This document shows, piece by piece, positions 1-64,000 of a DNA stretch of 64,000 bases. The DNA comes from Escherichia phage vB_Eco_F31. Numbering within the stretch: position 1 is the stretch's first letter; every line of letters starts with the position of its first letter. The notes beneath the pieces were generated by a model. That model worked only from the letters and a program-made list of their open reading frames with translations. It did not search any database and was not told where the DNA came from. Made by a program: the position numbers and the translations under genes. The DNA is taken from sequence record OP870147.1. One strand, written 5' to 3'.

Positions 1-7
1 TGTTTCC

Positions 8-2221
8 TTATTTGGCCGCTTCCACGGCCTTCATGAATTTAACGATTTGAGCGACCTGTTCTTTAGAAAGAGTACCACGTCGTCCCATGTATTCTGACAC
101 AATATGATAATTGGTTTCAAATTCAATAACCATTTTATCATCATTATCGTAAGCATTATCTTTAAGCTTATCGAAAATTTTAGCACACAATTCTAACTTC
201 TTATTCAGGTCTGTATTAGTAGCACCTGCGAATCGATTCCATCCCCAGCGATTATTTACTGTTGAGAGTTTTGCAAAGTCTTTACTGATTTCTTTGTTCT
301 TAGAGCTAAAATACTTACTAAGGAAGTTAAGCTCTTCGTTACGAGTAATATGATTCAAATAAGGCTGTGCTCTACGACTTGGTGATACATACTCATCATA
401 ATCCACTTTATCAATTAGCGTAATATAGTCGTTAATTGATTTTTCGAACAAGCATTCTACTTCACCAAGTTTACGAACTTTCTTAGCAATCTGTGGACGG
501 ACTACAGTGAACTCTTTAATACCTGACAAATCAGCAATACGGGTCAAGAAATTGGAGTCATAGTTCAACCAACCTTTATCTGCGTCAAGACATTCAGCAT
601 TAGAACGATTACGAACTATAGCATAACCTTGGATTTCATCAGCTTCACTCGCTGGAATAAAGAGATCTTCCGATACCCAAACATCGTTTTCATTCTTAAA
701 GAACCGATGAGCACTTGGGGATTTAGGACGAGGCCCATTAGAACGAGTCTTGACTTCAATCCACGGCTTAACGATTTGTAAAAGCTCTGAAGTCTTGTAC
801 ATGTTAATATTGTCGCCATCAAAGATAGCTTTAAGGCGTTCCAGAAGTTTCATTGCATCTTCGTCTGTAGGGTCAACGAATAGTACGCTTTTACCAAAAC
901 CGCGTGGAACTTTACCGGTTAATTTAACCTCGTCTTTAGACATTTCAATTGAATTAAGAGCTCGCATTAATGGAACACGTCCCTTAACATCGTCAATAAC
1001 AATTTCAACGTTTTTAATGTTAATGCCAATCAGGCTGTTAATTGAAATGGTTGTTGATGAGCTACCACTTTCACGAATACGACGAAGACGAGGGGATTCA
1101 ACGATATCGTATACGACGCCAAGATTACACCATTCAGGCCCCATTTTAAAACGTTTGTACAACTCGGAATAAGTTAGTTGTTCTTTAGAGTATTTCAGTG
1201 ATTCAATATTAGACCCAGCCTTTTCCATGTATTTACGAGCTGTATAGCCAAGAGAATCAATTTCACGGAACACATGACGTGGGTATTTACAATCAATCCA
1301 TTTCTTAGAATCTTCAGCAAACAATTTAGCATCGATTTCTGCAACGCGTTTATGGATATTTGCTACTGTACGTTTATCAAATGACAATGCTTCACGAGAC
1401 GGGGCTACATCTAGTTCACCCATAGGGAATTTAATATAAGCTGTAGTGCATCGCGTCATCATCCATGTTTGTTCTTTAATAACACTTCCGATTGGATATA
1501 CAATACCACCATATACAGCCATGATATTACCACGTTCACCCCATGGAGCTTCCTTGGCCAAATATACATCGTCAAATTCAGGAAAGTATTTAATATCTTT
1601 AACACCGCGAACTTCTGCAATATCACCTAGAGGACGCATAACATATGCAATTTCAGATGCGAACTTTTCAAAATCTTCTGGGTTAACCGGTACAACTACT
1701 TCTACACCCGTACGGTCATCAGGGCCCATCTTATCTACGAAGGTTGGCTTAATCTGTGGACCACTGTCATCTTGATAGATTACGTAACCGCGAACTTCAC
1801 CGTTGTGATAAGACGTAAGGTTAAACGTATCGGTATATGCTAGTGGAGCTTTAGAGCCGAGTCCGAATCCACCAATGAAATCGTTACTCGATGTTTTAGT
1901 TGAAGCAAAATATGAGTTATAGATTCCTGGCTCTTCGTCATTACCTCTAATGGTGAAATCGCTCATACCAGGACCAAAGTCTCGAACTACAAAACGTGGG
2001 TCCAAACGACCTGGAGCCTGAACAATAAACTTATCAGTGCAACCATTAAGAATTTGCCCATCGATACAGTTTGTGATTAATTCACGTACACAAGCCAATT
2101 CTTTGTTTGTATAAAGGTCATTAGACAAAATCTTATAAACTTTGCTATTGCCTTGAATAGTAAATGCTGTGCTCTTACCGCCAGAACCAATAATCGTTTC
2201 TTTAGCCGTTTCAATAATCAT
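8..2221 (-). CDS. rIIA: rIIA membrane-associated protein
   Basis: 737-aa ORF with N-terminal GHKL-type ATPase motif (LITNCIDGQ); size and position at the start of a T4-like early region match rIIA. Confidence 0.8.
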   Translation of the reverse strand: MIIETAKETIIGSGGKSTAFTIQGNSKVYKILSNDLYTNKELACVRELITNCIDGQILNGCTDKFIVQAPGRLDPRFVVRDFGPGMSDFTIRGNDEEPGIYNSYFASTKTSSNDFIGGFGLGSKAPLAYTDTFNLTSYHNGEVRGYVIYQDDSGPQIKPTFVDKMGPDDRTGVEVVVPVNPEDFEKFASEIAYVMRPLGDIAEVRGVKDIKYFPEFDDVYLAKEAPWGERGNIMAVYGGIVYPIGSVIKEQTWMMTRCTTAYIKFPMGELDVAPSREALSFDKRTVANIHKRVAEIDAKLFAEDSKKWIDCKYPRHVFREIDSLGYTARKYMEKAGSNIESLKYSKEQLTYSELYKRFKMGPEWCNLGVVYDIVESPRLRRIRESGSSSTTISINSLIGINIKNVEIVIDDVKGRVPLMRALNSIEMSKDEVKLTGKVPRGFGKSVLFVDPTDEDAMKLLERLKAIFDGDNINMYKTSELLQIVKPWIEVKTRSNGPRPKSPSAHRFFKNENDVWVSEDLFIPASEADEIQGYAIVRNRSNAECLDADKGWLNYDSNFLTRIADLSGIKEFTVVRPQIAKKVRKLGEVECLFEKSINDYITLIDKVDYDEYVSPSRRAQPYLNHITRNEELNFLSKYFSSKNKEISKDFAKLSTVNNRWGWNRFAGATNTDLNKKLELCAKIFDKLKDNAYDNDDKMVIEFETNYHIVSEYMGRRGTLSKEQVAQIVKFMKAVEAAK

Positions 2222-2233
2222 ATTTTTCTCTCA

Positions 2234-2434
2234 TCACAAGTTACGTTTAAAAATTTCTGCCACTTCGAGAAGTTCTTCTTTAGTAGCTGTATCGGTTTGT
2301 ATTTTATATCGAATTTCTTTAAAGCGTTCTTTAAAGGACTCTGCTGACTCGATATCAAAAAATCTTTGGATAAGCCGGAATTCCCGGAGCACTGCTTTAT
2401 CAAAAAGTTCCAAGTCCACGTTATATGTTCTCAT
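2234..2434 (-). CDS. small hypothetical protein (rIIA.1 position)
   Basis: 66-aa ORF immediately upstream of rIIA, tightly packed. Confidence 0.45.
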   Translation of the reverse strand: MRTYNVDLELFDKAVLREFRLIQRFFDIESAESFKERFKEIRYKIQTDTATKEELLEVAEIFKRNL

Positions 2435-2526
2435 AATATTCTCTTCAGTAGATTCCTAGGGCACTATTACTAAAGACCATATAATTTATCATCTTATGTG
2501 TAATAGTGCCTCAGGCTATTCAGGAT

Positions 2527-3627
2527 TTACGCTGTGAAGATTTTATCCCACATCGCAACAACTGCATCTCGATTATACTTCTTCCATACTGCTTCAGCAC
2601 GTTTAACTCGAGCTTCGTATGTGTCAGTGAATTCTAATACAGCTTTTGTGTAAAGCGCAACTACTTCTTTCTTAGGAGTAGAGGAATCAATTTCTACACG
2701 CACAGTATCTGGGTCGTATTCGAATGTCGCATGAGGATAATCCTTAAAAACTAACTGGATTACAGGGACACCTTTAGAGATGGCTTCAATAGAACTATTC
2801 TCTACCGTACCTGTGTCAGGACACGTATTAATAAGTGCTTTAGCTGTTTTAAGACATTCCATAATTTCACTGTGTGGAGCATCAATAATAACAGGATATT
2901 TAGCTGGTGGTGCCCATTTGCTTGGACAATAACCAATACCATTTTCGCCTAGTGCTTTAATCGCTTCAAGAGCAACATCAGTACGACGCATTTTAGTGTC
3001 ATAACGTTGTGCACTAATAATCAGATCAGTCGCCGGAAGAACTTCAGGTTTCTCATTCAAACAAATAACCGGATAATCTTCGGCTTCAAACAACGGATTT
3101 GCTCGCCAATAATCATAATCGATTTTGTCAGTCAGACCTGAAGTCATATAACAATATTTGCGTTCAAATTCACGGAAGGCTTTAGTAGGAGCATAACTCT
3201 TACCGCCATTCTTATGAATTTGAATAGTTTGGTCCCAAATTTGAACAATACCACGAGATACCGGTTCAAATGGTGTTGCCATAAAATTCTTGTGAACTTT
3301 AGAGAGACCTGCGTCTTTAATTGCCTGAACGGTTAGTTTAGTCGGTTCCATAGTAACAACAAAATCATATTCATGGATGCCGGCTAGTTCAACAATCTTA
3401 CGAGCCATAGTATAACTCATACCTAGACTGAATTTAGTCAGATGACCAACAGGATGATGATTAACTTTCCAATCACCAAATGTGTCATTATCAAAACCGA
3501 TATAATCAATATCGGCACCAATAGAAACTAAATATTTCAACACATTTAAATGTACTGCTTCAAGACCACCTTGTACACGTTCAGGATTAAATGGGACTGC
3601 ACGAGATGGGATAAACATAACTTTCAT
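2527..3627 (-). CDS. GT-B fold glycosyltransferase, candidate hmC pentosyl(arabinosyl)transferase
   Basis: 366-aa ORF; N-terminal MKVMFIPS...GGLE and C-terminal G-x-VENSSIEAISKGVPVI resemble the GT1/GT4 E-x7-E donor-binding region; lies between rIIA and topoisomerase where T4 has no such gene. Confidence 0.55.
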   Translation of the reverse strand: MKVMFIPSRAVPFNPERVQGGLEAVHLNVLKYLVSIGADIDYIGFDNDTFGDWKVNHHPVGHLTKFSLGMSYTMARKIVELAGIHEYDFVVTMEPTKLTVQAIKDAGLSKVHKNFMATPFEPVSRGIVQIWDQTIQIHKNGGKSYAPTKAFREFERKYCYMTSGLTDKIDYDYWRANPLFEAEDYPVICLNEKPEVLPATDLIISAQRYDTKMRRTDVALEAIKALGENGIGYCPSKWAPPAKYPVIIDAPHSEIMECLKTAKALINTCPDTGTVENSSIEAISKGVPVIQLVFKDYPHATFEYDPDTVRVEIDSSTPKKEVVALYTKAVLEFTDTYEARVKRAEAVWKKYNRDAVVAMWDKIFTA

Positions 3628-3640
3628 AATTAAGCCTTAT

Positions 3641-3671
3641 TAAAATTAAAATGAAGCTCCCGAAGGAGCTT
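3641..3671 (-). terminator. hairpin terminator with UUCG loop downstream of gene 39
   Basis: AAGCTCC-TTCG-GGAGCTT on the minus strand followed by T-rich tract; overlaps the gene 39 stop. Confidence 0.5.
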
Positions 3672-5487
3672 AGGACATCCATTCTTTACGAAGTTCTGAA
3701 TCATCACCCATCAACATTTCAAAGAGTTCTTTCCAATTTTCAGGAAGTTTAACTACGTCGTACACAGGGTTCTGAATCATTTCACGATATTCTGACTTTT
3801 CAAGGGAGCCTAATCCCTTGATGTATCGAATACTATGCTTAGGCAGTGTATCTTTAACTTCTTCATACTCAGCTACAGTATAAAACCATTTTTGAGTTTT
3901 GCCAATTTGTGCAATAATTACAGGCGTTTTAACAAAGCGAATACGTCCTTGTTCAAACAATTCAGGCCAATTACTAAAGAAAGCAAGCAAAGCCGGATAG
4001 ATACTTCCAAGACCGTCATGATCGGCATCGGTCATAATTGCAATATTACGATAGTTCGTATTCTCTGCCTTTTCACCAAGAATAAGACCTGTGATAGCAC
4101 AGATATCAAAGAGCTCTTTGTTCTTCATCATATCAGCATATGACATACCCCAGCTATTCATCACCTTACCACGTAATGGGAATCCGCCGTGTAGTTCACG
4201 GTCACGAACATCAATGAGATAACCAATTGCCGAATCACCTTCTGTTAAGAACAATGTCGTATCTGCATCTTTACCACATTGGTTAGCTTTAATATGCTTA
4301 TGAACCTTAGCTTTAGTTGCCTTTTTAGCTGCTTTAGTTTCTGCAGCCTTTTCTGCTGCCAATTTACGAGCTAATGCTGCTTCAACAATAGGCATAATCA
4401 AGGCTTCGTTTTTAAGAAGTGCCTGAGCAATTTTCTTAGCATCCAATTGGATATGATTACGAATATCACCATACGTTGACGTTAAACGTTCTTTAGTCTG
4501 AGAATCAAAACGCATGTTGCTCATGTCTCTAATAAACATCAACATTGTGAGACATTCTTTAACACGAGCTTTAGTGACTTCAATACCCTTATATTTCTTT
4601 TTAATACCCGGCAAAAGATGTTCGCAGATATCATCCATTACACATTCAACATGATGACCACCATTTTTAGTATGGATATTATTCACATAAGTTAAATGAC
4701 GGAAGCCATCTGGTGATGTTGTGAATGCTATAGAGACTTTATCATTTTCTTGAATGATGTTATCTTCACCAAATTGTTTAGCAAATCGTTTAAAATTACC
4801 ATCAACCTTTTTACCATTAAATGTGAACTTGATATCAGGATAAACGACTGCCAATGTTTGAAGTCTGTCTAAAGTAATATCTAAATAAATTTGAGATAAA
4901 TTATGCTCTTCAAATGAAGAGAAATCAGGAGTGAAGATTACTTTAGTGCCTTTACCTTTAGATTTCTTAGAAGACCATGATTTGTTTTCCATTCCGTTTG
5001 AACAGTTAACAGTGATTTCATTTTCGCCATCTGACGTTATGCCTGTAAACAACGTAGAGAAGATATTAGTTAAACTACTCCCGACGCCGTTCATACCACC
5101 AGTCTTGCGTTCAGAGTCATCACCAAAGTTACCACCGGCCTTTGGAATAGTCCAGGCTGCTACAGGCCCAGGAATTTGTTCACCCGTTTGGTCGGTAACT
5201 AAACCTTGAGGAATACCACGTCCGTTATCTTCCACCGAAACTTGATTATTTTTAATTTGCACATCAATTTTATTTGCAAACTTAAATGATGTACGAATAG
5301 CTTCATCAACCGAGTTGTCAATAATCTCATCGATTAATTTAACCAGACCAGGAACATATTCAACTTGTTGATATTTACCAAACAAAAAACGCTCATGTGC
5401 TTCTTTAGCAGAAGAACCAATATACATACCACTACGTTTCTTAATATGTTCTACATCTGACAATACCTTAATTTCATTTTTAATCAT
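3670..5487 (-). CDS. 39: DNA topoisomerase II large subunit (GyrB-like ATPase + Toprim), single uninterrupted ORF
   Basis: 605-aa ORF with GHKL ATPase and Toprim-like motifs (GGxxGxG-like NGVGSS, DADxDG = TDADHDG); equals T4 gp39+gp60 fused as in several T4 relatives. Confidence 0.85.
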   Translation of the reverse strand: MIKNEIKVLSDVEHIKKRSGMYIGSSAKEAHERFLFGKYQQVEYVPGLVKLIDEIIDNSVDEAIRTSFKFANKIDVQIKNNQVSVEDNGRGIPQGLVTDQTGEQIPGPVAAWTIPKAGGNFGDDSERKTGGMNGVGSSLTNIFSTLFTGITSDGENEITVNCSNGMENKSWSSKKSKGKGTKVIFTPDFSSFEEHNLSQIYLDITLDRLQTLAVVYPDIKFTFNGKKVDGNFKRFAKQFGEDNIIQENDKVSIAFTTSPDGFRHLTYVNNIHTKNGGHHVECVMDDICEHLLPGIKKKYKGIEVTKARVKECLTMLMFIRDMSNMRFDSQTKERLTSTYGDIRNHIQLDAKKIAQALLKNEALIMPIVEAALARKLAAEKAAETKAAKKATKAKVHKHIKANQCGKDADTTLFLTEGDSAIGYLIDVRDRELHGGFPLRGKVMNSWGMSYADMMKNKELFDICAITGLILGEKAENTNYRNIAIMTDADHDGLGSIYPALLAFFSNWPELFEQGRIRFVKTPVIIAQIGKTQKWFYTVAEYEEVKDTLPKHSIRYIKGLGSLEKSEYREMIQNPVYDVVKLPENWKELFEMLMGDDSELRKEWMS

Positions 5488-5499
5488 GTTGTCTCCTCG

Positions 5500-5535
5500 T
5501 TATGAAGGTATTCTATCATCCGAAATCTAAAGCAA
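5500..5535 (-). promoter_or_regulatory. MotA-box middle-type promoter upstream of gene 39
   Basis: Minus strand TTGCTTTAG - 11 nt - TAGAAT directly after the terminator hairpin. Confidence 0.45.
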
Positions 5536-5551
5536 AAAGGGCCGAAGCCCT
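5526..5551 (-). terminator. hairpin terminator with UUCG loop
   Basis: AAGGGC-TTCG-GCCCTT followed by TTTTTGC on the minus strand; directly followed by a MotA-box-like promoter for gene 39. Confidence 0.55.
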
Positions 5552-5976
5552 TATTTAAATTTAATTTTCTGAAGTGTATCAATTGCAGCCAAACGCCCTT
5601 GTTCACTTTTAACTGTAATGACCACATCGCCTGATACGATCACCGAACCATCAACAAATTCTATAGAGCCTTTTTTGAAATCGACAGCTGTATCTGGTTC
5701 CTGAACTTCTTCAAAGAATTTAAATTCTGCACCATAAAGCAGAATATCACCTTGCATACTATGAATAGTTCGGCCATAATCGCCTACGGCTTCTACAGCA
5801 ATAACCGAAACACCGTAACCAATCATCTCTTCCACAATAAAATCTTTGGACAATAAAGTAGTATGCAGATTAGTATTAAGACGTTTACCAGTCGTATTAA
5901 GAATTCTCAAGAAATTATCTTCCTGTCCTTTGATAATACGATATTTCTTACCAACTTCAAAACCTTTAAAAGCCAT
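5551..5976 (-). CDS. hypothetical protein (goF position by synteny)
   Basis: 141-aa ORF downstream of gene 39; same size as T4 goF, not otherwise verified. Confidence 0.45.
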   Translation of the reverse strand: MAFKGFEVGKKYRIIKGQEDNFLRILNTTGKRLNTNLHTTLLSKDFIVEEMIGYGVSVIAVEAVGDYGRTIHSMQGDILLYGAEFKFFEEVQEPDTAVDFKKGSIEFVDGSVIVSGDVVITVKSEQGRLAAIDTLQKIKFK

Positions 5977-5978
5977 AA

Positions 5979-6158
5979 TTAACCCTTCTTAAGTAAGTCG
6001 TAAAAACCACCGTTCACATGTTTAGGAGCAGAAACCCGACGAGTAGACAGACGATGACATTCAGGGCAAACATCGTTTTCTCGTTCAGAAATTCTTTTAA
6101 TTTTTTCATATTCATGACCACAATCTTCAGATTGGCATTTATAGTCATATAACGGCAT
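5979..6158 (-). CDS. small zinc-ribbon protein (CxxC...CxxC)
   Basis: 59-aa ORF (MPLYDYKCQSEDCGHEY...CPECHRL) found by manual translation; start overlaps the upstream stop (TAATAATG); below the ORF-track size cutoff. Confidence 0.4.
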   Translation of the reverse strand: MPLYDYKCQSEDCGHEYEKIKRISERENDVCPECHRLSTRRVSAPKHVNGGFYDLLKKG

Positions 6159-6160
6159 TA

Positions 6161-6571
6161 TTATTCCTTAAAATGTGCTTTCAACATTTGATACAAAGAC
6201 CATGCCTGGTCGTTATTTTCGATAGTAATCGTCATCACCGGAAATTCAGACAATTCATCAAGTTCACCAGAATCTTGCTCTTCGGACGCTTGATACGGAT
6301 TTCCAACTTCGTCAAAGAACTCTGCTTCATTCGTGGAAAGCCAGATAAAGTTTTCATCAAGAATATCACCGCCTGTTGCGTATCCAACCGTGCCAGTAGA
6401 TGTCACAATTTTAGTAGGACGACCAAGATGGTCAACATCTAATACTTTAAACGGTTCCATGCCAAGGCGTCGTGCATAAATCCCATTATCAGTGTGGTCT
6501 TTAATAAACTCTTCTTGGGCACGTTTATCTATGAACCGATACCATTTATTAACTTCAAATTTAATAGCCAT
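6161..6571 (-). CDS. hypothetical protein
   Basis: 136-aa ORF, acidic C-terminal region, tightly packed with neighbours. Confidence 0.5.
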
Positions 6572-6798
6572 TAGTAAGTTTCCTTCCAGTAAGTTGTACC
6601 ATTTTCAGTGATTTCACGGAAGATACCATAGATAGGCATTTCATCACCGAGTTTTTCGTAAACGTAAACCACTTCGGTGTAGCATAAAAATTCGGTCCAG
6701 CTTTTCTGTACAACAACTAAATCAGGATTAAACAGAACATCTTCAAACTCATCGATGTTTGAATCAGTAGTTACGTTTTTAATGATTTGACGTTTCAT
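6571..6798 (-). CDS. hypothetical protein
   Basis: 75-aa ORF with upstream GAGGAG RBS and early-type promoter. Confidence 0.45.
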
Positions 6799-6825
6799 AA
6801 TATTCTCCTCTTGTTTTGATAGGTC

Positions 6826-6857
6826 TATAGTATCATAGACTATAGTTGTTGTACATC
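6826..6857 (-). promoter_or_regulatory. early-type promoter (GTACA -35, TACTAT -10)
   Basis: Minus strand TGTACA-N17-TACTAT-AGACCTATC upstream of the 75-aa ORF. Confidence 0.4.
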
Positions 6858-7380
6858 ATTTTAGCAAAATAAAATCAACTTGTTCTGCCAATGAACGTCT
6901 AAACATTAATTGACAACTTCCGAGGATGAAATCAGGTGCTTCATAGACCGCGATGTAGTATCCTTTAGCTTTCAAGAGTTCAACATCCACCTGGTCATCA
7001 AACCATGCATAAACCGCGTCAACACTTTCAAATCCAAAATAGAACCCTTGAGCCCAATCTTCACTCAATTCAAATGTGTGCTCAATTCTATAGTATCTTA
7101 AGATATTTTGTTCAAGGAGTTTGTCTTCATTTACTGTAGGACGATTAGGGACATTATAGTTGTCGCCGTGATGGTAGAAGTTACCTGAGAGTATTCCATG
7201 CTTATCAAGGAACTCCCATGTTTCTTCAGAGTTGTCGGTGCCCGACCAACCGTATGGCGAACGAGGTTCTTTATTCCAAGAGGTTTCCCAAATTCTGACG
7301 GCTTTACCGTCTTCGATAGCAATTCCTGGTAATGATTCACGTTGAGTACAAAAACTACGTTCTACGCGGTAAACTAACAT
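6856..7380 (-). CDS. hypothetical protein
   Basis: 174 aa counted from the internal ATG (MLVYRVERS) that has an AGGAG RBS; the ORF-track start at 7437 is an alternative codon. Confidence 0.5.
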   Translation of the reverse strand: MLVYRVERSFCTQRESLPGIAIEDGKAVRIWETSWNKEPRSPYGWSGTDNSEETWEFLDKHGILSGNFYHHGDNYNVPNRPTVNEDKLLEQNILRYYRIEHTFELSEDWAQGFYFGFESVDAVYAWFDDQVDVELLKAKGYYIAVYEAPDFILGSCQLMFRRSLAEQVDFILLK

Positions 7381-7406
7381 ATTATTCTCCTCTGGTTGAT
7401 ATGGAT

Positions 7407-7436
7407 ATAATATCAAAACCGGAGGAGAAGTAAACA
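7407..7436 (-). promoter_or_regulatory. early promoter GTTTAC-N17-TATTAT
   Basis: Minus strand GTTTAC + 17 nt + TATTAT upstream of ORF 6856-7380. Confidence 0.5.
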
Positions 7437-7439
7437 ACT

Positions 7440-7859
7440 TTATGCGAAAGCAGCTGGGCTATATTTTTTAATTTGGAATTCAGGAACTACCATGAACTGA
7501 CCAGCGAAAACGATGTTATAAAGCTTAACACCATCTTCTACCCAACGGTCGCTAATAAATCCGGCGATTTGCTTAGTTTTCCACGGTGTTCCATCAGTTG
7601 CCGCAGCAATAGTGAATTCATGGTCTTTTTCAACAGAAACTGATCTGCATAGTCCCCATTTGAACGCTTTTTCTTCTGGCTCAATGAACTGGCTTGAGAC
7701 GTAGCCAATATTACCATTAGCATCACGAACTTTAACTTGGTTACGACCAAAAACCGGATCACTCACAGAAAGAACTTCAACCAACTTCCCGGCAACTTTA
7801 GAGCGAGAAGCAACAGATACATATACGTAATCACCTGTAGAGAGATTTACAATATTCAT
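7440..7859 (-). CDS. hypothetical protein, member 1 of a tandem paralogue trio
   Basis: 139 aa; shares C-terminal motif GFISDRWVEDGVKLYNIVFAGQF with the two upstream ORFs. Confidence 0.55.
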   Translation of the reverse strand: MNIVNLSTGDYVYVSVASRSKVAGKLVEVLSVSDPVFGRNQVKVRDANGNIGYVSSQFIEPEEKAFKWGLCRSVSVEKDHEFTIAAATDGTPWKTKQIAGFISDRWVEDGVKLYNIVFAGQFMVVPEFQIKKYSPAAFA

Positions 7860-7868
7860 AATAATTCC

Positions 7869-8354
7869 TTAAGCTTTACGAGGAGACACATAACGAGTGA
7901 TTTCAGATTCTTTAACAACTCGGAAGTCACCTAAGAATACGATATTGTATAACTTTTCACCATCTTCTACCCATTGGTCACTAATGAAGCCACACATGGT
8001 ATCAGTTGTGCTTGGATAACCATATTCATCGATGAAGTCAAATTCTTTATCAGTCTGGAATTCAACACCTTTACACAAGGCCCATTTGAACTGTACATTA
8101 GGCTCTGTGGATTCAACTTTTTCTCTTGAAGCAAAAGCACTACTCGCAGGAGTTTCCAAGAACTTTGCACGAACATAAGCGAACTGAGTTTCCCTCGACC
8201 CAAGACTAGGAATAATACGAACTTTTACCTCAGAATCTTCATCTTTAACGCCTTCTTTAAGTTGAATACTTACAACTTCGACCAATTTTCCTGCTGCTTT
8301 AGAACGAGATTTTTTAGATACGCGAACGATTTCACCAATAATACCAAGATTCAT
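7869..8354 (-). CDS. hypothetical protein, member 2 of a tandem paralogue trio
   Basis: 161 aa; C-terminal GFISDQWVEDGEKLYNIVFLGDF; own early promoter. Confidence 0.55.
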   Translation of the reverse strand: MNLGIIGEIVRVSKKSRSKAAGKLVEVVSIQLKEGVKDEDSEVKVRIIPSLGSRETQFAYVRAKFLETPASSAFASREKVESTEPNVQFKWALCKGVEFQTDKEFDFIDEYGYPSTTDTMCGFISDQWVEDGEKLYNIVFLGDFRVVKESEITRYVSPRKA

Positions 8355-8383
8355 AATTTTCTCTCTTTGTTTAAGTTGAATTC

Positions 8384-8413
8384 ATTATACTCCATCCGTC
8401 CTTGGATGTACAA
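8384..8413 (-). promoter_or_regulatory. early promoter cassette (variant of the repeated cassette)
   Basis: Minus strand TGTACA-N17-GTATAAT with CCAAGGACGGATGG in the spacer. Confidence 0.45.
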
Positions 8414-8415
8414 CA

Positions 8416-8910
8416 TTAATTAAGGATATTAACCACAGCACTACGTGGAACTACACTAAAATCACCTGCATGAACAACGTTCAGAAGTTCAACACCGTCT
8501 TCAATCCACTGATCAGTCACCCATCCATTTACTGGACCAGCGAATGGGCGTCGAATTGAAACATATTTACACAACAAATCAGTAGGCTCAATAGGCTTAA
8601 TCAGAGTACCGTACATACAAGCGATATCCATATCAATACAGATATCTTTAACGGGTTCTACTTCTTCAATCAACAGTTCAAAGTCGGTGCTTGGAAGGGC
8701 GGTGGTAGAAATTGTACCATATGAATTTTTAATTTCTAAGAATAACCAAGGGCCTTCAACTTGTTTGATGAAGTTAACAATAGTGAAACTATTACCTTGA
8801 GTGGCACCTAAAATTTCACAAAACTTTTCATAAGCTCGCACTGAAGCACCGTACCAGTTGATTTGTTTTTCGTCTTTCAGGATGTAAGTAGCCGTAGTAT
8901 TGATATTCAT
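8416..8910 (-). CDS. hypothetical protein, member 3 of a tandem paralogue trio
   Basis: 164 aa; C-terminal GWVTDQWIEDGVELLNVVHAGDF; own early promoter. Confidence 0.55.
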   Translation of the reverse strand: MNINTTATYILKDEKQINWYGASVRAYEKFCEILGATQGNSFTIVNFIKQVEGPWLFLEIKNSYGTISTTALPSTDFELLIEEVEPVKDICIDMDIACMYGTLIKPIEPTDLLCKYVSIRRPFAGPVNGWVTDQWIEDGVELLNVVHAGDFSVVPRSAVVNILN

Positions 8911-8942
8911 AATGTTTTTTCCTGTTTGGTTAAGATAGAAAG

Positions 8943-8973
8943 ATTATACTCCAACCATCCTTGGTTGTAAACT
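8943..8973 (-). repeat. repeated early promoter cassette (copy 1), PeSL-like
   Basis: attatactccaaccatccttggttgta identical to copies near 50750 and 51770; GTTTAC-N17-GTATAAT on the minus strand. Confidence 0.55.
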
Positions 8974-8977
8974 GATT

Positions 8978-9655
8978 TTATCGCTGTTTTACACTTAACG
9001 GGTCAGGATTCTCAGGGACATCTTCAAGGCCAAGCGCATAACGCTGAGCATATTTTAACATCAAAATATCTTTAGCACAATCATGAATACTATCATGGGC
9101 AACGAATCCTTTTAGCGTACCCATCGGTAATGGACACATACTTAATCCTCGTGTCAACGAGTAAGCTTCGATTGCCGTACGAATATCGCGTTGAGCCCAG
9201 AATTTAACCGGTTCTAATTTATCAGTATCAATATCTGGTTCAAGAACACCTTCATCACGATAGAGGTCACGAATCAAATCGACCAAGATCGGGAAGTCAA
9301 AACTCATACCACGGCACCACATCTGTGATTTCCATTGGTCAACTTTATTAGCTCGACAATAATCTAAAAAGATTTTAATGCCTTCAAGCGTAGTGACATC
9401 GTCTTCAGACGGAGCCAAGTTTTTACGCGCTTCAGCCGATTGTTCTTTCCACCATTTCATAGTGGATTTAGCGAAAACTCGCTTCCCTTTCTGAGAAGCT
9501 AAATTAAATTTAATTCGCTTACCTCGTTGAACAAGTTCTTCAAATGATTCAACAACTTCAGGGTCGGAATTATATGCAATAACCGCAAGGTCAATAACAG
9601 CCGCTTTTGATGTATTGCCGAATGTTTCAAAATCTATAATAACATCAGTGCTCAT
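8978..9655 (-). CDS. dexA: exonuclease A (DEDD-type 3'-5' exonuclease)
   Basis: 225 aa; N-terminal IIDFETFG exonuclease motif; syntenic with T4 dexA next to dda. Confidence 0.75.
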   Translation of the reverse strand: MSTDVIIDFETFGNTSKAAVIDLAVIAYNSDPEVVESFEELVQRGKRIKFNLASQKGKRVFAKSTMKWWKEQSAEARKNLAPSEDDVTTLEGIKIFLDYCRANKVDQWKSQMWCRGMSFDFPILVDLIRDLYRDEGVLEPDIDTDKLEPVKFWAQRDIRTAIEAYSLTRGLSMCPLPMGTLKGFVAHDSIHDCAKDILMLKYAQRYALGLEDVPENPDPLSVKQR

Positions 9656-9664
9656 AATTTTCTC

Positions 9665-10978
9665 TCAAATAAAATGGACGTCAAAACGACCGCGAGTCGT
9701 GCCGACATACAATAACTGTTTAGCTAATTCTGAATCGGCATAATGGATACACGGTGTATAAACAAAGGCCGTGTCAACAGACATACCCTGGGCCTTATGG
9801 AAGGTTGATACAGGTAGTGCCTTCACCTTAGTGAACATACGTTTAGCATCCCAGAACTCGCTCCATGGAGCTTTACCACCTTTATTCCAGAATTTGTATG
9901 TTTCTGCGGTCTTAGCCAAAAACAAATTGAATTTATAAAGCTCTTCTTCAGAAGAAATAACCTTTATATCTTCGCGGATGTATTCTTCATCATCCCCATA
10001 TGTTTCTACTGTAAGATTCCAGTATCGTATCATATATTCGCCTGAAACACCGCGTGCTTTAACGAATGTAGACGTTTCTACAGCATCTCGAATACGAACG
10101 AATTGCCCGTTATTGAAAAGCATTTCGGTCATATTTTTACCATCTAACTTATATGTCTTAGTAAATGGCTCTTGTAGAACAATGACTTCGTCTTTAATAA
10201 ATGGTTTTTCTGTTTCAAGAAGTTTTCGGCGAATAATTGAATTTAACTTGTCCACCGACTTATTTGTGAATGCCATCATTCGATTTTCGAAAAGGTCTTC
10301 AGGAGTTTTAACGACGTTAAAATAGTTCATCATATACGATTTAAGGTCTGTATATCCATGAACACCGTGTCCATCAACTACTTTATCGTAAATCCATTTG
10401 CCATTACGAATATCAGTCGCAACATCAATAATTGGTGCATTGCTACGTTTAACTTCTGTAAGGTTGCATTGCACGAAGTCTTTGTGAGTGAAGAAAGGAC
10501 TTAGATACGCAGTTGATTCGCCTGGGTCTACCGGACGAATCTGGCATCGGTCGCCGATTCCAATTACTGTACACCATTTAGGGATACTAGCTAACATTAT
10601 TTTAAACAGAGAACGGTCGCACATTGACGCTTCATCAAATAACAGTACACGACACAAGGCTAAGTCGGGAACCTTTTTCTGTTCAAACAATACGTTTTCT
10701 TCGTATGTAGTTGGGTTGATTTTAAGAATGCTATGAATAGTCGATGCTTCTTGACCCGCAAGTTTGCTTAGAACTTTTTTAGCAGCATGTGTAGGAGCTG
10801 CTAAAATAATACCTGATTCTCCAGAAGAAATAAGGGCTTCAACGATGAATCTAGTAAGGGTTGTTTTACCTGTACCAGCAGGTCCATTAATAGTTACATG
10901 ATGTTTCTTTTCTTTAATAGCTTCCATAACAACGTTGAAGGCATTTTTCTGGCCTTCAGTCAAATCATCAAATGTCAT
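9665..10978 (-). CDS. dda: Dda DNA helicase (SF1B)
   Basis: 437 aa; Walker A GPAGTGKTT; near-colinear with the T4 Dda sequence as I recall it. Confidence 0.9.
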   Translation of the reverse strand: MTFDDLTEGQKNAFNVVMEAIKEKKHHVTINGPAGTGKTTLTRFIVEALISSGESGIILAAPTHAAKKVLSKLAGQEASTIHSILKINPTTYEENVLFEQKKVPDLALCRVLLFDEASMCDRSLFKIMLASIPKWCTVIGIGDRCQIRPVDPGESTAYLSPFFTHKDFVQCNLTEVKRSNAPIIDVATDIRNGKWIYDKVVDGHGVHGYTDLKSYMMNYFNVVKTPEDLFENRMMAFTNKSVDKLNSIIRRKLLETEKPFIKDEVIVLQEPFTKTYKLDGKNMTEMLFNNGQFVRIRDAVETSTFVKARGVSGEYMIRYWNLTVETYGDDEEYIREDIKVISSEEELYKFNLFLAKTAETYKFWNKGGKAPWSEFWDAKRMFTKVKALPVSTFHKAQGMSVDTAFVYTPCIHYADSELAKQLLYVGTTRGRFDVHFI

Positions 10979-11286
10979 CGTAAAGTCCCTGCAATTGGAA
11001 TACTAACAATACGGCCTGTGTCCAGGATTCGTTGATACAATCTTTGCGTCTCCGCATCTAGTTTAACGTGTTTCATTTCAAGCTTATTAAACCAGAACTT
11101 ACGCGGAGTTTCGACCATTCTTAGAACTCCCATTTTTAAATCTGTTTTATACTGTGTTTTCAAAGTATCGAAAACTTTATCTGCAATATCCTTTCTAAAA
11201 AATACTGCAGGACGATGCTCATCAAGTGGAACCGGGACAGTAAATCCTTCCATATCTCGATAAACTATTGCATATACATAAACCAT
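10975..11286 (-). CDS. hypothetical protein (dda.1 position)
   Basis: 103-aa ORF overlapping the dda start by 4 nt. Confidence 0.5.
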   Translation of the reverse strand: MVYVYAIVYRDMEGFTVPVPLDEHRPAVFFRKDIADKVFDTLKTQYKTDLKMGVLRMVETPRKFWFNKLEMKHVKLDAETQRLYQRILDTGRIVSIPIAGTLR

Positions 11287-11288
11287 AA

Positions 11289-12035
11289 TTAACCTTTAAT
11301 CAGTTGGAATAATGATGCGCTAAGTGGTAAGCCACGTTTCAATTTTAATTTACCAATGAAACCAATCTTTTCAAAACGTTGCAGACCTTGGATAACTTTA
11401 TCATATGTGTCGAAAAGCGATTCAGCATCAGTTAATTTAGTTTTAGTTTTCCAGTCAGAGCCTTTAAGAAGAACATTGAGTTTAGTAAGTTCATGGCCTT
11501 CTGCTTGATGTGAGCCATTAATGCGTGCTTTCAAAGCAACAATTCTAAGTTTAGATTCGTTAGATAAAGGTTGATTTTTCATCATGTTCGCCATATGCTT
11601 AACACGATTTTCACGTTTTGCTCGGATTTTTAAAATAGTACAATAAACCTTTTTAATTTGGGCCCATTTCTTCTCGTCGAGATTAAGTTTCTCTACTTTA
11701 CGGGCAGAAGGATTAGCGATACGTCTTGCAATGGCATCACGTTTCTCAATAAGTTCTTCTAATGTCAAATCAGAACGAGCCGTGTTATATTTTTTCTTAA
11801 CTGGGATAACATTACCTTTAATGTAGCCGATATCATTATTAAAACGTTCTAAGGATAATTTCTCACCTTCAACAGAGTTATTGAAAGATTCGCCTGAGTA
11901 AGCGCAGACCTTTTGATCAAGAATGTTTTTAAGGTAATTAAAGTCTAAGTTAAAATCCTTAGAGCGTCTCTTCGCAGAAGCTCTGGTGTGGTCAAGACGA
12001 CGATTGATTTTGTTAATTTTATTATTTGATAACAT
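11289..12035 (-). CDS. srd: Srd-like protein (sigma-70-related, syntenic)
   Basis: 248 aa, basic; between dda.1 and modA as in T4 (T4 Srd 251 aa). Confidence 0.5.
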   Translation of the reverse strand: MLSNNKINKINRRLDHTRASAKRRSKDFNLDFNYLKNILDQKVCAYSGESFNNSVEGEKLSLERFNNDIGYIKGNVIPVKKKYNTARSDLTLEELIEKRDAIARRIANPSARKVEKLNLDEKKWAQIKKVYCTILKIRAKRENRVKHMANMMKNQPLSNESKLRIVALKARINGSHQAEGHELTKLNVLLKGSDWKTKTKLTDAESLFDTYDKVIQGLQRFEKIGFIGKLKLKRGLPLSASLFQLIKG

Positions 12036-12084
12036 AATATTTTCCTCTGTCTTACGGACGTTAAGGTCATTTAGCTGATAAGTC

Positions 12085-12114
12085 TATAATATCATGCCCT
12101 CAGGTAGTGTACAC
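12085..12114 (-). promoter_or_regulatory. early promoter upstream of srd
   Basis: Minus strand GTGTAC-N17-ATTATA-GAC. Confidence 0.4.
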
Positions 12115-12188
12115 TCTTTTTTCGTAAAATGCTTTAATTTTTTATGTGTTATAATGGTTCTGAGTTCCATCCGGTTATTCCAATTCAG

Positions 12189-12797
12189 TCAGTAACTGAC
12201 AATAGACAGATTCCAGATTGTATAACGTCTATCTTGAATAATAGAATCTACACGCAGTGTAGTCCCTATAGGGAGCATAAATTCACATTCGTCGGATATA
12301 AGTCTAGCATTAGACCGTCTTGTCGCTTCAGGGAAAGCTCCATTGAACTCACAAGATGGCGCAGCCAGAATCATGTTAAGCATATGTTCACGGAAGTTGA
12401 AAGCAAATGGTGCATCTTTGATGCAGAACATATTAAATGTTCCGTAAAAATTATACGAAGCAAAGTTACGTGCTACACCGAACACTGGGCTGAAGCTCAT
12501 TACTCTGTCAAATTTAATAATACTACCAATGCCTTTATCATCAAGTGCGGCCATAGTTTTCTTAGAGATTCCACGATACATTGTCTCAGGAACAGAAGAC
12601 GTCCAATTTCTACGAACGATTGAACTTAACTCCTGTTGAATACAGTCTGGCTTGTTTTCCATACACTGCCAAAGGATGCTTTGTTCATTATCGTTGAATT
12701 GACTATCAATTTCGTACTGCAATACATCTTGATATTCGGGGTTTTGAGCACGACGAACCATTTCTTCAATTTCACACTCGTTATACGGCATAAACAT
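12189..12797 (-). CDS. modA: ADP-ribosyltransferase ModA-like
   Basis: 202 aa; paralogous to the next ORF (shared NILWxC, TSxVP..YRG motifs); order srd-modA-modB as in T4. Confidence 0.6.
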   Translation of the reverse strand: MFMPYNECEIEEMVRRAQNPEYQDVLQYEIDSQFNDNEQSILWQCMENKPDCIQQELSSIVRRNWTSSVPETMYRGISKKTMAALDDKGIGSIIKFDRVMSFSPVFGVARNFASYNFYGTFNMFCIKDAPFAFNFREHMLNMILAAPSCEFNGAFPEATRRSNARLISDECEFMLPIGTTLRVDSIIQDRRYTIWNLSIVSY

Positions 12798-12823
12798 TTA
12801 GGTTTCTCCTGTGGTTGATAAAG

Positions 12824-12853
12824 GTATAGTATCATCGGAAGAGTTTGTACACT
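12824..12853 (-). promoter_or_regulatory. early promoter upstream of modA
   Basis: Minus strand TGTACA-N17-ACTATA. Confidence 0.4.
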
Positions 12854-13433
12854 AAAAATTCAACATTTTCAAATGAATGATTTTGTATAACCGAGATAAA
12901 GGGTCATATTCTAAGTCTTCAATTTCCACAATCTCAAATCTAGAGATACCTGAGACCATGTACTCTTGTTCAGATTCAATCATATCTAGGACGTCAACAC
13001 GCTTTTCTTCCATAACATGCTTAGGGTTCTTTCCGGCGAGTACAATGTTAATCATGTTTTGGTAGTAATCAAAAATGAATGGAGCATTCCTGAGACTAAG
13101 AATAGTGTACGTCTGATATTCCCATCTCCCAGAGAATTGACGAGCTGTACTGAAATCAGTTGTGAATGATGTTACTCGTCCAGGAGACCAATGGCATCCA
13201 ACAGAAAGAAGTGAAAGACGTTCTACTTCTTCTGGAGTTACACCACGGTAGAGTTCTACTGGTACTGTAGAAGTCATATGCTTACGAACAAGATGGTCTA
13301 ATTCATAGTGGAAATCCGGGTCTTCCTTAGAATCGGTGCAAGCCCAGAGAATGTTTTGTTCTTGGCGGGTGAATTTGCTATCAATCAGATTTGTTAGGTA
13401 TTCACGTTCTTGAAGTTCAGATTGACATGTCAT
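12852..13433 (-). CDS. modB: ADP-ribosyltransferase ModB-like
   Basis: 193 aa; paralogue of the preceding ORF; GGAGG RBS and early promoter upstream. Confidence 0.6.
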   Translation of the reverse strand: MTCQSELQEREYLTNLIDSKFTRQEQNILWACTDSKEDPDFHYELDHLVRKHMTSTVPVELYRGVTPEEVERLSLLSVGCHWSPGRVTSFTTDFSTARQFSGRWEYQTYTILSLRNAPFIFDYYQNMINIVLAGKNPKHVMEEKRVDVLDMIESEQEYMVSGISRFEIVEIEDLEYDPLSRLYKIIHLKMLNF

Positions 13434-13460
13434 GATAGACCTCCATTTAAAGATAAGCCT

Positions 13461-13490
13461 ATCATAACACGAGAGGAGGGAATGTAAACT
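13461..13490 (-). promoter_or_regulatory. early promoter upstream of modB
   Basis: Minus strand GTTTAC-N17-TATGAT, then GGAGG RBS. Confidence 0.5.
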
Positions 13491-13653
13491 ACTTTTTAAG
13501 CTTTCCTACTAAAGGACCATCAGGACCAGGTTGTTCTAACATGAATAAGGATGCTTTAAAAAGCAATGTCAACCCTTTCACCATTCGATACCATGTCTCA
13601 AAGTCTTTTTCCTTGATTTCTAGTAAGAATTTCTCTTTCAATTTCTCTTTCAT
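13489..13653 (-). CDS. small hypothetical protein
   Basis: 54-aa ORF by manual translation; its ATG overlaps the upstream stop (ATGA coupling). Confidence 0.3.
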   Translation of the reverse strand: MKEKLKEKFLLEIKEKDFETWYRMVKGLTLLFKASLFMLEQPGPDGPLVGKLKK

Positions 13654-13838
13654 TTCCAAGGACTCCACGGTGGAGGGTCGTCATAATAAGACGCTAGGTC
13701 TTTCAGGACTTCTAACGGTAAACTAAACCCATGACGTTGTATAATATTACCAATTTCATTGACAAGTTCACCACGTTGTTCTTTAGGAGCCTCAACTTCA
13801 GGCTCGTCAAACATACTCATAAGGTCCATATTATTCAC
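13650..13838 (-). CDS. hypothetical protein
   Basis: 62-aa acidic ORF. Confidence 0.4.
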   Translation of the reverse strand: MNNMDLMSMFDEPEVEAPKEQRGELVNEIGNIIQRHGFSLPLEVLKDLASYYDDPPPWSPWK

Positions 13839-14295
13839 CGAGATAAAAACTAGCCGGTTCAGAGAATGTTTCTAGTGCTACACCTTTTGTCTTAAAAAAT
13901 TTCCAAATAGCTCGTTGCAAATGGATTAAATCTGCTAATGATGTAATAAAGTATTTTTTGGCAAAATACTTATGGTCTCGCTTTTCAAACAAGTCTAAAC
14001 GCTTTTCAGGATTCACATAAACTGCATTTTCCGTAGATTCATAACCTAAGTCCTTTATGCCTTCTTCAAGACTAAACGGAGAATTTTTAGAACGAGTAAT
14101 AGCTCCAACTCGCTCTACACGAATTTTGTAACCTTTAGGAATCTGCAATTTGCAGAATTCTTCTACGATATATTGCGGATTATTTAGACTTTTGTTAATG
14201 AGAATAGCTATTTCTAGTGGAGTCTTATCTTCTACTGGTATATGTTTAAACGACTTGGCTTCAAGCAAGTACATTTTAAATAACATAGCATCCAT
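13831..14295 (-). CDS. hypothetical protein (mrh position)
   Basis: 154-aa ORF between modB and soc as T4 mrh; assignment by position only. Confidence 0.4.
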   Translation of the reverse strand: MDAMLFKMYLLEAKSFKHIPVEDKTPLEIAILINKSLNNPQYIVEEFCKLQIPKGYKIRVERVGAITRSKNSPFSLEEGIKDLGYESTENAVYVNPEKRLDLFEKRDHKYFAKKYFITSLADLIHLQRAIWKFFKTKGVALETFSEPASFYLGE

Positions 14296-14474
14296 TATAA
14301 TTTCCTCGATGGTTCACCCATATAAAGTTTTACAATACGTTCGCCTTCATCTTCGACGAGCTTTTCTTCATGTTTCTGGAATTCTTTAGCCATATTCTCT
14401 TCAAGAACATCCAGCCAATCTTCTGGACCGACACCATCGTCACAGCTTTTAAACCATTTAACTATCTTGTTCAT
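14295..14474 (-). CDS. small hypothetical protein
   Basis: 59 aa counted from MNKIVKWF; ATGA overlap with the upstream ORF. Confidence 0.4.
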   Translation of the reverse strand: MNKIVKWFKSCDDGVGPEDWLDVLEENMAKEFQKHEEKLVEDEGERIVKLYMGEPSRKL

Positions 14475-14671
14475 TCGCAGCTCCCTGAGCTTGAACCACA
14501 ATCAGAATAACTTGACCCAGAATCACCAGGCCAAGACGATACGTATGAATGATTATAACTTGAAGAGCTTGAAGCATTAACCTGTTTTGTTTTTGGACGA
14601 ACAACTTCTTCCATCATTCCGTCACCGATATATTCCCAACTTTTTTCGTGTGTATCAGGAATAGGCATCAT
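14471..14671 (-). CDS. small Ser-rich hypothetical protein
   Basis: about 66 aa from MMPIPD...; C-terminal SSSSSYNHSYVSSWPGDSGSSYSDCGSSSGSCE; start chosen to avoid overlap with the upstream ORF. Confidence 0.3.
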   Translation of the reverse strand: MMPIPDTHEKSWEYIGDGMMEEVVRPKTKQVNASSSSSYNHSYVSSWPGDSGSSYSDCGSSSGSCE

Positions 14672-14684
14672 ACCTTCGCCTGGT

Positions 14685-14912
14685 TTAACAGCAAACAACT
14701 TCTTCAGCATCGTAAGCATTAATTGTTCCTCGAACAAAACGAACACCGCCGTCATCCCAACGGATTTCGGCATTAAATTTGACGTCTTCACCATCCATCA
14801 TGAATGAGTGTACGACTACATCATCGTAATATCCAAGACCGTACTTTAATGAAACTTCTTGAGCAATCAAAGCACCTAATGTGTTATTAGGTTTAATCCA
14901 ACGATTTAACAT
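14685..14912 (-). CDS. small hypothetical protein
   Basis: 75 aa from the ATG (MLNRWIKP) preceded by AGGAG; early-type promoter upstream. Confidence 0.4.
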   Translation of the reverse strand: MLNRWIKPNNTLGALIAQEVSLKYGLGYYDDVVVHSFMMDGEDVKFNAEIRWDDGGVRFVRGTINAYDAEEVVCC

Positions 14913-14941
14913 ATTGTTCTCCTCTTGAGTAAGTAAGAATA

Positions 14942-14971
14942 TCTTAACACAGTTTTTAGCGGTTGTAAACT
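14942..14971 (-). promoter_or_regulatory. early promoter (GTTTAC-N17-TAAGAT)
   Basis: Minus strand GTTTAC + 17 + TTAAGAT upstream of ORF 14685-14912. Confidence 0.4.
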
Positions 14972-14978
14972 GTAGAAA

Positions 14979-15006
14979 CAAAAAAAAAGGAATCCCGAAG
15001 GATTCC
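14979..15006 (-). terminator. rho-independent terminator downstream of soc
   Basis: GGAATCC-TTCG-GGATTCC followed by a T9 run on the minus strand. Confidence 0.75.
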
Positions 15007-15015
15007 TTAAATTAT

Positions 15016-15252
15016 TTAACCACTTACTGGTGTAGGGGTAAACATTGCAGCGTTCTTAGTTTTCCAAGTTGCTGCATCAGAAACGACATCAGAATAAGCT
15101 GCCTTTTCTGATGGAAAGATTTGGTAATGAGAATCTGCAATCCGATGTTCGTTTGAATAAATCTCAAACGGCACAGAAACTTCCATACCTTTAACTTCTT
15201 TACCTTCACCAGCAGGATGCGTAAAGGTTTTGATGTTTACATAACCACCCAT
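15016..15252 (-). CDS. soc: small outer capsid protein Soc
   Basis: 78 aa; GYVNIKTF...HYQIFPSEKAAYS matches T4 Soc as recalled; exact late-promoter box TATAAATA upstream; terminator downstream. Confidence 0.8.
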   Translation of the reverse strand: MGGYVNIKTFTHPAGEGKEVKGMEVSVPFEIYSNEHRIADSHYQIFPSEKAAYSDVVSDAATWKTKNAAMFTPTPVSG

Positions 15253-15283
15253 AATTAACTCCTTTGTTGTTTAATTACAGGTG

Positions 15284-15291
15284 TATTTATA
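15284..15291 (-). promoter_or_regulatory. late promoter box TATAAATA upstream of soc
   Basis: Exact TATAAATA on the minus strand about 30 nt upstream of the soc ATG. Confidence 0.65.
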
Positions 15292-15297
15292 ACTTAA

Positions 15298-15819
15298 TCA
15301 GTAACCATTATCCTGGCGTTCAAAGTTGTGTTGGTTTTTCAGGTAGTAAAGTTTAAAGATTTCTTCAGCGGAAAGACCCAGACCTTGGAACATATTCAGA
15401 ACAAAGTGGAGGATATCAATCATCTCAAATTTAATTTCAAGCTGGTCTTCAGGAGACAGTTCATCGATACGACGATTTCGATATTCAGCATGTTGTGCTT
15501 TCCATGGCTTCCATACACTGCTGGCAGCTTTTTCGCCATTGGACATACCACCAAGTGAAGTCAGCAGTTCACGGAATTCATCATCAATATAATCTTTCTG
15601 ATTACGCAGCCAATCAACAACATCGCCAGCAGTGGCCAATTCATCAGGATGTTTGTTATGTTCAGGCTTGTCATTTGCCAGACGAACCTGTAAAGATTTC
15701 TGCATATCAAGCATTACCTGCAATGGGTCTTTATCTTCGTGAATCAGAGCATTAAAATAAGCTTCTTCTGCTTTATCAACACCAGAAATAAGCTGTGAAC
15801 ATTCGTTAAAGTGTGCCAT
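15298..15819 (-). CDS. 56: dCTP pyrophosphatase (MazG-like), gp56
   Basis: 173 aa; size and synteny next to soc and the primase. Confidence 0.65.
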   Translation of the reverse strand: MAHFNECSQLISGVDKAEEAYFNALIHEDKDPLQVMLDMQKSLQVRLANDKPEHNKHPDELATAGDVVDWLRNQKDYIDDEFRELLTSLGGMSNGEKAASSVWKPWKAQHAEYRNRRIDELSPEDQLEIKFEMIDILHFVLNMFQGLGLSAEEIFKLYYLKNQHNFERQDNGY

Positions 15820-15909
15820 TATTTTTTCCTTTCAATTCAGTATAAGAGAGTTAATTCTAACATTAATTTTATAAAGCGTAATAAATAATAAGGTAACTAA
15901 GGAGATATT

Positions 15910-16107
15910 ATGTTTAAACTTCCATCGTTAATCAACGCTATTAAAGGCAATAAAAAGAAAACTGCTATCGCTGCAATAGTTGTAGGTGGCATTATTTCAT
16001 GGAACTTCGGGATTGCACCATTGTTAGTTGCCCATGGTGTTATAGTTCCTTCTGTTCCGTTGGATACTGTGGTTGATTTGGCCTTTGCTATTGTAGGACT
16101 GGTTTAA
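15910..16107 (+). CDS. small hydrophobic membrane protein (plus strand)
   Basis: 65-aa ORF with strong RBS (AAGGAG-N7-ATG); two predicted TM segments; the only convincing plus-strand ORF in the window. Confidence 0.45.
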   Translation: MFKLPSLINAIKGNKKKTAIAAIVVGGIISWNFGIAPLLVAHGVIVPSVPLDTVVDLAFAIVGLV

Positions 16108-17126
16108 ATCTTCGAATAACGAGATAATCTCATTTTAGCATGCAACCCACTTGAAATATTCTGTTTCATATATTCTAAAATTTCTTGTGGTGTTGCATTT
16201 TCTTTCATTACCATATCATTCACATCCTTTGAACTCCATGGAGCTCGGTCCCAGAACATGACACGTTCGCCTGCATCAACTAATCGCTTCATGCGAGCTA
16301 TAGTATCCGGATGCCTAGGTTCATTATCCATTACCCATACCCGACGTTCTTTAAATGGTACCACATCTAAATCTATTGAGCCGCCTGTAATAGCGATTGC
16401 ATTGGGTATGAATAAACTATCAATAGGGCCTTCCATTACCCAGACGTCTCCTTCCTTAACACGTTCAACACCATAAATTTTTGTTGCAGACTCAAACGCT
16501 TTAATAGTGATATATTTCTGAGGAGCATCTTTACGAAGTGCACGTCCTTGGAATGACTCGGCCTTCCCATCTTTATTAAAAATAGGAATAACTAAACGTG
16601 GTTCGGGAATCTCTTTCTTATACGTACCAGGTTGAATCTTGTTGACCAATTTGGGCCATTCTAATGTGAACCATAATCTGTTCCACGATTCTTTAGGAAT
16701 ACACCGAGACTTAACATATTTCACAATAGGATGCTCTTCAGGCAACTTGTCCAGACGAGAACAAGACGGCAAAGAATTTATAGTCTTTTTCTCTGGCTCC
16801 GGCTTAGCTTCAGGAACCTTTTCAATCTTTGGTTCCATTCTAGCTTTTTCTTTACGAACTTCCATTAGATATTCGCGATAAAGCTCTTCATCATACTCTT
16901 TTAAGTATCCTGAAATTGTATTGTGGTATTGACAGTTATAGCAATGTACATTACCAGGAGTACCACCATAATACCATCCGCGAGCTTTCATTGCATCTGT
17001 CTGGGAGTCGCCACAAACTGGACATCGAAATGTTAATTTAAATGTGCTTGAATTATTGATTTGTCTAAAACGAGGTAGGTGAGAAAACGCACGATAAGCA
17101 AATTCATTATCTATCCATTCAGCCAT
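16104..17126 (-). CDS. 61: DNA primase gp61 (zinc ribbon + Toprim)
   Basis: 340 aa; CPVCGDS...CYNC zinc ribbon; T4 gp61 is 342 aa; syntenic. Confidence 0.8.
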   Translation of the reverse strand: MAEWIDNEFAYRAFSHLPRFRQINNSSTFKLTFRCPVCGDSQTDAMKARGWYYGGTPGNVHCYNCQYHNTISGYLKEYDEELYREYLMEVRKEKARMEPKIEKVPEAKPEPEKKTINSLPSCSRLDKLPEEHPIVKYVKSRCIPKESWNRLWFTLEWPKLVNKIQPGTYKKEIPEPRLVIPIFNKDGKAESFQGRALRKDAPQKYITIKAFESATKIYGVERVKEGDVWVMEGPIDSLFIPNAIAITGGSIDLDVVPFKERRVWVMDNEPRHPDTIARMKRLVDAGERVMFWDRAPWSSKDVNDMVMKENATPQEILEYMKQNISSGLHAKMRLSRYSKI

Positions 17127-17165
17127 AGTATTCTCCAGAGGCCTTAAATTAATAAGGCCATCATA

Positions 17166-17633
17166 TCACAACTTATTAATATTTACTTTAATTCGCTTTC
17201 TTTTCTTGGAAGGAATTTGTTCTGGACCTTTATTTACGACTGCACCTGTAGTAGTTCCTGATGCAATAGCTTGAGGACTGCCACCTGAATCACCAGCAAC
17301 CATATCCTCAAATAAAGGGAGTTCTTTAAATATTTCTTTCTGCTGTTCTTCAGTAATGTTATAGCGTGAAGCTACAGCACTCCAAGCAGACATCATTGAG
17401 GCCATTCCATTAAGACCTGGAACAGTGCTCATCATTCGCTTCATTGAACGAACTGAAGCATGAAAAGGTGTATAAGCCGCTTTCTCTTCAGGAGTAGAAG
17501 GACGTTTAAGAACACTTCCACGTTCATCGATGATTTTGGCTTCGTATGCTTTCCATTCGGTAAAAGGTTTTTGCATTAGTCGAATAAACTTATATGCGTA
17601 AACAGAATCTATTGCAGTGTTAATAATACCCAT
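17166..17633 (-). CDS. hypothetical protein (61.1 position)
   Basis: about 155 aa from MGIINTAIDS, which has an AGGAGG RBS. Confidence 0.45.
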   Translation of the reverse strand: MGIINTAIDSVYAYKFIRLMQKPFTEWKAYEAKIIDERGSVLKRPSTPEEKAAYTPFHASVRSMKRMMSTVPGLNGMASMMSAWSAVASRYNITEEQQKEIFKELPLFEDMVAGDSGGSPQAIASGTTTGAVVNKGPEQIPSKKRKRIKVNINKL

Positions 17634-17652
17634 AGGTACCTCCTGAGTATAT

Positions 17653-17850
17653 TTAATCAATTACAAAGATTGCTTTGTCACCATTTATATCTGTGACTTC
17701 ATATGTAGTGCCTTCATACTGTGGAATATTCCAAATTACACCATCATTAGCTTTTACGCTAATATGGCATTGGTGTTTTGAAACAACTTCATAATCTTCA
17801 AAACTTGTAAAAACACTAATTTTAGAACCAGTGCAAATTGCAGTAGTCAT
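17653..17850 (-). CDS. small hypothetical protein
   Basis: 65-aa ORF, tightly packed. Confidence 0.35.
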   Translation of the reverse strand: MTTAICTGSKISVFTSFEDYEVVSKHQCHISVKANDGVIWNIPQYEGTTYEVTDINGDKAIFVID

Positions 17851-17851
17851 T

Positions 17852-18511
17852 TTAACCTCGATTCATAAATGCATTAAATATTTGGTCATCAACAGAAATT
17901 TCTAATTCGACTTCAATTGCTTCAGCCTTTTCTTCAGGTGGTAATTCGTATCCACACACTACAATTTTTTCATCGATATCAAAATATACAGAAGCAATAC
18001 GATTAATGTTATTTTCAGTTAAGTCTAAATCAACATCAACATCTTTTTGACCTACACTTAAAGGATAACTAATACGGGTTATTTTATTATCTTTAACAAA
18101 GAGTCCACCAACATACTCTGTACTACGTTTGAAGTTTACACGTTTCCGAAATGAAAGATATGATGCATCTTTACCATGAGCTCGGCTCATAGGACATAAT
18201 GAATAGCTAGAATAAGAGATGTCAAATCCTACACCTTCAATATGAGCCAACGTGTCATGATTAAACCAATTATAATCATACGCCAAATCCATTATATTGT
18301 AATATGTGAAAGGCACAGGATTAACATCATATGTTGTACCTTTAAAATCTGCCCAGGCAACGATTTCGTTATCTTTAACAATTACAAAAATTACACCAAT
18401 ATGGTATCCGTTATTATTTTCATTCGGCGTTATATTATAACATTGTGCATTAGGAAATTTACCATATTTAAATGGTGCGTTTTTGTGCATATAATAAATC
18501 ATATTATTCAC
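17852..18511 (-). CDS. hypothetical protein (61.2 position)
   Basis: 219-aa ORF. Confidence 0.5.
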   Translation of the reverse strand: MNNMIYYMHKNAPFKYGKFPNAQCYNITPNENNNGYHIGVIFVIVKDNEIVAWADFKGTTYDVNPVPFTYYNIMDLAYDYNWFNHDTLAHIEGVGFDISYSSYSLCPMSRAHGKDASYLSFRKRVNFKRSTEYVGGLFVKDNKITRISYPLSVGQKDVDVDLDLTENNINRIASVYFDIDEKIVVCGYELPPEEKAEAIEVELEISVDDQIFNAFMNRG

Positions 18512-18797
18512 CTGTGATTTCGGTTACGATATCTTTGTTATCGAAATTAGGGTCACAATACAAAACATAGTTGTACTGCATGATACCGCCAGACTTAAGT
18601 TGTTCAACAACTTTATTAACCATATTAGGACGGTCTCGTTTAGTGATGTTCATAATATCAGAGAAGATTTGTTGTTCAACATCTTCTTGATTTGCAGTCA
18701 TTGACCACTCACAGAGGTCTTTATCATAACCTGCCGTAACTGGAGCCGGTGCACATGATACTGCAAGTAAGATTGCTGCCAATGATAACTTTTTCAT
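18504..18797 (-). CDS. sp: periplasmic protein with signal peptide, Sp (spackle)-like
   Basis: 97 aa; N-terminal signal peptide (MKKLSLAAILLAVSCAPA); size and position match T4 sp. Confidence 0.5.
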   Translation of the reverse strand: MKKLSLAAILLAVSCAPAPVTAGYDKDLCEWSMTANQEDVEQQIFSDIMNITKRDRPNMVNKVVEQLKSGGIMQYNYVLYCDPNFDNKDIVTEITGE

Positions 18798-18827
18798 TTT
18801 AACTCCTTAGTTGATTTGATAGGACTA

Positions 18828-18857
18828 CTATACTATAGTCCATCTATAATGTAAACA
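18828..18857 (-). promoter_or_regulatory. early promoter upstream of sp
   Basis: Minus strand GTTTAC-N17-TATAGT-AGTCCTATC. Confidence 0.5.
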
Positions 18858-18860
18858 AGT

Positions 18861-19109
18861 TTATTCTTTTTCGCGAATAATAATTACTTGTTGAGGCTGC
18901 TGAGCCGATTTCTTTTCGGCAACGATAGACCAAATTAAAGTTCCAATCCAACCAACCATCGTCCAGTTAAAGAGTAAAGATACAAAGAAGATTGCTGTTG
19001 TGCTTTTTGTGCCACGAATAAGTGCGATTACCCAAGGCAACATGTAAATGATGATTGAACCAATACCTGCGATTAAAACTGCTACTGAACTAGCTACGAA
19101 TAATTCCAT
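18861..19109 (-). CDS. small membrane protein (2 TM)
   Basis: 82 aa, two hydrophobic helices; 61.4 position. Confidence 0.45.
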   Translation of the reverse strand: MELFVASSVAVLIAGIGSIIIYMLPWVIALIRGTKSTTAIFFVSLLFNWTMVGWIGTLIWSIVAEKKSAQQPQQVIIIREKE

Positions 19110-19170
19110 GTTAATTTCCTCTTGATTTGTTATGTTTATAGTATCTTATTTTAACTTTGGTGTAAACCAA

Positions 19171-19539
19171 TTAATTAAATTTGTTTAAACGTTCAATACA
19201 CTGGACGTAGTTATTCGCGATTTGTTTCTGGGTAGGCTCTTTACCAGTTGTTTCAACATAGCGAATGAATGCAATTTCAGTAGCCTGTAGACAATGTTCT
19301 TTAACGCGTTGTTCTTTTGACAATGCTACAGTATCAGAATCACGATAACGTTGAGCATGAGCATCAGCTTGAATCATTCGATTACCTACAGTAACCGGGT
19401 CTTCCACTTCAACTTTAGGTTGGTCGTACTGTTTAACATTCGGATTGTAAATCAGTTGGCCAACGTTATTAGGGATAAAGCCATGGGCACCACATCCGGT
19501 TAATCCAAATACCATTGCTAAAGCGATTAATTTTTTCAT
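19171..19539 (-). CDS. putative lipoprotein
   Basis: 122 aa; signal peptide with lipobox LTGC; no T4 counterpart that I recall. Confidence 0.5.
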   Translation of the reverse strand: MKKLIALAMVFGLTGCGAHGFIPNNVGQLIYNPNVKQYDQPKVEVEDPVTVGNRMIQADAHAQRYRDSDTVALSKEQRVKEHCLQATEIAFIRYVETTGKEPTQKQIANNYVQCIERLNKFN

Positions 19540-19568
19540 TTCAATTTCCTCTGTAGTTGATAGAAAGA

Positions 19569-19598
19569 TAGTAACACAGTATGTGGTGCTTGTAAACA
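19569..19598 (-). promoter_or_regulatory. early promoter upstream of the lipoprotein gene
   Basis: Minus strand GTTTAC-N17-TTACTA. Confidence 0.4.
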
Positions 19599-19610
19599 GT
19601 TATTTTAAAA

Positions 19611-19799
19611 TTATCGAAAATCTGCTTCAAAAACTTTCTCGTCATTAACAAATGCTTTAACTAATGCGTTGTTCACTTCAGCAAGTTGTACCGCAACCCA
19701 CTCGATTTCTTCACGGTCACCTGATAACATGATATCTTTAGTGAACATATTATCATTTTTAAACCAGCCAATAAAAGTAACTTTAGTTAATTTGCTCAT
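19611..19799 (-). CDS. dmd: Dmd antitoxin (discriminator of mRNA degradation)
   Basis: about 62 aa from MSKLTKVTFIGWFKNDNMFTK, matching T4 Dmd as recalled; ATGA-coupled to the upstream ORF. Confidence 0.7.
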   Translation of the reverse strand: MSKLTKVTFIGWFKNDNMFTKDIMLSGDREEIEWVAVQLAEVNNALVKAFVNDEKVFEADFR

Positions 19800-20113
19800 A
19801 TTTCCTCGCAAAATGCCCATTCAGCATGATATACTGTAGCACCTTTAGTATCATTCATTTGAACTACATCTACCGGAGAAATTACTCGATAGAGACGTGG
19901 TTCACCTCCATAAGAGCGTGCTGCTCGTCCTGCATAAATCTTTGCTAAACCGATATCTTCAGTAAAGAATACACGATCCAAGTTTTTCTTACGTCCTGTT
20001 TCAGACAGAACTCCTGTTTCCTCAGGAGGACAAAGCATGTTTTCGATGTTAGCTGAACTACTTGAACCGTGATAAAAAATCTTAAATTCTGCTTTACAAT
20101 CGATGGTTTTCAT
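19796..20113 (-). CDS. hypothetical protein (HGS...Y...Y...E arrangement)
   Basis: 105-aa ORF translationally coupled to dmd; own early promoter. Confidence 0.5.
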   Translation of the reverse strand: MKTIDCKAEFKIFYHGSSSSANIENMLCPPEETGVLSETGRKKNLDRVFFTEDIGLAKIYAGRAARSYGGEPRLYRVISPVDVVQMNDTKGATVYHAEWAFCEEI

Positions 20114-20139
20114 TTTGTTCTCCAGTAGTTGATAGGTCT

Positions 20140-20169
20140 ATAATAACACAACTACTGGAGAAGTAAACT
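20140..20169 (-). promoter_or_regulatory. early promoter upstream of the 105-aa ORF and dmd
   Basis: Minus strand GTTTAC-N17-TATTAT-AGACCTATCAAC; inverted repeat CCAGTAGTT/AACTACTGG around the -10. Confidence 0.55.
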
Positions 20170-20543
20170 TAAAAATGTAATTTAGATACATCTGCGTTGA
20201 TTTCGGTTTGGTTTGCGTCATATGCAATTAAACGAACCGCTTTAGATGGGTCATTCAATGCATAGAAATGATGGAACATTGCTCGAACGATATCACCATT
20301 TACGAGTTCTACCTGGATAGGAGAACCTTTTTCGAGTTGGAAATGTTCATAAGCTTTGATGGTTCGTAGATAATCAAGTTTTTGATTTCCAGCTCCAACA
20401 ATTTGTACGATACGTTTGCCCATGTTTTCCATACGAGATACAATAGTTTTAGGAGCAAGAATAACGTAGGTTGCCAGCGGAGAAACTACTTCAACAGTTG
20501 TGTTTTCGGTGATTGCAGTAAAAATTGCTTGAGACATATTCAT
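20169..20543 (-). CDS. hypothetical protein
   Basis: 124-aa ORF between gene 41 and dmd. Confidence 0.5.
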   Translation of the reverse strand: MNMSQAIFTAITENTTVEVVSPLATYVILAPKTIVSRMENMGKRIVQIVGAGNQKLDYLRTIKAYEHFQLEKGSPIQVELVNGDIVRAMFHHFYALNDPSKAVRLIAYDANQTEINADVSKLHF

Positions 20544-20573
20544 AATGTTTTCCTCTTGGTTGGTGTAAGTACA

Positions 20574-20603
20574 TCATATCATGCCTAGAGGAAGATGTAA
20601 ACC
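20574..20603 (-). promoter_or_regulatory. early promoter downstream of gene 41
   Basis: Minus strand GTTTAC-N17-ATATGA immediately after the UUCG hairpin. Confidence 0.35.
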
Positions 20604-20606
20604 CCT

Positions 20607-20628
20607 AAAGGAGACCGAAGTCTCCTTT
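20607..20628 (-). terminator. stable UUCG hairpin downstream of gene 41 (terminator or RNA stability element)
   Basis: AAAGGAGAC-TTCG-GTCTCCTTT; no U-run on the minus strand, so function uncertain. Confidence 0.35.
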
Positions 20629-20630
20629 CA

Positions 20631-22073
20631 TTAAAATTTTAACTCGTTGGCTAAGCTATCTAGGTCAGCACGTGTTGCTTTGGCTTTACCTACGCGTTCC
20701 GTACGATTCACCTCTGCCTGACGCATCTGAGCACCTGCGTTTTCATTTACTGTGTTAGGTGTGTTCATGCCTTCTTGCTCAATCTCAATCCATTTCTGGT
20801 TGCCTTTACGTACACCCATCAGGAATTTATTCCACTTATTCTTATCACCATATCGTGATTTGATTTGTTTGATAAGTTGTTGTTCAGCTTGTGCAAGTTC
20901 TTCGGTTTCAATTACAGCCAACATGAAATCTGCCGTTGCTGGTAAACCTGCTGATTCTGCAATATCGCTCATGTTCATATCCGAAGCATCCCATGCTGCA
21001 CGTCCTACTTGAGCTGCAGTCCATAGAACTGTTTCAGATTCTACTGCTAATGCACGAAGTTCTTCTGCGATAGCTTTAACTAATGTGTAGCTATTTTCAG
21101 TGTAAACTCTGATACGACAAGACCCACAAATACCTAAGTAATCAACCATGATTACAGATGGAACAAAGTTCTTCTTAAGTTTTAACTCATTAAGCAATGC
21201 ACGGAATGTATTAGCATTAGCTCCGCCAGTAGGATACTGCTTAACTACTAAACGTCCTAATGTTGTTTTTGAACGCCATTTTTCCATCTTGGCTTTATAT
21301 TCAGCATAAGATACGTTACCATCATCAATATCATCGAGTGATACGTCAAGCATGTTTGCATCTATACGCTTAGCACAAACTTCTTCAGCCATTTCCATGG
21401 AAATATAAAGAACATTATGACCTGTTTGAAGATAATCTGCAGCAAGTGAACAAAGGCCTAAAGATTTACCGACGTTAACACCAGCCATTAAAACGTTTAG
21501 TGTACCTGTTTCAGCACCACCTTTAGTGATTTTATTCAAAATGTTTAATTTGAACGGGACCTTACGTGCTTTATTTAGATAAGAAAGCCAGCGTGCTTCG
21601 TAGTCTTCCATCCAGTCATGTCCAACATAACTATCGAACGAAATTGAAAGTGCTTGACGCATAATATCAGGAATAGCTCCTACGTCAGGCATTTTCTTGT
21701 TACGTTGTTCTGGAGGTAGTTCAGCATTAGACTGAATCTCAATGATTTTGGACGTAGCATTATACATCGCTTTTTGCTGGACATATTTCTCAGTTTCTTT
21801 AACCAACCATTCGTGGTCTTCAGGAGTATCAGCCAATTTTTCAATTAGGTCTGAAGTTCCTTTATATTCGGCTTCAGTTAAAGAACTGTTATCTAAAGCC
21901 ACCTTTAACGCATTGATAGATGGCATTGCATTATATTCGTTAACGTGGCTCTTTATAATTTTAAAGACATTTTTTGCCGGTCCACGCTCAAAATACTCAG
22001 AATCCATATAAGGCCAGACCTTAGAAAAATAAGCCTGGTCATATACTAGATGAGACAAAATAATTTCTACCAC
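20631..22073 (-). CDS. 41: replicative DNA helicase gp41 (DnaB-like)
   Basis: 480 aa; Walker A GVNVGKS; near-colinear with T4 gp41 as recalled. Confidence 0.9.
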   Translation of the reverse strand: MVEIILSHLVYDQAYFSKVWPYMDSEYFERGPAKNVFKIIKSHVNEYNAMPSINALKVALDNSSLTEAEYKGTSDLIEKLADTPEDHEWLVKETEKYVQQKAMYNATSKIIEIQSNAELPPEQRNKKMPDVGAIPDIMRQALSISFDSYVGHDWMEDYEARWLSYLNKARKVPFKLNILNKITKGGAETGTLNVLMAGVNVGKSLGLCSLAADYLQTGHNVLYISMEMAEEVCAKRIDANMLDVSLDDIDDGNVSYAEYKAKMEKWRSKTTLGRLVVKQYPTGGANANTFRALLNELKLKKNFVPSVIMVDYLGICGSCRIRVYTENSYTLVKAIAEELRALAVESETVLWTAAQVGRAAWDASDMNMSDIAESAGLPATADFMLAVIETEELAQAEQQLIKQIKSRYGDKNKWNKFLMGVRKGNQKWIEIEQEGMNTPNTVNENAGAQMRQAEVNRTERVGKAKATRADLDSLANELKF

Positions 22074-22082
22074 GATAACTCC

Positions 22083-22424
22083 TTAAAAGAATTTAAATTT
22101 TTTCTTGGTCCGTTCATTAAAAGCTTGTTGTACTTGCATTGTAACACATTTTTCAACATGTGGTGCAAGTTCTGCTTTTCTGTCCTGGTCAAGAACTGCA
22201 AAGTCCATTACGATTTTACCATCAACCCAGTCTAGTTTTGTAATATAGACTATATGATGGGAACCGTCTTCAAGTGTAATCAGAATCTCTTGAATGACAT
22301 TTTCCATTGCTGAACGGACAATTTTAAGAGATTCATTAAACACTCGTTCTTTGCGAATGTCTTCCCCTTCCGAAGAAGGGGATTCATCAACGATTTCTAG
22401 ATTTAAATCATCGAGATTATTCAT
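22083..22424 (-). CDS. 40: gp40-like head assembly protein
   Basis: about 113 aa from MNNLDDLNLEIV; between 41 and uvsX as in T4. Confidence 0.5.
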   Translation of the reverse strand: MNNLDDLNLEIVDESPSSEGEDIRKERVFNESLKIVRSAMENVIQEILITLEDGSHHIVYITKLDWVDGKIVMDFAVLDQDRKAELAPHVEKCVTMQVQQAFNERTKKKFKFF

Positions 22425-23589
22425 CGAAATCTTCCATTTCGTCAAGGTCGTTTTCTATATCTGCTGCAGACGGAGCATCAGAAGTTTTAACCGGAACTTT
22501 AGTTGTTGCTTTGCAATTAATAAGGTCGTTAACAGCGTCATCAACTTCTTTAATAGAAGAGATAGCACCTAGTTTATATTTAGTTTCAATTGCATCTCGG
22601 AAAGGTTTGTGTTTAAACAACGGTCCCCAGAATTCTACACAATCAGTAGCTTTAGCACGCCATGATTTTTCTTCACGAATCATTTCGCCTGTTTCTTCGT
22701 CAAGGAATTCGCGAGCATACCACCCGGCTTTAGGCTTAACTACAAAACCAATTTCAGTTGCCATTTCTAACAAGCCACTGAACGGGTCGATACCACCATC
22801 GAAATTAACCGTGATCGGGAAAGTAGATTTCTCTTTAACCGTGCGAGATTTTTCTGCTTTCAACGTGAAGTCATAACCGGTCAATTCTGTACCTTCTTTA
22901 ACCTGACGTTTAGAGATAAAGAATACAGTGTTAGCAGAGTAAAGAATACCTGTACCACCACCCATAATCTCTTTAGGATATAGTCCGCCGATTTCCATTG
23001 CTGTATGGTTGATTGCAACACACGGAATATCTTTAATAGTCAGATAAGGAGTCACAATACGGAACAGAGATTTAAGTGCCTTAGCACGAGACATATCACC
23101 TACGACTTTCTCGTTCAATGCATCTTCGGTTTCTTTCTTAGATGCAGTATTACCGATTGAATCGATAAAGATAATAACTTTATCACCCCGTTCAATCGCG
23201 TCAAGCTGATTAGTCATATCAACTTTAAGTTGTTCGACGGATTGAATCGGAGTATGAACTACACGGTCTAAATCAACACCCATTGAACGAAAATAAGATT
23301 CTGAAGCACCGAATTCCGAATCATAGAACAAACAGATTGCATCTTTATATTTCTTCATATATGCTGCAACCATGGTCAGTCCAAACAATGTTTTAAAATG
23401 TTTAGAAGGTGCAGCAAAAATAGTCAAGCCTGATTGCAATCCTGCATTCAGAGCACCACCTAGTGCGATATTCAACATCGGAATACGAGTAGGGACTTCA
23501 TCACGATTATTAAACAGCTTAGACTTAGTCAAGTCTGCAGTCATTTTAGAAGTAGAAGCTTTAATCAGACGAGATTTTAAATCAGACAT
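22417..23589 (-). CDS. uvsX: UvsX recombinase (RecA-like)
   Basis: 390 aa; RecA fold motifs; acidic C-terminus; T4 UvsX is 391 aa. Confidence 0.85.
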   Translation of the reverse strand: MSDLKSRLIKASTSKMTADLTKSKLFNNRDEVPTRIPMLNIALGGALNAGLQSGLTIFAAPSKHFKTLFGLTMVAAYMKKYKDAICLFYDSEFGASESYFRSMGVDLDRVVHTPIQSVEQLKVDMTNQLDAIERGDKVIIFIDSIGNTASKKETEDALNEKVVGDMSRAKALKSLFRIVTPYLTIKDIPCVAINHTAMEIGGLYPKEIMGGGTGILYSANTVFFISKRQVKEGTELTGYDFTLKAEKSRTVKEKSTFPITVNFDGGIDPFSGLLEMATEIGFVVKPKAGWYAREFLDEETGEMIREEKSWRAKATDCVEFWGPLFKHKPFRDAIETKYKLGAISSIKEVDDAVNDLINCKATTKVPVKTSDAPSAADIENDLDEMEDFDE

Positions 23590-23599
23590 TGTATTTTTC

Positions 23600-23650
23600 C
23601 ATAGGCATCATTATATTTTACTCATGTTTAAAAGATAAGACGATTATATA
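23600..23650 (-). promoter_or_regulatory. putative middle promoter upstream of uvsX
   Basis: ATGCTGTAT (MotA-box-like) about 11 nt upstream of TATATAAT on the minus strand. Confidence 0.3.
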
Positions 23651-23687
23651 CTAAGGGTTATACAGCATTTAAAACTTTAAATGGCTC

Positions 23688-24236
23688 TTAACGAGCCCAT
23701 TTGATGATTTCTGTAATCAAACCATTACGTTCGCTTGCATTAAATCCTATAACTTTGTTAGCACCATCATGATTAAGTAATTGATACGTTTGGATTTTGT
23801 TATGAATTGCAAACTCTTCAAAATGTGAAATGACTGTATTAAAACCGAATGAAGACAAAGTAATAAGGTCGTCTTCAAAACTTTCAGTCATTTCGTTACG
23901 TGTTAAAATAATTGTGAACACATCATGGTTTTGGCAAAGACGAACATAATCCTGCTCATAAACATCAAGAACAGAGGCCGCATCTTGTCGAATACGTCCA
24001 TAAACCCAGTTACTAATATATCCACGGTCTAACAGATAAATCTTAGTAGGGTCTAAATAATTCAACATCGTTTCGAAACAACCAACTTCATTTCGAGACT
24101 TAACATCGAAACGTCCATCAACTGTTCGTTTAGGGAAATCAATCTTTACATATCTTTCACTAATTTCCATTATGTCATTAATGAAAGTTGTTTTACCGGC
24201 ATTATCCGGGCCATCTACTAAAATAATTTTAGCCAT
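23688..24236 (-). CDS. P-loop kinase (NMP-kinase-like fold), substrate unknown
   Basis: 182 aa; N-terminal Walker A ILVDGPDNAGKTT; occupies the T4 beta-gt locus. Confidence 0.55.
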   Translation of the reverse strand: MAKIILVDGPDNAGKTTFINDIMEISERYVKIDFPKRTVDGRFDVKSRNEVGCFETMLNYLDPTKIYLLDRGYISNWVYGRIRQDAASVLDVYEQDYVRLCQNHDVFTIILTRNEMTESFEDDLITLSSFGFNTVISHFEEFAIHNKIQTYQLLNHDGANKVIGFNASERNGLITEIIKWAR

Positions 24237-24237
24237 T

Positions 24238-25137
24238 TTATTCCTCGATTACGACATCTTCGTATTTAGGTATATTATACGGCGAAGAAATTAAAGCATT
24301 AAAGTAGATGAACTCACCAAGACCTGGATGGAATACTTCTTCAGGATTTTCGAAATATTGAATCTTCGGACGTCCTTTAAGAATTTGATAGTACTCAGTT
24401 TTAGTTGGTTTAAAAATTCTAATCAACGCTTCTTCAGGATACTTATTTCTGTCAAAGCTACTATTTGGATCAGTTATATAAAGCGGTTGACCTAATTGAA
24501 TTGCACATTCAACCACTTGTTCAAAACGATAGCACGGGTCACTAATTCGAAATGGATGAAAAATACCATCTAGATGAATAGGAGCCAAATCACCTACAAG
24601 ACGCTGCATGATGGAAGGACGTATAACTTTCTGAGTTACGATAATCTTATTACCATCTGCACCTGCGTTAACCAGCACTTCTTTTTGACGTTCATTCAAC
24701 ACAGTAGTTTGAAGTGAACGATTAACTGACAACATATCGGTTTTTAAGAATTCGTCAATATAAAAACGTGGTTTATTAGGGTCTGCCGTGATATTGAAAT
24801 TGAATTCTACATCAAAAGCGCCGTCATATCCAGTGATATCTGTTATTAGAAAATCACAATCATAATAAGCAATTAATGAATCAACCACAAATTCATTTTC
24901 AGACCAGAAATATTTACGAGTGTTATACGCGTTATCTTTATACCATAATGGAACAAACTTAAATTCCGGGAAAAGACGTTCACATTCTTTAATATCAGAT
25001 GCATTACGTGGATATGTAATCACATCACCTGGATTAGCACGGTGCAAATGAAGTTGGAAGTTGCCATCCTTAAGGATAGCATACTGTCCAGTTTCATAAG
25101 ACCGCATACTCAAAATAGGTACGCGGAAAATAGCCAT
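24238..25137 (-). CDS. hypothetical protein at the beta-glucosyltransferase syntenic position
   Basis: 299 aa; no motif I can assign; 1-nt gap to the kinase and 1-nt overlap with gene 42. Confidence 0.5.
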   Translation of the reverse strand: MAIFRVPILSMRSYETGQYAILKDGNFQLHLHRANPGDVITYPRNASDIKECERLFPEFKFVPLWYKDNAYNTRKYFWSENEFVVDSLIAYYDCDFLITDITGYDGAFDVEFNFNITADPNKPRFYIDEFLKTDMLSVNRSLQTTVLNERQKEVLVNAGADGNKIIVTQKVIRPSIMQRLVGDLAPIHLDGIFHPFRISDPCYRFEQVVECAIQLGQPLYITDPNSSFDRNKYPEEALIRIFKPTKTEYYQILKGRPKIQYFENPEEVFHPGLGEFIYFNALISSPYNIPKYEDVVIEE

Positions 25138-25853
25138 TAGTCAAGGAATCCTTTAACATAATCAAAATCACGTTCAAACACATGGGCACTTACCATGGTA
25201 TGAGTATAATCACCAACTTCTACACCGCATTCGTTAGCGATATAATGAAGTAATTTTCCTTGGAGATAAAAATCCAACTGCATAACAACAGCACAGTTCT
25301 GAGAACGCATATGACAGTGGGTATAAAGCTTACCATCACGAATATAATAAGTCACTGAGTCAGTACATGGATATTCAAGCGTTTCGTCTGAATCAAGCAA
25401 AGCCTGATCAGAACTTTCTAGAATTTGGAACACAACTCTTCGGGAGTTAGGCTTCTCTTTAAGTTCTTTTAGAAGAGCTGGTAATTGGGCCACAATGCGA
25501 GGACCGTAGAAAGTGTTGAAGTTTGCAGGCAAAGCGTCTGATTTAGGTTTAGAAATAAATTTAGCGACATTAGGATATGCCTTAAACGCTTCTTCTGCAT
25601 CAGTACCACCAGAAATCATAAACTTCCAGAAGTCTTCGGCATATTCATAAGAGATGCGGTTAATACGTGGGTCGGTCATTTTGAATGTTGACGGAGTGTC
25701 AACAACTACTGTCATAGACCCAATTTCATTACAACGTCCAATACGAGAATCAGTTACGAATTCCGGGTTTTCTAAAATTTCACGATTGACTGCTTTAAAT
25801 GCGGCTTGAAAATCTGCGGCTTTGATATATTTCATTGTGTTATGTTTTCCCAT
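25137..25853 (-). CDS. 42: dCMP hydroxymethylase (thymidylate-synthase fold), gp42-like
   Basis: 238 aa; YPCTDSVTYYI (catalytic Cys) and RSQN motifs parallel T4 gp42. Confidence 0.65.
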   Translation of the reverse strand: MGKHNTMKYIKAADFQAAFKAVNREILENPEFVTDSRIGRCNEIGSMTVVVDTPSTFKMTDPRINRISYEYAEDFWKFMISGGTDAEEAFKAYPNVAKFISKPKSDALPANFNTFYGPRIVAQLPALLKELKEKPNSRRVVFQILESSDQALLDSDETLEYPCTDSVTYYIRDGKLYTHCHMRSQNCAVVMQLDFYLQGKLLHYIANECGVEVGDYTHTMVSAHVFERDFDYVKGFLD

Positions 25854-25895
25854 GTTTACCTCAATACAATTTATTATATACTCGATTCGTAAAGC

Positions 25896-26135
25896 TTATT
25901 TGAATTTCTTGGCAGTGTTGATATACCGTAAAGCTTCAGCATCGATACTTCCAAGAACACTATGAAGAAATGCATCAGCGTAGTATTCCAATTGAACAGG
26001 TTCTTTAATCACTTTAGCCGCTTTGGTTTCAAACAGGCCCATAAGGGCCTTTTTAAGAATTTGTTCGTTAGTGTTCAGTTTAATAGTCAAAATCTCTTCG
26101 TTAAGTTTATAATTAAAACTTTTTCTAGAAATCAT
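25896..26135 (-). CDS. hypothetical protein
   Basis: 79-aa ORF. Confidence 0.4.
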   Translation of the reverse strand: MISRKSFNYKLNEEILTIKLNTNEQILKKALMGLFETKAAKVIKEPVQLEYYADAFLHSVLGSIDAEALRYINTAKKFK

Positions 26136-27292
26136 TCCGGGTACCTCAAAGCGTCATCAGAGTTAGTTATATCAATAATAGATATAGAGTTTTCTGCTAA
26201 CCCGTTTTTAGATAATTGACGTTTATAATACCTTTCACAATATGTACACGTTGACCCACAGATTTCATTAGCACAATCAAAATCTGGATGTCTGAACCAC
26301 CTTTTTTCTAAAAAGCCATCTAACAAAGAGGTTTCAATATTTACTGTATGTGAAAACTCAGTTTCATTTTCAAGAGTGAAAATAGTCTCTAAAGGCTTCC
26401 ACAGTTCTAACAAATTACCTTCAAACTTTTCAGAAGCGTATGCTTCAAGAACTTTCAAAATGTAGTCTGTGCTACCTGTACGTCCTGAAACTTTGAATTG
26501 AGTGATACCGATATCATTATAAAGTTTCAAATCTTGAGGACGAACAAAACGAGTTCTCAACCAGTTAAATGGGTCTGTATCACGAGCTTTAATGCAGTGT
26601 TGCATTGGATACCCGTTTAAGGATTTAGCATCATCAGCTGTAACATCAGTACTATGGAAAATATAGCAAGAGTCACGATAGCTACAATGTGTTGTATACC
26701 CTTTACCAGCATTAGAACAGAACTCATTTACAAGAACTTCAAATATTATATTGTTCTTATTGCAAAACTCTGCTGCACGCTTCAGGAAAGAAACTGAACG
26801 GTTCTTATGAATTCCACAGCAGACCTTTTTGATATTGTATTGGTCATGTAAGTATTTGATTTGAGTTACAGCATCGACATGTAGAATTGTTGAAACTTCA
26901 ATCTCAATGTCTTTATTGACTTCACGAACAATTTCCATAACAACAGGGTTAGCGATAGTAATACGCCATACGCCTATTGACCAAAGATACTGAACATAAT
27001 CCTGAATAGCTTTCTTCTTCCACTCGACTAGTTCTCTTTTTGAACCAGGATTTATCGTGTTGAGTGTATAGTTAAAGCAAATACCTAATTCGTTACAACG
27101 TTTAACGTAATCTTCTAACATCTTTTTGTCAACGTCAGGAAGCCTAAAATCAGGTCTGGCTGCTACAAAAGCCATTTCTCTTGTAGAGCCGTATACTTCG
27201 TTTATCAAGCTATTAGGATAAGTTTTATTGAGCTCTACGATTTTATCAAGAAGAGCTAAATCAAAATTCGTTCCGATTTTAAAAGTATTCAT
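26132..27292 (-). CDS. Cys-rich putative Fe-S enzyme (possible U32-peptidase-like TIM-barrel family)
   Basis: 386 aa; central NEFCSNAGKGYTTHCSY and C-terminal CANEICGSTCTYC (CX3CX3CX2C) clusters. Confidence 0.4.
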   Translation of the reverse strand: MNTFKIGTNFDLALLDKIVELNKTYPNSLINEVYGSTREMAFVAARPDFRLPDVDKKMLEDYVKRCNELGICFNYTLNTINPGSKRELVEWKKKAIQDYVQYLWSIGVWRITIANPVVMEIVREVNKDIEIEVSTILHVDAVTQIKYLHDQYNIKKVCCGIHKNRSVSFLKRAAEFCNKNNIIFEVLVNEFCSNAGKGYTTHCSYRDSCYIFHSTDVTADDAKSLNGYPMQHCIKARDTDPFNWLRTRFVRPQDLKLYNDIGITQFKVSGRTGSTDYILKVLEAYASEKFEGNLLELWKPLETIFTLENETEFSHTVNIETSLLDGFLEKRWFRHPDFDCANEICGSTCTYCERYYKRQLSKNGLAENSISIIDITNSDDALRYPE

Positions 27293-27351
27293 TTTTTTTG
27301 CATCTCGCGTTAATTGATGCGATGGTTTTTTTGCAGGTCTTACTTAAATTA

Positions 27352-27738
27352 TTATAGGTTCGGTTTATATGATTTAAATGTTTCGAATTCGCCTTTATTC
27401 ATAAGAGCTTTGAATTCGTCAGGACGCATAGCTTTGTCGTCGATAATCCAATCATATACTGGTTTATGTGTTAGCAAATTATGGTACTTCAAGCCAATGT
27501 TTGCCAAGTTCTGAATCAGACTTGGGAGAATGTCAATTGCTATACGACCAGGACCTACTGACTTCATACCGCGCGCAGTGTAAAGCGTTATGGTATGCCC
27601 TGCATCATACAGGGCATTAATGGCAGACACCATTTCGACGTCCGGTTTGAAGTTCACGTAATCACGATTGTTATTCCACTCTGTTATACAATCATCGACA
27701 TCAAAACAAAGATTAAGCATGTTTTCTACACGATGCAT
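27352..27738 (-). CDS. HAD-superfamily phosphatase
   Basis: about 128 aa; HAD motif I FDVDDCIT near the N-terminus; start overlaps the upstream stop (TAATG). Confidence 0.55.
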   Translation of the reverse strand: MHRVENMLNLCFDVDDCITEWNNNRDYVNFKPDVEMVSAINALYDAGHTITLYTARGMKSVGPGRIAIDILPSLIQNLANIGLKYHNLLTHKPVYDWIIDDKAMRPDEFKALMNKGEFETFKSYKPNL

Positions 27739-29423
27739 TAGATTCGTTCCCATTGATGAGTGATATCGCCACCGATTGGACGATAGGAAACACCAGTTTC
27801 TTTATCAGTTAGTACCCATTTACCAGGATTTTTTGTAATCAGAGTAGCCGTTACAGGTTCTGCTACGTCATAACTAATAGAGCCGTCTTGAAGTACACGG
27901 CCCATGTTACGTAATTGCTTAGTCAGAAGTTCCATACCTTTATAATATGCGGCTACCGCTTTAAGTGGATTATTCTTGAAATAACCACCTAATGCAATCC
28001 AGATAATTGCCACTGCCAAATGATGATACTCGTTAAACGAACTCATCTTTCCATATTTGTAAACTAATGGATTGATGTTAATAGTCACATTACAAGTTGT
28101 TTCATCAATAGTAAACTGTCCCCAGGTCGGATTAGCGTTGAATTCATCATAACCTGAAACAGCGTAAAGCACTTTAGCTTCATCGTACAATTTTGGCCCG
28201 TAAATCTTAGTTTCACCAAAATATCCACGAGGGTCGATAAACTTGACTTCGCCATTATCAGTAATCATAGTATTACTGAAGTTCGGGTCACCATGAATAA
28301 CAGAGTACTGTCCCTGAGAACGGTTATGATAACGAATAAGGTGTTCTAAAGCTTGTTTCAGCATTGGCTTCAGACGTCCAATCTTAGTGTAGTTCACGTG
28401 TGTGATTTTACCAAATGAATCAATCAATGGTTGAATGCTTTCACAACGATCAATAACTTTCGTATAGAATTCTTTAGTGAAATCACGACGGACAGTTTCA
28501 GGACTTACAAAATAAGTGTCTGTGCTGAATTTCAGTGCATCTAAAATTGCATCAACAATTTGTGGACGAGCAAGACTTGATTTGGATTTAATATATTCAA
28601 ATGCCGGCTTACCTTTAATGCGTTCCATTTCAAAGTTATTTTCATTAACAGAAACTAACTGAGGAACTGAATCTGATTTCACTTTAAGATACCATGAAAT
28701 CTCATCTTTCTGAAGAGCTCGACCCTGTTCGGTTAATGCGAATTTAGTTACAGTTTCTTCACCAATTTCAACTGCATTAAAACTACGATTAAGTTCACGA
28801 ACTTCATGAGCTTTTTCAAGTTTAGGCATATCACCTAAATCAATTAGATTCATAAGCTCTGATTTATTGAATGCGCTGCCGTAAAGGAATTCTACGAAAT
28901 CACGTCCTTTGCAGTATTCATGAATTTCCTCATCAGTAGAACCCATGTAGAATTCCCAGTCTTTAAACTGATAAATTCCTACAACATTACCGCCTGTTTC
29001 ACCTACATTAGTGATATTTTCACCATCGAAATTATACCGACATTCATCACCCTTAACATAGATTGCGTTAACATTCCAAGACCATGAACCAAAATCGGGA
29101 ATAATATCACACCAGTTAACAATTACGTTATGGCCGTCTAAATCTTTGTGTAATTTAGCAAGAGCATAAGCAGAACCATACGCTTCATCAACTGTACGAA
29201 TAGTCACATTGAACCCTTCTTGCTCACAATAAGCTCGAACAGTTTCAGCAAATTTTGAATGAACTACTACAATAATTTCATCTGCGCCAAGGTCAGAATA
29301 AATTGTATACAAATTGCTCAGAATAGTGTCTTGTTTATAGTTAACAAGCACCTTAGGAATATGATGCGTTATTGGATACAAACGAGTTGCCAGTCCAGCA
29401 CCAAGAATAACAGCTTTTTTCAT
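27738..29423 (-). CDS. bifunctional sugar-1-phosphate nucleotidyltransferase (RmlA-like, N-terminal) / anomeric sugar kinase (ChoK/APH-like, C-terminal)
   Basis: 561 aa; N-terminal MKKAVILGAGLATRLYPIT (G-x-G-x-R, cf. RmlA ILAGGSGTRLYP); C-terminal VIHGDPNFSNTMI (Brenner HGDxxxxN) and FIDPRG. Confidence 0.6.
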   Translation of the reverse strand: MKKAVILGAGLATRLYPITHHIPKVLVNYKQDTILSNLYTIYSDLGADEIIVVVHSKFAETVRAYCEQEGFNVTIRTVDEAYGSAYALAKLHKDLDGHNVIVNWCDIIPDFGSWSWNVNAIYVKGDECRYNFDGENITNVGETGGNVVGIYQFKDWEFYMGSTDEEIHEYCKGRDFVEFLYGSAFNKSELMNLIDLGDMPKLEKAHEVRELNRSFNAVEIGEETVTKFALTEQGRALQKDEISWYLKVKSDSVPQLVSVNENNFEMERIKGKPAFEYIKSKSSLARPQIVDAILDALKFSTDTYFVSPETVRRDFTKEFYTKVIDRCESIQPLIDSFGKITHVNYTKIGRLKPMLKQALEHLIRYHNRSQGQYSVIHGDPNFSNTMITDNGEVKFIDPRGYFGETKIYGPKLYDEAKVLYAVSGYDEFNANPTWGQFTIDETTCNVTININPLVYKYGKMSSFNEYHHLAVAIIWIALGGYFKNNPLKAVAAYYKGMELLTKQLRNMGRVLQDGSISYDVAEPVTATLITKNPGKWVLTDKETGVSYRPIGGDITHQWERI

Positions 29424-29464
29424 GTTGAAGTCCTCATTGGTAAGTAGGAGTATTGTACACTATT

Positions 29465-29608
29465 CTAGTTAAAGCATTCATACTTTGCTTGTAGTCCAAT
29501 CATAATCCATCCAATTACAAGTGTTGGAATCATTACTGGAGCCGTTAAGCTCCAGTAGATAGTCATGACAAGCATCAATAGTAAAAGTCCTATTGTTATT
29601 GCTTTCAT
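29465..29608 (-). CDS. small hydrophobic peptide
   Basis: 47-aa ORF (MKAITIGLLLLMLVMTIYW...), ATGA-coupled to the SIS gene stop. Confidence 0.3.
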   Translation of the reverse strand: MKAITIGLLLLMLVMTIYWSLTAPVMIPTLVIGWIMIGLQAKYECFN

Positions 29609-30240
29609 TGTTCGCCTCGTAACATGGCACCTAGTGCACCGCCTGGATGGAACTTAAGGAAATCATTAGAGGTAAATCCACGTTCAGACGAAAGGTTGAT
29701 AGCGAACGTATCGATAAGCGCTAACAACAATGTAGTAGACATTGTCGGAGCTAAAGAGTTCTCGTCAACTTCTACCGCGATACCGGTACAGAACGTATAA
29801 TCAAAAAGAGCTTCGTATTCTTGTGGAATGTCAGGGTTACAATGTAACAGAATCTGTTTAACCTGAGGACGAATCATACGAAGATGTTTAGCAACACCTA
29901 TCATTTCTTCAGTCTTACCAGAACGACTGATGTGAACTAATACATCATTAGGTGCAATAAATCCTGCGTCACCATGAGAATAATGCCCAGTGTTCAAATA
30001 CATGCTAGGAATACCTAGTGAAGCAAAAGTCTCGGAAGCTTTAGTTGCGATATTAGCATTCTTACCAACACCTGTAATAATTACCCGGCTTTCATAATTA
30101 CTAAGTCCAGGGCGTCGAAGAGTTTCTAGAATAGCATTATATCGGGCAGGGTTTTGACTAATTACTTTAGCCATAGTGGCAAGAGATGAAGCTTGTTTTA
30201 CGATTGCGTCAATAGCGATAGTAATAGGAGTAGTTTTCAT
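29605..30240 (-). CDS. SIS-domain sugar-phosphate isomerase, KdsD/GutQ (arabinose-5-phosphate isomerase)-like
   Basis: 211 aa; ITGVGKNANIATKASETFASLGIPSMYLNTGHYSHGDAGF parallels the KdsD SIS motif [38 protein letters not shown]; no CBS domains. Confidence 0.65.
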   Translation of the reverse strand: MKTTPITIAIDAIVKQASSLATMAKVISQNPARYNAILETLRRPGLSNYESRVIITGVGKNANIATKASETFASLGIPSMYLNTGHYSHGDAGFIAPNDVLVHISRSGKTEEMIGVAKHLRMIRPQVKQILLHCNPDIPQEYEALFDYTFCTGIAVEVDENSLAPTMSTTLLLALIDTFAINLSSERGFTSNDFLKFHPGGALGAMLRGEQ

Positions 30241-30280
30241 ATTTCTCTCATTTAATTAGTTGGCCATCCTTGGCATTATA

Positions 30281-32992
30281 TCAAAAATCAAACATATCGA
30301 ACAGAGATGCTTTCTTCTCGTAATCGAGTTTAGCTGCTGATGTGAATCCTTCAAGTGGTTTAATAAATGTCTTCTCAAGGAGAACAGTGTAGTCCATCCA
30401 ATGAAGTACATCATCTTTGATTAAATCAGTGATTTCCGTACCAGAAGGCCATGCGATACATTTATCACCGAACGGGTTTCCATCACGTAAAGGCAGAACG
30501 TATACCTTTTCGCCTTCTACAACTTGTGGAGCATCAATATTACCTTTGATAGCTCGGTTATATGTCAGAATTCCACGAATATGGAACGGGCATTTAGGTC
30601 CTGGATATCCACCTACATCATATTTAGCAATGTTATTCGCAGAAGATACCGACGCGATGCTAATATAATTCAATTGACGGAATTCTTTTTCAAACTCTTT
30701 AAAATATTCTTGTAATGATTCTTCACCTTCTTGAAGCATACGACGAATACATTCTTTAAGAGCTTTCTGTACTGCTTTAGGGGTCGAAGATTTCTGAGTT
30801 TCTAGACCCATGATTTTGAGTTTAGGCTCAGCGTAACGAGTACCTTCCATATCCCACACGTTTAATGCATAACGTTTCTTACCAGTCCAGAATCCACCAA
30901 TACCTTTAGAACCGAGCGGAGGACCCGCGATAGCTTCTCGGTCCATGAACATTAAGTGTTGTTTATTGTTCATGTATTCACACATTTCACGGAAACCTTT
31001 ATCAATAGCTGGTTCCATACGTTCACGTGCAAACTTATCTAAGAAGTCTACCCAATGGTTGGTATCACGGAATTTAGATTCACCAACCTTATCAATAATT
31101 TTATCTGCAGATACGTAAATGGAGTCTGTATCACCATATAGAACGAAAGCTTCACCTTCTGTACCACAAACTTCATTCAGATATTCATTAACTTTACGTT
31201 CAATCCACTGTAAAGCCATTTGCCCGAATGTTGTGATTGCAGTAGCATTACGCAAATCATAATAACGGAACCAAACGTTGCCAAGTGCACCATAAAGTGA
31301 GTTGATGAGCAATTTACGGTTAATTTGTGCAGTCATACCTGCAACTTCAGTACGTTGAGCTCTAAACAACATTTCGTTAAGAGATTTAGCAGACAACTTT
31401 TTAATCTTTTCTTTAATCTCATCACTGAAGTCGAAACGATAATCAACATCTAATGGTTCGTCAACAGAAAGATTAGGATTATGCAATGCCTCTTTAATTA
31501 TTTCACCATTACGTTGAGCTGCAAGCATGTAACCTTTATGTTCTTTACGTTGATTAAAGACTTTAGTGATTTCAGTTGGAACTACACCATCACGGTCTTT
31601 ATAATACATCATGCCGTTAGGAGAACAACTGTACACATCTGAAGGACGTTCAGCGATTGCGTTAATATAATCATGCAATGGAGCTACTTTAAACGTTCCT
31701 GCTATTGTTTCTGGGCTAATATTCACTTGGCGAATAATACTTGGATACAGAGATGTAAGGTCGAAACTCATTACATATTTGTATCGATTTGGAATAGGTT
31801 CCTTAACAAAAGCGCCAGGATAAGGTTGAACCGGGTGAGAACGACCTTGTGGAATCACCTTGTTCTGCTCTTTAAGGCTATTAAAAATAATAGCATCCCA
31901 TGTTTTAATTGGGCTAAACACAGATTGAATCTGTATCTTAGCATAATAACCCATGTCCAAACTCAAGTTGATGAACTGACGCTTAGCATCAATTTGCAAT
32001 ACACGATACACGTCGATAATGTTATAAGAAATATATCGTTGGTGATTGCTTTCACGAAGCTTAGAAATAGGGCCGTCATATTTCAGTTTACCAACGTTCA
32101 ATTCAAATTCTGAAATGTAATCCAGAGAATACGACGGTTGATTGGTAAAAGAGAATTTTTTGTAAAGGTCAATGTAATCAAGAACAGAGATACCGAACAA
32201 TGTAATGATTTCACGAGAACCATACATGTTTTCGATAACTTTAACACGAGTTTTACGATGTGGTGATAAACGTTTCGCAGTAGATTCGCCAAAAATATTC
32301 TTGATTCGGTTATACACATACGGAATATCAAATGACTCAACGTTCCATCCAGTCAAAATGACAGGAGTTTTCTGTTGCCAGAAGTTGAGATATTCCATCA
32401 ATAATTCTTTTTCATTATCAAACGGCATATAAACGATTTTGTCGATAATTTCGGATGGAACTTCATCACCACCTTGTTCTTGAAGCTTAGCAGCGATTTC
32501 AATAGACCATTCTTCCACATTACCATATGGAGAATTCAATAGATCAAATACGTAGAACCTGTCGTCAATTGAGTCATAATGGGTGATAGCATCAATCGGA
32601 TGTTTTGCTTGTGACGGCTCAGGGAACCCGTCCGGAGATGTTACTTCGATGTCGAAGTTAGCCACACGAATTTTTGTATGGTCGTATTTGATTTCATAGT
32701 TATAAGTGTCAGACAAATACGCCAATTTGAAATCGTCCATGCCAAGTGCTTCAAGCCCGATATCTTCCATGCGTTTAATCCATTGGGAGGCATCACGCAT
32801 ATTAGCGAACAACTTACGAGTACACGGTTTACCGTAGATATCGAAATATTTCGTAGCCTGACTTTCTGGACAATGAGCAAACAGTGATGGTTTATATTCT
32901 ACTTCACGAGTACGTTCACGGCCATTAGAATCGATGTAACGTTCAAAAATTGAATCACCAATCTGTTCAACCGTTAAGTAAAATTCTTTCAT
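30281..32992 (-). CDS. 43: DNA polymerase (family B), gp43
   Basis: 903 aa; exonuclease and polymerase motifs (FDIE, YGDTDS); N-terminus matches the RB69 gp43 sequence as I remember it. Confidence 0.95.
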   Translation of the reverse strand: MKEFYLTVEQIGDSIFERYIDSNGRERTREVEYKPSLFAHCPESQATKYFDIYGKPCTRKLFANMRDASQWIKRMEDIGLEALGMDDFKLAYLSDTYNYEIKYDHTKIRVANFDIEVTSPDGFPEPSQAKHPIDAITHYDSIDDRFYVFDLLNSPYGNVEEWSIEIAAKLQEQGGDEVPSEIIDKIVYMPFDNEKELLMEYLNFWQQKTPVILTGWNVESFDIPYVYNRIKNIFGESTAKRLSPHRKTRVKVIENMYGSREIITLFGISVLDYIDLYKKFSFTNQPSYSLDYISEFELNVGKLKYDGPISKLRESNHQRYISYNIIDVYRVLQIDAKRQFINLSLDMGYYAKIQIQSVFSPIKTWDAIIFNSLKEQNKVIPQGRSHPVQPYPGAFVKEPIPNRYKYVMSFDLTSLYPSIIRQVNISPETIAGTFKVAPLHDYINAIAERPSDVYSCSPNGMMYYKDRDGVVPTEITKVFNQRKEHKGYMLAAQRNGEIIKEALHNPNLSVDEPLDVDYRFDFSDEIKEKIKKLSAKSLNEMLFRAQRTEVAGMTAQINRKLLINSLYGALGNVWFRYYDLRNATAITTFGQMALQWIERKVNEYLNEVCGTEGEAFVLYGDTDSIYVSADKIIDKVGESKFRDTNHWVDFLDKFARERMEPAIDKGFREMCEYMNNKQHLMFMDREAIAGPPLGSKGIGGFWTGKKRYALNVWDMEGTRYAEPKLKIMGLETQKSSTPKAVQKALKECIRRMLQEGEESLQEYFKEFEKEFRQLNYISIASVSSANNIAKYDVGGYPGPKCPFHIRGILTYNRAIKGNIDAPQVVEGEKVYVLPLRDGNPFGDKCIAWPSGTEITDLIKDDVLHWMDYTVLLEKTFIKPLEGFTSAAKLDYEKKASLFDMFDF

Positions 32993-33051
32993 TTAATTTC
33001 CTTTAGACGAGTTATTGTCTTTTGTTTGTTGATGAACTTATTATACTCCAA

Positions 33052-33069
33052 ATGGGACCGAAGTCCCAT
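33052..33069 (-). terminator. UUCG hairpin downstream of regA, upstream of gene 43
   Basis: ATGGGAC-TTCG-GTCCCAT immediately after the regA stop, followed by TTTGGAGTATAAT. Confidence 0.4.
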
Positions 33070-33073
33070 TGCT

Positions 33074-33442
33074 TTAATTACCAATTGTATATTTTGCTTT
33101 CAAAGTCCAGTCATCTTTCTGTTTAAAAGAGATAACACGGAAGTTATTAGTCAGGCCAAACAGATCTTCACGAGCAGAGTCTTCAATAACAATCAATCCC
33201 CAGTCTTCAAGCAACTGAGCAATCGAATCACGTCGTTGATAGTCTTCACCATCAATATCAACTTGACGCCCGTCCATACGCAACATTTCTTTAAAGTGGA
33301 CGATGTAATATTTACCTTGCTTTTGGAGGATATGACAGGACTGATAAAGAACTTTATCCTTGTTATTAGCGATGCCCATACGGGTCAGAGTCTCTTTGAC
33401 TTTAAGAAAATCTTCAGGGTTCTTCAATTTAATTTCGATCAT
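33074..33442 (-). CDS. regA: translational repressor RegA
   Basis: 122 aa from MIEIKLKNPEDFLKVKETLTRMGIANNKDKVLYQSCHILQK, nearly colinear with T4 RegA. Confidence 0.85.
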   Translation of the reverse strand: MIEIKLKNPEDFLKVKETLTRMGIANNKDKVLYQSCHILQKQGKYYIVHFKEMLRMDGRQVDIDGEDYQRRDSIAQLLEDWGLIVIEDSAREDLFGLTNNFRVISFKQKDDWTLKAKYTIGN

Positions 33443-33444
33443 TT

Positions 33445-34008
33445 TTACCATTCCAATGCTAATTTTTTAAATTGTTTTTGTTCTTTCACATTTTTTGTAA
33501 CTTCTTTGAGAAACTCATCAGTGACCATGGCCTTCAGTTCTTTAAGGACTATTGGCAGCTTGTTATTTTTTTCAAGGAGCCGCTTATACTCGGTAGCATC
33601 ATTCATGTTGATTGTGTAATGTTTCATCAACAATTTGATAACTAGTAACTCTGAAGTGTCTTCAACCAGTTTAGCCCATTTAGAGAATCGTCGGCCACGC
33701 GGAATGGCGGCCATCATGTAGTTGAAGTGTGCTTCATCACTTAATTCAGAACCGACTAAGTTCATCATGTAAACAGCTGGCATACATTCCGGGAACTGTG
33801 ATAATGAGTTCTCAACCATAAATTTTGAGTAGTCAACCTGAGCAATTGACATAGATTTCTTTTCATTAATAGCATTAATGATTTTAAAGAATTCATTCTC
33901 AGGTTTTTCTTTAAACATGTCAGCACATTTTTGAATCGCATCAGCGTCGTTAGACTTCCATGCAATTTGGTGCTCGTTAAGTTGGACGTCATCATCAAAT
34001 AAGTTCAT
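33445..34008 (-). CDS. 62: clamp loader small subunit gp62
   Basis: 187 aa; synteny regA-62-44-45. Confidence 0.75.
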
Positions 34009-34009
34009 A

Positions 34010-34972
34010 TTATTTCCAAGTCAGTTCGCAGGTCAGTTGAAGAAGCATATACATAACATGTAATTCAATATTACTTGCTAATCCATGAAACTTATTATTT
34101 TCGCCTGCAATTTCATAAAGCGAAATAATACTTTTACCAGGTGCAACTTGGTCATAACATTCTGAAACTAATTTATCGATGAACCATGAATAATCTGCGG
34201 CATATTTTGGAGCTAATGCACGAAGCTGTTTGATATCTTTGTTCTTCATTGCTTCGATAACATCAGAGACTGTGCCACGGTCATTAGTTACGATAGACAG
34301 AATACCTGCATCAAGAACACCTTTAGACGAGTACTGGTCTAATTGGCCAATTGTACGACGAAAGTCCGGGAAGTTCTTTTTAACCAGAGCTGCAACAACT
34401 TTCATATCAGCGATTTCGATATTTTCATTCTTACAGATTTCAACCATACGATGAATCATTTTCTTCATCATCGAGATTTTATCTTCTTCGGTTGGACGTC
34501 CGAATTCGATAACTCGACAACGACTACGTAACGGTTCGATAATTCCATCGATGTTGTTAGCAGTAATAACAATAGAGCAGTTACTAGAGAATTCTTCCAT
34601 AAACGTACGAAGGTGACGTTGTGATTCGGCGAGGCCACTACGGTCAAATTCATCAATAACAATAACTTTCGGCTTGCCTTCCATTGAGACTGAACGAGCA
34701 AATGCAGTTAACGGACCGCGTACAAAATCAATTTTACAATCAGAACCGTTGACGAACATCATTTCGGCGTTGATATCGTTACATAATGCTTTTGCCACGG
34801 TTGTTTTACCGGTGCCAGGAGAAGGAGAGTGCAAAATAATATGAGGAAGTTTTCCTTTAGATACTAAAGACTTGAATGTTTCATGGTCATACGCAGGCAG
34901 AATACATTCGTCAATGGAAGAAGGACGATATTTCTGTTCTAGAATGTGTTCTTTGGAATTGATAGTAATCAT
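34010..34972 (-). CDS. 44: clamp loader large subunit gp44 (AAA+)
   Basis: 320 aa; Walker [11 protein letters not shown]; Walker B VIVIDEFD. Confidence 0.85.
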
Positions 34973-35047
34973 GTAATTTTCCTCATTATCATTAAACTGG
35001 AGGATTTCTCCTCCATAATCGTACTACATTAAACGTAAAGCTTTGAC

Positions 35048-35734
35048 TTAGAAGTCGTGAGTAGAATCGGCTTCCATCGCAATAACATAACTTACTTGAG
35101 AGCTTTCAAACTTAGCTGCAACTTTATCACCAGCTCCCCACAACATTACTTTATAGTTACCTGGCTGAATTTTCATATTAGCCATATTGATTACGAAGTT
35201 AAAGTTGTTAGAACCATCATAATCGGTAAGAGTCAAAGAATACTTAGGACGAGTCAAGCCAGAATCTTCAACTTTATTGTAACCGTTGATAACAATTTTA
35301 CCATCTTTATTTGTAATAGCAATTGTATCAATCTGAAGACCACGTGAAACTCGAAGCAATTGTTGAAGGTCTTCAGCTTTAATTTCAGTAATCACAGAAG
35401 CCACTGGGAATTGAATTGGCTTATTAGGAAAAACAATGGTGCTCTTGTCAGCGGCAGGCCAATAAACTGTGGAACGTGTATCTGCAATTTTAATGTTGCC
35501 ATCAGTGTGCATTGAAATTTCAGCATCATCAGACACTAGACTCAAAATGCTTAAGAAGCTATTCAAATCATAAAGTGCTACGTCAAAATCAATTTCATCA
35601 GAGATATTTGCTTCCGCATAAGTGGTGCCATTAACTGCACGAGTCATAATAAATTTACCTTGACTCAGCAGAATGCCGGAGTTAATAGAGGCAAAGTTTT
35701 TCAGAATAGCGATAGTATCTTTAGACAGTTTCAT
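35048..35734 (-). CDS. 45: sliding clamp gp45
   Basis: 228 aa from MKLSKDTIAILKNF, colinear with T4 gp45. Confidence 0.85.
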   Translation of the reverse strand: MKLSKDTIAILKNFASINSGILLSQGKFIMTRAVNGTTYAEANISDEIDFDVALYDLNSFLSILSLVSDDAEISMHTDGNIKIADTRSTVYWPAADKSTIVFPNKPIQFPVASVITEIKAEDLQQLLRVSRGLQIDTIAITNKDGKIVINGYNKVEDSGLTRPKYSLTLTDYDGSNNFNFVINMANMKIQPGNYKVMLWGAGDKVAAKFESSQVSYVIAMEADSTHDF

Positions 35735-35776
35735 TTTATTTCCTTTCAAGACAATTCAAAGTTTATAACAAATTTA

Positions 35777-36193
35777 TTATGCAGCAACCATCTGCTTTTT
35801 AATAGCTTCAGGCAGTGATTCAATATATTCTGGAATTTTAGAAGCAACAATTTCACCAGCTGCAATTAGTTGTTCGTCGGCATCAACACAGTAGAAATCT
35901 TCCAGACGCTCAGAACCGTCTTTATCAAGAACGATTTTTCCGCCAGCTTCAATAGAATCTTTATAGTGCTTACGCATCAGATGAATCCACATATCAGATA
36001 CATCGTTATCAATAAAACCATAAATCATAAAACGAGTTTCTTGTGGAAGAGATTGAAGCTTTTTAGCACTTGCGTCATCACAATGCAGGACCCATGCTTT
36101 ACGAACACGATTATGGTTATGTGGGTTAGCGTCAGTACGGATAGAAGTAACTTTCAGATCAGCAGCAGTGAAACCTTTAGCAGTAGTAAACAT
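35777..36193 (-). CDS. rpbA: RNA polymerase-binding protein RpbA-like
   Basis: 138-aa ORF between 45 and 46 as in T4. Confidence 0.45.
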   Translation of the reverse strand: MFTTAKGFTAADLKVTSIRTDANPHNHNRVRKAWVLHCDDASAKKLQSLPQETRFMIYGFIDNDVSDMWIHLMRKHYKDSIEAGGKIVLDKDGSERLEDFYCVDADEQLIAAGEIVASKIPEYIESLPEAIKKQMVAA

Positions 36194-36205
36194 ATTATTT
36201 CTCTC

Positions 36206-36406
36206 TTATTCGTAGAAGTCGGTAACTGTCCATGCGGAATTGCGATTAGACATTATTTTATTATACTCATCTTTAAAAGCAGATTTGAGCATTTGTTCAG
36301 TAACAATATGTTCTTCACCTGAAAACGTATTGGTCAAAACATATTTTTTAATTTCAGGGACAACGAGAAGATGTTGACCAGTTGAATACTCCATGTTGTT
36401 CTCCAT
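36206..36406 (-). CDS. small hypothetical protein
   Basis: 66-aa ORF. Confidence 0.4.
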   Translation of the reverse strand: MENNMEYSTGQHLLVVPEIKKYVLTNTFSGEEHIVTEQMLKSAFKDEYNKIMSNRNSAWTVTDFYE

Positions 36407-36448
36407 TTAATTTGATGTGGTCATTATAACCACATCGTGTTAAAGCGT

Positions 36449-38137
36449 TTATGAAACAGTCATTACCGTAAATCGTCCAACTTTGCTCATCTGAAGATGT
36501 TGTCCATAACGTTGAGGGTCATGGTCTCGATGAGAGATAATGAACACATTAGTATTTTGTAAACTTCCAAGAATGGTATCTATAGCCTTAACAGCTTCAG
36601 AATCTACAGCGCCGTCAAAAACCTCATCAAGAATCAGAGTGTTGATTTTAACACCAGAGACCTTTTCAGCAATATCTCGCCATGTAAACAACAATGCGAT
36701 ATCGATACGTGCCTTTTCACCTTGACTAAATGAAGCATAACTAAAATCTTCACGACCACGTGATTTTATAGATTCATTGAATTCTTCATCAATAGAAAAC
36801 ACGTAATCAGCTTCCATGATTTTAAGATAATGGTTAATCTGCTTATTGAACAAAGGCACGTATTTTTTAATGATAGCACCTTTAATACCAGAATCTTTTA
36901 ACATATCTGTGATAATACCACGATGGTATTTTTCAAGAACGATATCCGATTTTGTTTTAATGATTTTATCAAGTTCTTTTTGAAGCAAAGCTATCTCATC
37001 GGCATGGTCGATAAATTCCGCCGAGGCTTGTTCTATTGCAGCTTTAACTTTCTTAGCTTTATCAATAGTGGCAATCATTGCTTGTTTCTTGGTACGAATA
37101 TCAGATGCAAGGTCCTGTTTAGTCTTAACATTAGCTCTATATTCGTCCACTAGGACACTCAGATTATCTCTGTGACAGGTAAGTTGCTCGAATGAGTGAT
37201 TACATTCATGAAGCTTATCGGTAATCTTAGAGACAATAGGATCACCCTGGTGCAACTGTGATGCACAAGTAGGACATGTACCACCATCATGATACATCTT
37301 AATAACTTTGTTATATGAGTCGATTTTAGATTTAATCAAGAATGCTTCTTGTCCGATCTTGTTGAATGCCTCAGTAGGGTCTTCATCAAGAACGATATTA
37401 AGTAGTCGCTCATTAGCTTCTTCGATTTCTGCTTTTAATGAACGAGCTTCTTTGGCTAGGTCGTCATACATATTCTGTAGACGCGCTACATTATCACCAG
37501 ATAATTTCTTTTGACGTTCGATATTCTCGTTATAAATCTTAATTTGTTGGATAACACCATCTTTCTTGGCATCGAGAACTTGTCCCTGGGAATTAAGTTC
37601 TCGAACTTGAGACTTATTGATTTTATCCATTTCGGCGAGTGTGCCGACTTCTAAAAGGTCTTCGACAAGTTTTCTACGAGCAGGGGTGCTAAGAGCCATG
37701 AAAGGGGTATACCCTGCCGTCCCAAGCACAACGATTTGTTTAAAAGACGCGTATGACATTCCGATGCTACGTTCAAATTCTTCTTGGAAGTCACGACTGC
37801 TGGCAGATTCATCGAGACGAACACCGTCAACGGAGATTTCGAAAATATTGGGCTTTTGGCCGCGTCTAATGAAGTATTTTTTATCATCGAATTCCATCCA
37901 AAGCTCAACTAAGAGCTCTTTCTTGTTCGTGCTATTAATGATTTGTCCTTTCTTAACATCACGAAATGGTTTACCGAAAAGTCCGAAAGTAATGGCTTCT
38001 AACATCGTAGATTTACCACCACCATTTTTACCAGTGATTAATGTCTTTTGGACTTTATCTAATTGGATATCAATAGGATTCCCACCTACCGACATGATGT
38101 TTTGATAACGAACACGATTTAATTTAAATGATTTCAT
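36449..38137 (-). CDS. 46: recombination endonuclease subunit gp46 (Rad50/SbcC-like ATPase)
   Basis: 562 aa; Walker A GKNGGGKST; coiled-coil middle; Walker B LILDEVFDG. Confidence 0.85.
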   Translation of the reverse strand: MKSFKLNRVRYQNIMSVGGNPIDIQLDKVQKTLITGKNGGGKSTMLEAITFGLFGKPFRDVKKGQIINSTNKKELLVELWMEFDDKKYFIRRGQKPNIFEISVDGVRLDESASSRDFQEEFERSIGMSYASFKQIVVLGTAGYTPFMALSTPARRKLVEDLLEVGTLAEMDKINKSQVRELNSQGQVLDAKKDGVIQQIKIYNENIERQKKLSGDNVARLQNMYDDLAKEARSLKAEIEEANERLLNIVLDEDPTEAFNKIGQEAFLIKSKIDSYNKVIKMYHDGGTCPTCASQLHQGDPIVSKITDKLHECNHSFEQLTCHRDNLSVLVDEYRANVKTKQDLASDIRTKKQAMIATIDKAKKVKAAIEQASAEFIDHADEIALLQKELDKIIKTKSDIVLEKYHRGIITDMLKDSGIKGAIIKKYVPLFNKQINHYLKIMEADYVFSIDEEFNESIKSRGREDFSYASFSQGEKARIDIALLFTWRDIAEKVSGVKINTLILDEVFDGAVDSEAVKAIDTILGSLQNTNVFIISHRDHDPQRYGQHLQMSKVGRFTVMTVS

Positions 38138-38382
38138 ATGTATTCTCTTCGAATGAAGTCCTCTACATATTTTAACATGTCATCCCTATCAGCAAAATAT
38201 TCATCTAGTTCTGCATACATAACAACACCTGGCGCGTACTCACAGGTAACATACATTGTTCCAAAGAAACGAGGAGTTGATTCCTCGTAATTCTCAGTCC
38301 ATTCAACGATACCAATATAACCGTCACCAATACTAAATTCATGACGATGGATTTCATAATCAGTCTTCGTCATTATACGCAT
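38134..38382 (-). CDS. small hypothetical protein
   Basis: 82-aa ORF between 46 and 47. Confidence 0.4.
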   Translation of the reverse strand: MRIMTKTDYEIHRHEFSIGDGYIGIVEWTENYEESTPRFFGTMYVTCEYAPGVVMYAELDEYFADRDDMLKYVEDFIRREYI

Positions 38383-38617
38383 CCTTGATACATGCTTCAG
38401 CCATTTTAAGAATAGAACCAGGAGTATCGTTGTCCATTATATTAAAGCTAAATTCAATAGCCCAGTCAGTGCAGACATGAACTGCTTTAACTTCATTGCC
38501 TTCAACGCGTAATGGCTCAATCCAATACTTGATAGTGTTCTCGAATCCATCGTCATCTTTAACGTCCATTTCAACTTCAAGCCTGAGACCAGCATTGTTA
38601 AATTCATCTAAAGTCAT
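38360..38617 (-). CDS. small hypothetical protein
   Basis: 85-aa acidic ORF. Confidence 0.4.
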   Translation of the reverse strand: MTLDEFNNAGLRLEVEMDVKDDDGFENTIKYWIEPLRVEGNEVKAVHVCTDWAIEFSFNIMDNDTPGSILKMAEACIKDAYNDED

Positions 38618-39633
38618 TGTGTTGCCTCAATATAAAGTTCGTTGGAATATTTGACCAGCGCTTCTCTGTCTTCGTCTGAGATATCTGGAATAGCGTCAAT
38701 ATATTCTTTAATGATATCTTGAAGTGATTTAATCTCGATTTCCTGGTCGTCATCAGATTCAACACTGTTATCAACTTTAGAAACCATACGAAGAGAGTGA
38801 ACTACTTTTTCAAGTTCAGATTCAAACTTAGTCAACTCAGAATCGATTTCTGATACTATAACACGTACGGCTAGATTAGTATAATCAGAATAATTGATTT
38901 TGCCTTTAAACGGATAAGTGATTCGTCGATGCCATGTTGTTTCATTAGGAATAAATTCCATACGTTCAACATCAGTGTCAAATACCCAGAATCCTCGAGG
39001 GTCGTTCTCATCGCCTGCAGTAAGGGTCCATGGTGTCCCAATATATTTGACGTTAGCAGCTTCAGAGATTGTGTGGAAGTGGCCGGACCAGACTTGTTTA
39101 TAAGTCTTTAAGAAATCAGGTTCAAGCCCATGAGACTTCATTCCTTTATAGAAATAAAAGCCGTTCAGTTCCCAGTGCCCAACACAATACGCTGCAGAAG
39201 AAGTCTTGATGTGCTCTAAGATTTCACCTGTATTTTCTTCACACATCCATGGAACGATATCAATCAGACATCCGTCAAAATCTACAGTAGTCGGATGCTC
39301 GTAAATAGTAAAGTTTTCAAATTGAGTTAACAATTCAGAAACAGTGTTAGGTGTTATTGTATTCTTAAACGCCATGTCATGGTTTCCTATCGTGACATGA
39401 ACGTGAATACCTGCTTTAGAAATCATATCAACGATTTCACGATTGAATTCCATTGTACGATGTGTTATTGCTTTACGAACGTCGAACCAATCACCGTACT
39501 GAATCCAAGTTTTAATCCCGTGTTTCTTAGAGTATTCAATTGCTTGTTGAATACCATCACGTTGAATATCTTGAACCCATGGGTCGTCTTGTTTGACTCC
39601 GATATGGAAGTCGCCTAAGTGCAAAATTTTCAT
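38614..39633 (-). CDS. 47: recombination endonuclease subunit gp47 (Mre11/SbcD-like phosphoesterase)
   Basis: 339 aa; N-terminal MKILHLGDFHIG metallophosphatase motif. Confidence 0.85.
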   Translation of the reverse strand: MKILHLGDFHIGVKQDDPWVQDIQRDGIQQAIEYSKKHGIKTWIQYGDWFDVRKAITHRTMEFNREIVDMISKAGIHVHVTIGNHDMAFKNTITPNTVSELLTQFENFTIYEHPTTVDFDGCLIDIVPWMCEENTGEILEHIKTSSAAYCVGHWELNGFYFYKGMKSHGLEPDFLKTYKQVWSGHFHTISEAANVKYIGTPWTLTAGDENDPRGFWVFDTDVERMEFIPNETTWHRRITYPFKGKINYSDYTNLAVRVIVSEIDSELTKFESELEKVVHSLRMVSKVDNSVESDDDQEIEIKSLQDIIKEYIDAIPDISDEDREALVKYSNELYIEATQ

Positions 39634-39649
39634 ATTATTTCCTCATTAG

Positions 39650-39682
39650 TTAATTCATTCTATCATCCGTTTATAAAGCAAA
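39650..39682 (-). promoter_or_regulatory. MotA-box middle-type promoter upstream of gene 47
   Basis: Minus strand TTGCTTTAT - 11 nt - TAGAAT; shares CGGATGATAGAAT with the gene 39 promoter. Confidence 0.45.
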
Positions 39683-39704
39683 AAAGGAACTCCGAAGAGT
39701 TCCT
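39675..39704 (-). terminator. rho-independent terminator with UUCG loop upstream of gene 47
   Basis: AGGAACTC-TTCG-GAGTTCCT followed by TTTTTTGCTTT on the minus strand. Confidence 0.65.
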
Positions 39705-39876
39705 ATCCACATAGTACACCGTACAGAGGCTCATTTGAACTTTTAAATCGAATGGGCTTGTACGTAATAGTTCCTTCGGCTTTAGCTTTATCATAAGACT
39801 CTTTAAAACGTCTCATTCTTTCTGCTTTGCCTTTACGGATTTTATCGAAATTTTCAGAAGTCGGGATGTTCGTCAT
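39703..39876 (-). CDS. small basic hypothetical protein
   Basis: 57-aa ORF by manual translation with GAGGTG RBS; lies where T4 has alpha-gt. Confidence 0.3.
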   Translation of the reverse strand: MTNIPTSENFDKIRKGKAERMRRFKESYDKAKAEGTITYKPIRFKSSNEPLYGVLCG

Positions 39877-39915
39877 GCATAAGCACCTCTCAGAAAATAC
39901 CTAAATCGATTTCTC

Positions 39916-40137
39916 TCATCGTTTCCACCATTTCTTAACTTGAAATGAATCGACCCACACGAGTTGTTTTGGGTCTGCCTTTACAATAGGCGGACAAATT
40001 TCTGTAATAGAACCGTCGTGATATTCCTTTTCAGAAATTTTAACACAAAGAGGACCTCCCAATTTAAGGGTGAACCCTGCGTTCAGCTTCAGACGTTTAA
40101 ACTTTGTTTGAACTAGCGCCATTAATGATGTCCTCAA
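39916..40137 (-). CDS. small hypothetical protein
   Basis: 73-aa ORF. Confidence 0.35.
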   Translation of the reverse strand: MRTSLMALVQTKFKRLKLNAGFTLKLGGPLCVKISEKEYHDGSITEICPPIVKADPKQLVWVDSFQVKKWWKR

Positions 40138-40420
40138 TAGCCTGACGAGTAGTAACCCACTGGATTTTAATTAACTTGTCATTGTATGGTTGTCGTAGAA
40201 TATCCCGAGATTTCTTAATAGCATATTCGTAAGCTTCGAAGTTGTTTTGAATTGCTGCTTCTTGAGCATGAGCATAAAGACGGTTTAGTTCAAAACGATT
40301 CTTTTTAAGAATCTTTTCGGATTTTTTACGTGCTTCAGCTTCATTTTTCTTTTGGATTTCTTGTAGCATTTTAGCTACTGCATCTTCTGCTTCTTTATTT
40401 TCAATAATCTCGGTAGTCAT
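40097..40420 (-). CDS. hypothetical protein
   Basis: 107-aa ORF, helical/charged. Confidence 0.4.
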   Translation of the reverse strand: MTTEIIENKEAEDAVAKMLQEIQKKNEAEARKKSEKILKKNRFELNRLYAHAQEAAIQNNFEAYEYAIKKSRDILRQPYNDKLIKIQWVTTRQAIEDIINGASSNKV

Positions 40421-40421
40421 A

Positions 40422-40631
40422 TTATCTCATTAAATTAAAATAAAAACGTCCATCCTCTTCAATACAGAACTCATATTCAACTGGAGTCCCGTTTATCGAA
40501 AATGACACGTCATGTGGGTTCAAAGGGTCGATGTCAAAATTAATTTTAAATTCACGACCCAACAGTTTTACCAAATAAGGGATTGCTTCGTCAAAAGGTT
40601 CTTCTAAGTAGTTAGAGATGTCAATTGTCAT
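40422..40631 (-). CDS. small hypothetical protein
   Basis: about 69 aa from MTIDISNY; start chosen just downstream of the gp55 stop. Confidence 0.35.
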
Positions 40632-41178
40632 CCTCATATAAAAAATCCAAACTAGGCGAATCGCTAACAACTTCCTTCTTTTCAGCCCCAGGAGCTTTAT
40701 AAGCGGATTCTTCATAATGCGTCATTTTATCGTAGATGTCTTGAATAAACGTTTCATCTACCAACGCTACCATATCATCGTCATGACTGTCGTAGACATT
40801 ATGAACGAAGTAACTATATTTCTTTGCAACTTCCTTACGTTCTTTTTTGATACGTTGGACAAAAGCATTAAAACAAGCTCGAGTTATGTATGCATGTGGG
40901 TTATTGTACTTAGTTTCGTCGAAATTATGAAGTCCCTTAATAGAGGCTTCAATCCCATCTGCAATCATCTCCTGCTTCCAAGACTGGGTATATCCTGAAA
41001 AGTTGAAACGTTTGGACAGGCCTTCGGCGATAAGCATAATTGCTAAACCGATGGTATCATTCTGACGAATAATTTTGTTTGGGTCTTTATTATTTAAGAG
41101 CTCCTTTTTCCACTCGATTATAGCAGCGAGAAGCTCTTTGTTATTCACATAGTTATTTTTAGGTTTTTGTTCAGTCAT
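40621..41178 (-). CDS. 55: late-transcription sigma factor gp55
   Basis: 185 aa from [17 protein letters not shown], near-colinear with T4 gp55 as recalled. Confidence 0.85.
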
Positions 41179-41204
41179 AAGTACCTCTTGGCTCAATTCA
41201 TAGG

Positions 41205-41245
41205 TCTATTATATCATAATATTTAGAGACCTATCTTAAAGCACG
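41205..41245 (-). promoter_or_regulatory. promoter upstream of gene 55 (MotA-box-like TGCTTTAAG plus TATTAT/TATAAT)
   Basis: Minus strand cgTGCTTTAAG - 13 nt - TATTAT, then TATAATAGACCTAT; inverted repeat TAGGTCT/AGACCTA. Confidence 0.4.
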
Positions 41246-41250
41246 AGATA

Positions 41251-41520
41251 CTATCGGAGCAAACAATAAGCCTGAAACACTTTTTCCATTAAACGTTTGA
41301 ACTCATGGATATCGATATAAAGCTCAGTAAGACCGGCATTATAAAGAAAATCTAAAAAGTTCTCATGTGTTTCGTTATAGTCGCCTTCGTTTAATTGAGA
41401 TACATGAGTTTCCCAAAAACCAACACCTTTAACGAATGGAAAATACGTGACTTTCATGTATTCGTCAACATAAAATTCGCCCAGCTTTTCTTCAGTTATA
41501 CTGATTCGAGTTAATTTCAT
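41251..41520 (-). CDS. hypothetical protein
   Basis: 89-aa ORF. Confidence 0.4.
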   Translation of the reverse strand: MKLTRISITEEKLGEFYVDEYMKVTYFPFVKGVGFWETHVSQLNEGDYNETHENFLDFLYNAGLTELYIDIHEFKRLMEKVFQAYCLLR

Positions 41521-41744
41521 TCTAGTTCCTTTGCTGCTTCAAGAGCAGCATCCAACGAATCAAATTGGTCAACGAAATCAATATTCAACGCATCGTCAAC
41601 CGTAGCATATAACCACCATTGTTTGAATTCGTATTCTAGGATAAATCCAGGCCCTTCAATCTGAGGAAGACCTAGACTATTTGTACCAACTTCGTAACCA
41701 GCTAGACGCAGGTCATTAATCAAAGTTTCTGTTAATACGCTCAT
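41517..41744 (-). CDS. small acidic hypothetical protein
   Basis: 75-aa ORF. Confidence 0.4.
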   Translation of the reverse strand: MSVLTETLINDLRLAGYEVGTNSLGLPQIEGPGFILEYEFKQWWLYATVDDALNIDFVDQFDSLDAALEAAKELE

Positions 41745-42073
41745 TTTACCGCCTTAACAATTTTAAGGTCAACGAATTTTTTCTTACGTTGATTTTTCAT
41801 ACGACGGATAGTCTTTTCAGAGATTTCATGTTTCTGATAAGCTTTAGATTCAACACCAAATGCAGCAACGTCAAATTCAGAAAGAATATATTGTACTAGA
41901 ATTTCACGAATAGAATTACGTCCAATTTTCTGGTCGTGTTTTTGCATGATTTCATAAAGACGGAATTCCCACGCATCAAGAACTTGAGGAGTAACAATAT
42001 TGCCAGATTCCAGAAGAGCAACAACTTTATCGAAAGCGAAAGAATTAACTACGTTTTTGATTTTAGTAGACAT
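41741..42073 (-). CDS. hypothetical protein
   Basis: about 110 aa from MSTKIKNV with GAGGAAA RBS. Confidence 0.4.
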   Translation of the reverse strand: MSTKIKNVVNSFAFDKVVALLESGNIVTPQVLDAWEFRLYEIMQKHDQKIGRNSIREILVQYILSEFDVAAFGVESKAYQKHEISEKTIRRMKNQRKKKFVDLKIVKAVK

Positions 42074-42139
42074 ATTATTTTCCTCGGTTATTTTATTATC
42101 CAACGAGAGAATTATACTCATCTCTCAAGAGTTTGTATA

Positions 42140-42379
42140 CTATTTTTTAAGCATGAAAAGTAAGTAATTTGTATCACGTGGAGTAATATCAACACCCATA
42201 TCAAAGATGCCTTTATAGATTGGGTATTTGTTTTCGGTTGTATCGAAGCTGAAACTATTTCCATCACAACTAACAGTAATAGCATCTGTTAAAATGTCAT
42301 ACTCAATCCTAACAATTGAATCCCCAATTTTAACGTCGAGGTGTTTTTTGAATTTGATAAAATCTAATTCTTGGGCCAT
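42140..42379 (-). CDS. small hypothetical protein
   Basis: 79-aa ORF. Confidence 0.4.
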   Translation of the reverse strand: MAQELDFIKFKKHLDVKIGDSIVRIEYDILTDAITVSCDGNSFSFDTTENKYPIYKGIFDMGVDITPRDTNYLLFMLKK

Positions 42380-42442
42380 GATATTTTCCTCATTTTAAGA
42401 CGATAGGAAGATAATAACATGTCTTCCTATCGTTGTACATTA

Positions 42443-42655
42443 TTAACCGAACTTTTTAGCGCCTTTCCAGCCTTCGTACATAACTGCACAAGTCAGTAGT
42501 ACAGCGTGCTGGCATTCTTTGTATTTGTAAATCCAGAACCAGCGTAAAAAGTCTTCATCCTCGACACCATTGAGTTTCATGTTGGCAAAGAATTCGGCCC
42601 GTTCTTCACGAAGCTTTTGCGATAACATAGATTCAGGATTCATTTTATATTCCAT
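42443..42655 (-). CDS. small hypothetical protein
   Basis: 70-aa ORF. Confidence 0.35.
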   Translation of the reverse strand: MEYKMNPESMLSQKLREERAEFFANMKLNGVEDEDFLRWFWIYKYKECQHAVLLTCAVMYEGWKGAKKFG

Positions 42656-42867
42656 GCCCCATTTTCATCGATGAACTTAATCCAGTCATTTACAGACCAT
42701 TTAGTTGTATCACCCTTTGGATTAACATTTAAAGTATATAATCCCTGCTTAAAAAGCATTCGTTTGATATTCATAATTTCCTCAACTGTAACGATAACAT
42801 TCGTTAGCTTTACGTTTGGCTTCAGTATGAGAAGTATTATAATCATACTCTTCTTTACTGTAAACAT
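42640..42867 (-). CDS. small hypothetical protein
   Basis: 75-aa ORF. Confidence 0.35.
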   Translation of the reverse strand: MFTVKKSMIIILLILKPNVKLTNVIVTVEEIMNIKRMLFKQGLYTLNVNPKGDTTKWSVNDWIKFIDENGAWNIK

Positions 42868-43075
42868 CTTTTTTCAACTTACGAACTTCTTTGCGGAGTT
42901 GTCGATTCATTTCGTTCTTGACTTCAGAATCAACGCCTTTCATACGTTTCCATTTATCTGAGCGGAAGATGTTTTCAACCATGTCTTTGTGGCTAACACC
43001 GTCAGGAGCTTTACGCTTACCAAAATAGTCGTAATCGCGAACTTTCAAATCTTTACGACGATATGTTTTACCCAT
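42782..43075 (-). CDS. small basic hypothetical protein
   Basis: about 97 aa from MGKTYRRKDLK with GAGGT RBS. Confidence 0.4.
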   Translation of the reverse strand: MGKTYRRKDLKVRDYDYFGKRKAPDGVSHKDMVENIFRSDKWKRMKGVDSEVKNEMNRQLRKEVRKLKKDVYSKEEYDYNTSHTEAKRKANECYRYS

Positions 43076-43082
43076 AAGTACC

Positions 43083-43331
43083 TCAGAGGTTGATTGATAC
43101 AACGCGTTTGATAAAATTCACTTCACTTACTGAAAGGTCTTTAAGACCGATTGATTCTAAACGCTGATTAAGCGTCAACATCGGGATATAATCCCAATGA
43201 GTTTTATTTGCTTGATAAGTACGAACGCCATTAGCAATTTCAACATGCAAATCGGAAATGGTAACGAATACCGGTCGCTCGTCATTAACTTTAAGGGTTA
43301 GAACAACTTTCTTTGAATCTAAACTAATCAT
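43083..43331 (-). CDS. small hypothetical protein
   Basis: 82-aa ORF. Confidence 0.4.
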   Translation of the reverse strand: MISLDSKKVVLTLKVNDERPVFVTISDLHVEIANGVRTYQANKTHWDYIPMLTLNQRLESIGLKDLSVSEVNFIKRVVSINL

Positions 43332-43510
43332 GGCTTAATTTCCTTCGCAATTGAACAGAAGATACTACGGTCACAAAGCATTTCACCAATTTCTGGATAT
43401 TTGATTGAACGGTACCAAACATCCAGGCTTGAAACTCTGGTTATCTGTACGGCATTACCATTGACAGAATAGTACTGGTCAACCTTAATTTCTTTATCTT
43501 CAATTGTCAT
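43328..43510 (-). CDS. small hypothetical protein
   Basis: 60 aa from MTIEDKEIK with AGAGGAAAAC RBS; early-type promoter upstream. Confidence 0.4.
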   Translation of the reverse strand: MTIEDKEIKVDQYYSVNGNAVQITRVSSLDVWYRSIKYPEIGEMLCDRSIFCSIAKEIKP

Positions 43511-43538
43511 TTTGTTTTCCTCTATAGCAGATGGTTTA

Positions 43539-43567
43539 ATCTTAACATATCTATCGAGGATGTAAAC
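43539..43567 (-). promoter_or_regulatory. early promoter (GTTTAC-N17-TAAGAT)
   Basis: Minus strand GTTTAC + 17 + TAAGAT upstream of ORF 43328-43510. Confidence 0.4.
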
Positions 43568-43654
43568 TGTTTTATGAAAAATATTTTTGATTTGAGAGGG
43601 GCACAAGGAGATAGTGAAGTGAAGATTCCAATGGATTATATTAGAAATGAGATA

Positions 43655-43679
43655 AAGAAGACCAGGCGGCACCTGGTCA
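43655..43679 (-). terminator. rho-independent terminator downstream of nrdH-like gene
   Basis: GACCAGG-TGCCG-CCTGGTC followed by TCTTCTTTATCTCATTT on the minus strand. Confidence 0.55.
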
Positions 43680-44000
43680 ATCTTCTATGATATCAGAGTC
43701 ATATCCTAATGAAATCAAGGACTTTTTAAACTCTGCAATATTCTTTTGTTTCTTATCATTTAAAAATATGACAGGATAACGAATATTAAGTGAAGTGAAT
43801 CCTGCACGTTTAGCAAGAGATACGATTAAAGGACGGTCATATTCAATCTTACCATTATTAGTGAGGACTTTATAAAATGTATAAGGAGCATTGAGCTCCT
43901 TTAAAAGTTTTGTAACAGCATAACATCCTGGACAACGTCCTACTTCTTCAGGGATGCCATAGATTTCAATCTTGTTCTTTAAGTTCGAGTTTTGTTCCAC
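43677..44000 (-). CDS. nrdH: glutaredoxin-like protein NrdH
   Basis: CPGC redox motif in a thioredoxin-fold-sized ORF; probable GTG start with AAGGA RBS; terminator hairpin downstream. Confidence 0.5.
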   Translation of the reverse strand: MEQNSNLKNKIEIYGIPEEVGRCPGCYAVTKLLKELNAPYTFYKVLTNNGKIEYDRPLIVSLAKRAGFTSLNIRYPVIFLNDKKQKNIAEFKKSLISLGYDSDIIED

Positions 44001-44283
44001 GAGAAATAATTCCTTGGTAAGCCCAATAAGGAGGATTAACAGAATCCTCACCAGAGTTTTCTTCAGGAAAATAAACCTGGATAACAAATCCAGACTCATC
44101 AAAGGTAAAATAAACCGTAGGCAGTTCACCTAACAAATCGGCACGAGCGTTGATTTCTTCGAGGTCTTGTTCACGTCCAGCCCAAAAACTAGGATTTAGA
44201 TTACATTCGTAAAAATAATAGTCATTACCGAACATATCAAACCCCTTCCAACTCTCTACCACATACCGCTCAAAACTAATCAT
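43966..44283 (-). CDS. hypothetical protein
   Basis: 105-aa ORF. Confidence 0.4.
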   Translation of the reverse strand: MISFERYVVESWKGFDMFGNDYYFYECNLNPSFWAGREQDLEEINARADLLGELPTVYFTFDESGFVIQVYFPEENSGEDSVNPPYWAYQGIISRGTKLELKEQD

Positions 44284-44285
44284 AA

Positions 44286-44501
44286 TTAAGCCTTTTTATC
44301 AAGAACAGAATTCAGTTTATTAGTAATTTTGTCCAAACGTTCATTGAATTCGCTGGAGGATAAACCCTTTTCTGGAGAAATTAAACTAATCACGAAAAAT
44401 ACACCAGTAAAAGGAATAAGAAAAATAGCTCCAACTGCCATAAACAAAAAGAACGTTACAGTTGTAAGAAAATCAGCTAAACCTTTACGAAATTTGTACA
44501 T
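44286..44501 (-). CDS. small membrane protein
   Basis: 71 aa with one long hydrophobic segment. Confidence 0.4.
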   Translation of the reverse strand: MYKFRKGLADFLTTVTFFLFMAVGAIFLIPFTGVFFVISLISPEKGLSSSEFNERLDKITNKLNSVLDKKA

Positions 44502-44611
44502 ATTTACCCTTAATTAACTAAGCATTGATAATCATTAAACTATATTGCGAATAAAATTCTGGACCAAAACGAAAAATCATATCATTTATAGTATCCATAA
44601 TGTAATTCAAT

Positions 44612-45082
44612 TTAATCATGTTTCCACACCCCATCGGTATTTGACCAAAGTCGCTGATTATCTGATCCTCGCCACAGCTTTTTAGTCGGAAGATTTTTCT
44701 CATACTTCCCATCAATAATAACATCAACATATTTAAGCATTTCTAGTTGTTTAATATCTTCAAACTTATATCCTGTCCACAACCAAATGCTTTTATTGGG
44801 ATAAAGATTTTTTACTGTTTGAGCAATGCAATGAATAACATCTCGGTTATCAGGATAGAGAGGGTCACCTCCGGTTATAGTTAATCCTTCTATATAATCA
44901 TTATTCAAACATTCAATTAATTGTTCTAGTGTTTCACCAGTGAATGGAACACCATTTCTAGCATTCCATGTTGATTTATTATAACACCCTTCGCATTTAT
45001 GCAAACAACCCGTAACGAAAAGAACGACCCTGCATCCGGGGCCGTTCACAAAATCGCAAGGATAAAATCTATCATAATTCAT
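44612..45082 (-). CDS. nrdG: anaerobic ribonucleotide reductase activating protein NrdG (radical SAM)
   Basis: 156 aa; CLHKCEGC radical-SAM cluster motif; adjacent to nrdD. Confidence 0.85.
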   Translation of the reverse strand: MNYDRFYPCDFVNGPGCRVVLFVTGCLHKCEGCYNKSTWNARNGVPFTGETLEQLIECLNNDYIEGLTITGGDPLYPDNRDVIHCIAQTVKNLYPNKSIWLWTGYKFEDIKQLEMLKYVDVIIDGKYEKNLPTKKLWRGSDNQRLWSNTDGVWKHD

Positions 45083-46896
45083 TGGTGTTTAACCCTATGC
45101 ATGATTTCTTTATTTTTACCGAGATTAAATCCGCGTTCGTTCGGATTTCCCAAATAACCGCATGTTCTTCTTATGGTGTTCATCTTTTTAGGATCAGTTT
45201 CTCCGCAAACTGAACAAACAAATCCGTTTTCAGTAGGAGTCATTTCATGGGTACTTCCACATGTAAAACATTTATCTACTGGCATATTAACACCAAAATA
45301 ATCTAAATGTTGTGCAGCATAATCCCAGACGGCCTCAAGTCCCTTTAAATTGTTTTTCATATCTGGAAGTTCAACATAAGAAATGTGACCACCTGTCGCA
45401 ATGAAATGATATGGCGCTTCACGAGAAATCTTTTCAAACGGAGTAATATTTTCTTCTACTGAAACGTGGAAACTGTTAGTGTACCAGCCTTTATCGGTAA
45501 CATCCTTTACACTTCCATATTTTTCTGTATCGAGTTTACAGAAGCGATAACAAAGGTTTTCAGCAGGAGTCGAATATAAACTAAAAGCAAATCCAGTTCT
45601 TTCAGACCACTGTTTAAGATGAGCATTCATTTTAGTTAAAATTTCTTGCCCAATATCACGACCAACAAGAATATTCAATTCGTGAATACCAATGTATCCT
45701 AAAGACACTGAACTTCTACCGTTTTTAAATAACTCAATTATGTCGTCATCAGGTTTAAGACGAACCCCGAATGCACCTTCTTGGTAAAGAATAGGAGCAA
45801 CAGTCGCTTTAACTCCTTTTAAGGAACTAATTCTACACATCAAAGCTTCAAAACACAGGTCCATTCGTTCGTTAAATAGCTCAACAAATTTCTGTTCATT
45901 GAACTGTGTTCCAATATAAGAATCTAACGCAATACGAGGAAGATTCAGTGTTACAACACCAAGATTATTACGTCCATCAAGAATTTCATTACCAGTCGAA
46001 TCTTTCCATACGCTCAAGAAACTACGGCAACCCATTGGAGAAACTGGAACTGAAGAACCGGTAATAGCTTTATTATTCTTAACCGAAATAATGTCAGGAT
46101 ACATTCTTTTGCTTGCACATTCTAACGCAAGTTGTTTAATATCATAGTTTGGATCATCTTTATAAAGATTAACACCTTCTTCAACAAACATAACAAGTTT
46201 AGGAAAAATAGGAGTTATTCCATCACGACCAAGACCTTTAATGCGGTTTTTAAGAATTGCCTTCTGAATCATTCGTTCAGTCCAGTCAGTTCCCGTACCA
46301 AATGTAATTGTTACAAAAGGCGTTTGTCCGTTTGAACTAAAGAGAGTATTTACTTCGTATTCATAAGCTTGGAATGCGTCATAGACATCTTTTTCTGTTT
46401 TAGATTGAGCATAATTCAACGCATCAGCGATTTGCCATTTTTCTGCATCTTCAACATGTTTAGCGTATGTGCGTTTAACATAAGGAGAAAGAACTTTATC
46501 TACATTCGCAAATGTAGTTCCGCCATACTGGTGTGAAGCAACTTGTGCGGTAATTTGTGCCATAATTGCAGTAGCAACACCAATAGATTTAGGCGTTTCA
46601 ATTTGAGCATTGCCTAATTTAAATCCATTCTCAAGCATCCCCTTTAAATCGACTAAACAGCAATTGGTAAACGGAAGAGCAGGAGAATAATCAATATCAT
46701 GCATGTGAATGATTCCGCTTTCATGCGCATTCATAATAAAAGACGGGACCATATTTTTGGCAATGTGCTTAGACACAATACCAGCCATAAGGTCCCGTTG
46801 AGTTGGAAAAACACGAGAATCTTTATTAGCATTCTCGTTCAAAAGATCTTTATTAGTTTTATAAATTAATCCTTCAATTTCTTTTTCAATTTTCAT
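45079..46896 (-). CDS. nrdD: anaerobic ribonucleoside-triphosphate reductase NrdD
   Basis: 605 aa; C-terminal glycyl-radical motif RRTCGYLG; zinc-ribbon cysteines; no intron interruption. Confidence 0.9.
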   Translation of the reverse strand: MKIEKEIEGLIYKTNKDLLNENANKDSRVFPTQRDLMAGIVSKHIAKNMVPSFIMNAHESGIIHMHDIDYSPALPFTNCCLVDLKGMLENGFKLGNAQIETPKSIGVATAIMAQITAQVASHQYGGTTFANVDKVLSPYVKRTYAKHVEDAEKWQIADALNYAQSKTEKDVYDAFQAYEYEVNTLFSSNGQTPFVTITFGTGTDWTERMIQKAILKNRIKGLGRDGITPIFPKLVMFVEEGVNLYKDDPNYDIKQLALECASKRMYPDIISVKNNKAITGSSVPVSPMGCRSFLSVWKDSTGNEILDGRNNLGVVTLNLPRIALDSYIGTQFNEQKFVELFNERMDLCFEALMCRISSLKGVKATVAPILYQEGAFGVRLKPDDDIIELFKNGRSSVSLGYIGIHELNILVGRDIGQEILTKMNAHLKQWSERTGFAFSLYSTPAENLCYRFCKLDTEKYGSVKDVTDKGWYTNSFHVSVEENITPFEKISREAPYHFIATGGHISYVELPDMKNNLKGLEAVWDYAAQHLDYFGVNMPVDKCFTCGSTHEMTPTENGFVCSVCGETDPKKMNTIRRTCGYLGNPNERGFNLGKNKEIMHRVKHQ

Positions 46897-47366
46897 TTTA
46901 AACTCTTTCTAAGCTGCTTTTTGAATGAAGCTATTAATTGTGTTTTAGTATCAGATTCATTATATTCAAATCCTCTTTGAAGCATCTCGGACATCATTTC
47001 CTCTTTACCTAGTCTTGAGAACTCTTTAGTTTTGTCTGGAACAAAATTAGGATGGATATTATTATCAGAATAATCTTGTTTCAAATAAGCAAGAAGAGAT
47101 TCAAGCCATTCGAGGTAATCAACGTTTTGACCTTTAAGACCAGAACGGTTGAACTTATGCTTCATTTGGCCTTCTGCTGCGTTGCACAGATTACAGAGTA
47201 ACCCACGAACTTTACCGGCTTTTGGCCCGCTTAATTCGTGGTCGTGGTCAAGATGGTTACCTTGAACATCAGGGTCTAATTCACGGTGGCAAATTGGACA
47301 CTTACCATTCTGTGCATCATAAAATTTTTGTTTTTCTTCTTTATATTTTGCGCCTGATAATAACAT
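46893..47366 (-). CDS. 49: endonuclease VII (Holliday junction resolvase), gp49
   Basis: 157 aa; CPICHREL...HLDHDH motif; near-identical to T4 endo VII as recalled. Confidence 0.85.
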   Translation of the reverse strand: MLLSGAKYKEEKQKFYDAQNGKCPICHRELDPDVQGNHLDHDHELSGPKAGKVRGLLCNLCNAAEGQMKHKFNRSGLKGQNVDYLEWLESLLAYLKQDYSDNNIHPNFVPDKTKEFSRLGKEEMMSEMLQRGFEYNESDTKTQLIASFKKQLRKSLK

Positions 47367-47401
47367 GATAAACCCTTACCTTAAATAGATAAGGGTATTT
47401 A

Positions 47402-47827
47402 TTAACTTAAACGTCTTTCTAAATATTCAATGTATTCTGCGGCTGCTTGCATCAGGTTACCTTCATAGCCGTCGTTATTTTCTTGTCCGGCTAATTTAGC
47501 TAATGCATAAGAAATTCGTTCACCTTCGAATTCACCAAGTTTACTACCTAGCACATCTGCAATATCAGCCGAATCAATTTCTTCGAGTTCATCTATTGAA
47601 TGTGATTCCCAGAAGCACCAAAGAGAAGTATCACGGTCATAGATGCAAAGTTTCTCACCAGTGTTCAACATCACTTCAATAATGCCATGGTCGCCATAAC
47701 CATCTTCGGTCGTAGTACCAATTACCTTGATGATTGTATCTTTCTTTAATTCAGGAAACTTAACTTGCAGTTCTTCGTCGTCTTTAACAATCTTGAACCA
47801 CTTACCACGTGTGTCGGAAATATTCAT
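47402..47827 (-). CDS. hypothetical protein (pin position)
   Basis: about 141 aa from MNISDTRGKWF; syntenic with T4 pin, unverified. Confidence 0.4.
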   Translation of the reverse strand: MNISDTRGKWFKIVKDDEELQVKFPELKKDTIIKVIGTTTEDGYGDHGIIEVMLNTGEKLCIYDRDTSLWCFWESHSIDELEEIDSADIADVLGSKLGEFEGERISYALAKLAGQENNDGYEGNLMQAAAEYIEYLERRLS

Positions 47828-47828
47828 A

Positions 47829-47999
47829 TCAATATTCTCTATAAAAGTTACGATGAGAACGTTTAGCTTTGCGAAGCTGACGTTTAGTAGGACGAACTGT
47901 AAATGGTTGTCCAGAGAAAAAAATCGGATCGGTTTTAATAAGCAAATACCAATCATGCTTGCCATTTTTTAATAAACGGTACAATAATTTAACTTGCAT
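47829..47999 (-). CDS. small basic hypothetical protein
   Basis: 56 aa from MQVKLLYRLL with GGGAAGAGA RBS. Confidence 0.35.
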   Translation of the reverse strand: MQVKLLYRLLKNGKHDWYLLIKTDPIFFSGQPFTVRPTKRQLRKAKRSHRNFYREY

Positions 48000-48127
48000 A
48001 ATAATCTCTTCCCATCTCCATATCAATTAATTCATTTATTGAAGGTTCATCATAACACGTTTCTTCGTCGTTGTAAACTGTTTCGACGTCTGGCTCGACT
48101 GTCTCCCATCGAGCCGAATACCATGGC

Positions 48128-48484
48128 TTAACCCCGGAGTTTATTGAGCTCTTCATAATCAATCCAGGATTCTAGCCCTGACGGCAGGTCACATTCAATG
48201 TTCCACAGAAGCTCTTCAATGGCTTGCAGGCGATTATATTCTTCAACGGTAATGGTAACCATTGGTGCAACCGGTTCTGCCTTTTTAACCATCATGTCGT
48301 TCATCAGGACGTAAAGGTCATCACGAACGACAGTGTCGTTCCATCCCCATGATTTGGCTTCGTAAGCTAATGATGAAGGGAGCACATTTAAAACTTCAAT
48401 AATAGTTGGAGCATCAGGACCAAGTTCATTGGCACAAACTTCGTATACATCTTGGAAATCTTTAAGATTTAATGAATATGTCAT
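48128..48484 (-). CDS. hypothetical protein
   Basis: 118-aa acidic ORF. Confidence 0.45.
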   Translation of the reverse strand: MTYSLNLKDFQDVYEVCANELGPDAPTIIEVLNVLPSSLAYEAKSWGWNDTVVRDDLYVLMNDMMVKKAEPVAPMVTITVEEYNRLQAIEELLWNIECDLPSGLESWIDYEELNKLRG

Positions 48485-48502
48485 TTAAAATTTTCTCGCA
48501 GG

Positions 48503-48799
48503 TTATTGTTCTACCCATGAACAAGAGACTTCAAAATCAGGACCACCGTATTCCCAGTGATATTCACCAACAGGAATCCAGTCACCGTGCTCGTTTTCTT
48601 CATAGTCCTCAGGCTCAAGGCCAACGAATCGCCATTGGACACCGATGATTCGATTACCCATCATTACTCGAAATTCGCCCCATGGATTATCGATAGCATA
48701 CTGAATATCGTTCTTGGCACGAGAGCACATTTCTTGATATAATAAAGCTTCTAATTCACCCTGGTCATAAGGGCCAGGGAAAGTTAAATCAATACTCAT
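48503..48799 (-). CDS. hypothetical protein
   Basis: 98-aa acidic, Trp-rich ORF. Confidence 0.45.
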   Translation of the reverse strand: MSIDLTFPGPYDQGELEALLYQEMCSRAKNDIQYAIDNPWGEFRVMMGNRIIGVQWRFVGLEPEDYEENEHGDWIPVGEYHWEYGGPDFEVSCSWVEQ

Positions 48800-49059
48800 T
48801 TAAAATATTCTCGTAGTTGGTCAAATCCACCAATGTGACTTCCGTCAGGAGCAAACACCTGAGGCATAGTCAATCCAACTTGTGATTCACGTCCAAGCTT
48901 AACCAGAAGCTCAGCAATTTTCTCATCATCAAAAACACCTTTTTCTGGCATAACGTTAATGAATTCGAATGGTTGTTTCTTAACAGTCAGCAATCGTTTC
49001 GCATTATCACAATAAATGCATTTATGAATAGTAGAGTCATACCCGTACACTTTAAACAT
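48796..49059 (-). CDS. nrdC: thioredoxin/glutaredoxin NrdC
   Basis: 87 aa from MFKVYGYDSTIHKCIYCDNAKRLL; CxYC redox motif; near-colinear with T4 NrdC. Confidence 0.85.
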   Translation of the reverse strand: MFKVYGYDSTIHKCIYCDNAKRLLTVKKQPFEFINVMPEKGVFDDEKIAELLVKLGRESQVGLTMPQVFAPDGSHIGGFDQLREYFK

Positions 49060-49465
49060 TATTTTTCCTTTCATCGATTAAATATGCAATGCCAAATACA
49101 ATACATGTAATAAAACCTGTGATACAGATAGAAACCAACAATACTGTACCAAAGAACCAAATCAAGTTATCTTTGGTAGTTTGTTTGATATCCATCTCAC
49201 GAATTTCTATAGCTATCGTATCACCTTTATTCAGAAGCGTATAAAACGATGGCGATACACGCCTGTCAAAAACTCGTCCTTGCTCATCTTTATAGACTGC
49301 AATAAATTCTAATTTAGAATATTTTCCTGTAGATTGGCCTGAGATTAATTCCACTACCTCCACAGGAATTACTTTAGTTTCCATGTAAGTATTCTGGCTG
49401 TTCCAAATGAATGGAATAATAGCAAAAACTAAAGCTGTGATAAAACAACGAAGGCTATATCTCAT
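49052..49465 (-). CDS. membrane protein
   Basis: 137 aa with N- and C-terminal hydrophobic helices. Confidence 0.45.
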   Translation of the reverse strand: MRYSLRCFITALVFAIIPFIWNSQNTYMETKVIPVEVVELISGQSTGKYSKLEFIAVYKDEQGRVFDRRVSPSFYTLLNKGDTIAIEIREMDIKQTTKDNLIWFFGTVLLVSICITGFITCIVFGIAYLIDERKNNV

Positions 49466-49770
49466 TATAATGTTCTCTCAAATTTGTGGAAGCATTTACG
49501 GCATTTCAATTTCAAGTTATCAGTTGTCCAGTTAACCAGTTGGACTTGGATAGTTCCACATTCCGGGCATGGATGTTTTGCTGCCGATTTGGCAGCATTT
49601 TCACGTCGTTCAACCATTTTCATTATTTCGTTCCATGCCGGAGGAACAAACTCTTCTTCACCGTGGATTTTATCTCGCTGAACAAATTCAATCTTTGAAC
49701 TATCGTCAATAAACTTAACCAAGCCATGATTAGTGCTCATATCAATATCCTCTAAAAGACGTAGTTTCAT
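49465..49770 (-). CDS. zinc-ribbon protein
   Basis: 101 aa; CPECG...CRKC. Confidence 0.45.
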   Translation of the reverse strand: MKLRLLEDIDMSTNHGLVKFIDDSSKIEFVQRDKIHGEEEFVPPAWNEIMKMVERRENAAKSAAKHPCPECGTIQVQLVNWTTDNLKLKCRKCFHKFERTL

Positions 49771-50720
49771 TATAACACCTCAATGGCATTTCGTAAACCA
49801 TCCGCTTTCGCATTCAGAGCTTTTAACGATTTAGTTTGTTCTGCAATCTGGGCTTCGACTTCTTTCAGACGAGATTTGAGATATTCGCGTTCTTCTCTTA
49901 AGTTATCAACCTTTTCTGCTTTAGGCTCTTTAATAGGCTTAGGCTTATACTCGTTAGGGTTCTTCAACTTAATTTGAATGCGAGAACTGTATAACATTGA
50001 ACCATTATCTTCGGTTTCATCATACATTTCTACCACGTCCATGATTCTTAACATCATGCGAAGTTTATAAGACAGCGAACGAATGGTTTTATTGTGCTTC
50101 TTAATTTCTTCAGCTTTCATGGTGCCGAGATTACGTGAGTAATAATAAGGAACCTGAATATCAATTGATAATGATGCGGTACCATTACCGGTTGGTTTGA
50201 ACACTGCAGTAACCCAATCTTTAGCATGAACTGTATTTGTACGATCATCGCCGCCTGTGAATAATTTACGAGAATGTTTAAAAAGCATATTCACTTGGTT
50301 ATTGAATTCACAAGCAAATTTATCAGCAAATTTAGTTTCAGGAATGGTAGTTAACCAATCAGCCAAATGAGTCTTTTTAACATCATTAACAATAGTGAAT
50401 TCAACCAAATCGGTTTTAGATGTCACAGTTTTAATAAAGCTCGGCTTCATAAAGTTTTTAATGTTATCGCGAGCTACAGTAGAAGATAATAAACGAGAAC
50501 GTTTGAACCATTGAAGCAGTGTCCCTAATGAATGAGAATATGCATTTTGAGTATCTTTACAGATATGATTTTCTTGGCCTATGTATGTACCAAAATCTCG
50601 AAGAATACCACTTACTACATCTCGGTGTGGAACATCAAATCCTAGTGCACCAGAAGCACGTTGGGCATGAACGTTAGCGATAAGACCTGCAAAGTATTCA
50701 ATGTAATGTGAACGTGTCAT
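49770..50720 (-). CDS. hypothetical protein with C-terminal coiled coil
   Basis: 316 aa; preceded by a repeated promoter cassette. Confidence 0.5.
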   Translation of the reverse strand: MTRSHYIEYFAGLIANVHAQRASGALGFDVPHRDVVSGILRDFGTYIGQENHICKDTQNAYSHSLGTLLQWFKRSRLLSSTVARDNIKNFMKPSFIKTVTSKTDLVEFTIVNDVKKTHLADWLTTIPETKFADKFACEFNNQVNMLFKHSRKLFTGGDDRTNTVHAKDWVTAVFKPTGNGTASLSIDIQVPYYYSRNLGTMKAEEIKKHNKTIRSLSYKLRMMLRIMDVVEMYDETEDNGSMLYSSRIQIKLKNPNEYKPKPIKEPKAEKVDNLREEREYLKSRLKEVEAQIAEQTKSLKALNAKADGLRNAIEVL

Positions 50721-50749
50721 AATATTTTCCTCTCGTTAAGATAAATTCA

Positions 50750-50778
50750 TTATACTCCAACCATCCTTGGTTGTAAAC
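50750..50778 (-). repeat. repeated early promoter cassette (copy 2), PeSL-like
   Basis: attatactccaaccatccttggttgtaaac; GTTTAC-N17-GTATAAT on the minus strand upstream of ORF 49770-50720. Confidence 0.55.
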
Positions 50779-50782
50779 TATT

Positions 50783-51742
50783 TTATGATTTTAATGCATT
50801 CATTGCGTTAAAAAGTTTAGAATACTGCAACTGGAGATTCGTTACAACACTTTGAGCATCACGAAGCTTAGCTTGTGCTTTGTCAAGTTCAACAGACAGT
50901 TGGTCCATAGTGGCCTTGATTTGATTGTAATGGTAATCTTCGGCCGGAAGAAGGTCATTAGAAACATTTAGTTTTACTGCAGACAGTTTGCACACATTTG
51001 GCAAACCTTTAAACATTGATTTAGCCGAAGTAGAATAAGCACTTAGGACTTCGGCTTGTTCAATTGGGGTCCCAGTAAGCGATGCTTCAAACAATGCATT
51101 TTCCTTTTTAAGATTTTGATAGTATTCAGAGTCTTTGTGCCACCATGGCGCAGGAACCTTTTTACCAATAGATACACGAGCCTGGATAGCGATATTGCCC
51201 TTATTCTTGATAGGGTCGATAATATTAAGCTCACGAGAATAAATTGCTTTAATCTGGTGAATATTATCACCTAACACTTCCAACGCTTGGTGGAATACAC
51301 GAGCAACGTTATCATTCTTAGGTTTATACGTGAGAGTGAACTCGTTCTCACTGATAACCATGATTTCCAACTTATCGTAAGTATATTTCAAATGTTTCAT
51401 GTTAATTGCTTGAGGACGAATACGAGAAGCAATGGCCATCAGATTGTTAAGGTTATTCCGGAACTGCTTAGCGAAATATTGTCCTTCACCGCCAATACAA
51501 AAATTACGAAGTTTCTGTTTGGCCAATAAACGGCTGAACTCACCATTTTTAATGAACTCTTTAACGGGTGTGTTAGTAACGCATTCAAATTTAGTAAACT
51601 TACGAGAATTAATCCCATAATACGAACAGATTTCCTCAATCTCTTCAGGAGTCTTTACAGGCATACGGATAGGATTAGGTCCTGGAGTATATGCGTTCGA
51701 GGTAAATTCTTTGATAAGTTCTTTACGTGTAATAAAAGCCAT
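50783..51742 (-). CDS. hypothetical protein with C-terminal coiled coil
   Basis: 319 aa; preceded by an identical promoter cassette. Confidence 0.5.
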   Translation of the reverse strand: MAFITRKELIKEFTSNAYTPGPNPIRMPVKTPEEIEEICSYYGINSRKFTKFECVTNTPVKEFIKNGEFSRLLAKQKLRNFCIGGEGQYFAKQFRNNLNNLMAIASRIRPQAINMKHLKYTYDKLEIMVISENEFTLTYKPKNDNVARVFHQALEVLGDNIHQIKAIYSRELNIIDPIKNKGNIAIQARVSIGKKVPAPWWHKDSEYYQNLKKENALFEASLTGTPIEQAEVLSAYSTSAKSMFKGLPNVCKLSAVKLNVSNDLLPAEDYHYNQIKATMDQLSVELDKAQAKLRDAQSVVTNLQLQYSKLFNAMNALKS

Positions 51743-51769
51743 TTTATATTCCTCATGTTGAAAAATTTA

Positions 51770-51797
51770 TTATACTCCAACCATCCTTGGTTGTACA
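51770..51797 (-). repeat. repeated early promoter cassette (copy 3), PeSL-like
   Basis: attatactccaaccatccttggttgtaca upstream of ORF 50783-51742. Confidence 0.55.
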
Positions 51798-52793
51798 TCA
51801 TTCCTTAAGAAGTTTTACTACCTGAATAAGATTAGCTCGTTCTGTTTTATTTTTACCGTTTAAGCCTGCTAATCGTGAGATTTCATCGTCAGTCTGTTGA
51901 ATAGTTACATTAAGTTCGTTAATCAAAGCTTCAAAGTATTTGATTTGCTCAGCATGTTTTGATTCAAATTTCTGAACCGGAATAACGTCTTGGTTTAGTT
52001 CATCAATAAGGTCTTTAAGAGCATCTTCTTGGTTGATATCATATTCAACTTCTTTTATTTCTTCAATGAGCTCGTCTTTATATCTAACGTCTTTTAGTCC
52101 TGGTGCTGGTCCTGAAATCTCTTCTTTAAGAGTACAAACATATCCAATACGGTATCCAATGCCGTCTCGCTTGATATCAACTTCGTCGATAAATCCACAA
52201 TGTTTAAGCCCGGAGCCGATTATGTCAAAATATCCTTGACGTCGTCCTTCAAACGTTACACGAACTACTAAGACAGTTTTACCTGCAACCTTTTGAAGCT
52301 CACATTTATAAAAGTCAGTTGAACCTGAATAACGTGGATGAGTTTTAAAGTTCATCTGACGATCTAGGCCCATTTGTAAGCGTGCTGTTACGGCCATAAA
52401 ACGTGTTTGGTTCTCGTTAAGATGAGCAACAATCCATTTCAAAGGCATTTTACACTGTTCACGACCGAACAAATCAGTACGTCCTAGATTACGCAGGATG
52501 TTGTTAGAGTTAATCATCGACAGAACGTTAAGTTTATTCAGCGCGCTGAAGATTCCATCAGCCATTGATTTTCCATAACCTTTACACGCTTTAATAAGTG
52601 CTCGCGGCAGATTAGTATAGATTTCAGACGGCATATGAAAATCAAATTTACTAGTCAGTAATTGATGAACTTGGATAGCAATTTGCTCATAATTAAGTGC
52701 TCTGCGATCGTTATGGTCTTTAAACCACACTTTAATCTGTGAAGCACATAAACCGTTAATTTCATGTTTTACCGCATCAGATGTAATGCTCAT
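51798..52793 (-). CDS. hypothetical protein with C-terminal coiled coil
   Basis: 331-aa ORF. Confidence 0.5.
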   Translation of the reverse strand: MSITSDAVKHEINGLCASQIKVWFKDHNDRRALNYEQIAIQVHQLLTSKFDFHMPSEIYTNLPRALIKACKGYGKSMADGIFSALNKLNVLSMINSNNILRNLGRTDLFGREQCKMPLKWIVAHLNENQTRFMAVTARLQMGLDRQMNFKTHPRYSGSTDFYKCELQKVAGKTVLVVRVTFEGRRQGYFDIIGSGLKHCGFIDEVDIKRDGIGYRIGYVCTLKEEISGPAPGLKDVRYKDELIEEIKEVEYDINQEDALKDLIDELNQDVIPVQKFESKHAEQIKYFEALINELNVTIQQTDDEISRLAGLNGKNKTERANLIQVVKLLKE

Positions 52794-52855
52794 AACTATT
52801 TCCTCAGATTGAATTGGAACTCAAAACCATTATAACCCGTCCTTGGGTAAAGCGT

Positions 52856-53383
52856 TTATGCGTGAACCGTCTTTAAACGTTCTTCAAATTTCCGAAGAGT
52901 ACTAATACGTTCTGCTTTCTGTTTTGTATAGTTTGCAATACGTTCTGAAGTGAGAGCGTATCGTTCGTTTACTGTTTCTTTCATGAAGTCAGGGATTTCA
53001 CGAGAAGCTTTAATTTCATCAAACTTATCGAGTACTGCCTGGTCTTCAGCAATTAAATTTTCGTACATCTCGATATCTTTCTTGATGAAGTCGATATCTT
53101 CCTGGGTTACTTTGGATAAACGAGATGCTTTATCCTTTTTGTACTGCTCGTTAGTTTCACGAGACCAGAATAATGTACGTTTTTTGTTAGTGTTTTTGTA
53201 GACTTCCACAATTCCAACTGAATCGATGATAACAATCCAATTCCAGCGAGATTTGAAAATCTGACCTCCGTCCACGGTAATCTCGTTACCATAAGCAACG
53301 TCATTAAAGAACTTGCTTTGTGCTTCAGATTTAAATTTACCGTCGTTATAATTTACCAGGTTGAAAATATCTTTAGCGTTCAT
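52856..53383 (-). CDS. hypothetical protein
   Basis: 175-aa ORF with early promoter upstream. Confidence 0.45.
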   Translation of the reverse strand: MNAKDIFNLVNYNDGKFKSEAQSKFFNDVAYGNEITVDGGQIFKSRWNWIVIIDSVGIVEVYKNTNKKRTLFWSRETNEQYKKDKASRLSKVTQEDIDFIKKDIEMYENLIAEDQAVLDKFDEIKASREIPDFMKETVNERYALTSERIANYTKQKAERISTLRKFEERLKTVHA

Positions 53384-53410
53384 GTTTTACCTCCAGTAGT
53401 TGATAGGTCT

Positions 53411-53439
53411 ATAATAACATAACCATAGACCTTGTAAAC
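53411..53439 (-). promoter_or_regulatory. early promoter GTTTAC-N17-TATTAT-AGACCTATC
   Basis: Inverted repeat AGGTCTAT/ATAGACCT flanks the -10; upstream of ORF 52856-53383. Confidence 0.55.
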
Positions 53440-53441
53440 AA

Positions 53442-53729
53442 CTAAAAGAAACTTTTTTCGGTATTTTTTCCACTGAACCAAACAGACTTCGGGATTTTTT
53501 GTAATTTTTCAGATTTAAGTTTCTCTTCTTGTTCTTTCTTATATACACCCTTGTCGTACTGGAGCATCTCTATGGCATTCTTTTGCAAACGATCTAAGGT
53601 AATTAAGGCTTTAGTTTTTCCTTTCAAGGAAGAGTCCTGGCGAACCTCCTCACTATATTGCATCGTAGAACTAACCATACGATGAGCATACAGTTCGACT
53701 GCGGCTTTAATTTTTTGCATAAAATCCAT
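53442..53729 (-). CDS. small hypothetical protein
   Basis: 95-aa ORF. Confidence 0.4.
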   Translation of the reverse strand: MDFMQKIKAAVELYAHRMVSSTMQYSEEVRQDSSLKGKTKALITLDRLQKNAIEMLQYDKGVYKKEQEEKLKSEKLQKIPKSVWFSGKNTEKSFF

Positions 53730-53866
53730 AACATATCCTCTTTGATTTGTACATCATTATTTTAAATATTTCTATGCCCTCAGTAGGTTCCTGGTGTCCT
53801 TCTTTGAGTTAAGCCATATGATTATTCATCTTTATGGCTTTTGTTACCTCAGAACTTCCTATAAGC

Positions 53867-54868
53867 TTATTTCAGTAAAGTTACTTCAGAGATTTCTTCC
53901 CAACCATCTTTATCAGTTGAAATAAAATCTGCTACATAAAGAGCCGTACGTAATGATACATTGCGAAGACGAGATACATTAGCCTTCATCCAGGACAATG
54001 CTTTGTACGTTTCTGCATCCGTCAGGCCACGTTTCTGCATCATGTCAGTAGATAATATTACATCTTCAACTCGAACCATAATCTCTTCATTAGAGTGTAC
54101 TCCAAGGTCGAGATACACTGAACGAGATACTAAAGCTTGAAGGTGTGGAGCAAGTTTCGAACCCCGTTCTAACTCTTTATCGATATCAACGTTTGTAATG
54201 AAAACGATAGTACCTTCAAACTCAAATTCTTTATCAATACCCTTATCCTCGAGATAAGATGACGCAGTGCTCCAACAAACTTTGCGTTTATCGCCGGTAT
54301 CTAATGCTGCTTTAAGAAGGTTCAAGATGTCCATATCTGAGAATACGTCAACGTCGTCGATTAAGAGAACGCTGTCTGCGTCACGGTTGAGCCAAAGTTG
54401 TTCGTAAAGGCCAATACCAGAGATTTTACCATTAATGCTTTTGTATTTGATGAAACCATTATCATTAGCGTTATTAAGTGCTTTATCCAGAGAATACGTC
54501 TTACCAATACCGGCTGCACCTGAAATAATGAGTGAACGAATTTTGCCATCGATAATGCCATTCGTCATCATGTTCATTACTTTAAAGCGTTTGTTGATAC
54601 GAGTTTTCATATTTTCAGTGCTTTCAACAACTGCAACTGGCGATGTCTCAACTCCTTCCATTACGATGTCTGATTTGAAGACCCATACTCCACGTTCAGA
54701 GCCATCAATCATAACGAAAATTTTACCATCACCTAAGTGGGAACATTCAGGATTAAGCTTTGCCGGGAACCAGGTCTTTGTGGCAACATAAGAACCAGAG
54801 ATTTCGTTATTACGATAGATACCTTTTTTGATTTGAACGTTGAACATTTTATTCTCCAATTTACTCAT
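53867..54868 (-). CDS. P-loop ATPase (AAA-like)
   Basis: 333 aa; Walker A ISGAAGIGKTY; Walker B VLLIDDVD. Confidence 0.5.
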   Translation of the reverse strand: MSKLENKMFNVQIKKGIYRNNEISGSYVATKTWFPAKLNPECSHLGDGKIFVMIDGSERGVWVFKSDIVMEGVETSPVAVVESTENMKTRINKRFKVMNMMTNGIIDGKIRSLIISGAAGIGKTYSLDKALNNANDNGFIKYKSINGKISGIGLYEQLWLNRDADSVLLIDDVDVFSDMDILNLLKAALDTGDKRKVCWSTASSYLEDKGIDKEFEFEGTIVFITNVDIDKELERGSKLAPHLQALVSRSVYLDLGVHSNEEIMVRVEDVILSTDMMQKRGLTDAETYKALSWMKANVSRLRNVSLRTALYVADFISTDKDGWEEISEVTLLK

Positions 54869-54885
54869 TTCGTTTCGATAGGTCT

Positions 54886-54914
54886 ATAATAACATATCCT
54901 AAAAGCATGTACAC
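54886..54914 (-). promoter_or_regulatory. early promoter GTGTAC-N17-TATTAT-AGACCTATC
   Basis: Upstream of the P-loop ATPase gene. Confidence 0.5.
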
Positions 54915-54945
54915 TACTTTTTTAAAAATATTTTAACCCCCTAAA

Positions 54946-54961
54946 GGGACCCGAAGGTCCC
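54946..54961 (-). terminator. UUCG hairpin downstream of the secreted-protein gene
   Basis: GGGACC-TTCG-GGTCCC; weak U tract. Confidence 0.35.
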
Positions 54962-54966
54962 CGCAT

Positions 54967-55233
54967 TTACTTATCGCACTTAGCAACATAATTAGGCATA
55001 TCACAGAATACAGAGCGAGTAACTACTCGTCCCTTTGACCATGCTTCAGTTGCTTGTCCGGCCGTGCTATTAATATAGCTTGATTTGATATTCTCAATAC
55101 CCTGAGAATGCGATGCATTTACCGAACCGTTGGAAGGTGCAGAAGACTGGTTACCACCAGCTCCTGCACCTGTGGTAGCACCAACAGAGAATGCCATCAT
55201 TACTGCGAATAAACCAATTACTAATTTTTTCAT
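54967..55233 (-). CDS. small secreted protein
   Basis: 88 aa; signal peptide; Gly/Ser/Asn-rich. Confidence 0.45.
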   Translation of the reverse strand: MKKLVIGLFAVMMAFSVGATTGAGAGGNQSSAPSNGSVNASHSQGIENIKSSYINSTAGQATEAWSKGRVVTRSVFCDMPNYVAKCDK

Positions 55234-55264
55234 ATTTACCTCAAGTTAAGAGTTATTTATCTAC

Positions 55265-56254
55265 TTATTTATAGTAAGAATTATGATTTTCGAGATAGAC
55301 TTGCTCAAGGAAATCATCCCAGAAACTCATATCTACTTTTTGTTGCATACCGTTCTTAGCGGCTTGTTCTGATGCTTGTTCTACCTGGTCAACAATGTCT
55401 TCCAGGAATTCTTGTACAGTTTTAAACGTATGTTTACCAAGCTTAACATCGAGAATAAATGGAGCATCCTGAAGTGGGTAAACCAGGTCGCCGGTTTTGT
55501 AAATTTCCAATAATTGAAGTCCACCGCGACATGCATGACTCAATGCTTTCCAGTCAATACCTTCGTTAGCTTCTGCCTTACGAGCACGTTCGCCATAGTT
55601 CTCTTCCAGTTTAACCAGGATGGCATTGAACTCTTTATTGGTTAACGTATCTTGGAATTTACGGTCTAACAGATTATAGAATGTTTGCTTACCTGTTTTC
55701 TCGTTTTCGGTTTCAACCCACGAAGCAAATTCACCTACAGGCAGAACATTCTTCATATGTGATAAACGAATTACTGCACCATTATCAAAGTATTGTCCCC
55801 ATTCATTAGAACGTTTAAGGGCTTGACGAAGAACAGCCAGTCGAGAACCCTTGACACCGTATTTAGAAGCTTGCTTACGGACATACCCCAAATAAGATTT
55901 CATGTTAGTGGTATAGAAACGAGACCTGTTATCTTGAATATACTTCCACACGTCAGGCAAATCAGATTTAACCACTAGACTTGGTGGAGTGTGAAGCATA
56001 TCTAATGCGACAGTTTCACCATCCGCAGCTAGTTTAAAGAAATATTTGAGACTGTACAACTCATGATCCACATCGTCTTTTGTGTTCTTAGAAGATGTGT
56101 TATTCGTGTTCTTGCTCATGTGTTCTTTAACGTTACCGGTCAAGATATCACGAGCATGAGGGACATAAATTTCTTTAAAATCGACGTCAGATTCAGGAGT
56201 AGACGTTCCATAAAGGTGGCTACCAAAGTAGCCTTTCATAATTGTTTTCATCAT
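55265..56254 (-). CDS. Pol-beta superfamily nucleotidyltransferase (NTP_transf_2-like)
   Basis: 329 aa; N-terminal GSHLYGTSTPESDVDF fits GS-x9-13-[DE]h[DE]h; C-terminal helical region. Confidence 0.5.
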   Translation of the reverse strand: MMKTIMKGYFGSHLYGTSTPESDVDFKEIYVPHARDILTGNVKEHMSKNTNNTSSKNTKDDVDHELYSLKYFFKLAADGETVALDMLHTPPSLVVKSDLPDVWKYIQDNRSRFYTTNMKSYLGYVRKQASKYGVKGSRLAVLRQALKRSNEWGQYFDNGAVIRLSHMKNVLPVGEFASWVETENEKTGKQTFYNLLDRKFQDTLTNKEFNAILVKLEENYGERARKAEANEGIDWKALSHACRGGLQLLEIYKTGDLVYPLQDAPFILDVKLGKHTFKTVQEFLEDIVDQVEQASEQAAKNGMQQKVDMSFWDDFLEQVYLENHNSYYK

Positions 56255-56724
56255 TTAGCCTTATATTCAAGAGTAGGACAGATTTTTTCTTTACGAGCTT
56301 TAAGGTATTCGCCTATTAATGATTTCTTACGTTCAATAGGCTCAAGTCCATTTTTAATTCGTTCTTGGTTTTGCGCAATGAGCTCAATTTCTTTATAATA
56401 TTTTCTGTCGTTATATTTGTCTAACAACCAAGACGGACCAATTACCAACCCGGTAGCAATAAAAGCCATGACTGCTACAATTAAAATGCCTACACCAATT
56501 GAGGCCGGAACTAATGTCCATAGACTGTTAAAAACAAAGAATTTAGTTAAAATTTCCTGGCCAATGATTGTGACTGCTGCTAAAATCGCAAATCCAATAA
56601 TTGAAACAGCCAATACCGGGATTAACGTTTTCCAAAAATAAGCACACAACGTTTTCGGACGATTCCATGTACTATTGAACGCGGCATAAATTTTAAAGTG
56701 CCAAGAGTTTTCATTGATAATCAT
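56251..56724 (-). CDS. membrane protein
   Basis: 157 aa with two long TM segments. Confidence 0.45.
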   Translation of the reverse strand: MIINENSWHFKIYAAFNSTWNRPKTLCAYFWKTLIPVLAVSIIGFAILAAVTIIGQEILTKFFVFNSLWTLVPASIGVGILIVAVMAFIATGLVIGPSWLLDKYNDRKYYKEIELIAQNQERIKNGLEPIERKKSLIGEYLKARKEKICPTLEYKAK

Positions 56725-56733
56725 AATAATTCC

Positions 56734-57264
56734 TTATTTCAAAGTTGGGATAATAGAATCGAGATAAGCTTTAAGAGCAACTGTTTCATCTTTGTCTAAT
56801 GTAATGATATGTTGACGAAGGTCATCAATTTGGCGAATAACTACGACATCACCGTCTTCATAAGAAGGATTAACGCCTAGGACTGTTGTATAGTCAGGGC
56901 GGTCCTGATTTGTAATAAAAGCATTACGGCATTTAGCCCATTGAAGTTTGGCCTTTTTGGCAGTTTCAGATTCTATGAATTCTTTCACCTTAGTGACGAA
57001 TGTTTTCCAATTATTGATAGAAAGGCATTCATCTTCTGTTTCGATATTAACCCCACTATAAAGACCGTGATAAAAACGAACTTGAAGGTCTTCATCAATG
57101 TTAATTACAGATGCATGGCCGGGCGGATTGAGTTTCAAAATCTTGTCCAGTTCCATAGGAAGAATAGTAACAGCATCATCTTCTTGTGTCAGAACGTAAG
57201 CATAACCACGTTTTTCGATACATAAATCGCCAAACAACTCGGTTGTTTCAATTACAGTTTTCAT
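56734..57264 (-). CDS. hypothetical protein
   Basis: 176 aa from the ATG MKTVIETT; the ORF-track start at 57276 is a TTG. Confidence 0.45.
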   Translation of the reverse strand: MKTVIETTELFGDLCIEKRGYAYVLTQEDDAVTILPMELDKILKLNPPGHASVINIDEDLQVRFYHGLYSGVNIETEDECLSINNWKTFVTKVKEFIESETAKKAKLQWAKCRNAFITNQDRPDYTTVLGVNPSYEDGDVVVIRQIDDLRQHIITLDKDETVALKAYLDSIIPTLK

Positions 57265-57265
57265 A

Positions 57266-57445
57266 TTATTCACCAATTAAAGTTTCAACAAAATTCACCA
57301 AATCATTCAGACAAGCATCAACCTGATTTTCATAAAAGTCTTCGTTATCATTTACTGCATGATAAGCTACATCATTCAAATCTGAATCGGCTTCACGTAA
57401 GTTACGGATAAGTTCCATCAATTTATTAGCTTGTTCACGGGTCAT
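57266..57445 (-). CDS. small acidic hypothetical protein
   Basis: 59-aa ORF by careful reverse-complement translation (MTREQANKLMELIRNL...); stop adjoins the next ATG. Confidence 0.35.
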   Translation of the reverse strand: MTREQANKLMELIRNLREADSDLNDVAYHAVNDNEDFYENQVDACLNDLVNFVETLIGE

Positions 57446-57581
57446 TTTACCATACTCGTTTCAATAAGATTCACTATGCCGTTTACCATGTTATAAGTAA
57501 ACATCGGATAATTGTATTGTACTACAACATAAGCGATAAGCAAAAGTTTCATTTTGTTCTCCGTTTGTTTTGATAGGACTA

Positions 57582-57610
57582 CTATAACATAGTCCTACCA
57601 AGATGTAAAC
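57582..57610 (-). promoter_or_regulatory. early promoter GTTTAC-N17-TTATAG-AGTCCTATC
   Basis: Perfect 8-bp inverted repeat TAGGACTA/TAGTCCTA around the -10. Confidence 0.5.
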
Positions 57611-57816
57611 TACCGATTGTGTTTTAAATGTTGATAAAGTTCTTCAACTTGTTTTGGGTCCAAAACAATTAAGTCATTTTCTTGACGAAGATAAATCCAT
57701 CCCTTATCCCCAGGGCCATTTTTACAAAACATCACCACCGTATCATCATCTTCAGCGCTTTCAGGTAAAAGTTCAAGTACACCGTCTTCAGATTTTCCAG
57801 TATAATCGTAAAGCAT
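57610..57816 (-). CDS. small hypothetical protein
   Basis: 68 aa from MLYDYTGKSEDG with GAGGA RBS. Confidence 0.4.
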   Translation of the reverse strand: MLYDYTGKSEDGVLELLPESAEDDDTVVMFCKNGPGDKGWIYLRQENDLIVLDPKQVEELYQHLKHNR

Positions 57817-57823
57817 AATATCC

Positions 57824-58003
57824 TCACATAATCTCGTTAACATACATTTGCAATTCGGTGTGGGCTTCGGCCATCTTTTTCATAGCTCTGTTAATGTCGA
57901 TGTCTCCATCTTCGCAACCATGAGCATTTTCCCAATCAGATACCGCATTAGCGTACTCTTCAATCAAAAACATTAACTTAGAAATTTTTTCTTTACGTGT
58001 CAT
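57824..58003 (-). CDS. small hypothetical protein
   Basis: 59 aa from MTRKEKISKL with AGGAG RBS. Confidence 0.4.
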   Translation of the reverse strand: MTRKEKISKLMFLIEEYANAVSDWENAHGCEDGDIDINRAMKKMAEAHTELQMYVNEIM

Positions 58004-58030
58004 AACGTTCTCCTCTAGTAAGTAAGGACT

Positions 58031-58059
58031 ACTATAACACAACCTGAGGAGAAGTAAAC
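58031..58059 (-). promoter_or_regulatory. early promoter GTTTAC-N17-TATAGT
   Basis: Upstream of ORF 57824-58003; followed by AGGAG RBS. Confidence 0.5.
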
Positions 58060-58065
58060 TGATAG

Positions 58066-58100
58066 ATGCCAAAAAAAGCCCCAACCATAAGGAAGGGGCT
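58066..58100 (-). terminator. rho-independent terminator downstream of rI
   Basis: AGCCCC-(12-nt loop)-GGGGCT followed by a T7 run on the minus strand. Confidence 0.6.
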
Positions 58101-58106
58101 AGTAAA

Positions 58107-58409
58107 TTAGATAGATGTAGGCTCTAATTTTATTTTCATGAACTCGGCAAATTGTCTGGCAGTTTTTATGCCTTGTTCATGACATTCAAATGCATCATCA
58201 CAGGGGCTATTTTTGTAATGCTTTGCCATATACTTATAGAATTTTTCAGAATTCTCGACATTTTGAATTTCAAACAAAGTATATACATTTTTAATCCCTG
58301 ATTCCATAAAGTTATCAAAATATGGGTCGATATATGCAGTGCCAACAATAGGAGTTGTTACTGCAAAAAACCCCAGCATCACCATGACGGCTATCGCTCT
58401 TAAGGCCAT
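58107..58409 (-). CDS. rI: lysis-inhibition regulator RI-like membrane protein
   Basis: 100 aa; N-terminal signal anchor; DPYFDNFMESGIKNVYTLFE...CDDAFEC resembles T4 RI as recalled; adjacent to tk. Confidence 0.55.
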   Translation of the reverse strand: MALRAIAVMVMLGFFAVTTPIVGTAYIDPYFDNFMESGIKNVYTLFEIQNVENSEKFYKYMAKHYKNSPCDDAFECHEQGIKTARQFAEFMKIKLEPTSI

Positions 58410-58421
58410 ATAGGCCTCCTG

Positions 58422-58634
58422 TTAATTTTGGCCAGTATTTATTTTTCGCCTTTGGACGGCCTTAACATCTGCGAGGTATTTTTCCAGCTTGCGCTTGCGT
58501 GTATAATCAGCTTTAGAACCAGTTTGACGGATATCCTCGTTTAAATGAGAAATAGAATGTCCTAATTCTCTTCGGATTTCATCCAATTGGGTTACAGTAA
58601 GATTACGAAGTTGTCTTTCGTTTAATTGCTGCAT
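58422..58634 (-). CDS. small basic hypothetical protein
   Basis: 70-aa ORF between rI and tk. Confidence 0.4.
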
Positions 58635-58661
58635 ATATACCTCTTGGTTAGATATTAGTAT

Positions 58662-59243
58662 TTATAACAACCCTGTCAAATCGTTCCAATGCTTCCGGCA
58701 TAATGACACATATCTATCGGTATCACCAATTTCAATTTGACTGCCATCTGTAATTGGAAGTCCGTCTTCCGTGACTCTAGCTACCATTGTGGCCTTTTTA
58801 CCACAATGACAGACACCTTTAAGTTCAACAAGCTTATCGGCAATAGCCATTAATGCTTGAGAACCTTCAAATAGATTACCTTTAAAATCTGTTCGTAGTC
58901 CATATGCCATTACCGGCACATTGTATACGTCAACAATACGACTAAGTTGATACACCTTTTCAGTAGTTAAGAACTGAGCTTCATCAACAAATACACAGTG
59001 AATATCCTTTTGTGCTGCAGCCCATTTATAGAATTCAAAGATATCCATGTCTTTTGTAATTATATTGGCGTCCTGTCGAATACCAATACGAGAGACTATT
59101 TCACCTTTTGAATCGCGAGTATCAATAGCCGGTTTAAGAACTAATACACCCATGCCACGTTCTTTATAGTTATGTGCGGCAGTAAGTAATGAAGCAGACT
59201 TACCAGCGTTCATAGCGGCATAGGTAAAAATTAAACTAGCCAT
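58662..59243 (-). CDS. tk: thymidine kinase
   Basis: 193 aa; Walker A AAMNAGKS; C-terminal zinc-site cysteines (CHCGKKA...CRKH); T4 tk is 193 aa. Confidence 0.85.
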   Translation of the reverse strand: MASLIFTYAAMNAGKSASLLTAAHNYKERGMGVLVLKPAIDTRDSKGEIVSRIGIRQDANIITKDMDIFEFYKWAAAQKDIHCVFVDEAQFLTTEKVYQLSRIVDVYNVPVMAYGLRTDFKGNLFEGSQALMAIADKLVELKGVCHCGKKATMVARVTEDGLPITDGSQIEIGDTDRYVSLCRKHWNDLTGLL

Positions 59244-59252
59244 AAGAGTCCC

Positions 59253-59435
59253 TTATAGTGAATTCACGTAGTCAATGAGTTCTTGTTCTTTCCTGTCAAA
59301 TGATTCCAACAATGCTTGATATTCTTCGTCCGTCAAAGGAGCATATTCATCATACGCATTGGTGGCTGCTTGCTCATCCAATAGGTCATGGATAAGTTCA
59401 AACAGTTTAGTTTTCTCTTCTTTAGTCAATTTCAT
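59253..59435 (-). CDS. small acidic hypothetical protein
   Basis: 60-aa ORF. Confidence 0.4.
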   Translation of the reverse strand: MKLTKEEKTKLFELIHDLLDEQAATNAYDEYAPLTDEEYQALLESFDRKEQELIDYVNSL

Positions 59436-59659
59436 TTAGGTTCACCTTCTTTAACGAAATCTGGGTAAGGGTAAAATCCTGAGTAAAACCCTTCACCTTT
59501 ATGATTGCTACAACCTTTGTTCGAACAGTAACACCAATAATCAAAATCACAAGCCATTTCGTCATTGCATAAAGCAAAAACTACAGGCCATTCGCATTTT
59601 TCGCATTTAGCACCTGTAAGAATTTTTGTTTGACTCATAGCCATGTCACCTTTAAGCAA
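59432..59659 (-). CDS. small Cys-rich hypothetical protein
   Basis: 75 aa, multiple Cys pairs (CEKCEW...CYCSNKGC). Confidence 0.4.
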   Translation of the reverse strand: MLKGDMAMSQTKILTGAKCEKCEWPVVFALCNDEMACDFDYWCYCSNKGCSNHKGEGFYSGFYPYPDFVKEGEPK

Positions 59660-59862
59660 TATTCTTCTACATGTTGTTTACGGCCTTTCTTATCAATAAA
59701 GGTATATTCAACGAATGTTCCGATGTAGTCTTTATCTACATCATGTGGACTATTAATTGGACATTTAGTACGACAAATGCGTTCCCATTGACGAATAATT
59801 ACTGCCTTATTCTTTGGATCGTATGGATGTGGATAATGTGTATTCATAATAACGGTTCCCAA
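59635..59862 (-). CDS. small hypothetical protein
   Basis: 75-aa ORF. Confidence 0.4.
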   Translation of the reverse strand: MGTVIMNTHYPHPYDPKNKAVIIRQWERICRTKCPINSPHDVDKDYIGTFVEYTFIDKKGRKQHVEEYCLKVTWL

Positions 59863-60341
59863 TCAACAATCACAATTTCTAGTTTAGTAGAATACGTATC
59901 TAAAATCTCTTCGATGACATCCCAGTTTCCACCACCAATACCTGCACCAATTCTTGGCATATAAATTACAGGCTTTATTATCTTATTCTTTCCGAATTCA
60001 TTTAATTCTATTATACAATTCATTAAAGCAGAGTACTCAAAATTAGGTCCCGGCTCAAACTGTGTATAAAGATTAAAGCAATAAGCTTTATGGGTCTTAA
60101 AATATTTTTCATAAACCGAATAAGTCCCGAGTTTAGACTTGTCTCCGAATTCGGTTTGAAGTTTATCGGCTTCTAAAATTTTTGGATAAGCCTTTGCTAA
60201 TTGGCCTGCTACACCGGCGCCCATTGTATGAAAACAATTACACCCATGAGCAATATTATTACCTTTAGAAAACAGGGCGACAATATCGCCCTTGATATAG
60301 TTTTTAATCACTTGCTGCAAGTCCTCTATTATAAGAGTCAA
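59844..60341 (-). CDS. macro-domain protein (ADP-ribose binding/hydrolase fold)
   Basis: 165 aa; GNNIAHGCNCFHTMGAGVAGQL and IGAGIGGG match macro-domain signature regions. Confidence 0.55.
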   Translation of the reverse strand: MTLIIEDLQQVIKNYIKGDIVALFSKGNNIAHGCNCFHTMGAGVAGQLAKAYPKILEADKLQTEFGDKSKLGTYSVYEKYFKTHKAYCFNLYTQFEPGPNFEYSALMNCIIELNEFGKNKIIKPVIYMPRIGAGIGGGNWDVIEEILDTYSTKLEIVIVDWEPLL

Positions 60342-60651
60342 CTAGACGGTCTACCATAGAATTGCATGCTGCCTTATCTTTAGGTTCCGCCACCGAGCAT
60401 TCTAATATTTGCCATTTTTTATAGTATCTTTTAATTAAGGTAGACGCCTTGAACCTACTAGACGCCCCATCTTTTTCTCCGTCTTTATACGCATATAACA
60501 ATTTTTGTGAAAAATCTACTTTACACTCTTGACTTTTACCACAGTAATCAGACGCCGTTCTGTTTGTATACTCCGTTACATCAGTATATGTAGTATTAGC
60601 AAGAGCGTTAAATGAAACCAAGCTAACTATTAAAGCCAACATTTTGGTCAT
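60304..60651 (-). CDS. small secreted protein
   Basis: 115 aa with signal peptide; several Cys. Confidence 0.45.
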   Translation of the reverse strand: MTKMLALIVSLVSFNALANTTYTDVTEYTNRTASDYCGKSQECKVDFSQKLLYAYKDGEKDGASSRFKASTLIKRYYKKWQILECSVAEPKDKAACNSMVDRLVDSYNRGLAASD

Positions 60652-61190
60652 TCTTTTATTTCCAGTAGTTTATTTGATTTAAGGTAATTAGCCTTTTCTA
60701 GGACTTCAGAAGCATATTTACTTCCAGCACTTGTCTTCCATCCCGCATTATATGAGGATATAGCTTTTCTTATATCCCCGTTATGTATATTTAACCAATA
60801 AGAAAATTCGATATAAGCCCATCTGGCTGAATTAGACCGCTTAGATAGCATTTTCTTAATTTGGGCATCAGTCATATTATAACCAAGCTGGTTAATTCTT
60901 GCCCTCATTGTTGGTAGATAATTTTGGAACATTCCATACGCATGGTGACCTTTCTTATCTTTAAGATTAATACCGGCAGATGATTCCTGCCATAGTATTG
61001 CGGCCATTATGTATCCAAGTCCTTTCTTATGCATATTTTCATGCGTTTTAAATTTTCCGTCCTTAGAAAACTGTTCCCCAAACTGATAAGCATAATTCAA
61101 GTTATCGAGTTGGACATTACTAAAAGTATGCTCGGAGCTATGTGCTGATAACGAAAGAGCAAATAGACCAGCGAGTAGTGCTTTTCTCAT
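60648..61190 (-). CDS. secreted lytic transglycosylase (SLT domain)
   Basis: 180 aa; signal peptide; SLT motifs ILWQESSAG, AYGMFQ, YNAG. Confidence 0.6.
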   Translation of the reverse strand: MRKALLAGLFALSLSAHSSEHTFSNVQLDNLNYAYQFGEQFSKDGKFKTHENMHKKGLGYIMAAILWQESSAGINLKDKKGHHAYGMFQNYLPTMRARINQLGYNMTDAQIKKMLSKRSNSARWAYIEFSYWLNIHNGDIRKAISSYNAGWKTSAGSKYASEVLEKANYLKSNKLLEIKE

Positions 61191-61198
61191 GTTTACCT

Positions 61199-61657
61199 CT
61201 AGATTTTAATCACTGCTTTAGAAGCTTTTCCTGGTAGTCGTTTACTGTTAATAATAGCCATTCTACATTGAAGAGTCTTCATTTTGAATGCCGGATTTTC
61301 GCGACAAACTGTAAGTCCTAACCAAAGATTTCCGTCAGTTATTTCTAAACGGCCTGGACGATACTCGACACCTTCGACAAAATCTTCATCAACATCTGGA
61401 CGTGCCGGCATTGATAAAAATTCTGCAACTTCTTTAACGTGATTTTTTACTTTATGAAATAATTCAAAAACGTAATTCTCATCTATTTCTCTCTGGATGG
61501 CACGATCTAAGAGATGTTGAGAATACTTGATATGAAAGCCTGGTAGTCCAAGAGACTTTGCAGCATCTTTTATACCGGCATTTATTTTGCGGAACTCCGT
61601 TTCAAAGATTCGACGGAGTTTATTACGGCGGATAAAAACTTCCGAATTGATAGTCAT
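61199..61657 (-). CDS. regB: RegB site-specific endoribonuclease
   Basis: 152 aa; MTINSEVFIRRNKLRR...QCRMAIINSKRLPGKASKAVIKI near-colinear with T4 RegB as recalled. Confidence 0.85.
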   Translation of the reverse strand: MTINSEVFIRRNKLRRIFETEFRKINAGIKDAAKSLGLPGFHIKYSQHLLDRAIQREIDENYVFELFHKVKNHVKEVAEFLSMPARPDVDEDFVEGVEYRPGRLEITDGNLWLGLTVCRENPAFKMKTLQCRMAIINSKRLPGKASKAVIKI

Positions 61658-61685
61658 TTTGATTTCTCCTCTAGTTGACAGGTCT

Positions 61686-61714
61686 ATAGTAACACAACTA
61701 GAGGAGAAGTAAAC
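61686..61714 (-). promoter_or_regulatory. early promoter upstream of regB
   Basis: Minus strand GTTTAC-N17-TACTAT-AGACCTGTCAACTAGAGGAG; inverted repeat CTCTAGTTG/CAACTAGAG. Confidence 0.55.
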
Positions 61715-61718
61715 TACT

Positions 61719-61934
61719 TTATTGATAAAATGGAGTTAAAGCCCAAGATTCTTTAGATACCATATTGGCGAAATGCCTCATCTCTTCGATTTGGCGACGA
61801 CGCTGGTCAGCATAGTCTTCTTCGCCTTCTTCCTTACAATCTTCAAGGTCTTCTTCAAGATACTTTAAGTATTCACTACAAATTTTGTTGACCTTTTCTT
61901 GAAAGTCCAATAACCCAGTAATAGTAGAAGCCAT
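61719..61934 (-). CDS. small acidic hypothetical protein
   Basis: 71-aa ORF. Confidence 0.4.
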   Translation of the reverse strand: MASTITGLLDFQEKVNKICSEYLKYLEEDLEDCKEEGEEDYADQRRRQIEEMRHFANMVSKESWALTPFYQ

Positions 61935-62200
61935 TAGTATTTTTCCTCAGGTCGAAATACTGCACGACATGCCCACATGCTGGCTTCTTTTAGATGTTGC
62001 TTAGCATACTTAAGAGCCTGTACTGCATCCATATCTTCTTTGGTTTGTTGCTCTGTTTCATTTTCTTTCAAGATATATGCTTCTTCAATCAGAGCATCAA
62101 ACAACAATCCAAGACGGACTTCTGCATCTTTAATAGCGTTCACTTTACCGATTTTATCGTCGGTATGTGGCTTGTAGCCTTTGATGTCTTCAATCGACAT
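61934..62200 (-). CDS. hypothetical protein
   Basis: 88 aa from MSIEDIKGYK with GAGGAAA RBS. Confidence 0.4.
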   Translation of the reverse strand: MSIEDIKGYKPHTDDKIGKVNAIKDAEVRLGLLFDALIEEAYILKENETEQQTKEDMDAVQALKYAKQHLKEASMWACRAVFRPEEKY

Positions 62201-62414
62201 AAGGAATTTCCTCATCGGTGGCAAGGTCATATTCGACCAATTGGATAGGCTCATTAATACCATATCCACGTACAGTGATATCAGTTGTCGGATAGTTTCC
62301 AGTAATATCACCCATTCTAAATGCTTCAGTGAATGATTGCTCGCCTGAGCAACTAAACCAGGCGGCAAAACATTTTAAAACACCTTCAGACCCTTCTATA
62401 ATCAATTTAGCCAT
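62190..62414 (-). CDS. small hypothetical protein
   Basis: 74-aa ORF, TAATG-coupled to the grcA-like ORF. Confidence 0.4.
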   Translation of the reverse strand: MAKLIIEGSEGVLKCFAAWFSCSGEQSFTEAFRMGDITGNYPTTDITVRGYGINEPIQLVEYDLATDEEIPYVD

Positions 62415-62641
62415 TATAGACTCTCAGTAAAGGTACGAGCGATAACGTCGCGCTGCTGTTCCGGAGTCAGAGAGTTAAAGCGAACTGCATAACCGGATAC
62501 ACGGATGGTCAACTGCGGATATTTTTCTGGATGCTTAACTGCATCTTCCAGAGTTTCACGACGCAGAACATTAACGTTCAGGTGTTGACCACCTTCAATT
62601 TTAACTTTAGGGTTGATGTTCAATTTCAATTTCACGGGCAT
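62414..62641 (-). CDS. grcA: GrcA/YfiD-like autonomous glycyl-radical cofactor, C-terminal domain only
   Basis: 75 aa; glycyl-radical motif RVSGYAVRF; residues from [11 protein letters not shown] to the C-terminus match enterobacterial GrcA as I recall it; higher GC and host-like codons. Confidence 0.6.
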
Positions 62642-62777
62642 TCAAACCGTAGAAAATTTCCGGGTCTACAATAGCGTCTTCTTTAAAAGTCTTAGAGACA
62701 ATAATCCGGGCTTGAGTACCGTCTTCAAAATAAATAGTGCCTTTGTGTGTGCCTTCAAGAATTTGATATGCTTTCAT
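62607..62777 (-). CDS. GrcA-like N-terminal fragment (different frame from the C-terminal domain)
   Basis: 56-aa ORF by manual translation; [18 protein letters not shown] resembles GrcA GEARCIVAKAGYAEDEVV; overlaps the C-domain ORF by 35 nt. Confidence 0.4.
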
Positions 62778-62783
62778 ATAACC

Positions 62784-63092
62784 TCAATTAGAAAATAAAT
62801 TTATCCAAGTTTTTTCTTTAATCAAAAATGGGTCGGAATTAAACGCCATTAAACTTTGAGTGATTAATCCCTTAAATGGCCCATCAATAAATTCCATTTT
62901 GAAATGTGGAATACTAGTCATCAACCGTGCATTAGGAGCAGTACAAAGAACCTGCTGCCCTGCGAACGGACCTTTAGTCAAACGGTATCGTTTAGGTTTA
63001 AAATGGTAAATCTCGTAATTTTCTACAAGGGCCCTTTTATTGCATACTAGGCTGTTATAACAATATTCAAAAACTTCAATATTGGTCATCAT
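62784..63092 (-). CDS. hypothetical protein
   Basis: 102-aa ORF. Confidence 0.4.
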   Translation of the reverse strand: MMTNIEVFEYCYNSLVCNKRALVENYEIYHFKPKRYRLTKGPFAGQQVLCTAPNARLMTSIPHFKMEFIDGPFKGLITQSLMAFNSDPFLIKEKTWINLFSN

Positions 63093-63627
63093 TGCATTCC
63101 AATCACAAAAAATTGAGGACGAGCATTACCGCCAATGCAATATTTGCTTTTGCAACAGTGTTGGACTGTTTTAATATGTACATTGTAAATCTTATCCATA
63201 TCAGGAGCTTTAATAGGCTCGTCAATTATATACAGAATACGAGAAAGCGTTAATCCACGGAATTTAGAACCTTCATTGCCAATAAAACTACGAACAGAAT
63301 CAGTAAATAAACGGAATCGAATATCGTCGCTAGAATAACGAGAAAATTCTTTTTCAATGTTGCCAGCAGAAATTTTAGCATAAGCTGAAGTATTAGAAAG
63401 AACAATAACCGTTCCACCATCATACAGCCAATTAGCAGCAAAGTTAGTCACAGCAATTGATTTACCTGATTGTCGGCCACCGTCTAAACGAAGTGTACAG
63501 TACTGCTTGAGTACGTCTTCAAATGGTGGGACATAACCGTTCTTACAAATTTCTTCTACTCTAGCATCAGAATGGTGTGTAAAAGCATTCATCAGGGATA
63601 GATAAGGTCCAGTTAAAAATGTTCTCA
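63089..63627 (-). CDS. small P-loop NTPase
   Basis: about 179 aa from MRTFLTGP; Walker A GGRQSGKS; Walker B ILYIIDEP. Confidence 0.45.
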
Positions 63628-63801
63628 TATTATTTCTCTTAAGGTTTGGGCCATTCCGTGGCACATGTTAGGTCCTTCGACTCGCTATGTAAACCCATTA
63701 CCGCACTTGGGCTCGACCTTATTACAGGTTGGAAAAGGTACATCACTCAGAGGACTCGACGTTCATGAGGAGAGGTTGCGTTTCCCTTTATTAGGCAAGA
63801 A

Positions 63802-64000
63802 TTATACTCTAGGCTTTTGAGCTTGTTTGGTATTGGATTCCCATGCGGCTTTGGTAATTTTGTTAGCGGCATAACCAAAGGCATTAGATAGAACACCTTT
63901 AGAGTTGAATACATCCAATCCAATAAGTACACCGGCTGTGTTAAATTTAGGAGCAAAGTACGCATTAGTTTTAGAAAGAGCTTTTTTCAATTCAGGGTCT
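63802..64000 (-). CDS. C-terminal end of a gene continuing beyond the window
   Basis: ORF runs off the 3' edge of the window; only the last ~62 codons are visible. Confidence 0.35.
   Translation of the reverse strand, partial: DPELKKALSKTNAYFAPKFNTAGVLIGLDVFNSKGVLSNAFGYAANKITKAAWESNTKQAQKPRV

What the first reader, a model, noticed from the sequence alone, without database searches (positions are those of the whole stretch)
14979..15006. Minus-strand hairpins almost all carry a UUCG tetraloop
Seven hairpins (3654-3671, 5536-5551, 14989-15006, 20607-20628, 33052-33069, 39685-39704, 54946-54961) have cgaa on the plus strand at the loop, which is UUCG in the minus-strand RNA. Several lack a U-run and may act as RNA stability or processing elements and not as terminators.
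Basis: seen in the sequence. Interest (0 to 1): 0.35.

Follow-up and report, generated by a model that had tools for sequence, protein, structure and literature searches.

The report
Classic T4-type UUCG terminator hairpins
The window is the early-gene region of a T4-like phage, and the flagged hairpins are the well-known extra-stable C(UUCG)G stem-loops that T4-type phages place just after genes to end or protect their messenger RNAs, so the finding is real but ordinary.

Summary
All seven hairpins exist, and there is an eighth at 22363-22382. All eight have perfect 6-9 bp stems closed by C-G around UUCG in the minus (mRNA) sense. That is 8 observed against 0.08 expected, with none in the opposite sense.

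The window is the rIIA-proximal 64 kb of a Mosigvirus, a T4-like phage 98% identical to JK36 and MM02. Seven hairpins start between 2 nt before and 7 nt after the end of a stop codon. In the close relative MM02, 25 of 25 UUCG hairpins lie in the sense of the local genes. That record already annotates five of these seven as putative terminators.

T4, JS98 and metagenomic relatives carry hairpins at the same gene junctions with different, compensating stems.

This is the C(UUCG)G hairpin class described in T4 in 1988. Three sites are canonical intrinsic terminators with U-runs, and two of those are followed directly by MotA-type middle promoters. Four have only UUU tails. One is embedded in gene 40.

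A stabiliser or weak-terminator role for the U-poor sites is plausible but untested. "Almost all hairpins" is overstated: UUCG caps 7 of 22 intergenic hairpins, though 7 of the 8 intergenic tetraloop hairpins.

Verdict: already known, low interest.

The parts
3654..3671 (-). C(UUCG)G hairpin AAGCUCC-UUCG-GGAGCUU. It overlaps the stop codon of the gene 39 homolog (topoisomerase II large subunit) and lies 26 nt upstream of the next ATG. The tail is CAUUUUAAUUUU, U-rich but interrupted.
   Evidence: annotated as a putative terminator in MM02; orthologous junctions in other T4-like phages carry hairpins with varied loops
5537..5552 (-). C(UUCG)G hairpin AAGGGC-UUCG-GCCCUU. It overlaps the stop codon of the goF homolog. 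Together with the terminal stem Us, the tail reads UUUUUGCUUU, making it a canonical intrinsic terminator.
   Evidence: putative terminator in MM02; identical hairpin in JS98 and a variant stem in T4 upstream of gene 39
5510..5536 (-). U-run followed by a MotA box TGCUUUA (5528-5534) and a -10-like TAGAAT (5510-5515). This looks like a middle promoter for gene 39 placed directly after the terminator.
   Evidence: motif offsets; the flank shares an 18-score local match with the 39685 site
14987..15008 (-). C(UUCG)G hairpin AAGGAAUCC-UUCG-GGAUUCCUU, starting 7 nt after the stop codon of the soc homolog.
   Evidence: z = -4.1; putative terminator in MM02; 17 of 18 IMG/VR soc orthologs carry a UUCG hairpin plus U-run here, with covarying stems
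14975..14986 (-). U-run UUUUUUUGUUUC (the A-run on the plus strand inside the finding's coordinates). It completes a canonical intrinsic terminator.
   Evidence: tail score 6.17, against a genome 99th percentile of 3.04
20607..20628 (-). C(UUCG)G hairpin AAAGGAGAC-UUCG-GUCUCCUUU, starting 2 nt after the stop codon of gene 41 (helicase). The tail is UUUAGGGGUUUACA, with only three Us, and GGAG lies inside the stem.
   Evidence: putative terminator in MM02; JS98 has AAGGAGC-UUCG-GCUCCUU plus UUUUGUUUU at the same junction; more distant phages have other hairpins there
22363..22382 (-). C(UUCG)G hairpin UCCCCUUC-UUCG-GAAGGGGA inside gene 40 (peptide SPSSEGE), 35 nt after the uvsX stop codon. It has no U-run.
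   Evidence: T4 has UCCCCCUC-UUCG-GAGGGGGA, which differs by a synonymous compensatory change (CCC/GAG vs CCU/GAA); JS98 has an unrelated 7-bp hairpin at the same position; RB49 has an intergenic hairpin plus U-run after uvsX
33051..33070 (-). C(UUCG)G hairpin AAUGGGAC-UUCG-GUCCCAUU, starting 3 nt after the regA stop codon and 58 nt upstream of gene 43 (DNA polymerase). It contains GGAC(UUCG)GUCC.
   Evidence: T4 and JS98 have hairpins at the same place with different stems
33040..33050 (-). Conserved tail UGGAGUAUAAU directly after the hairpin. The same GGAGTATAAT string ends the early-promoter-like units elsewhere in the window. It may be a -10 element and/or a GGAG RegB-type site. Its function was not determined.
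39685..39704 (-). C(UUCG)G hairpin AGGAACUC-UUCG-GAGUUCCU, overlapping the stop codon of a 57-aa ORF (a-gt.2 homolog). The tail is UUUUUGCUUU, making it a canonical intrinsic terminator.
   Evidence: z = -3.75; putative terminator in MM02; all 8 orthologous hairpins with dG <= -7 kcal/mol carry UUCG, with four different stems
39657..39684 (-). U-run, MotA box TGCUUUA (39674-39680) and -10-like TAGAAT (39657-39662). This looks like a middle promoter for gene 47.
54946..54961 (-). C(UUCG)G hairpin GGGACC-UUCG-GGUCCC, starting about 5 nt after the stop codon of an 88-aa ORF. The tail is UUUAGGGGGUUA.
   Evidence: the only distant ortholog found has AAAGGACCC-UUCG-GGGUCCUUU plus UUUAUUUU

Best explanation
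These are the classical C(UUCG)G extra-stable tetraloop hairpins of T4-type phages, here in a Mosigvirus. They act in the mRNA, not in the DNA.

Each forms at the 3' side of a cistron as host RNA polymerase transcribes the leftward early and middle gene block. Where a U-run follows (14987, 39685, 5537), the hairpin is a Rho-independent terminator. At 5537 and 39685 transcription is then re-started by a MotA-type middle promoter placed directly behind it. Where only UUU or no U-run follows (3654, 20607, 33051, 54946, 22363), the hairpin most likely acts in one of two ways. It may be a weak, leaky terminator, or it may block 3'-to-5' exonucleases and so fix and stabilise the 3' end of the upstream message after read-through or endonucleolytic cleavage.

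Shown here: the existence of the hairpins, their non-random number, their strand sense, their position after stop codons, conservation of the structure through stem covariation, and replacement of UUCG by other stable tetraloops.

Inferred, not shown: that termination or RNA stabilisation actually happens at each site.
For: - **Identity of the phage.** The window is 98% identical to Shigella phage JK36 and Escherichia phage MM02, genus Mosigvirus, Tevenvirinae.
- **Enrichment and strand bias.** There are 8 hairpins against 0.083 expected, and 0 in the antisense orientation.
- **Genome-wide sense orientation.** In MM02, 25 of 25 UUCG hairpins lie in the sense of the local genes, including 7 on the plus strand inside plus-strand late-gene blocks (two-sided p = 6e-8).
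- **Position.** Seven of eight lie in the 7.6% of the window that is intergenic (p = 1e-7) and start between 2 nt before and 7 nt after the end of a stop codon.
- **Existing annotation.** 17 of the 23 terminators annotated in MM02 have UUCG loops, one has UCCG and one has GUAA. Five of them are our sites.
- **Orthologous junctions.**
  - After soc, 17 of 18 orthologs have UUCG plus a U-run, and 4 of 8 stem pairs show changes on both sides.
  - At regA/43, 6 of 7 stem pairs show changes on both sides. The loop is mostly UUCG but also UACG, UCCG, GAAA, UUAC or CGUG.
  - At site 7, all 8 hairpins with dG <= -7 kcal/mol carry UUCG, with four different stems.
  - T4 and JS98 carry UUCG hairpins at the same junctions.
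- **Gene 40 site.** The T4 and window versions differ by a synonymous compensatory change. JS98 has a non-homologous hairpin there, and RB49 has an intergenic hairpin plus U-run after uvsX.
- **U-tails.** Tail scores are 6.17, 4.76 and 4.26 at the three strong sites, against a genome 99th percentile of 3.04.
[quoted passage not shown] 1988). UUCG and GAAA hairpins serve as Rho-independent terminators (PMC3972237). T4 intergenic stem-loops such as terminators often carry UUCG (PMC1702504).
Against: - No transcript 3'-end data exist for this phage or were found for T4 in the searchable library. Termination and stabilisation are therefore both unproven at every site.
- Four sites have only three Us after the stem and one has none, so they fail a strict intrinsic-terminator definition.
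- At 33051 the hairpin occupies the position, relative to GGAGTATAAT, that spacer palindromes occupy in the window's early-promoter-like units. A DNA-level or promoter-linked role there is not excluded.
- The covariation alignments were built by picking hairpins anchored on the loop. The 100% pairing is therefore partly by construction.
- z-scores of the local folds are modest, from -1.2 to -4.1.
Confidence: 0.85

Rival explanations
1. All eight hairpins, including the U-poor ones, are simply intrinsic terminators of graded strength. They attenuate read-through between cistrons and have no separate stability function.
For: Five are annotated as putative terminators in MM02. All seven intergenic sites start their tail with at least UUU and score above the genome 95th percentile of 2.37. 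Orthologs of the U-poor sites 20607 and 54946 have full U-runs in JS98 and in L198.
Against: The 22363 site has no U at all and lies inside a translated gene. The tail UUUGGAGUAUAAU at 33051 is conserved as such, rather than drifting towards a U-run, across genera.
Confidence: 0.3
2. The U-poor hairpins are dedicated mRNA 3'-end protectors or processing marks. They would block PNPase, RNase II and RNase R after endonucleolytic cleavage, and set different half-lives for segments of polycistronic early and middle transcripts.
For: The hairpins sit immediately after stop codons, they are extremely stable C(UUCG)G caps, and other stable tetraloops substitute for UUCG. Published uses of CUUCGG hairpins include transcript stabilisation in T4 (PMC8948821). 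GGAG inside such stems is RegB-resistant in T4 (PMC1702504), and the 20607 stem contains GGAG.
Against: There is no direct 3'-end or half-life evidence. The same architecture with a U-run occurs at orthologous sites, which suggests termination is the ancestral role.
Confidence: 0.35
3. The palindromes work at the DNA level, for example as protein-binding sites, promoter spacer elements or cruciforms. Under this reading the UUCG is incidental.
For: Other palindromes in the window sit inside early-promoter-like units (GTTTACA, then a palindrome, then GGAGTATAAT). The 33051 hairpin is followed by the same GGAGTATAAT string.
Against: A DNA palindrome has no preferred loop orientation, yet orientation is 8 of 8 here and 25 of 25 in MM02 in the mRNA sense. 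Stems covary freely while the loops stay within the stable RNA tetraloop families UNCG and GNRA. The closing pair is C-G in 8 of 8.
Confidence: 0.03
4. The hairpins are copies of a small repeated or mobile element, or a chance cluster.
For: Some stems recur in the relative's genome. For example, GGGAGAC-UUCG-GUCUCCC occurs three times in MM02.
Against: The eight stems in the window all differ. The 40-nt flanks are unrelated, except for the shared middle-promoter motif at 5537 and 39685. Chance is excluded by the shuffles.
Confidence: 0.02

Closest known systems
C(UUCG)G hairpins of bacteriophage T4 intercistronic regions (Tuerk et al. 1988, PNAS 85:1364; summarised in PMC8948821 and PMC3972237)
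   Same: The loop and closing pair are the same, the phage lineage is the same, and so are the intergenic mRNA-sense location and several gene junctions. T4 has UUCG hairpins after soc, between regA and 43, inside gene 40, upstream of gene 39 and near gene 47. The 33051 site contains GGAC(UUCG)GUCC, which from my own knowledge is the sequence used for the classic NMR structure (Cheong, Varani and Tinoco 1990, reference listed).
   Different: Nothing essential differs. The stems differ by compensatory changes, and the set of occupied junctions differs slightly. For example, this phage and JS98 have a UUCG hairpin after gene 41 but T4 does not.
Rho-independent (intrinsic) terminators of E. coli and its phages (d'Aubenton Carafa et al. 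1990, cited in PMC3972237)
   Same: They share a GC-rich stem, a stable tetraloop, a position after a gene, and a U-run at 14987, 39685 and 5537.
   Different: Five of the eight sites have three or fewer Us after the stem, and one lies inside a coding sequence.
3' stem-loop mRNA stabilisers that block 3'-to-5' exonucleases (for example REP-type or terminator hairpins protecting upstream mRNA; from general knowledge)
   Same: Both are stable hairpins directly 3' of a cistron within polycistronic transcripts.
   Different: These sites are single small tetraloop hairpins rather than repeated REP units. A protective function has not been shown here.
T4 gene 60 translational-bypass hairpin, a UUCG-capped stem in the 50-nt coding gap (PMC3014915)
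   Same: It has the same tetraloop cap, and T4 carries it at 2834-2857.
   Different: This phage has an uninterrupted gene 39 (605 aa) and no bypass context. None of the eight sites sits in a coding gap.

Membership tests
T4-type C(UUCG)G intercistronic hairpins (Tuerk et al. 1988) | UUCG tetraloop closed by a C-G pair on a Watson-Crick stem | tested here: met
   8 of 8 sites read C(UUCG)G with perfect 6-9 bp stems; each is in the MFE fold
T4-type C(UUCG)G intercistronic hairpins (Tuerk et al. 1988) | Located in intergenic (intercistronic) regions, in the sense of the mRNA | tested here: met
   7 of 8 are intergenic (p = 1e-7); 8 of 8 are in the sense orientation here and 25 of 25 in MM02. The eighth lies in gene 40, as in T4
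T4-type C(UUCG)G intercistronic hairpins (Tuerk et al. 1988) | Host genome is a T4-type phage, with hairpins at junctions shared with T4 | tested here: met
   98% identity to Mosigvirus phages; T4 has orthologous UUCG hairpins after soc, at regA/43, in gene 40 and upstream of genes 39 and 47
T4-type C(UUCG)G intercistronic hairpins (Tuerk et al. 1988) | Exceptional thermal stability; blocks reverse transcriptase | not testable with these tools
   Only nearest-neighbour energies are available: -8.8 to -13.5 kcal/mol for the bare hairpins
Rho-independent terminator | GC-rich stem-loop directly followed by a U-run (about 4 or more Us within 8 nt) | tested here: inconclusive
   Met at 14987 (8 of 8 Us), 39685 and 5537 (6 of 8), and 3654 (6 of 8, interrupted). 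Only 3-4 of 8 at 20607, 33051 and 54946. Not met at 22363 (2 of 8, tail score 0.13)
Rho-independent terminator | Transcript 3' ends form at the site in vivo or in vitro | not testable with these tools
   No Term-seq or 3'-end data for T4-like phages were found in the library
3' exonuclease-barrier / mRNA stabiliser hairpin | Presence of the hairpin increases the half-life of the upstream RNA; processed 3' ends abut the stem | not testable with these tools
   Only positional evidence is available: the hairpins start between 2 nt before and 7 nt after the end of a stop codon
Any curated Rfam RNA family | Match to a covariance model at the gathering score | tested here: not met
   0 matches in the whole window. 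This is expected, since simple terminator hairpins are not Rfam families

The most novel reading that the evidence does not exclude
The U-poor C(UUCG)G hairpins would be a conserved class of non-terminating 3'-end-defining or stabilising elements that partition polycistronic T4-type transcripts. The strongest candidate is the one embedded in the first 20 codons of gene 40, 35 nt after the uvsX stop codon. It is maintained by synonymous compensatory substitutions between T4 and this phage, replaced by an unrelated hairpin in JS98, and replaced by an intergenic terminator in RB49. On this reading the gene-40 hairpin would also couple uvsX mRNA 3'-end formation to gene 40 translation.
Probability: 0.3. 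Interest if true: 0.3.

Novelty: already known. Interest (0 to 1): 0.1.

Why it matters
It matters little for discovery. C(UUCG)G hairpins were first described in T4 itself, and close relatives of this phage already carry terminator annotations at these positions.

The practical value is for annotation. The eight sites mark cistron and transcript boundaries. Two of them, together with the MotA boxes behind them, delimit middle-transcription units for genes 39 and 47. The comparative data also give a clean textbook case of selection for RNA structure: the stems covary and UUCG is exchanged only for other stable tetraloops. If 3'-end mapping were done, the U-poor sites would be a convenient natural series for separating termination from exonuclease blocking.

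Tried and rejected
- **Chance.** Rejected by dinucleotide shuffles (the first attempt, timed out).
- **DNA-level palindrome.** Rejected on orientation: 8 of 8 here and 25 of 25 in MM02.
- **Repeated or mobile element.** Rejected because the flanks are unrelated and all stems differ.
- **Known Rfam family.** None matched.
- **Literature look-ups.** The primary Tuerk 1988 paper and the Miller 2003 T4 genome review are not held, so secondary citations were used. No Term-seq or 3'-end mapping for T4 was found, and 'CUUCGG' with 'intercistronic' gave no papers.
- **Universality of the gene 41 hairpin.** I looked at whether the gene 41 downstream UUCG hairpin is universal. It is not. More distant T4-like phages have long hairpins with 6-nt loops there, although JS98 has a UUCG terminator.
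- **A sigma-70 promoter at 33051.** I considered whether the 33051 hairpin plus GGAGTATAAT is a complete sigma-70 promoter. Reading the sequence by eye, I saw no acceptable -35 hexamer at 16-18 bp spacing, and I left the function of the tail open.
- **First energy scan.** overwrote 4-nt loops with 6-nt loops for identical spans. This was corrected.

Full report
**What the window is.**
All ORFs of at least 100 aa that look like real genes lie on the minus strand. An 8-kb piece of the window is 98% identical to Shigella phage JK36, Escherichia phage MM02 and many other T4-like phages. MM02 is classified in Straboviridae, Tevenvirinae, genus Mosigvirus. The gene order runs rIIA, 39, goF, dexA, dda, soc, 56, 61, 41, 40, uvsX, 43, regA, 62, 44, 45, 46, 47, 55 and onwards. 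That is the leftward early and middle block at the start of the standard T4 map.

**Checking the observation.**
All seven hairpins are present. Three coordinates need small corrections. The listed 5536-5551 is really 5537-5552. The listed 14989-15006 and 33052-33069 are inner parts of longer stems, at 14987-15008 and 33051-33070. Each site has a perfect 6-9 bp stem and reads C(UUCG)G in the minus sense. An eighth site of the same kind lies at 22363-22382.

- Dinucleotide-preserving shuffles give a mean of 0.083 such hairpins (stem at least 6 bp; maximum 2 in 300 shuffles), against 8 observed.
- None has UUCG in the plus sense, although the tetramer TTCG is equally common on both strands (257 vs 267).
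- UUCG is the commonest tetraloop by a wide margin: 8 of 34 hairpins, with the next commonest loop at 3.
- RNAfold places every hairpin in the minimum-free-energy fold of its roughly 50-nt context, with z-scores from -1.2 to -4.1.

The title claim "almost all" is overstated. Among intergenic minus-sense hairpins with dG <= -8 kcal/mol and loops of 3-12 nt, 7 of 22 carry UUCG. Among the intergenic tetraloop hairpins, 7 of 8 do, and the other carries GAAA.

**Where the hairpins sit.**
Seven of the eight lie in the 7.6% of the window that is intergenic (binomial p = 1e-7). They start between 2 nt before and 7 nt after the end of the stop codon of the upstream gene. The upstream genes are gene 39, the goF homolog, soc, gene 41, regA, a 57-aa a-gt.2 homolog and an 88-aa ORF. 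The eighth lies 35 nt after the uvsX stop codon, inside the first 21 codons of gene 40, where it encodes SPSSEGE.

**U-runs.**
I counted from the end of the G+C core of each stem.

| Site | Tail | Tail score | Reading |
|---|---|---|---|
| 14987 | UUUUUUUUUG | 6.17 | canonical intrinsic terminator |
| 39685 | UUUUUUGCUUU | 4.76 | canonical intrinsic terminator |
| 5537 | UUUUUGCUUU | 4.26 | canonical intrinsic terminator |
| 3654 | interrupted U-rich tail | 2.83 | U-poor |
| 20607 | UUU, then purines | 2.59 | U-poor |
| 33051 | UUU, then purines | 2.58 | U-poor |
| 54946 | UUU, then purines | 2.50 | U-poor |
| 22363 | no U-run | 0.13 | none |

For comparison, the genome 99th percentile of this score is 3.04.

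At 5537 and 39685 the U-run runs straight into a MotA box (TGCTTTA). About 12 nt later comes GGATGATAGAAT, which includes a -10-like TAGAAT. This looks like a middle promoter restarting transcription for genes 39 and 47.

**RNA-level or DNA-level?**
A DNA palindrome has no preferred loop orientation. The nearly identical phage MM02 has both leftward and rightward gene blocks across 166 kb. There, 25 of 25 UUCG-loop hairpins with stems of at least 5 bp lie in the sense of the local genes. Seven are on the plus strand inside the plus-strand late blocks and 18 are on the minus strand (two-sided p = 6e-8).

The depositors of MM02 annotated 23 putative terminators. Of these, 17 have UUCG loops, one has UCCG and one has GUAA. 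Five of them correspond to our sites. T4 (first 40 kb) has 7 sense against 1 antisense. JS98 (first 50 kb) has 5 against 0. RB49 has only one convincing example.

**Conservation and covariation.**
T4 carries UUCG hairpins at the same junctions but with different stems:

- after soc, at 15303-15324;
- between regA and 43, at 29952-29969;
- inside gene 40, at 22329-22348;
- upstream of gene 39, at 5381-5398;
- near gene 47, at 36607-36626 and 38715-38734.

IMG/VR orthologs extend this picture:

- **After soc.** 17 of 18 loci have UUCG and all have a U-run. Four of the eight stem pairs show changes on both sides.
- **Upstream of gene 43.** Six of the seven stem pairs show changes on both sides. 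The loop is mostly UUCG but is replaced by UACG, UCCG, GAAA, UUAC or CGUG in some lineages. In JS98 the hairpin stays next to gene 43 even though an extra ORF separates it from regA.
- **At the a-gt.2 junction.** All 8 hairpins with dG <= -7 kcal/mol carry UUCG, with four different stems. The single distant ortholog of the 54946 site has UUCG, a different stem and a full U-run.
- **After gene 39 and after gene 41.** A hairpin is usually present, but the loop varies among genera. JS98 has a UUCG hairpin plus U-run after gene 41.

One caveat applies. I built these alignments by picking the hairpin and anchoring on its loop, so full pairing is partly by construction. The informative result is that orthologous positions carry differently sequenced stems capped by stable tetraloops.

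**The gene 40 site.**
T4 has UCCCCCUC-UUCG-GAGGGGGA and this phage has UCCCCUUC-UUCG-GAAGGGGA. The two differences are CCC to CCU (Pro) and GAG to GAA (Glu). Both are synonymous, and they pair with each other.

More distant relatives keep CCCCCUC-UCAG-GAGGGGG. JS98 has an unrelated 7-bp hairpin (GAGGGUC-CUAGU-GACCCUC) at the same distance from the uvsX stop codon. In RB49, uvsX and gene 40 do not overlap, and an intergenic hairpin plus U-run follows uvsX. This points to a conserved element that forms the 3' end of the uvsX message.

**Interpretation.**
The sites are the C(UUCG)G hairpins first described in T4.

- PMC8948821, citing Tuerk et al. 1988, states that such hairpins are predominantly intergenic, especially abundant in T4 phages, stop reverse transcriptase, and have varied functions including transcript stabilisation.
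- PMC3972237 states that UUCG and GAAA hairpins serve as Rho-independent terminators.
- PMC1702504 notes that T4 intergenic stem-loops such as terminators often contain UUCG, and that GGAG inside them resists RegB.

I therefore read three sites as intrinsic terminators. I read the U-poor ones as leaky terminators and/or 3'-exonuclease barriers. The second part is inference only, because no 3'-end data were available. No Rfam family matches the window.

**Verdict.**
The phenomenon is already known, and the interest is low.

Noticed in passing
window 8952-8967, 50758-50773, 51778-51793 and about 8393-8420 (minus sense): There are early-promoter-like units of the form GTTTACA, a spacer palindrome, then GGAGTATAAT. 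The palindrome CAACCAAGGATGGTTG occurs three times identically, and a fourth unit has the compensated variant CATCCAAGGACGGATG. The palindrome fills the -35/-10 spacer.
   Followed up: partly
window 57570-57601, 53405-53432, 18822-18841 (minus sense): A second class of long palindromes overlaps the -10 (TATAGT or TATTAT) of GTTTACA promoters. All end in CCTATCAA. Similar long hairpins with GGTATA or GTTATA loops follow gene 41 in other T4-like phages (L108, L110, L115, L116). The 5' half would be transcribed only in read-through RNA.
   Followed up: partly
window 5510-5536 and 39657-39684 (minus sense): These are terminator-promoter modules. The U-run of the UUCG terminator merges into a MotA box (TGCTTTA), followed by GGATGATAGAAT. 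The motif is shared almost exactly upstream of genes 39 and 47.
   Followed up: partly
window 33040-33050 (minus sense); T4 L001 about 29940-29951; JS98 L008 about 30005-30016: The tail (U)UGGAGUAUAAU after the regA/43 hairpin is conserved across genera. It equals the -10 end of the early-promoter-like units, and it also begins with GGAG, a possible RegB-type site. Which of these matters is unknown.
   Followed up: partly
window 20597-20606 and 54936-54945 (minus sense): The two U-poor hairpins after gene 41 and after the 88-aa ORF share the tail UUUAGGGG. This may be coincidence.
   Followed up: no
window 42399-42434: This is a very stable intergenic hairpin with a 12-14 bp stem and a long loop containing AUG, at -15.7 kcal/mol in the minus sense. 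It has no U-run and no UUCG. An even longer one, with a 17-bp stem, lies at 13426-13471.
   Followed up: no
window 34998-35015 (minus sense): A GAAA-tetraloop hairpin, UGGAGGA-GAAA-UCCUCCA, lies between genes 45 and 44, 25 nt upstream of the gene 44 ATG. Its stem contains GGAGGA. It could be a terminator or stabiliser, or it could sequester a Shine-Dalgarno-like sequence.
   Followed up: no
window 3670-5487: Gene 39 is a single 605-aa ORF here, with no gene 60 split, no mobA insertion and no 50-nt bypass gap. T4 carries its UUCG-capped bypass hairpin at 2834-2857 of L001.
   Followed up: no

What the first reader, a model, noticed from the sequence alone, without database searches (positions are those of the whole stretch)
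15910..16107. Lone plus-strand gene for a small hydrophobic protein, convergent with the primase gene
This is the only plus-strand ORF with a strong RBS in 64 kb of minus-strand genes. It encodes a 65-aa double-TM peptide, its stop overlaps the 3' end of gene 61 by 4 nt, and it is preceded by an AT-rich TATAAA-containing region. It may be expressed at a different time or act as an antisense or convergent regulator.
Basis: seen in the sequence. Interest (0 to 1): 0.4.

Follow-up and report, generated by a model that had tools for sequence, protein, structure and literature searches.

The report
Conserved late-gene small membrane protein ORF
This is a real, already catalogued but uncharacterised T4-family phage gene for a 65-residue membrane protein, probably switched on late in infection; it is ordinary, apart from being missing from the reference T4 annotation.

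Summary
The ORF at 15910-16107 (+) is exactly as described: 65 aa, AAGGAG 5 nt before the ATG, stop overlapping the gene 61 (primase) stop by 4 nt. It is the only plus-strand ATG ORF with a strong Shine-Dalgarno in the window.

It is a genuine gene, not chance. It is the ortholog of RB69ORF029w (PHROG 2024, function unknown). Homologs occur in about 800 T-even-type phage records across at least 8 genera, next to the 3' end of gene 61 in every locus examined. Substitutions show a clear coding signature.

T4 has an intact 66-aa copy between dam and 61 that RefSeq does not annotate.

An ATAAATA late-promoter core lies upstream in 11 of 12 aligned phages. In the window it is AATAAATA, at 15880-15887. 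The motif is strongly depleted in the window and otherwise marks soc, gene 49, rI and two other gene starts. The gene is therefore most probably a late, gp55-dependent gene.

Two details need correcting. The protein has one transmembrane helix plus a short C-terminal helix, not two.

A primary antisense role is not supported. With no terminator found, antisense read-through into gene 61 is possible as a side effect.

The biochemical function is unknown. Interest is low to moderate.

The parts
15910..16107 (+). Coding sequence (65 codons plus TAA) of the small membrane protein. It is the ortholog of RB69ORF029w and a member of phrog_2024.
   Evidence: Searches give the ORF. One search gives the phrog_2024 match (E=1.6e-27, residues 1-65 of 65). 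One search finds 692 phage records. Searches show the coding-type substitution pattern. One search shows identity to WBF80789.1 of Escherichia phage vB_Eco_F31.
15899..15904 (+). Shine-Dalgarno sequence AAGGAG, 5 nt before the ATG.
   Evidence: An AGGAG/GGAGG-type block is conserved before the start in all 12 aligned phages.
15880..15887 (+). T4-type late-promoter-like element AATAAATA (TATAAATA with A at -13). The inferred transcription start is near 15893, giving a leader of about 17 nt.
   Evidence: the motif is depleted (8 found, 29.7 +/- 5.0 expected) and occurs only twice on the plus strand. ATAAATA is conserved in 11 of 12 aligned phages and TAAATA in all 12; the same motif precedes soc, gene 49 and rI in this window. 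PMC2988020: A(-13) is the commonest T4 variant. The start site is inferred, not mapped.
15910..15960 (+). Codons 1-17: cationic N-terminal segment (net charge +5), predicted cytoplasmic. The short helix at residues 4-9 is amphipathic.
   Evidence: charge, hydrophobic moment; helix 4-9; the KxxLxxAIKGxKK motif is conserved in subfamily A.
15961..16035 (+). Codons 18-42: the single transmembrane helix, carrying invariant Trp31, Asn32 and Pro37.
   Evidence: best 19-mer windows start at residues 18-23. AlphaFold2 helix 14-41, pLDDT about 90; a published TM prediction of 21-41 for RB69ORF029w; invariant residues.
16036..16104 (+). Codons 43-65: a Gly43/Pro47 loop and a short C-terminal helix (52-62) with two acidic residues. 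Predicted periplasmic or at the membrane interface; too short to be a second TM.
   Evidence: loop 42-51 and an 11-residue helix; insertion energy sums of 4-8 kcal/mol, net charge -2.
16104..16107 (.). TTAA, where the two convergent stop codons overlap. There is no intergenic space and no terminator between the two genes.
   Evidence: The same 4-nt overlap occurs in T4, RB69, Marfa and Entb_45. No stable hairpin lies downstream (z=+0.72).
16104..17126 (-). Gene 61, DNA primase: the convergent neighbour.
   Evidence: phrog_47 DNA primase, E=3.1e-102; annotated as primase in relatives.
15298..15819 (-). Gene 56, dCTP pyrophosphatase: the divergent neighbour.
   Evidence: dUTPase_2; phrog_173..
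15854..15877 (-). Predicted MotA-type middle promoter of gene 56. The MotA box GCTTTA lies at 15877-15872 and the -10 TAGAAT at 15859-15854, with a 12-nt spacer.
   Evidence: Read. The equivalent RB69 site was published as Pm:16038 (-), 15998-16038, score 21.6 (PMC1524935 supplement). The block is conserved where gene 56 is the left neighbour.

Best explanation
What it is. The ORF is a genuine, conserved T-even phage gene (RB69ORF029w, PHROG 2024). It encodes a 65-residue single-pass inner-membrane protein. It is most probably transcribed only late in infection, by the gp55/gp33/gp45-dependent late RNA polymerase.

Shown here:
- The reading frame is under purifying selection.
- It lies next to the 3' end of primase gene 61 in every locus examined, across at least 8 genera.
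- A T4 late-promoter core, ATAAATA, is conserved 14-31 nt upstream of the start.
- The protein has a cationic N-terminus, one hydrophobic helix with invariant Trp-Asn, Pro37, Gly43 and Pro47, and a short C-terminal helix.

Inferred:
- Transcription starts near 15893, giving a short leader carrying AAGGAG.
- The N-terminus stays in the cytoplasm (positive-inside rule) and the 23-residue C-tail faces the periplasm.
- Because it is late-expressed, membrane-embedded and dispensable, the protein most likely acts at the cell envelope in the second half of infection. My best guess is an accessory modulator of lysis timing or lysis inhibition, acting through helix-helix contacts mediated by the conserved mid-membrane Asn. 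That specific role is about 30% likely.
- With no terminator after the ORF, its late transcript probably continues antisense into gene 61. I regard this as a by-product of the compact convergent layout.
For: Coding.
- pS is 0.56-0.78 against pN 0.31-0.37 between genera.
- Codon-position differences run pos3 >> pos1 > pos2: Marfa/JS98 10/5/39, Entb_45/PEi20 2/3/21.
- 685 of 692 tblastn records are nearly full length.
- The match to phrog_2024 is full length.

Conservation and synteny.
- Subfamily A is in 692 records, including T4, T2, T6, RB69 and Gaprivervirus.
- Subfamily B is in 122 records, including Dhakavirus and phages of Klebsiella, Enterobacter, Pectobacterium, Salmonella and Edwardsiella.
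- Both lie next to the 3' end of gene 61, usually overlapping it.

Late promoter.
- AATAAATA lies at 15880-15887.
- ATAAATA is present in 11 of 12 aligned phages while the flanks have diverged.
- The motif is depleted in the window: 8 found against 29.7 +/- 5.0 expected, and only 2 on the plus strand.
- Five of the other six motif loci sit 20-31 nt before gene starts, including soc, endonuclease VII and the rI antiholin.
- A(-13) is the commonest T4 variant and position -13 is loosely conserved in RB69 (PMC2988020; PMC1524935).
- Early and middle transcription runs only on the other strand.
- No sigma-70-like site precedes the ORF.

Protein.
- AlphaFold2 gives mean pLDDT 83, with helices at 4-9, 14-41 and 52-62.
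- Hydropathy and charge: N-terminus +5, C-tail -2.
- A published prediction for RB69ORF029w gives one TM at 21-41 and no signal peptide.
- Invariant residues are M1, W31, N32, P37, G43 and P47.

Dispensability.
- Phage a48 carries a frameshifted copy.
- T6 has ATT in place of the first ATG.
- The B copy has decayed in VR20.
Against: - I found no experimental evidence of a transcript, peptide or phenotype in the searchable literature.
- The published HMM search for RB69 late promoters did not list a site here.
- Position -13 varies (A, G, C or T) among lineages, and T4 itself has GATAAATA. Promoter strength is therefore unknown.
- CGG4-1 has only TTAAATA.
- The TM segment is only marginally hydrophobic in several members: simple insertion energy sums of +0.8 to +3 kcal/mol.
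- The proposed envelope or lysis role rests on timing and location alone. There is no match in Pfam, NCBIfam, PADLOC or the PDB, and no informative fold match.
Confidence: 0.75

Rival explanations
1. The element works mainly at the RNA level. A late plus-strand transcript acts as an antisense or convergent-transcription regulator that shuts down primase gene 61, and the ORF is incidental.
For: The layout is convergent, with a 4-nt stop overlap and no room for a terminator. No terminator-like site appears on the plus strand before about 25.5 kb, and no stable hairpin follows the stop. Linkage to the 3' end of gene 61 is kept in all genera examined, while the left-hand neighbour varies: gene 56, dam or other ORFs. 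T4 is known to transcribe both strands at some sites at different times (PMC2988020).
Against: The protein sequence itself is under purifying selection, and six residues are invariant across subfamilies sharing only about 20% identity. A strong conserved Shine-Dalgarno sequence is kept. In VR20 and TH57 the gene sits about 200 nt from gene 61 and is still conserved. No Rfam family matches.
Confidence: 0.07
2. The protein is a holin or pinholin-like lysis effector: a two-TM hairpin that forms membrane lesions. One UniProt entry (phage OE5505) is labelled this way.
For: The protein is small, hydrophobic and probably late-expressed. It has a conserved Asn in the membrane helix. One homolog carries the name 'Holin' in UniRef and BFVD.
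Against: It matches no holin family in Pfam or PHROGs. Only one membrane-spanning helix is predicted. The C-terminus is hydrophobic and acidic, not the charged hydrophilic tail typical of holins. From established knowledge, T-even phages already depend on holin T for lysis. The copies in a48 and T6 are damaged. The 'Holin' label is a single automatic name among hundreds of 'hypothetical protein' entries.
Confidence: 0.1
3. It is a late inner-membrane factor with a role other than lysis. Examples: a membrane anchor or chaperone for prohead initiation, a minor virion or ejection component, or a late-acting block to superinfecting DNA.
For: From established knowledge, most T4 late genes are for virion structure, assembly or lysis. 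The protein's predicted topology, with the N-terminus in the cytoplasm, would suit tethering a cytoplasmic partner through the conserved cationic N-terminal helix. The only three T4 ORFans regarded as late (5.1, 5.3, 5.4) are thought to be virion-related (PMC12407873).
Against: There is no homology or structural match to any morphogenetic, virion or exclusion protein. The one annotation 'putative head morphogenesis protein', in T6, comes from a record whose automatic labels are plainly unreliable; in it gp56 is described as 'similar to ferredoxin'.
Confidence: 0.2
4. It is a chance open reading frame in an AT-rich spacer between genes 56 and 61.
For: The ORF is short (65 codons). It has no Pfam domain. 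It is not annotated in the T4 reference genome.
Against: It is conserved as an intact frame in about 800 genomes at 20-98% identity, with saturated synonymous sites. It has a conserved Shine-Dalgarno sequence and promoter motif. Its G+C by codon position (0.51/0.37/0.31) resembles that of gene 61 (0.48/0.39/0.30).
Confidence: 0.02

Closest known systems
RB69ORF029w / PHROG family phrog_2024 (conserved hypothetical protein of Tevenvirinae)
   Same: It is the same gene family. The HMM match is full length (E=1.6e-27). The RB69 protein is 95% identical, lies in the same position and has the same 4-nt overlap with gene 61. RB69ORF029w was published as a novel ORF with one predicted TM at 21-41 (PMC1524935 supplement).
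   Different: Nothing material differs. The family has no assigned function, and I found no published expression class for it.
T4 late genes embedded in the early region (soc, gene 49, rI)
   Same: Each has a short leader, a Shine-Dalgarno sequence, and a (T/A)ATAAATA element 20-31 nt before the start codon. In this window soc, endonuclease VII and the rI antiholin all have this layout.
   Different: Those genes lie on the minus strand, so early or middle read-through can also reach them. This ORF lies on the plus strand, so a late promoter is its only evident source of transcription.
T4 lysis-control membrane proteins (holin T, antiholin RI)
   Same: These are late-expressed inner-membrane proteins of T-even phages, scattered in the genome rather than grouped in a lysis cassette. 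The predicted topology here, N-terminus inside and C-terminus outside with a single TM, is that of holin T (established knowledge).
   Different: There is no sequence relationship. Pfam's antiholin family matches the window's rI gene but not this ORF. The periplasmic part here is only about 23 residues, whereas T and RI have globular periplasmic domains.
Small two-TM holins and pinholins (for example S21 68 of phage 21)
   Same: They are of similar size (60-70 aa) and hydrophobic, with polar residues inside the membrane helix.
   Different: Only one helix here is long enough to span the membrane. The charged tail is N-terminal rather than C-terminal. No family match was found.

Membership tests
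phrog_2024 / RB69ORF029w family | Full-length sequence match to the family profile | tested here: met
   E=1.6e-27, residues 1-65 against profile positions 1-65 of 65. 95% identity to RB69ORF029w.
phrog_2024 / RB69ORF029w family | Conserved position: plus strand, convergent with the 3' end of primase gene 61 | tested here: met
   Seen in the window, JK45, G2469, RB69, T4, T6, a20, VR25, Marfa, JS98, PM2, CGG4-1, Entb_45 and PEi20.
T4-type late gene (gp55-dependent) | TATAAATA-type element a short distance upstream of the coding start | tested here: met
   AATAAATA lies at 15880-15887, 22 nt before the ATG. A(-13) is the commonest variant in T4, at 9 of 50 sites (PMC2988020).
T4-type late gene (gp55-dependent) | Conservation of the element across relatives despite diverged flanks | tested here: met
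   ATAAATA is present in 11 of 12 aligned phages and TAAATA in all 12. The motif is depleted elsewhere in the window.
T4-type late gene (gp55-dependent) | RNA 5' end about 6 nt downstream of the element, appearing after DNA replication begins and dependent on gp55, gp33 and gp45 | not testable with these tools
   No transcript data were available. No paper in the searchable library reports one.
Holins (label carried by one homolog) | Match to a described holin family | tested here: not met
   No Pfam family matches and the only PHROG match is an unknown-function family. Foldseek against viral models returns only the protein's own family.
Holins (label carried by one homolog) | Hydrophilic, highly charged C-terminal tail after the last TM | tested here: not met
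   The C-terminal 22 residues are hydrophobic, with net charge -2 and no basic residue.
Holins (label carried by one homolog) | Lethal membrane permeabilisation that releases endolysin | not testable with these tools
   This needs an expression experiment.
   The AlphaFold2 helices are 14-41 and 52-62, the second only 11 residues. The best C-terminal windows give unfavourable insertion sums of 4-8 kcal/mol. The published prediction gives one TM at 21-41.
cis-antisense RNA regulator of gene 61 | Conservation explained by the RNA rather than by an encoded protein | tested here: not met
   The substitution pattern is that of a protein-coding frame. No Rfam family matches.
cis-antisense RNA regulator of gene 61 | A transcript that extends into the target gene | tested here: inconclusive
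   No terminator or stable hairpin follows the stop, so read-through is plausible. It has not been observed.

The most novel reading that the evidence does not exclude
This would be an overlooked late gene of the T-even phages, absent from the reference T4 annotation. It would encode a new single-pass inner-membrane regulator of lysis timing or lysis inhibition, or another envelope process. Its unterminated late transcript would also help silence primase gene 61 by antisense pairing or transcriptional collision.
Probability: 0.15. Interest if true: 0.55.

Novelty: already known. Interest (0 to 1): 0.3.

Why it matters
The gene is already in the databases as a conserved hypothetical protein, so the finding itself is not new. 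Three points have modest value.

1. The reference T4 genome (NC_000866) lacks this intact, conserved ORF at 17738-17938 (+). Omics studies that rely on that annotation cannot detect it.
2. A recent T4 paper regards only three T4 ORFans (5.1, 5.3, 5.4) as late-expressed (PMC12407873). This would be a fourth, and the only membrane-embedded one.
3. It is a cheap target for mutagenesis. A 65-residue protein, conserved across at least 8 genera, could be tested directly for a role in lysis timing, lysis inhibition or envelope integrity.

Tried and rejected
- Homology searches for function found nothing informative. Pfam, NCBIfam, PADLOC and PDB sequence searches gave no credible hit.
- An exhaustive HMMER search of 1.84 billion representatives found only two real clusters. 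Two further hits were long repetitive proteins sharing a chance 'NFGIxPL' string, which I rejected.
- Foldseek against viral models returned only members of the protein's own family.
- Rfam found no RNA family in 15600-16500.
- I looked for a terminator or hairpin after the ORF and found none.
- I looked for a sigma-70-type promoter on the plus strand and found none before the ORF.
- Literature searches for transcript, ribosome-profiling or proteomic evidence in T4, and for the names RB69ORF029w and RB32ORF030w, found nothing. The Miller 2003 T4 genome review is not held.
- The T6 label 'putative head morphogenesis protein' was rejected because that record's automatic labels are unreliable.
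- The UniRef label 'Holin' for the OE5505 homolog was rejected as unsupported.
- A scan of IMG/VR added no new diversity.

Full report
**Observation**

The sequence shows an ATG ORF at 15910-16107 on the plus strand. It encodes 65 residues and is preceded by AAGGAG (15899-15904) with a 5-nt spacer.
- Its TAA overlaps the stop codon of a 340-aa minus-strand gene (16104-17126) by 4 nt, TTAA.
- That neighbour is the T4-type primase gp61 (phrog_47, E=3.1e-102).
- The divergent left-hand neighbour (15298-15819, minus) is the dCTPase gp56.
- The 90-nt spacer between gene 56 and the ORF is 21% G+C.
- A scan of every plus-strand ATG ORF of at least 30 aa for a Shine-Dalgarno match of at least 5 nt returned this ORF alone.
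- The other long plus-strand frames have no RBS and read like antisense frames of minus-strand genes.

**Origin and annotation status**

The window is a T-even phage of the RB69 group (genus Mosigvirus).
- The 2-kb stretch is 98% identical to Escherichia phage vB_EcoM_G2469 and many others.
- The 65-aa protein is identical to WBF80789.1 of Escherichia phage vB_Eco_F31.
- Relatives annotate the ORF as 'hypothetical protein' on the plus strand.
- It is RB69ORF029w in RB69 and RB32ORF030w in RB14 and RB51.
- It matches PHROG family 2024 (unknown function) over its full length (E=1.6e-27).
- Pfam, NCBIfam and PADLOC have nothing for it.

**A real gene, not a chance frame**

- tblastn finds the protein in 692 phage records, 685 of them nearly full length. 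They span Tequatrovirus (T4, T2, T6; about 55-57% identity), Mosigvirus (over 90%) and Gaprivervirus (45-49%).
- Between genera, synonymous sites are close to saturation (pS 0.56-0.78) while non-synonymous sites are not (pN 0.31-0.37).
- Differences by codon position follow the coding pattern. Marfa against JS98 gives 10/5/39, and Entb_45 against PEi20 gives 2/3/21.
- G+C by codon position resembles that of gene 61.

**Two subfamilies**

- Gaprivervirus VR25 carries two tandem copies, and the second defines a diverged subfamily B.
- Subfamily B occurs in another 122 records: Dhakavirus JS98, Klebsiella phages Marfa and Potts1, Pectobacterium PM2, Salmonella CGG4-1, and the Kanagawavirus phages Entb_45 and PEi20.
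- Across both subfamilies M1, W31, N32, P37, G43 and P47 are invariant.
- An exhaustive HMMER search of 1.84 billion representatives found only two genuine clusters, so nothing turned up outside this phage group at this sensitivity.
- In every locus examined the gene is next to the 3' end of gene 61, usually with the same 4-nt overlap. The left-hand neighbour varies: gene 56, dam in T4, or other ORFs.

**T4**

The T4 RefSeq record has no feature between dam (ends 17625) and gene 61 (starts 17935). An intact 66-aa homolog with AAAGGAGG before its ATG lies at 17738-17938 on the plus strand. A newer automatic annotation of a T4 strain does call it, as phrog 2024. The exact T4 protein has no NCBI accession in the 15-billion-protein collection.

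**When it is expressed**

[quoted passage not shown] Only late transcripts run either way (PMC2988020). No sigma-70-like site precedes the ORF on the plus strand.

AATAAATA lies at 15880-15887, 22 nt upstream of the ATG.
- The T4 late promoter is TATAAATA at -13 to -6.
- A(-13) is the commonest variant, at 9 of 50 T4 sites.
- Position -13 is poorly conserved in RB69-type phages (PMC1524935).

Three lines of evidence argue that this site is functional.
1. ATAAATA is strongly depleted in the window: 8 occurrences on both strands against 29.7 +/- 5.0 in dinucleotide shuffles, and only 2 on the plus strand.
2. Five of the other six motif loci lie 20-31 nt before an SD-ATG. They are soc (PF16855), endonuclease VII (gene 49), the rI antiholin (PF24205), a 70-aa phrog_1826 protein and an 88-aa secreted phrog_2243 protein.
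3. The core is kept upstream of the ORF in 11 of 12 aligned phages, with TAAATA in all 12, while the flanking sequence has diverged and position -13 is A, G, C or T.

I estimate a chance occurrence within a 25-nt window of such AT-rich sequence at roughly 4% per lineage. That figure is my own estimate from composition.

From the consensus geometry I infer a start near 15893 and a 17-nt leader.

One caveat: the published HMM search for RB69 late promoters did not list this site. I found no transcript data in the literature.

**The 'TATAAA'**

Read on the minus strand, the region is GCTTTA, a 12-nt spacer, then TAGAAT, which is a MotA-box middle promoter in front of gene 56.
- The equivalent RB69 site was published as one of the best-scoring predicted middle promoters (Pm:16038, score 21.6).
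- The block is conserved wherever gene 56 is the left-hand neighbour.
- The spacer therefore holds two back-to-back promoters: a middle promoter for gene 56 and a late promoter for this ORF.

**The protein**

- Residues 1-17 are cationic (net +5).
- The best membrane-spanning windows start at residues 18-23.
- The C-terminal 22 residues are hydrophobic but carry two acidic residues and give unfavourable insertion sums.
- AlphaFold2 on a 30-sequence alignment gives mean pLDDT 83, with helices at 4-9, 14-41 and 52-62 and a loop at 42-51 containing the invariant Gly43 and Pro47.
- An 11-residue helix cannot span a bilayer.
- The published prediction for RB69ORF029w is one TM at 21-41 with no signal peptide.

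I therefore read it as a single-pass protein with the N-terminus in the cytoplasm (positive-inside rule) and a short periplasmic or interfacial C-tail. It is not a two-TM hairpin.

**Function**

Nothing in sequence or fold space gives a function.
- One UniRef entry is called 'Holin' and one T6 annotation 'putative head morphogenesis protein'.
- Both are automatic labels without support.
- The defining holin features that I could test are not met.
- The gene appears dispensable. Phage a48 has a frameshifted copy, T6 has ATT for the first ATG, and the B copy has decayed in VR20.

Late timing, membrane location, a conserved mid-membrane Asn and dispensability point to an accessory role at the envelope late in infection. 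My best guess, at about 30%, is modulation of lysis timing or lysis inhibition. Alternatives are a membrane tether in morphogenesis or a late exclusion function.

**Antisense idea**

There is no room for a terminator between the convergent genes.
- No terminator-like site appears on the plus strand for several kilobases.
- The 100 nt after the stop fold no better than shuffled sequence (z=+0.72).
- A late transcript would therefore probably extend antisense into gene 61.
- This may matter, but the conservation pattern is that of a protein.
- The gene stays conserved in VR20 and TH57, where about 200 nt separate it from gene 61.

I treat antisense action as a possible by-product, not the primary function.

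**Verdict**

The feature is an already catalogued conserved hypothetical gene of T-even phages. What this analysis adds:
- a well-supported prediction that it is a late gene for a single-pass inner-membrane protein;
- the recognition of two subfamilies;
- the observation that the T4 reference annotation omits it.

Interest is low to moderate.

Noticed in passing
window 62729-62736 (+): This is the only other plus-strand AATAAATA in the window. It lies inside a minus-strand ORF (62607-62777) with no plus-strand ORF or RBS downstream. It could drive a late antisense RNA or be a chance site.
   Followed up: partly
window 15284-15291, 47396-47403, 55254-55273, 58436-58443, 58659-58666 (all minus strand): All six minus-strand ATAAATA motifs (five loci) sit 20-31 nt upstream of an SD-ATG. 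The genes are soc, endonuclease VII (gene 49), an 88-aa secreted phrog_2243 protein (tandem TATAAATA and GATAAATA), the rI antiholin, and a 70-aa phrog_1826 protein. The motif is about 4-fold depleted overall, so it is a nearly clean marker of late-gene starts in this early region.
   Followed up: yes
window 15854-15877 (-): A MotA-box middle promoter (GCTTTA, 12 nt, TAGAAT) for gene 56 lies back-to-back with the late promoter of the small ORF. It corresponds to the published RB69 site Pm:16038. It may be the counterpart of the T4 oriA promoter region.
   Followed up: partly
L003 4739-4939 (T4 NC_000866 17738-17938, +): The T4 reference annotation has a 310-bp unannotated gap between dam and gene 61. 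The gap holds an intact 66-aa homolog with AAAGGAGG and GATAAATA upstream.
   Followed up: yes
L007 1501-1698 and 1707-1907 (phage VR25); L005 1765-1905 (phage VR20): Gaprivervirus phages carry two tandem paralogs of the gene (subfamilies A and B). In VR20 the B copy has lost its start and is decaying. T4 and RB69 keep only A; Dhakavirus and the Klebsiella phages keep only B.
   Followed up: partly
L004 36640-37408 (phage vB_EcoM_G2469): The closest relative has a second plus-strand gene: 238 aa, with only weak zinc-ribbon-like Pfam hits. It is preceded by TATAAATA and overlaps the gene 46 stop by 4 nt. It is absent from the window, so it is probably a mobile insertion.
   Followed up: partly
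L009 1483-1608 (phage a48); L010 1192-1392 (phage T6): These are damaged copies. Phage a48 has a one-base deletion in an A-run that truncates the N-terminus (or a sequencing error). T6 has ATT in place of the first ATG.
   Followed up: no

What the first reader, a model, noticed from the sequence alone, without database searches (positions are those of the whole stretch)
18504..19539. Cluster of envelope-targeted small proteins: Sp-like periplasmic protein, 2-TM protein and an extra lipoprotein
Three consecutive genes encode a signal-peptide protein (Sp-like), a small 2-TM protein and a 122-aa lipoprotein (lipobox LTGC). The lipoprotein has no T4 counterpart that I recall. Such a cluster is typical of superinfection-exclusion or lysis-control functions.
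Basis: partly seen in the sequence, partly recalled or inferred. Interest (0 to 1): 0.4.

Follow-up and report, generated by a model that had tools for sequence, protein, structure and literature searches.

The report
Phage superinfection-exclusion genes sp, imm, imm.1
The three small envelope-targeted genes are the known T-even phage genes sp, imm and imm.1, laid out as in phage RB69; two of them block infection by later-arriving phages, and the third is an uncharacterised lipoprotein that sits next to imm in every T4-like phage genus where I found it.

Summary
Window 18504-19539 (minus strand) holds three consecutive ORFs with export signals, and each has its own GTTTAC-type early-promoter-like site and a Shine-Dalgarno sequence.

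They are known genes. The window is a Mosigvirus (RB69-like T-even phage), 98-99% identical to more than 150 sequenced genomes.
- ORF 1 is Spackle (PF25676, 1e-42; T4 Sp structures 6x6o and 7cn6). It is a periplasmic inhibitor of the gp5 tail lysozyme.
- ORF 2 is Imm (PF14373). It is an inner-membrane protein reported to bind the tape-measure protein gp29.
- ORF 3 is Imm.1 (PF17578/DUF5481, phrog_1754).

The claim that the lipoprotein has no T4 counterpart is wrong: T4 imm.1 is about 35% identical, also has the LTGC lipobox, and is expressed early.

What remains open is Imm.1. It is a predicted outer-membrane lipoprotein with an invariant Cys pair. It lies next to imm in all 15 imm.1 loci read (five lineages, three flanking contexts), and phrog_1754 relatives flank imm in five further genera. 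No published function was found, and T4 CRISPRi knock-down scored it "Not Fit". I infer an accessory exclusion role (about 0.35).

Novelty: already known. Interest: low to moderate.

The parts
18504..18797 (-). sp (gene 61.3), Spackle. 97 aa: signal peptide 1-22, mature protein 23-97, with Cys29 and Cys81.
   Evidence: PF25676 1.1e-42 and phrog_1586 2.9e-42. phmmer to PDB 6x6o and 7cn6 gives 1.4e-39 over the full length. Cys29 and Cys81 are present; they form a disulfide in T4 Sp (PMC7677548).
18827..18855 (-). Early-promoter-like site upstream of sp (TTTACA-17-TATAGT, preceded by G).
   Evidence: Consensus scan. GTTTAC is invariant in the alignment of five upstream regions.
18861..19109 (-). 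imm, immunity to superinfection. 82-aa inner-membrane protein; R32 and W49 correspond to T4 Imm R33 and W50.
   Evidence: PF14373 1.8e-15 and phrog_1039 1.2e-30. 65% identical to T4-type Imm. Hydrophobic segments. Mutating R33 or W50 lowers T4 Imm activity (preprint 10.64898/2026.03.06.709160).
19138..19166 (-). Early-promoter-like site upstream of imm (TTTACA-17-TACTAT).
   Evidence: The 61-nt imm.1-imm spacer is specific to Mosigvirus; it is 7-14 nt in the other four lineages.
19171..19539 (-). imm.1. 122-aa predicted lipoprotein: lipobox LTGC with Cys16 and Gly at +2; a low-confidence, probably flexible linker to about residue 47; a YNPNVKQY motif; a helical C-terminal part carrying Cys83 and Cys114.
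   Evidence: PF17578 3.7e-9 (37.3 bits against a cut-off of 27) and phrog_1754 5.1e-29. 99% identical to RB69 Imm.1. Lipoprotein rule met. AlphaFold2 gives helices 75-98 and 104-120 at pLDDT 85-89. Invariant Y31, C83 and C114 across 10 lineages.
19568..19596 (-). Early-promoter-like site upstream of imm.1 (TTTACA-17-TACTAT with an upstream TG).

Best explanation
The stretch is the early-expressed superinfection-exclusion module of an RB69-type (Mosigvirus) T-even phage. It has three separately promoted genes whose products go to three envelope layers of the newly infected cell.

(1) Sp is exported by a cleavable signal peptide. In the periplasm it binds and inhibits the lysozyme domain of the tail-spike protein gp5 of a later-arriving phage, so the tail tube cannot pass the cell wall. 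This is shown for T4 Sp and inferred here from 66% identity and the conserved Cys29 and Cys81.

(2) Imm inserts into the inner membrane and binds the tape-measure protein gp29 released from the incoming tail, blocking formation of the DNA conduit. This is reported for T4 Imm in a 2026 preprint and inferred here from 65% identity and the conserved R32 and W49.

(3) Imm.1 is made as a lipoprotein precursor and is predicted to be lipidated at Cys16. Because it has no Asp at +2, it is predicted to be sorted to the inner leaflet of the outer membrane, holding a small Cys-containing helical domain on a roughly 30-residue flexible tether in the periplasm. Its function is not known. From its strict linkage to imm, I infer that it is an accessory, lineage-specific component of the same exclusion barrier, for example one that intercepts a tail-tip component on the outer-membrane side. 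I put this step at about 0.35. It is not required for Imm to work.
For: Identity of the locus:
- megablast gives 98.9% identity to Mosigvirus phage mogra; 154 records cover at least 80% of the query and 155 match at 95-99%.
- RB69 annotates the same order imm.1-imm-sp.
- Family matches are; the PDB match for Sp is.

Mechanisms from the literature:
- Sp forms a complex with gp5 lysozyme and inhibits it; its signal peptide is cleaved at 22/23 (PMC7677548; PMC7650644).
- Imm forms a complex with the tape-measure protein, and the W50A and R33A mutants lose activity (10.64898/2026.03.06.709160).

Early expression:
- Each gene has its own GTTTAC-17-TAnnnT site.
- T4 sp and imm.1 are classed as early at both RNA and protein level (PMC9697503 supplement).

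Imm.1 and imm as a unit:
- In all 15 loci carrying imm.1, which represent five lineages only 29-53% identical to one another, imm follows directly on the same strand. The gap is 7-14 nt, or 61 nt in Mosigvirus.
- This holds in three different flanking contexts: 43|..|42, dmd|..|sp, and frd.3|...
- In five further genera (Gelderlandvirus, Moonvirus, Jiaodavirus, Muldoonvirus, Gaprivervirus) the gene beside imm is a lipoprotein of the same PHROG, phrog_1754, with E-values from 1e-15 to 1e-48 over the full length.
- The lipobox Gly, Y31 and the Cys83/Cys114 pair are invariant, and the lipid-attachment Cys is present in 9 of 10 lineages.
- No lineage has Asp at +2.
- Imm.1 diverges much faster than Imm: 35% against 65% identity between Mosigvirus and T4-type, and 45% against 83% between T4-type and P0002. 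This fits a specificity or arms-race component.
- imm and sp have also become adjacent independently in Gualtarvirus.
Against: Nothing argues against the identities of Sp and Imm. Several points argue against an exclusion role for Imm.1:
- Plasmid-borne T4 Imm alone lowers T4 plating, so Imm.1 is not needed for that effect.
- In the T4 CRISPRi-ART screen imm scored 'Fit' and imm.1 'Not Fit' (PMC11879866 supplement).
- Imm homologues in unrelated phages (KP591P3, AbC62, RS-CA1) and in Gualtarvirus have no lipoprotein among the neighbouring annotated ORFs I checked.
- One metagenomic relative, P0002, has Phe in place of the lipid-attachment Cys and an AHA|S signal-peptidase-I site, so the anchor may be dispensable.
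- Linkage could reflect only shared early transcription.
- The structure model is poor overall (mean pLDDT 62), and fold searches found nothing outside the protein's own family.
- Lipidation and outer-membrane sorting are predicted by rule, not shown.
Confidence: 0.85

Rival explanations
1. Imm.1 has an envelope function unrelated to exclusion, and is linked to imm only because both are small early genes inherited together. Candidates are stabilising the envelope of the infected cell, handling the ejected contents of excluded phages (the lysis-inhibition signal), or countering a host envelope-based defence.
For: imm.1 knock-down has no fitness effect while imm knock-down does. Imm alone excludes. 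The neighbouring genes are a mix of anti-defence genes: Dmd, and AdfA/61.2 (PF23813, 6.5e-121). No similarity to any characterised protein was found.
Against: The adjacency survives three different relocations of the pair and sequence divergence down to about 20% identity across at least seven genera. That is more than expected for unrelated neighbours in the highly mosaic early regions of T-even phages.
Confidence: 0.4
2. Imm.1 is a receptor-masking lipoprotein like T5 Llp or T1/phi80 Cor. It would bind the outer-membrane receptor of the phage and stop adsorption of further virions to infected cells or debris.
For: It is a phage-encoded early lipoprotein predicted to reach the outer membrane. 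Its fast divergence between phage groups could track different receptors. One relative (PS2) gives a weak PHROG hit to Cor, E = 8e-4.
Against: That Cor hit covers only the signal peptide (residues 1-40) and no stretch passes on its own. The window protein matches no Llp or Cor family. From established T4 biology, superinfecting T-even phages still adsorb and eject, and this is the basis of lysis inhibition and of Imm/Sp action. The preprint likewise places Imm's block at tape-measure-protein pore formation at the inner membrane, after tail contraction. Blocking adsorption therefore does not fit.
Confidence: 0.08
3. The cluster is a lysis-control cassette, with the lipoprotein as an o-spanin-like or antiholin-like component.
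For: sp mutants were historically found through lysis phenotypes (RB69 annotation note; PMC7650644). A lipoprotein plus a membrane protein superficially resembles a spanin pair.
Against: All three genes have early-type promoter-like sites, and T4 imm.1 and sp are early at both RNA and protein level, whereas lysis genes are late. The membrane protein is Imm by HMM, not an i-spanin. No family match to spanins, holins or RI/RIII was found.
Confidence: 0.03

Closest known systems
Phage RB69 locus sp-imm-imm.1 (NC_004928, RB69p035-037)
   Same: Same three genes in the same order and orientation between dmd and gene 61.2. Imm.1 is 99% identical.
   Different: RB69 has gene 61.4 between dmd and imm.1, and the window lacks it. 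About 206 bp differ, as in phage mogra, and some relatives such as JS09 carry the insert.
Phage T4 sp (61.3), imm and imm.1
   Same: Orthologous families. Sp is 66% and Imm 65% identical. Imm.1 is about 35% identical with the same lipobox, the YNPNVK.Y motif and the C-terminal Cys pair. All are early genes.
   Different: In T4-type phages imm.1-imm lies between genes 43 and 42, apart from sp, which lies between 41 and 61. There imm.1 and imm are 7 nt apart; here they are 61 nt apart and imm has its own promoter-like site. The Mosigvirus Imm.1 lacks the QGPVVNQSD.GK segment and the first Cys pair (C-x12-C) of the T4-type protein.
phrog_1754 lipoproteins beside imm in Gelderlandvirus, Moonvirus, Jiaodavirus, Muldoonvirus and Gaprivervirus
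   Same: Same PHROG over the full length. They share the lipobox, a G.(L/V)(I/V)Y motif, two conserved Cys in a helical C-terminal part, and a position next to imm.
   Different: They are longer (146-167 aa), only 18-25% identical to the window protein, and mostly not recognised by Pfam DUF5481. Direct profile-profile comparison with the Imm.1 alignment matches only the first 30 columns. In Gaprivervirus the gene lies downstream of imm, after a 47-aa membrane ORF.
T5 Llp and T1/phi80 Cor (exclusion lipoproteins)
   Same: What it might work like: an early phage lipoprotein of the outer membrane tied to exclusion.
   Different: No sequence or fold similarity. Those proteins block the receptor FhuA, whereas T-even exclusion acts after adsorption.
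HK97 gp15 and pore-forming-colicin immunity proteins (for Imm)
   Same: Small inner-membrane proteins that block a pore-forming or tape-measure protein of the incoming agent. The authors of the 2026 preprint draw this comparison themselves.
   Different: Different families. No homology was tested or claimed here.

Membership tests
T4 Spackle (Pfam PF25676) | Full-length match to the family HMM above the gathering score. | tested here: met
   145 bits against a cut-off of 27; residues 1-96 match profile positions 1-96.
T4 Spackle (Pfam PF25676) | Cleavable N-terminal signal peptide, with the mature protein starting at G23-Y-D-K-D. | tested here: met
   The alignment to T4 Sp is colinear and 7cn6 starts at residue 23. 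N-terminal sequencing of T4 Sp shows the same cut. Cleavage in this phage is inferred, not measured.
T4 Spackle (Pfam PF25676) | Cys29-Cys81 disulfide pair. | tested here: met
   Cys is present at 29 and 81, invariant in five genera. The disulfide itself is described for T4 Sp.
T4 Spackle (Pfam PF25676) | Binds and inhibits the gp5 tail lysozyme. | not testable with these tools
   Needs biochemistry with RB69-type gp5.
Imm, superinfection immunity (Pfam PF14373) | Match to the family HMM above the gathering score. | tested here: met
   56.9 bits against a cut-off of 27.9; phrog_1039 1.2e-30.
Imm, superinfection immunity (Pfam PF14373) | Residues shown to matter in T4 Imm (R33, W50). | tested here: met
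   R32 and W49 occupy the equivalent positions (sequences; mutant data).
Imm, superinfection immunity (Pfam PF14373) | Binds the tape-measure protein gp29 and blocks DNA entry. | not testable with these tools
   Needs a plating assay and a pull-down.
Imm.1 (Pfam PF17578 DUF5481, phrog_1754) | Match to the family HMMs. | tested here: met
   PF17578 37.3 bits against a cut-off of 27; phrog_1754 5.1e-29. 99% identical to RB69 Imm.1.
Imm.1 (Pfam PF17578 DUF5481, phrog_1754) | Lies directly beside imm on the same strand. | tested here: met
   Window gap of 61 nt. All 15 imm.1 loci read have imm directly downstream, and relatives in five further genera are adjacent to imm.
Imm.1 (Pfam PF17578 DUF5481, phrog_1754) | Conserved Tyr and C-terminal Cys pair. 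| tested here: met
   Y31, C83 and C114 are invariant in 10 lineages.
Bacterial lipoprotein (PROSITE PS51257-type signal) | K/R in the first 7 residues, an uncharged h-region, and a lipobox [LIVMFWSTAG]2-[LIVMFYSTAGCQ]-[AGS]-C with the Cys at position 15-35. | tested here: met
   Imm.1 Cys16 passes the rule. Only 2 of 272 ORFs in the window pass it.
Bacterial lipoprotein (PROSITE PS51257-type signal) | Actual diacylglyceryl modification, LspA cleavage and Lol sorting. | not testable with these tools
   Needs globomycin or palmitate labelling and membrane fractionation. The absence of Asp at +2 in all lineages only predicts outer-membrane sorting.
Llp/Cor receptor-blocking lipoproteins | Sequence membership of the Llp or Cor families. 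| tested here: not met
   The window protein gives no PHROG or Pfam hit to them. The PS2 relative hits Cor only in the signal peptide.
Spackle paralogue (tested for Imm.1) | Profile similarity of the mature domains. | tested here: not met
   hhalign of the Imm.1 family against the Sp family aligns only the 19 signal-peptide columns. Sp structures are absent from the Foldseek PDB hits.

The most novel reading that the evidence does not exclude
Imm.1 (phrog_1754) is a so-far unrecognised third component of T-even superinfection exclusion, tethered to the outer membrane. On this reading it is a fast-evolving lipoprotein partner of Imm that captures a tail-tip component (gp5, gp27 or the tape-measure protein) on the outer-membrane side of the periplasm, and so sets which related phages are excluded. 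This could include the known one-sided exclusion of T4 by RB69.
Probability: 0.3. Interest if true: 0.55.

Novelty: already known. Interest (0 to 1): 0.27.

Why it matters
As a finding it is ordinary. The three genes are annotated in RB69 and in well over a hundred near-identical genomes, and the mechanisms of Sp (gp5 lysozyme inhibitor) and Imm (tape-measure-protein binder) have been worked out for T4.

The useful residue is Imm.1:
- It is an early protein detected in T4-infected cells, and I found no published function for it.
- GenBank often labels it 'immunity protein' purely because of its gene name.
- It belongs to a lipoprotein family that sits next to imm in at least seven genera of T4-like phages, despite divergence to about 20% identity.

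That makes a cheap and well-defined experiment worthwhile: delete or co-express imm.1 and measure exclusion strength and range. The result could add an outer-membrane layer to the current picture of how T-even phages shut the door behind them.

Tried and rejected
- **Structure of Imm.1.** Two AlphaFold2 runs, with 3- and 5-sequence alignments, gave mean pLDDT of 59 and 62. Only the helical hairpin 75-120 is confident.
- **Fold and sequence searches.** Foldseek against the PDB gave nothing with E <= 0.001. Against BFVD only the protein's own family matched. A profile search of PDB sequences gave only designed TIM barrels at E >= 0.04. There is no fold-based functional lead.
- **Family breadth by HMMER.** A profile search of 1.84 billion representative proteins found only 6 clusters, and IMG/VR gave only 7 loci. 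Pfam-level DUF5481 is therefore very narrow. The wider family appeared only through synteny plus PHROG.
- **Direct profile comparison.** hhalign of the Imm.1 alignment against the other imm-linked lipoproteins matched only the first 30 columns. I rest the family claim on phrog_1754, not on hhalign.
- **Imm.1 as a Spackle paralogue.** Rejected.
- **Literature.** Searches for 'imm.1' and 'DUF5481' found no functional study. There was only a gene-content remark (PMC5885020) and entries in omics and CRISPRi tables.
- **The 105-aa neighbour (19796-20113).** By eye I thought it resembled Arr-type ADP-ribosyltransferases. phmmer against the PDB at E <= 10 and Pfam gave nothing, so I dropped the idea.
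- **Sp as a lipoprotein.** Considered because its signal peptide passes the lipobox rule. It is disfavoured by N-terminal sequencing of T4 Sp and by the Cys-less signal peptide of the Gualtarvirus Sp homologue.
Full report
**What is there.** On the minus strand of window 18504-19539 lie three consecutive ORFs, at exactly the coordinates given:
- 19171-19539, 122 aa
- 18861-19109, 82 aa
- 18504-18797, 97 aa

They sit between the replication genes 41 (20631-22073) and 61 (16104-17126). Each has a GAGG/GGAG ribosome-binding site. Each also has its own promoter-like site of the form GTTTACA-17-TA(C/T)(T/A)(A/G)T, at 19596-19568, 19166-19138 and 18855-18827. The GTTTAC hexamer is invariant when these upstream regions are aligned with those of the next two genes upstream. 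From established knowledge, this is the signature of T4 early promoters.

**Which phage.** The 1.5-kb region is 98.9% identical to Escherichia phage mogra. In total 155 phage records match at 95-99%, and 154 cover at least 80% of the query. Those inspected are Mosigvirus (RB69-like, Tevenvirinae). The RB69 reference genome annotates the same three genes as sp, imm and imm.1, in the same order.

**Sp.**
- The 97-aa protein matches Pfam T4_Spackle end to end (1.1e-42) and the solved T4 Spackle chains 6x6o and 7cn6 (1.4e-39). It is 66% identical to T4 Sp.
- The mature T4 protein starts at residue 23. N-terminal sequencing of the periplasmic protein shows that 22 residues are removed (PMC7650644). 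The window protein has the equivalent VTA|GYDKD junction.
- Cys29 and Cys81, which form a disulfide in T4 Sp (PMC7677548), are present.
- T4 Sp forms a 1:1 complex with the gp5 tail lysozyme and inhibits it.

**Imm.**
- The 82-aa protein matches PF14373 (1.8e-15) and phrog_1039, 'immunity to superinfection' (1.2e-30). It is 65% identical to T4-type Imm.
- It has two long hydrophobic stretches.
- A 2026 preprint reports that T4 Imm co-purifies with the tape-measure protein gp29 and gives a cryo-EM structure of the complex. It also reports that R33A and W50A weaken exclusion, and that plasmid-borne Imm alone lowers T4 plating (10.64898/2026.03.06.709160). The equivalent residues, R32 and W49, are conserved here.

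**The lipoprotein is Imm.1, not a gene without a T4 counterpart.**
- It matches PF17578/DUF5481 (37.3 bits against a cut-off of 27) and phrog_1754 (5.1e-29).
- It is 99% identical to RB69 Imm.1 and 32-35% identical to the Imm.1 of about 500 T4-type genomes.
- T4-type Imm.1 carries the same LGLTGC lipobox.
- The window protein satisfies the PROSITE-type lipoprotein rule with Cys16. Only two of the 272 six-frame ORFs of at least 50 aa in the window do so, the other being Sp.
- In T4, imm.1 (T4p046, P18057) is classed as early at both RNA and protein level, so it is a real, expressed gene (PMC9697503 supplement).

**Anatomy of Imm.1.**
- AlphaFold2 is unconfident for residues 1-47, which are the signal peptide and a probably flexible linker. 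It predicts helices at 48-67, 75-98 and 104-120, the last two at pLDDT 85-89.
- Across ten lineages the invariant positions are the lipobox Gly, Tyr31 (in the motif YNPNVK.Y of the close family) and Cys83/Cys114. The lipid-attachment Cys is present in 9 of 10.
- The Cys pair sits on the two confident helices. It is compatible with a disulfide in the oxidising periplasm, but I could not verify this.
- No lineage has Asp at +2. By the E. coli sorting rule (established knowledge), this predicts delivery to the outer membrane.
- Fold and sequence searches against solved structures and viral models gave nothing beyond the protein's own family. The mature domain shows no detectable relationship to Sp.

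**Linkage to imm.** This is the main thing I can add.
- Pfam-level Imm.1 is very narrow. A profile search of 1.84 billion representative proteins found only six clusters, and IMG/VR held seven loci.
- In all 15 loci that carry imm.1, imm follows directly on the same strand.
- These loci represent five lineages that are only 29-53% identical to one another, and they cover three flanking contexts: 43|imm.1-imm|42 in T4-type phages and two metagenomic lineages; dmd|imm.1-imm|sp in Mosigvirus; and frd.3|imm.1-imm in a third metagenomic lineage.
- The intergenic gap is 7-14 nt everywhere except Mosigvirus. There it is 61 nt and holds a promoter-like site.
- In Gelderlandvirus, Moonvirus, Jiaodavirus and Muldoonvirus, the ORF directly upstream of imm is a 146-148-aa lipoprotein. 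In Gaprivervirus, a 167-aa lipoprotein lies just downstream of imm.
- All of these fall in phrog_1754 over their full length, with E-values from 1e-15 to 1e-48. My own hhalign comparisons linked them to Imm.1 proper only over the first 30 columns, so the homology rests on the PHROG profile plus shared features.
- Imm.1 diverges much faster than Imm: 35% against 65%, and 45% against 83%.

**Limits of that linkage.**
- Imm homologues occur in 1,040 phage records against 656 for Imm.1 by tblastn.
- In the unrelated phages KP591P3, AbC62 and RS-CA1, and in Gualtarvirus, none of the neighbouring annotated ORFs I checked carries a lipobox.
- Imm alone excludes T4 when expressed from a plasmid.
- In the T4 CRISPRi-ART screen, imm scored 'Fit' (1.40, p = 0.02) and imm.1 'Not Fit' (-0.77) (PMC11879866 supplement).
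- One relative, P0002, has LAGF in place of the lipobox and a signal-peptidase-I-type AHA|S site.
- Imm.1 is therefore at most an accessory factor.

**How the module most likely works.**
- Shown for T4 and inferred here by orthology: right after infection, Sp in the periplasm neutralises the gp5 lysozyme of a second phage, and Imm in the inner membrane traps its tape-measure protein. The second genome therefore cannot enter.
- Inferred only: Imm.1 hangs from the outer membrane on a flexible tether and adds a lineage-specific layer to the same barrier (about 0.35). The main rival is an unrelated envelope function that merely travels with imm (about 0.4).
- Receptor masking of the Llp/Cor type is unlikely, because T-even exclusion acts after adsorption and tail contraction (established T4 biology) and there is no family similarity.
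- A lysis cassette is very unlikely, because the genes are early.

**Why the trio is together here.**
- In T4-type phages, imm.1-imm lies next to gene 42.
- In RB69-type phages the interval between genes 43 and uvsX carries a different gene set, mostly sugar- and nucleotide-metabolism-type genes. A small ORF there is annotated as 'similar to T4 42-imm intercistronic region'.
- This suggests the pair was displaced from that site and now sits beside sp.
- imm and sp are also adjacent, with overlapping stop and start codons, in the distant Gualtarvirus PSTRCR_127. That is an independent case of clustering of the two exclusion genes.

**Verdict.** The exclusion reading is right for two genes, and the 'no T4 counterpart' claim is wrong. 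The locus is already known and annotated. What remains of interest is Imm.1, a conserved, uncharacterised lipoprotein linked to imm, which is worth a simple genetic test.

Noticed in passing
window 18504-18797 (Sp residues 11-15); L017, L018, L019: The Sp signal peptide contains an invariant Ser14-Cys15 ([AV][VAS]SC) that passes the PROSITE lipoprotein rule in Mosigvirus, T4, Dhakavirus and Jiaodavirus. However, T4 Sp released from the periplasm is cleaved at 22/23, and the Gualtarvirus Sp homologue has no Cys in its signal peptide. A membrane-bound lipidated sub-population has not been excluded.
   Followed up: partly
window 17852-18502 (-): The gene just downstream of sp (T4 61.2) matches Pfam AdfA, anti-DarT factor A (6.5e-121). 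Together with Dmd upstream, the exclusion trio is therefore embedded among early anti-defence genes. The likely start is the ATG at 18502 as annotated in phage mogra, not the GTG at 18511 listed by the ORF finder.
   Followed up: partly
window 19611-19799 (-) and 19796-20113 (-): Dmd (antitoxin against RnlA/LsoA; PF17587 1.1e-20). The family match starts at residue 8-11 of the 69-aa ORF, so the real start is probably the ATG at 19799 (62 aa, as annotated in mogra). That start overlaps the stop of the upstream 105-aa gene of unknown function (phrog_2110) in an ATGA.
   Followed up: partly
window about 19540-19610, compared with L002 3228-3440: RB69 and some relatives such as JS09 carry gene 61.4 (about 206 bp extra) between dmd and imm.1. 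The window and phage mogra lack it. This is an indel polymorphism within Mosigvirus.
   Followed up: partly
L021 984-1472; L022 1022-1462; L023 1011-1454; L024 1046-1492; L008 2474-3004: Lipoproteins of phrog_1754 flank imm in Gelderlandvirus, Moonvirus, Jiaodavirus, Muldoonvirus and Gaprivervirus. All are annotated as 'hypothetical protein'.
   Followed up: yes
L028 2019-2452: In Providencia phage PSTRCR_127 (Gualtarvirus), a 64-aa Imm homologue overlaps the start of an 80-aa Spackle homologue. Both are annotated as hypothetical. This is an independent imm-sp fusion of neighbourhoods.
   Followed up: partly
L008 2347-2490; L020 1740-1883: In Gaprivervirus a 47-aa strongly hydrophobic ORF sits between imm and the lipoprotein gene. 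It may be a further small membrane component of the module.
   Followed up: no
L016 7424-7534 (RB69ORF054c); window about 29465-29608: RB69 annotates a tiny ORF near gene 43 as 'similar to T4 42-imm intercistronic region'. It may be a remnant of the ancestral imm site. The interval between genes 43 and uvsX there carries a different gene set from T4 (thymidylate kinase, peptidase, phosphoheptose isomerase, arabinose-5-phosphate isomerase and others).
   Followed up: no
protein P0003 (ENA metagenome): A 198-aa database protein joins a DNA polymerase I fragment (PF00476) to the last 28 residues of Mosigvirus Imm.1 at 100% identity. It is almost certainly an assembly chimera.
   Followed up: no
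GenBank annotations of imm.1 orthologues: imm.1 is variously labelled 'immunity protein', 'putative membrane protein', 'iduronate sulfatase' or 'superinfection immunity protein'. None of these labels rests on an experiment that I could find.
   Followed up: partly
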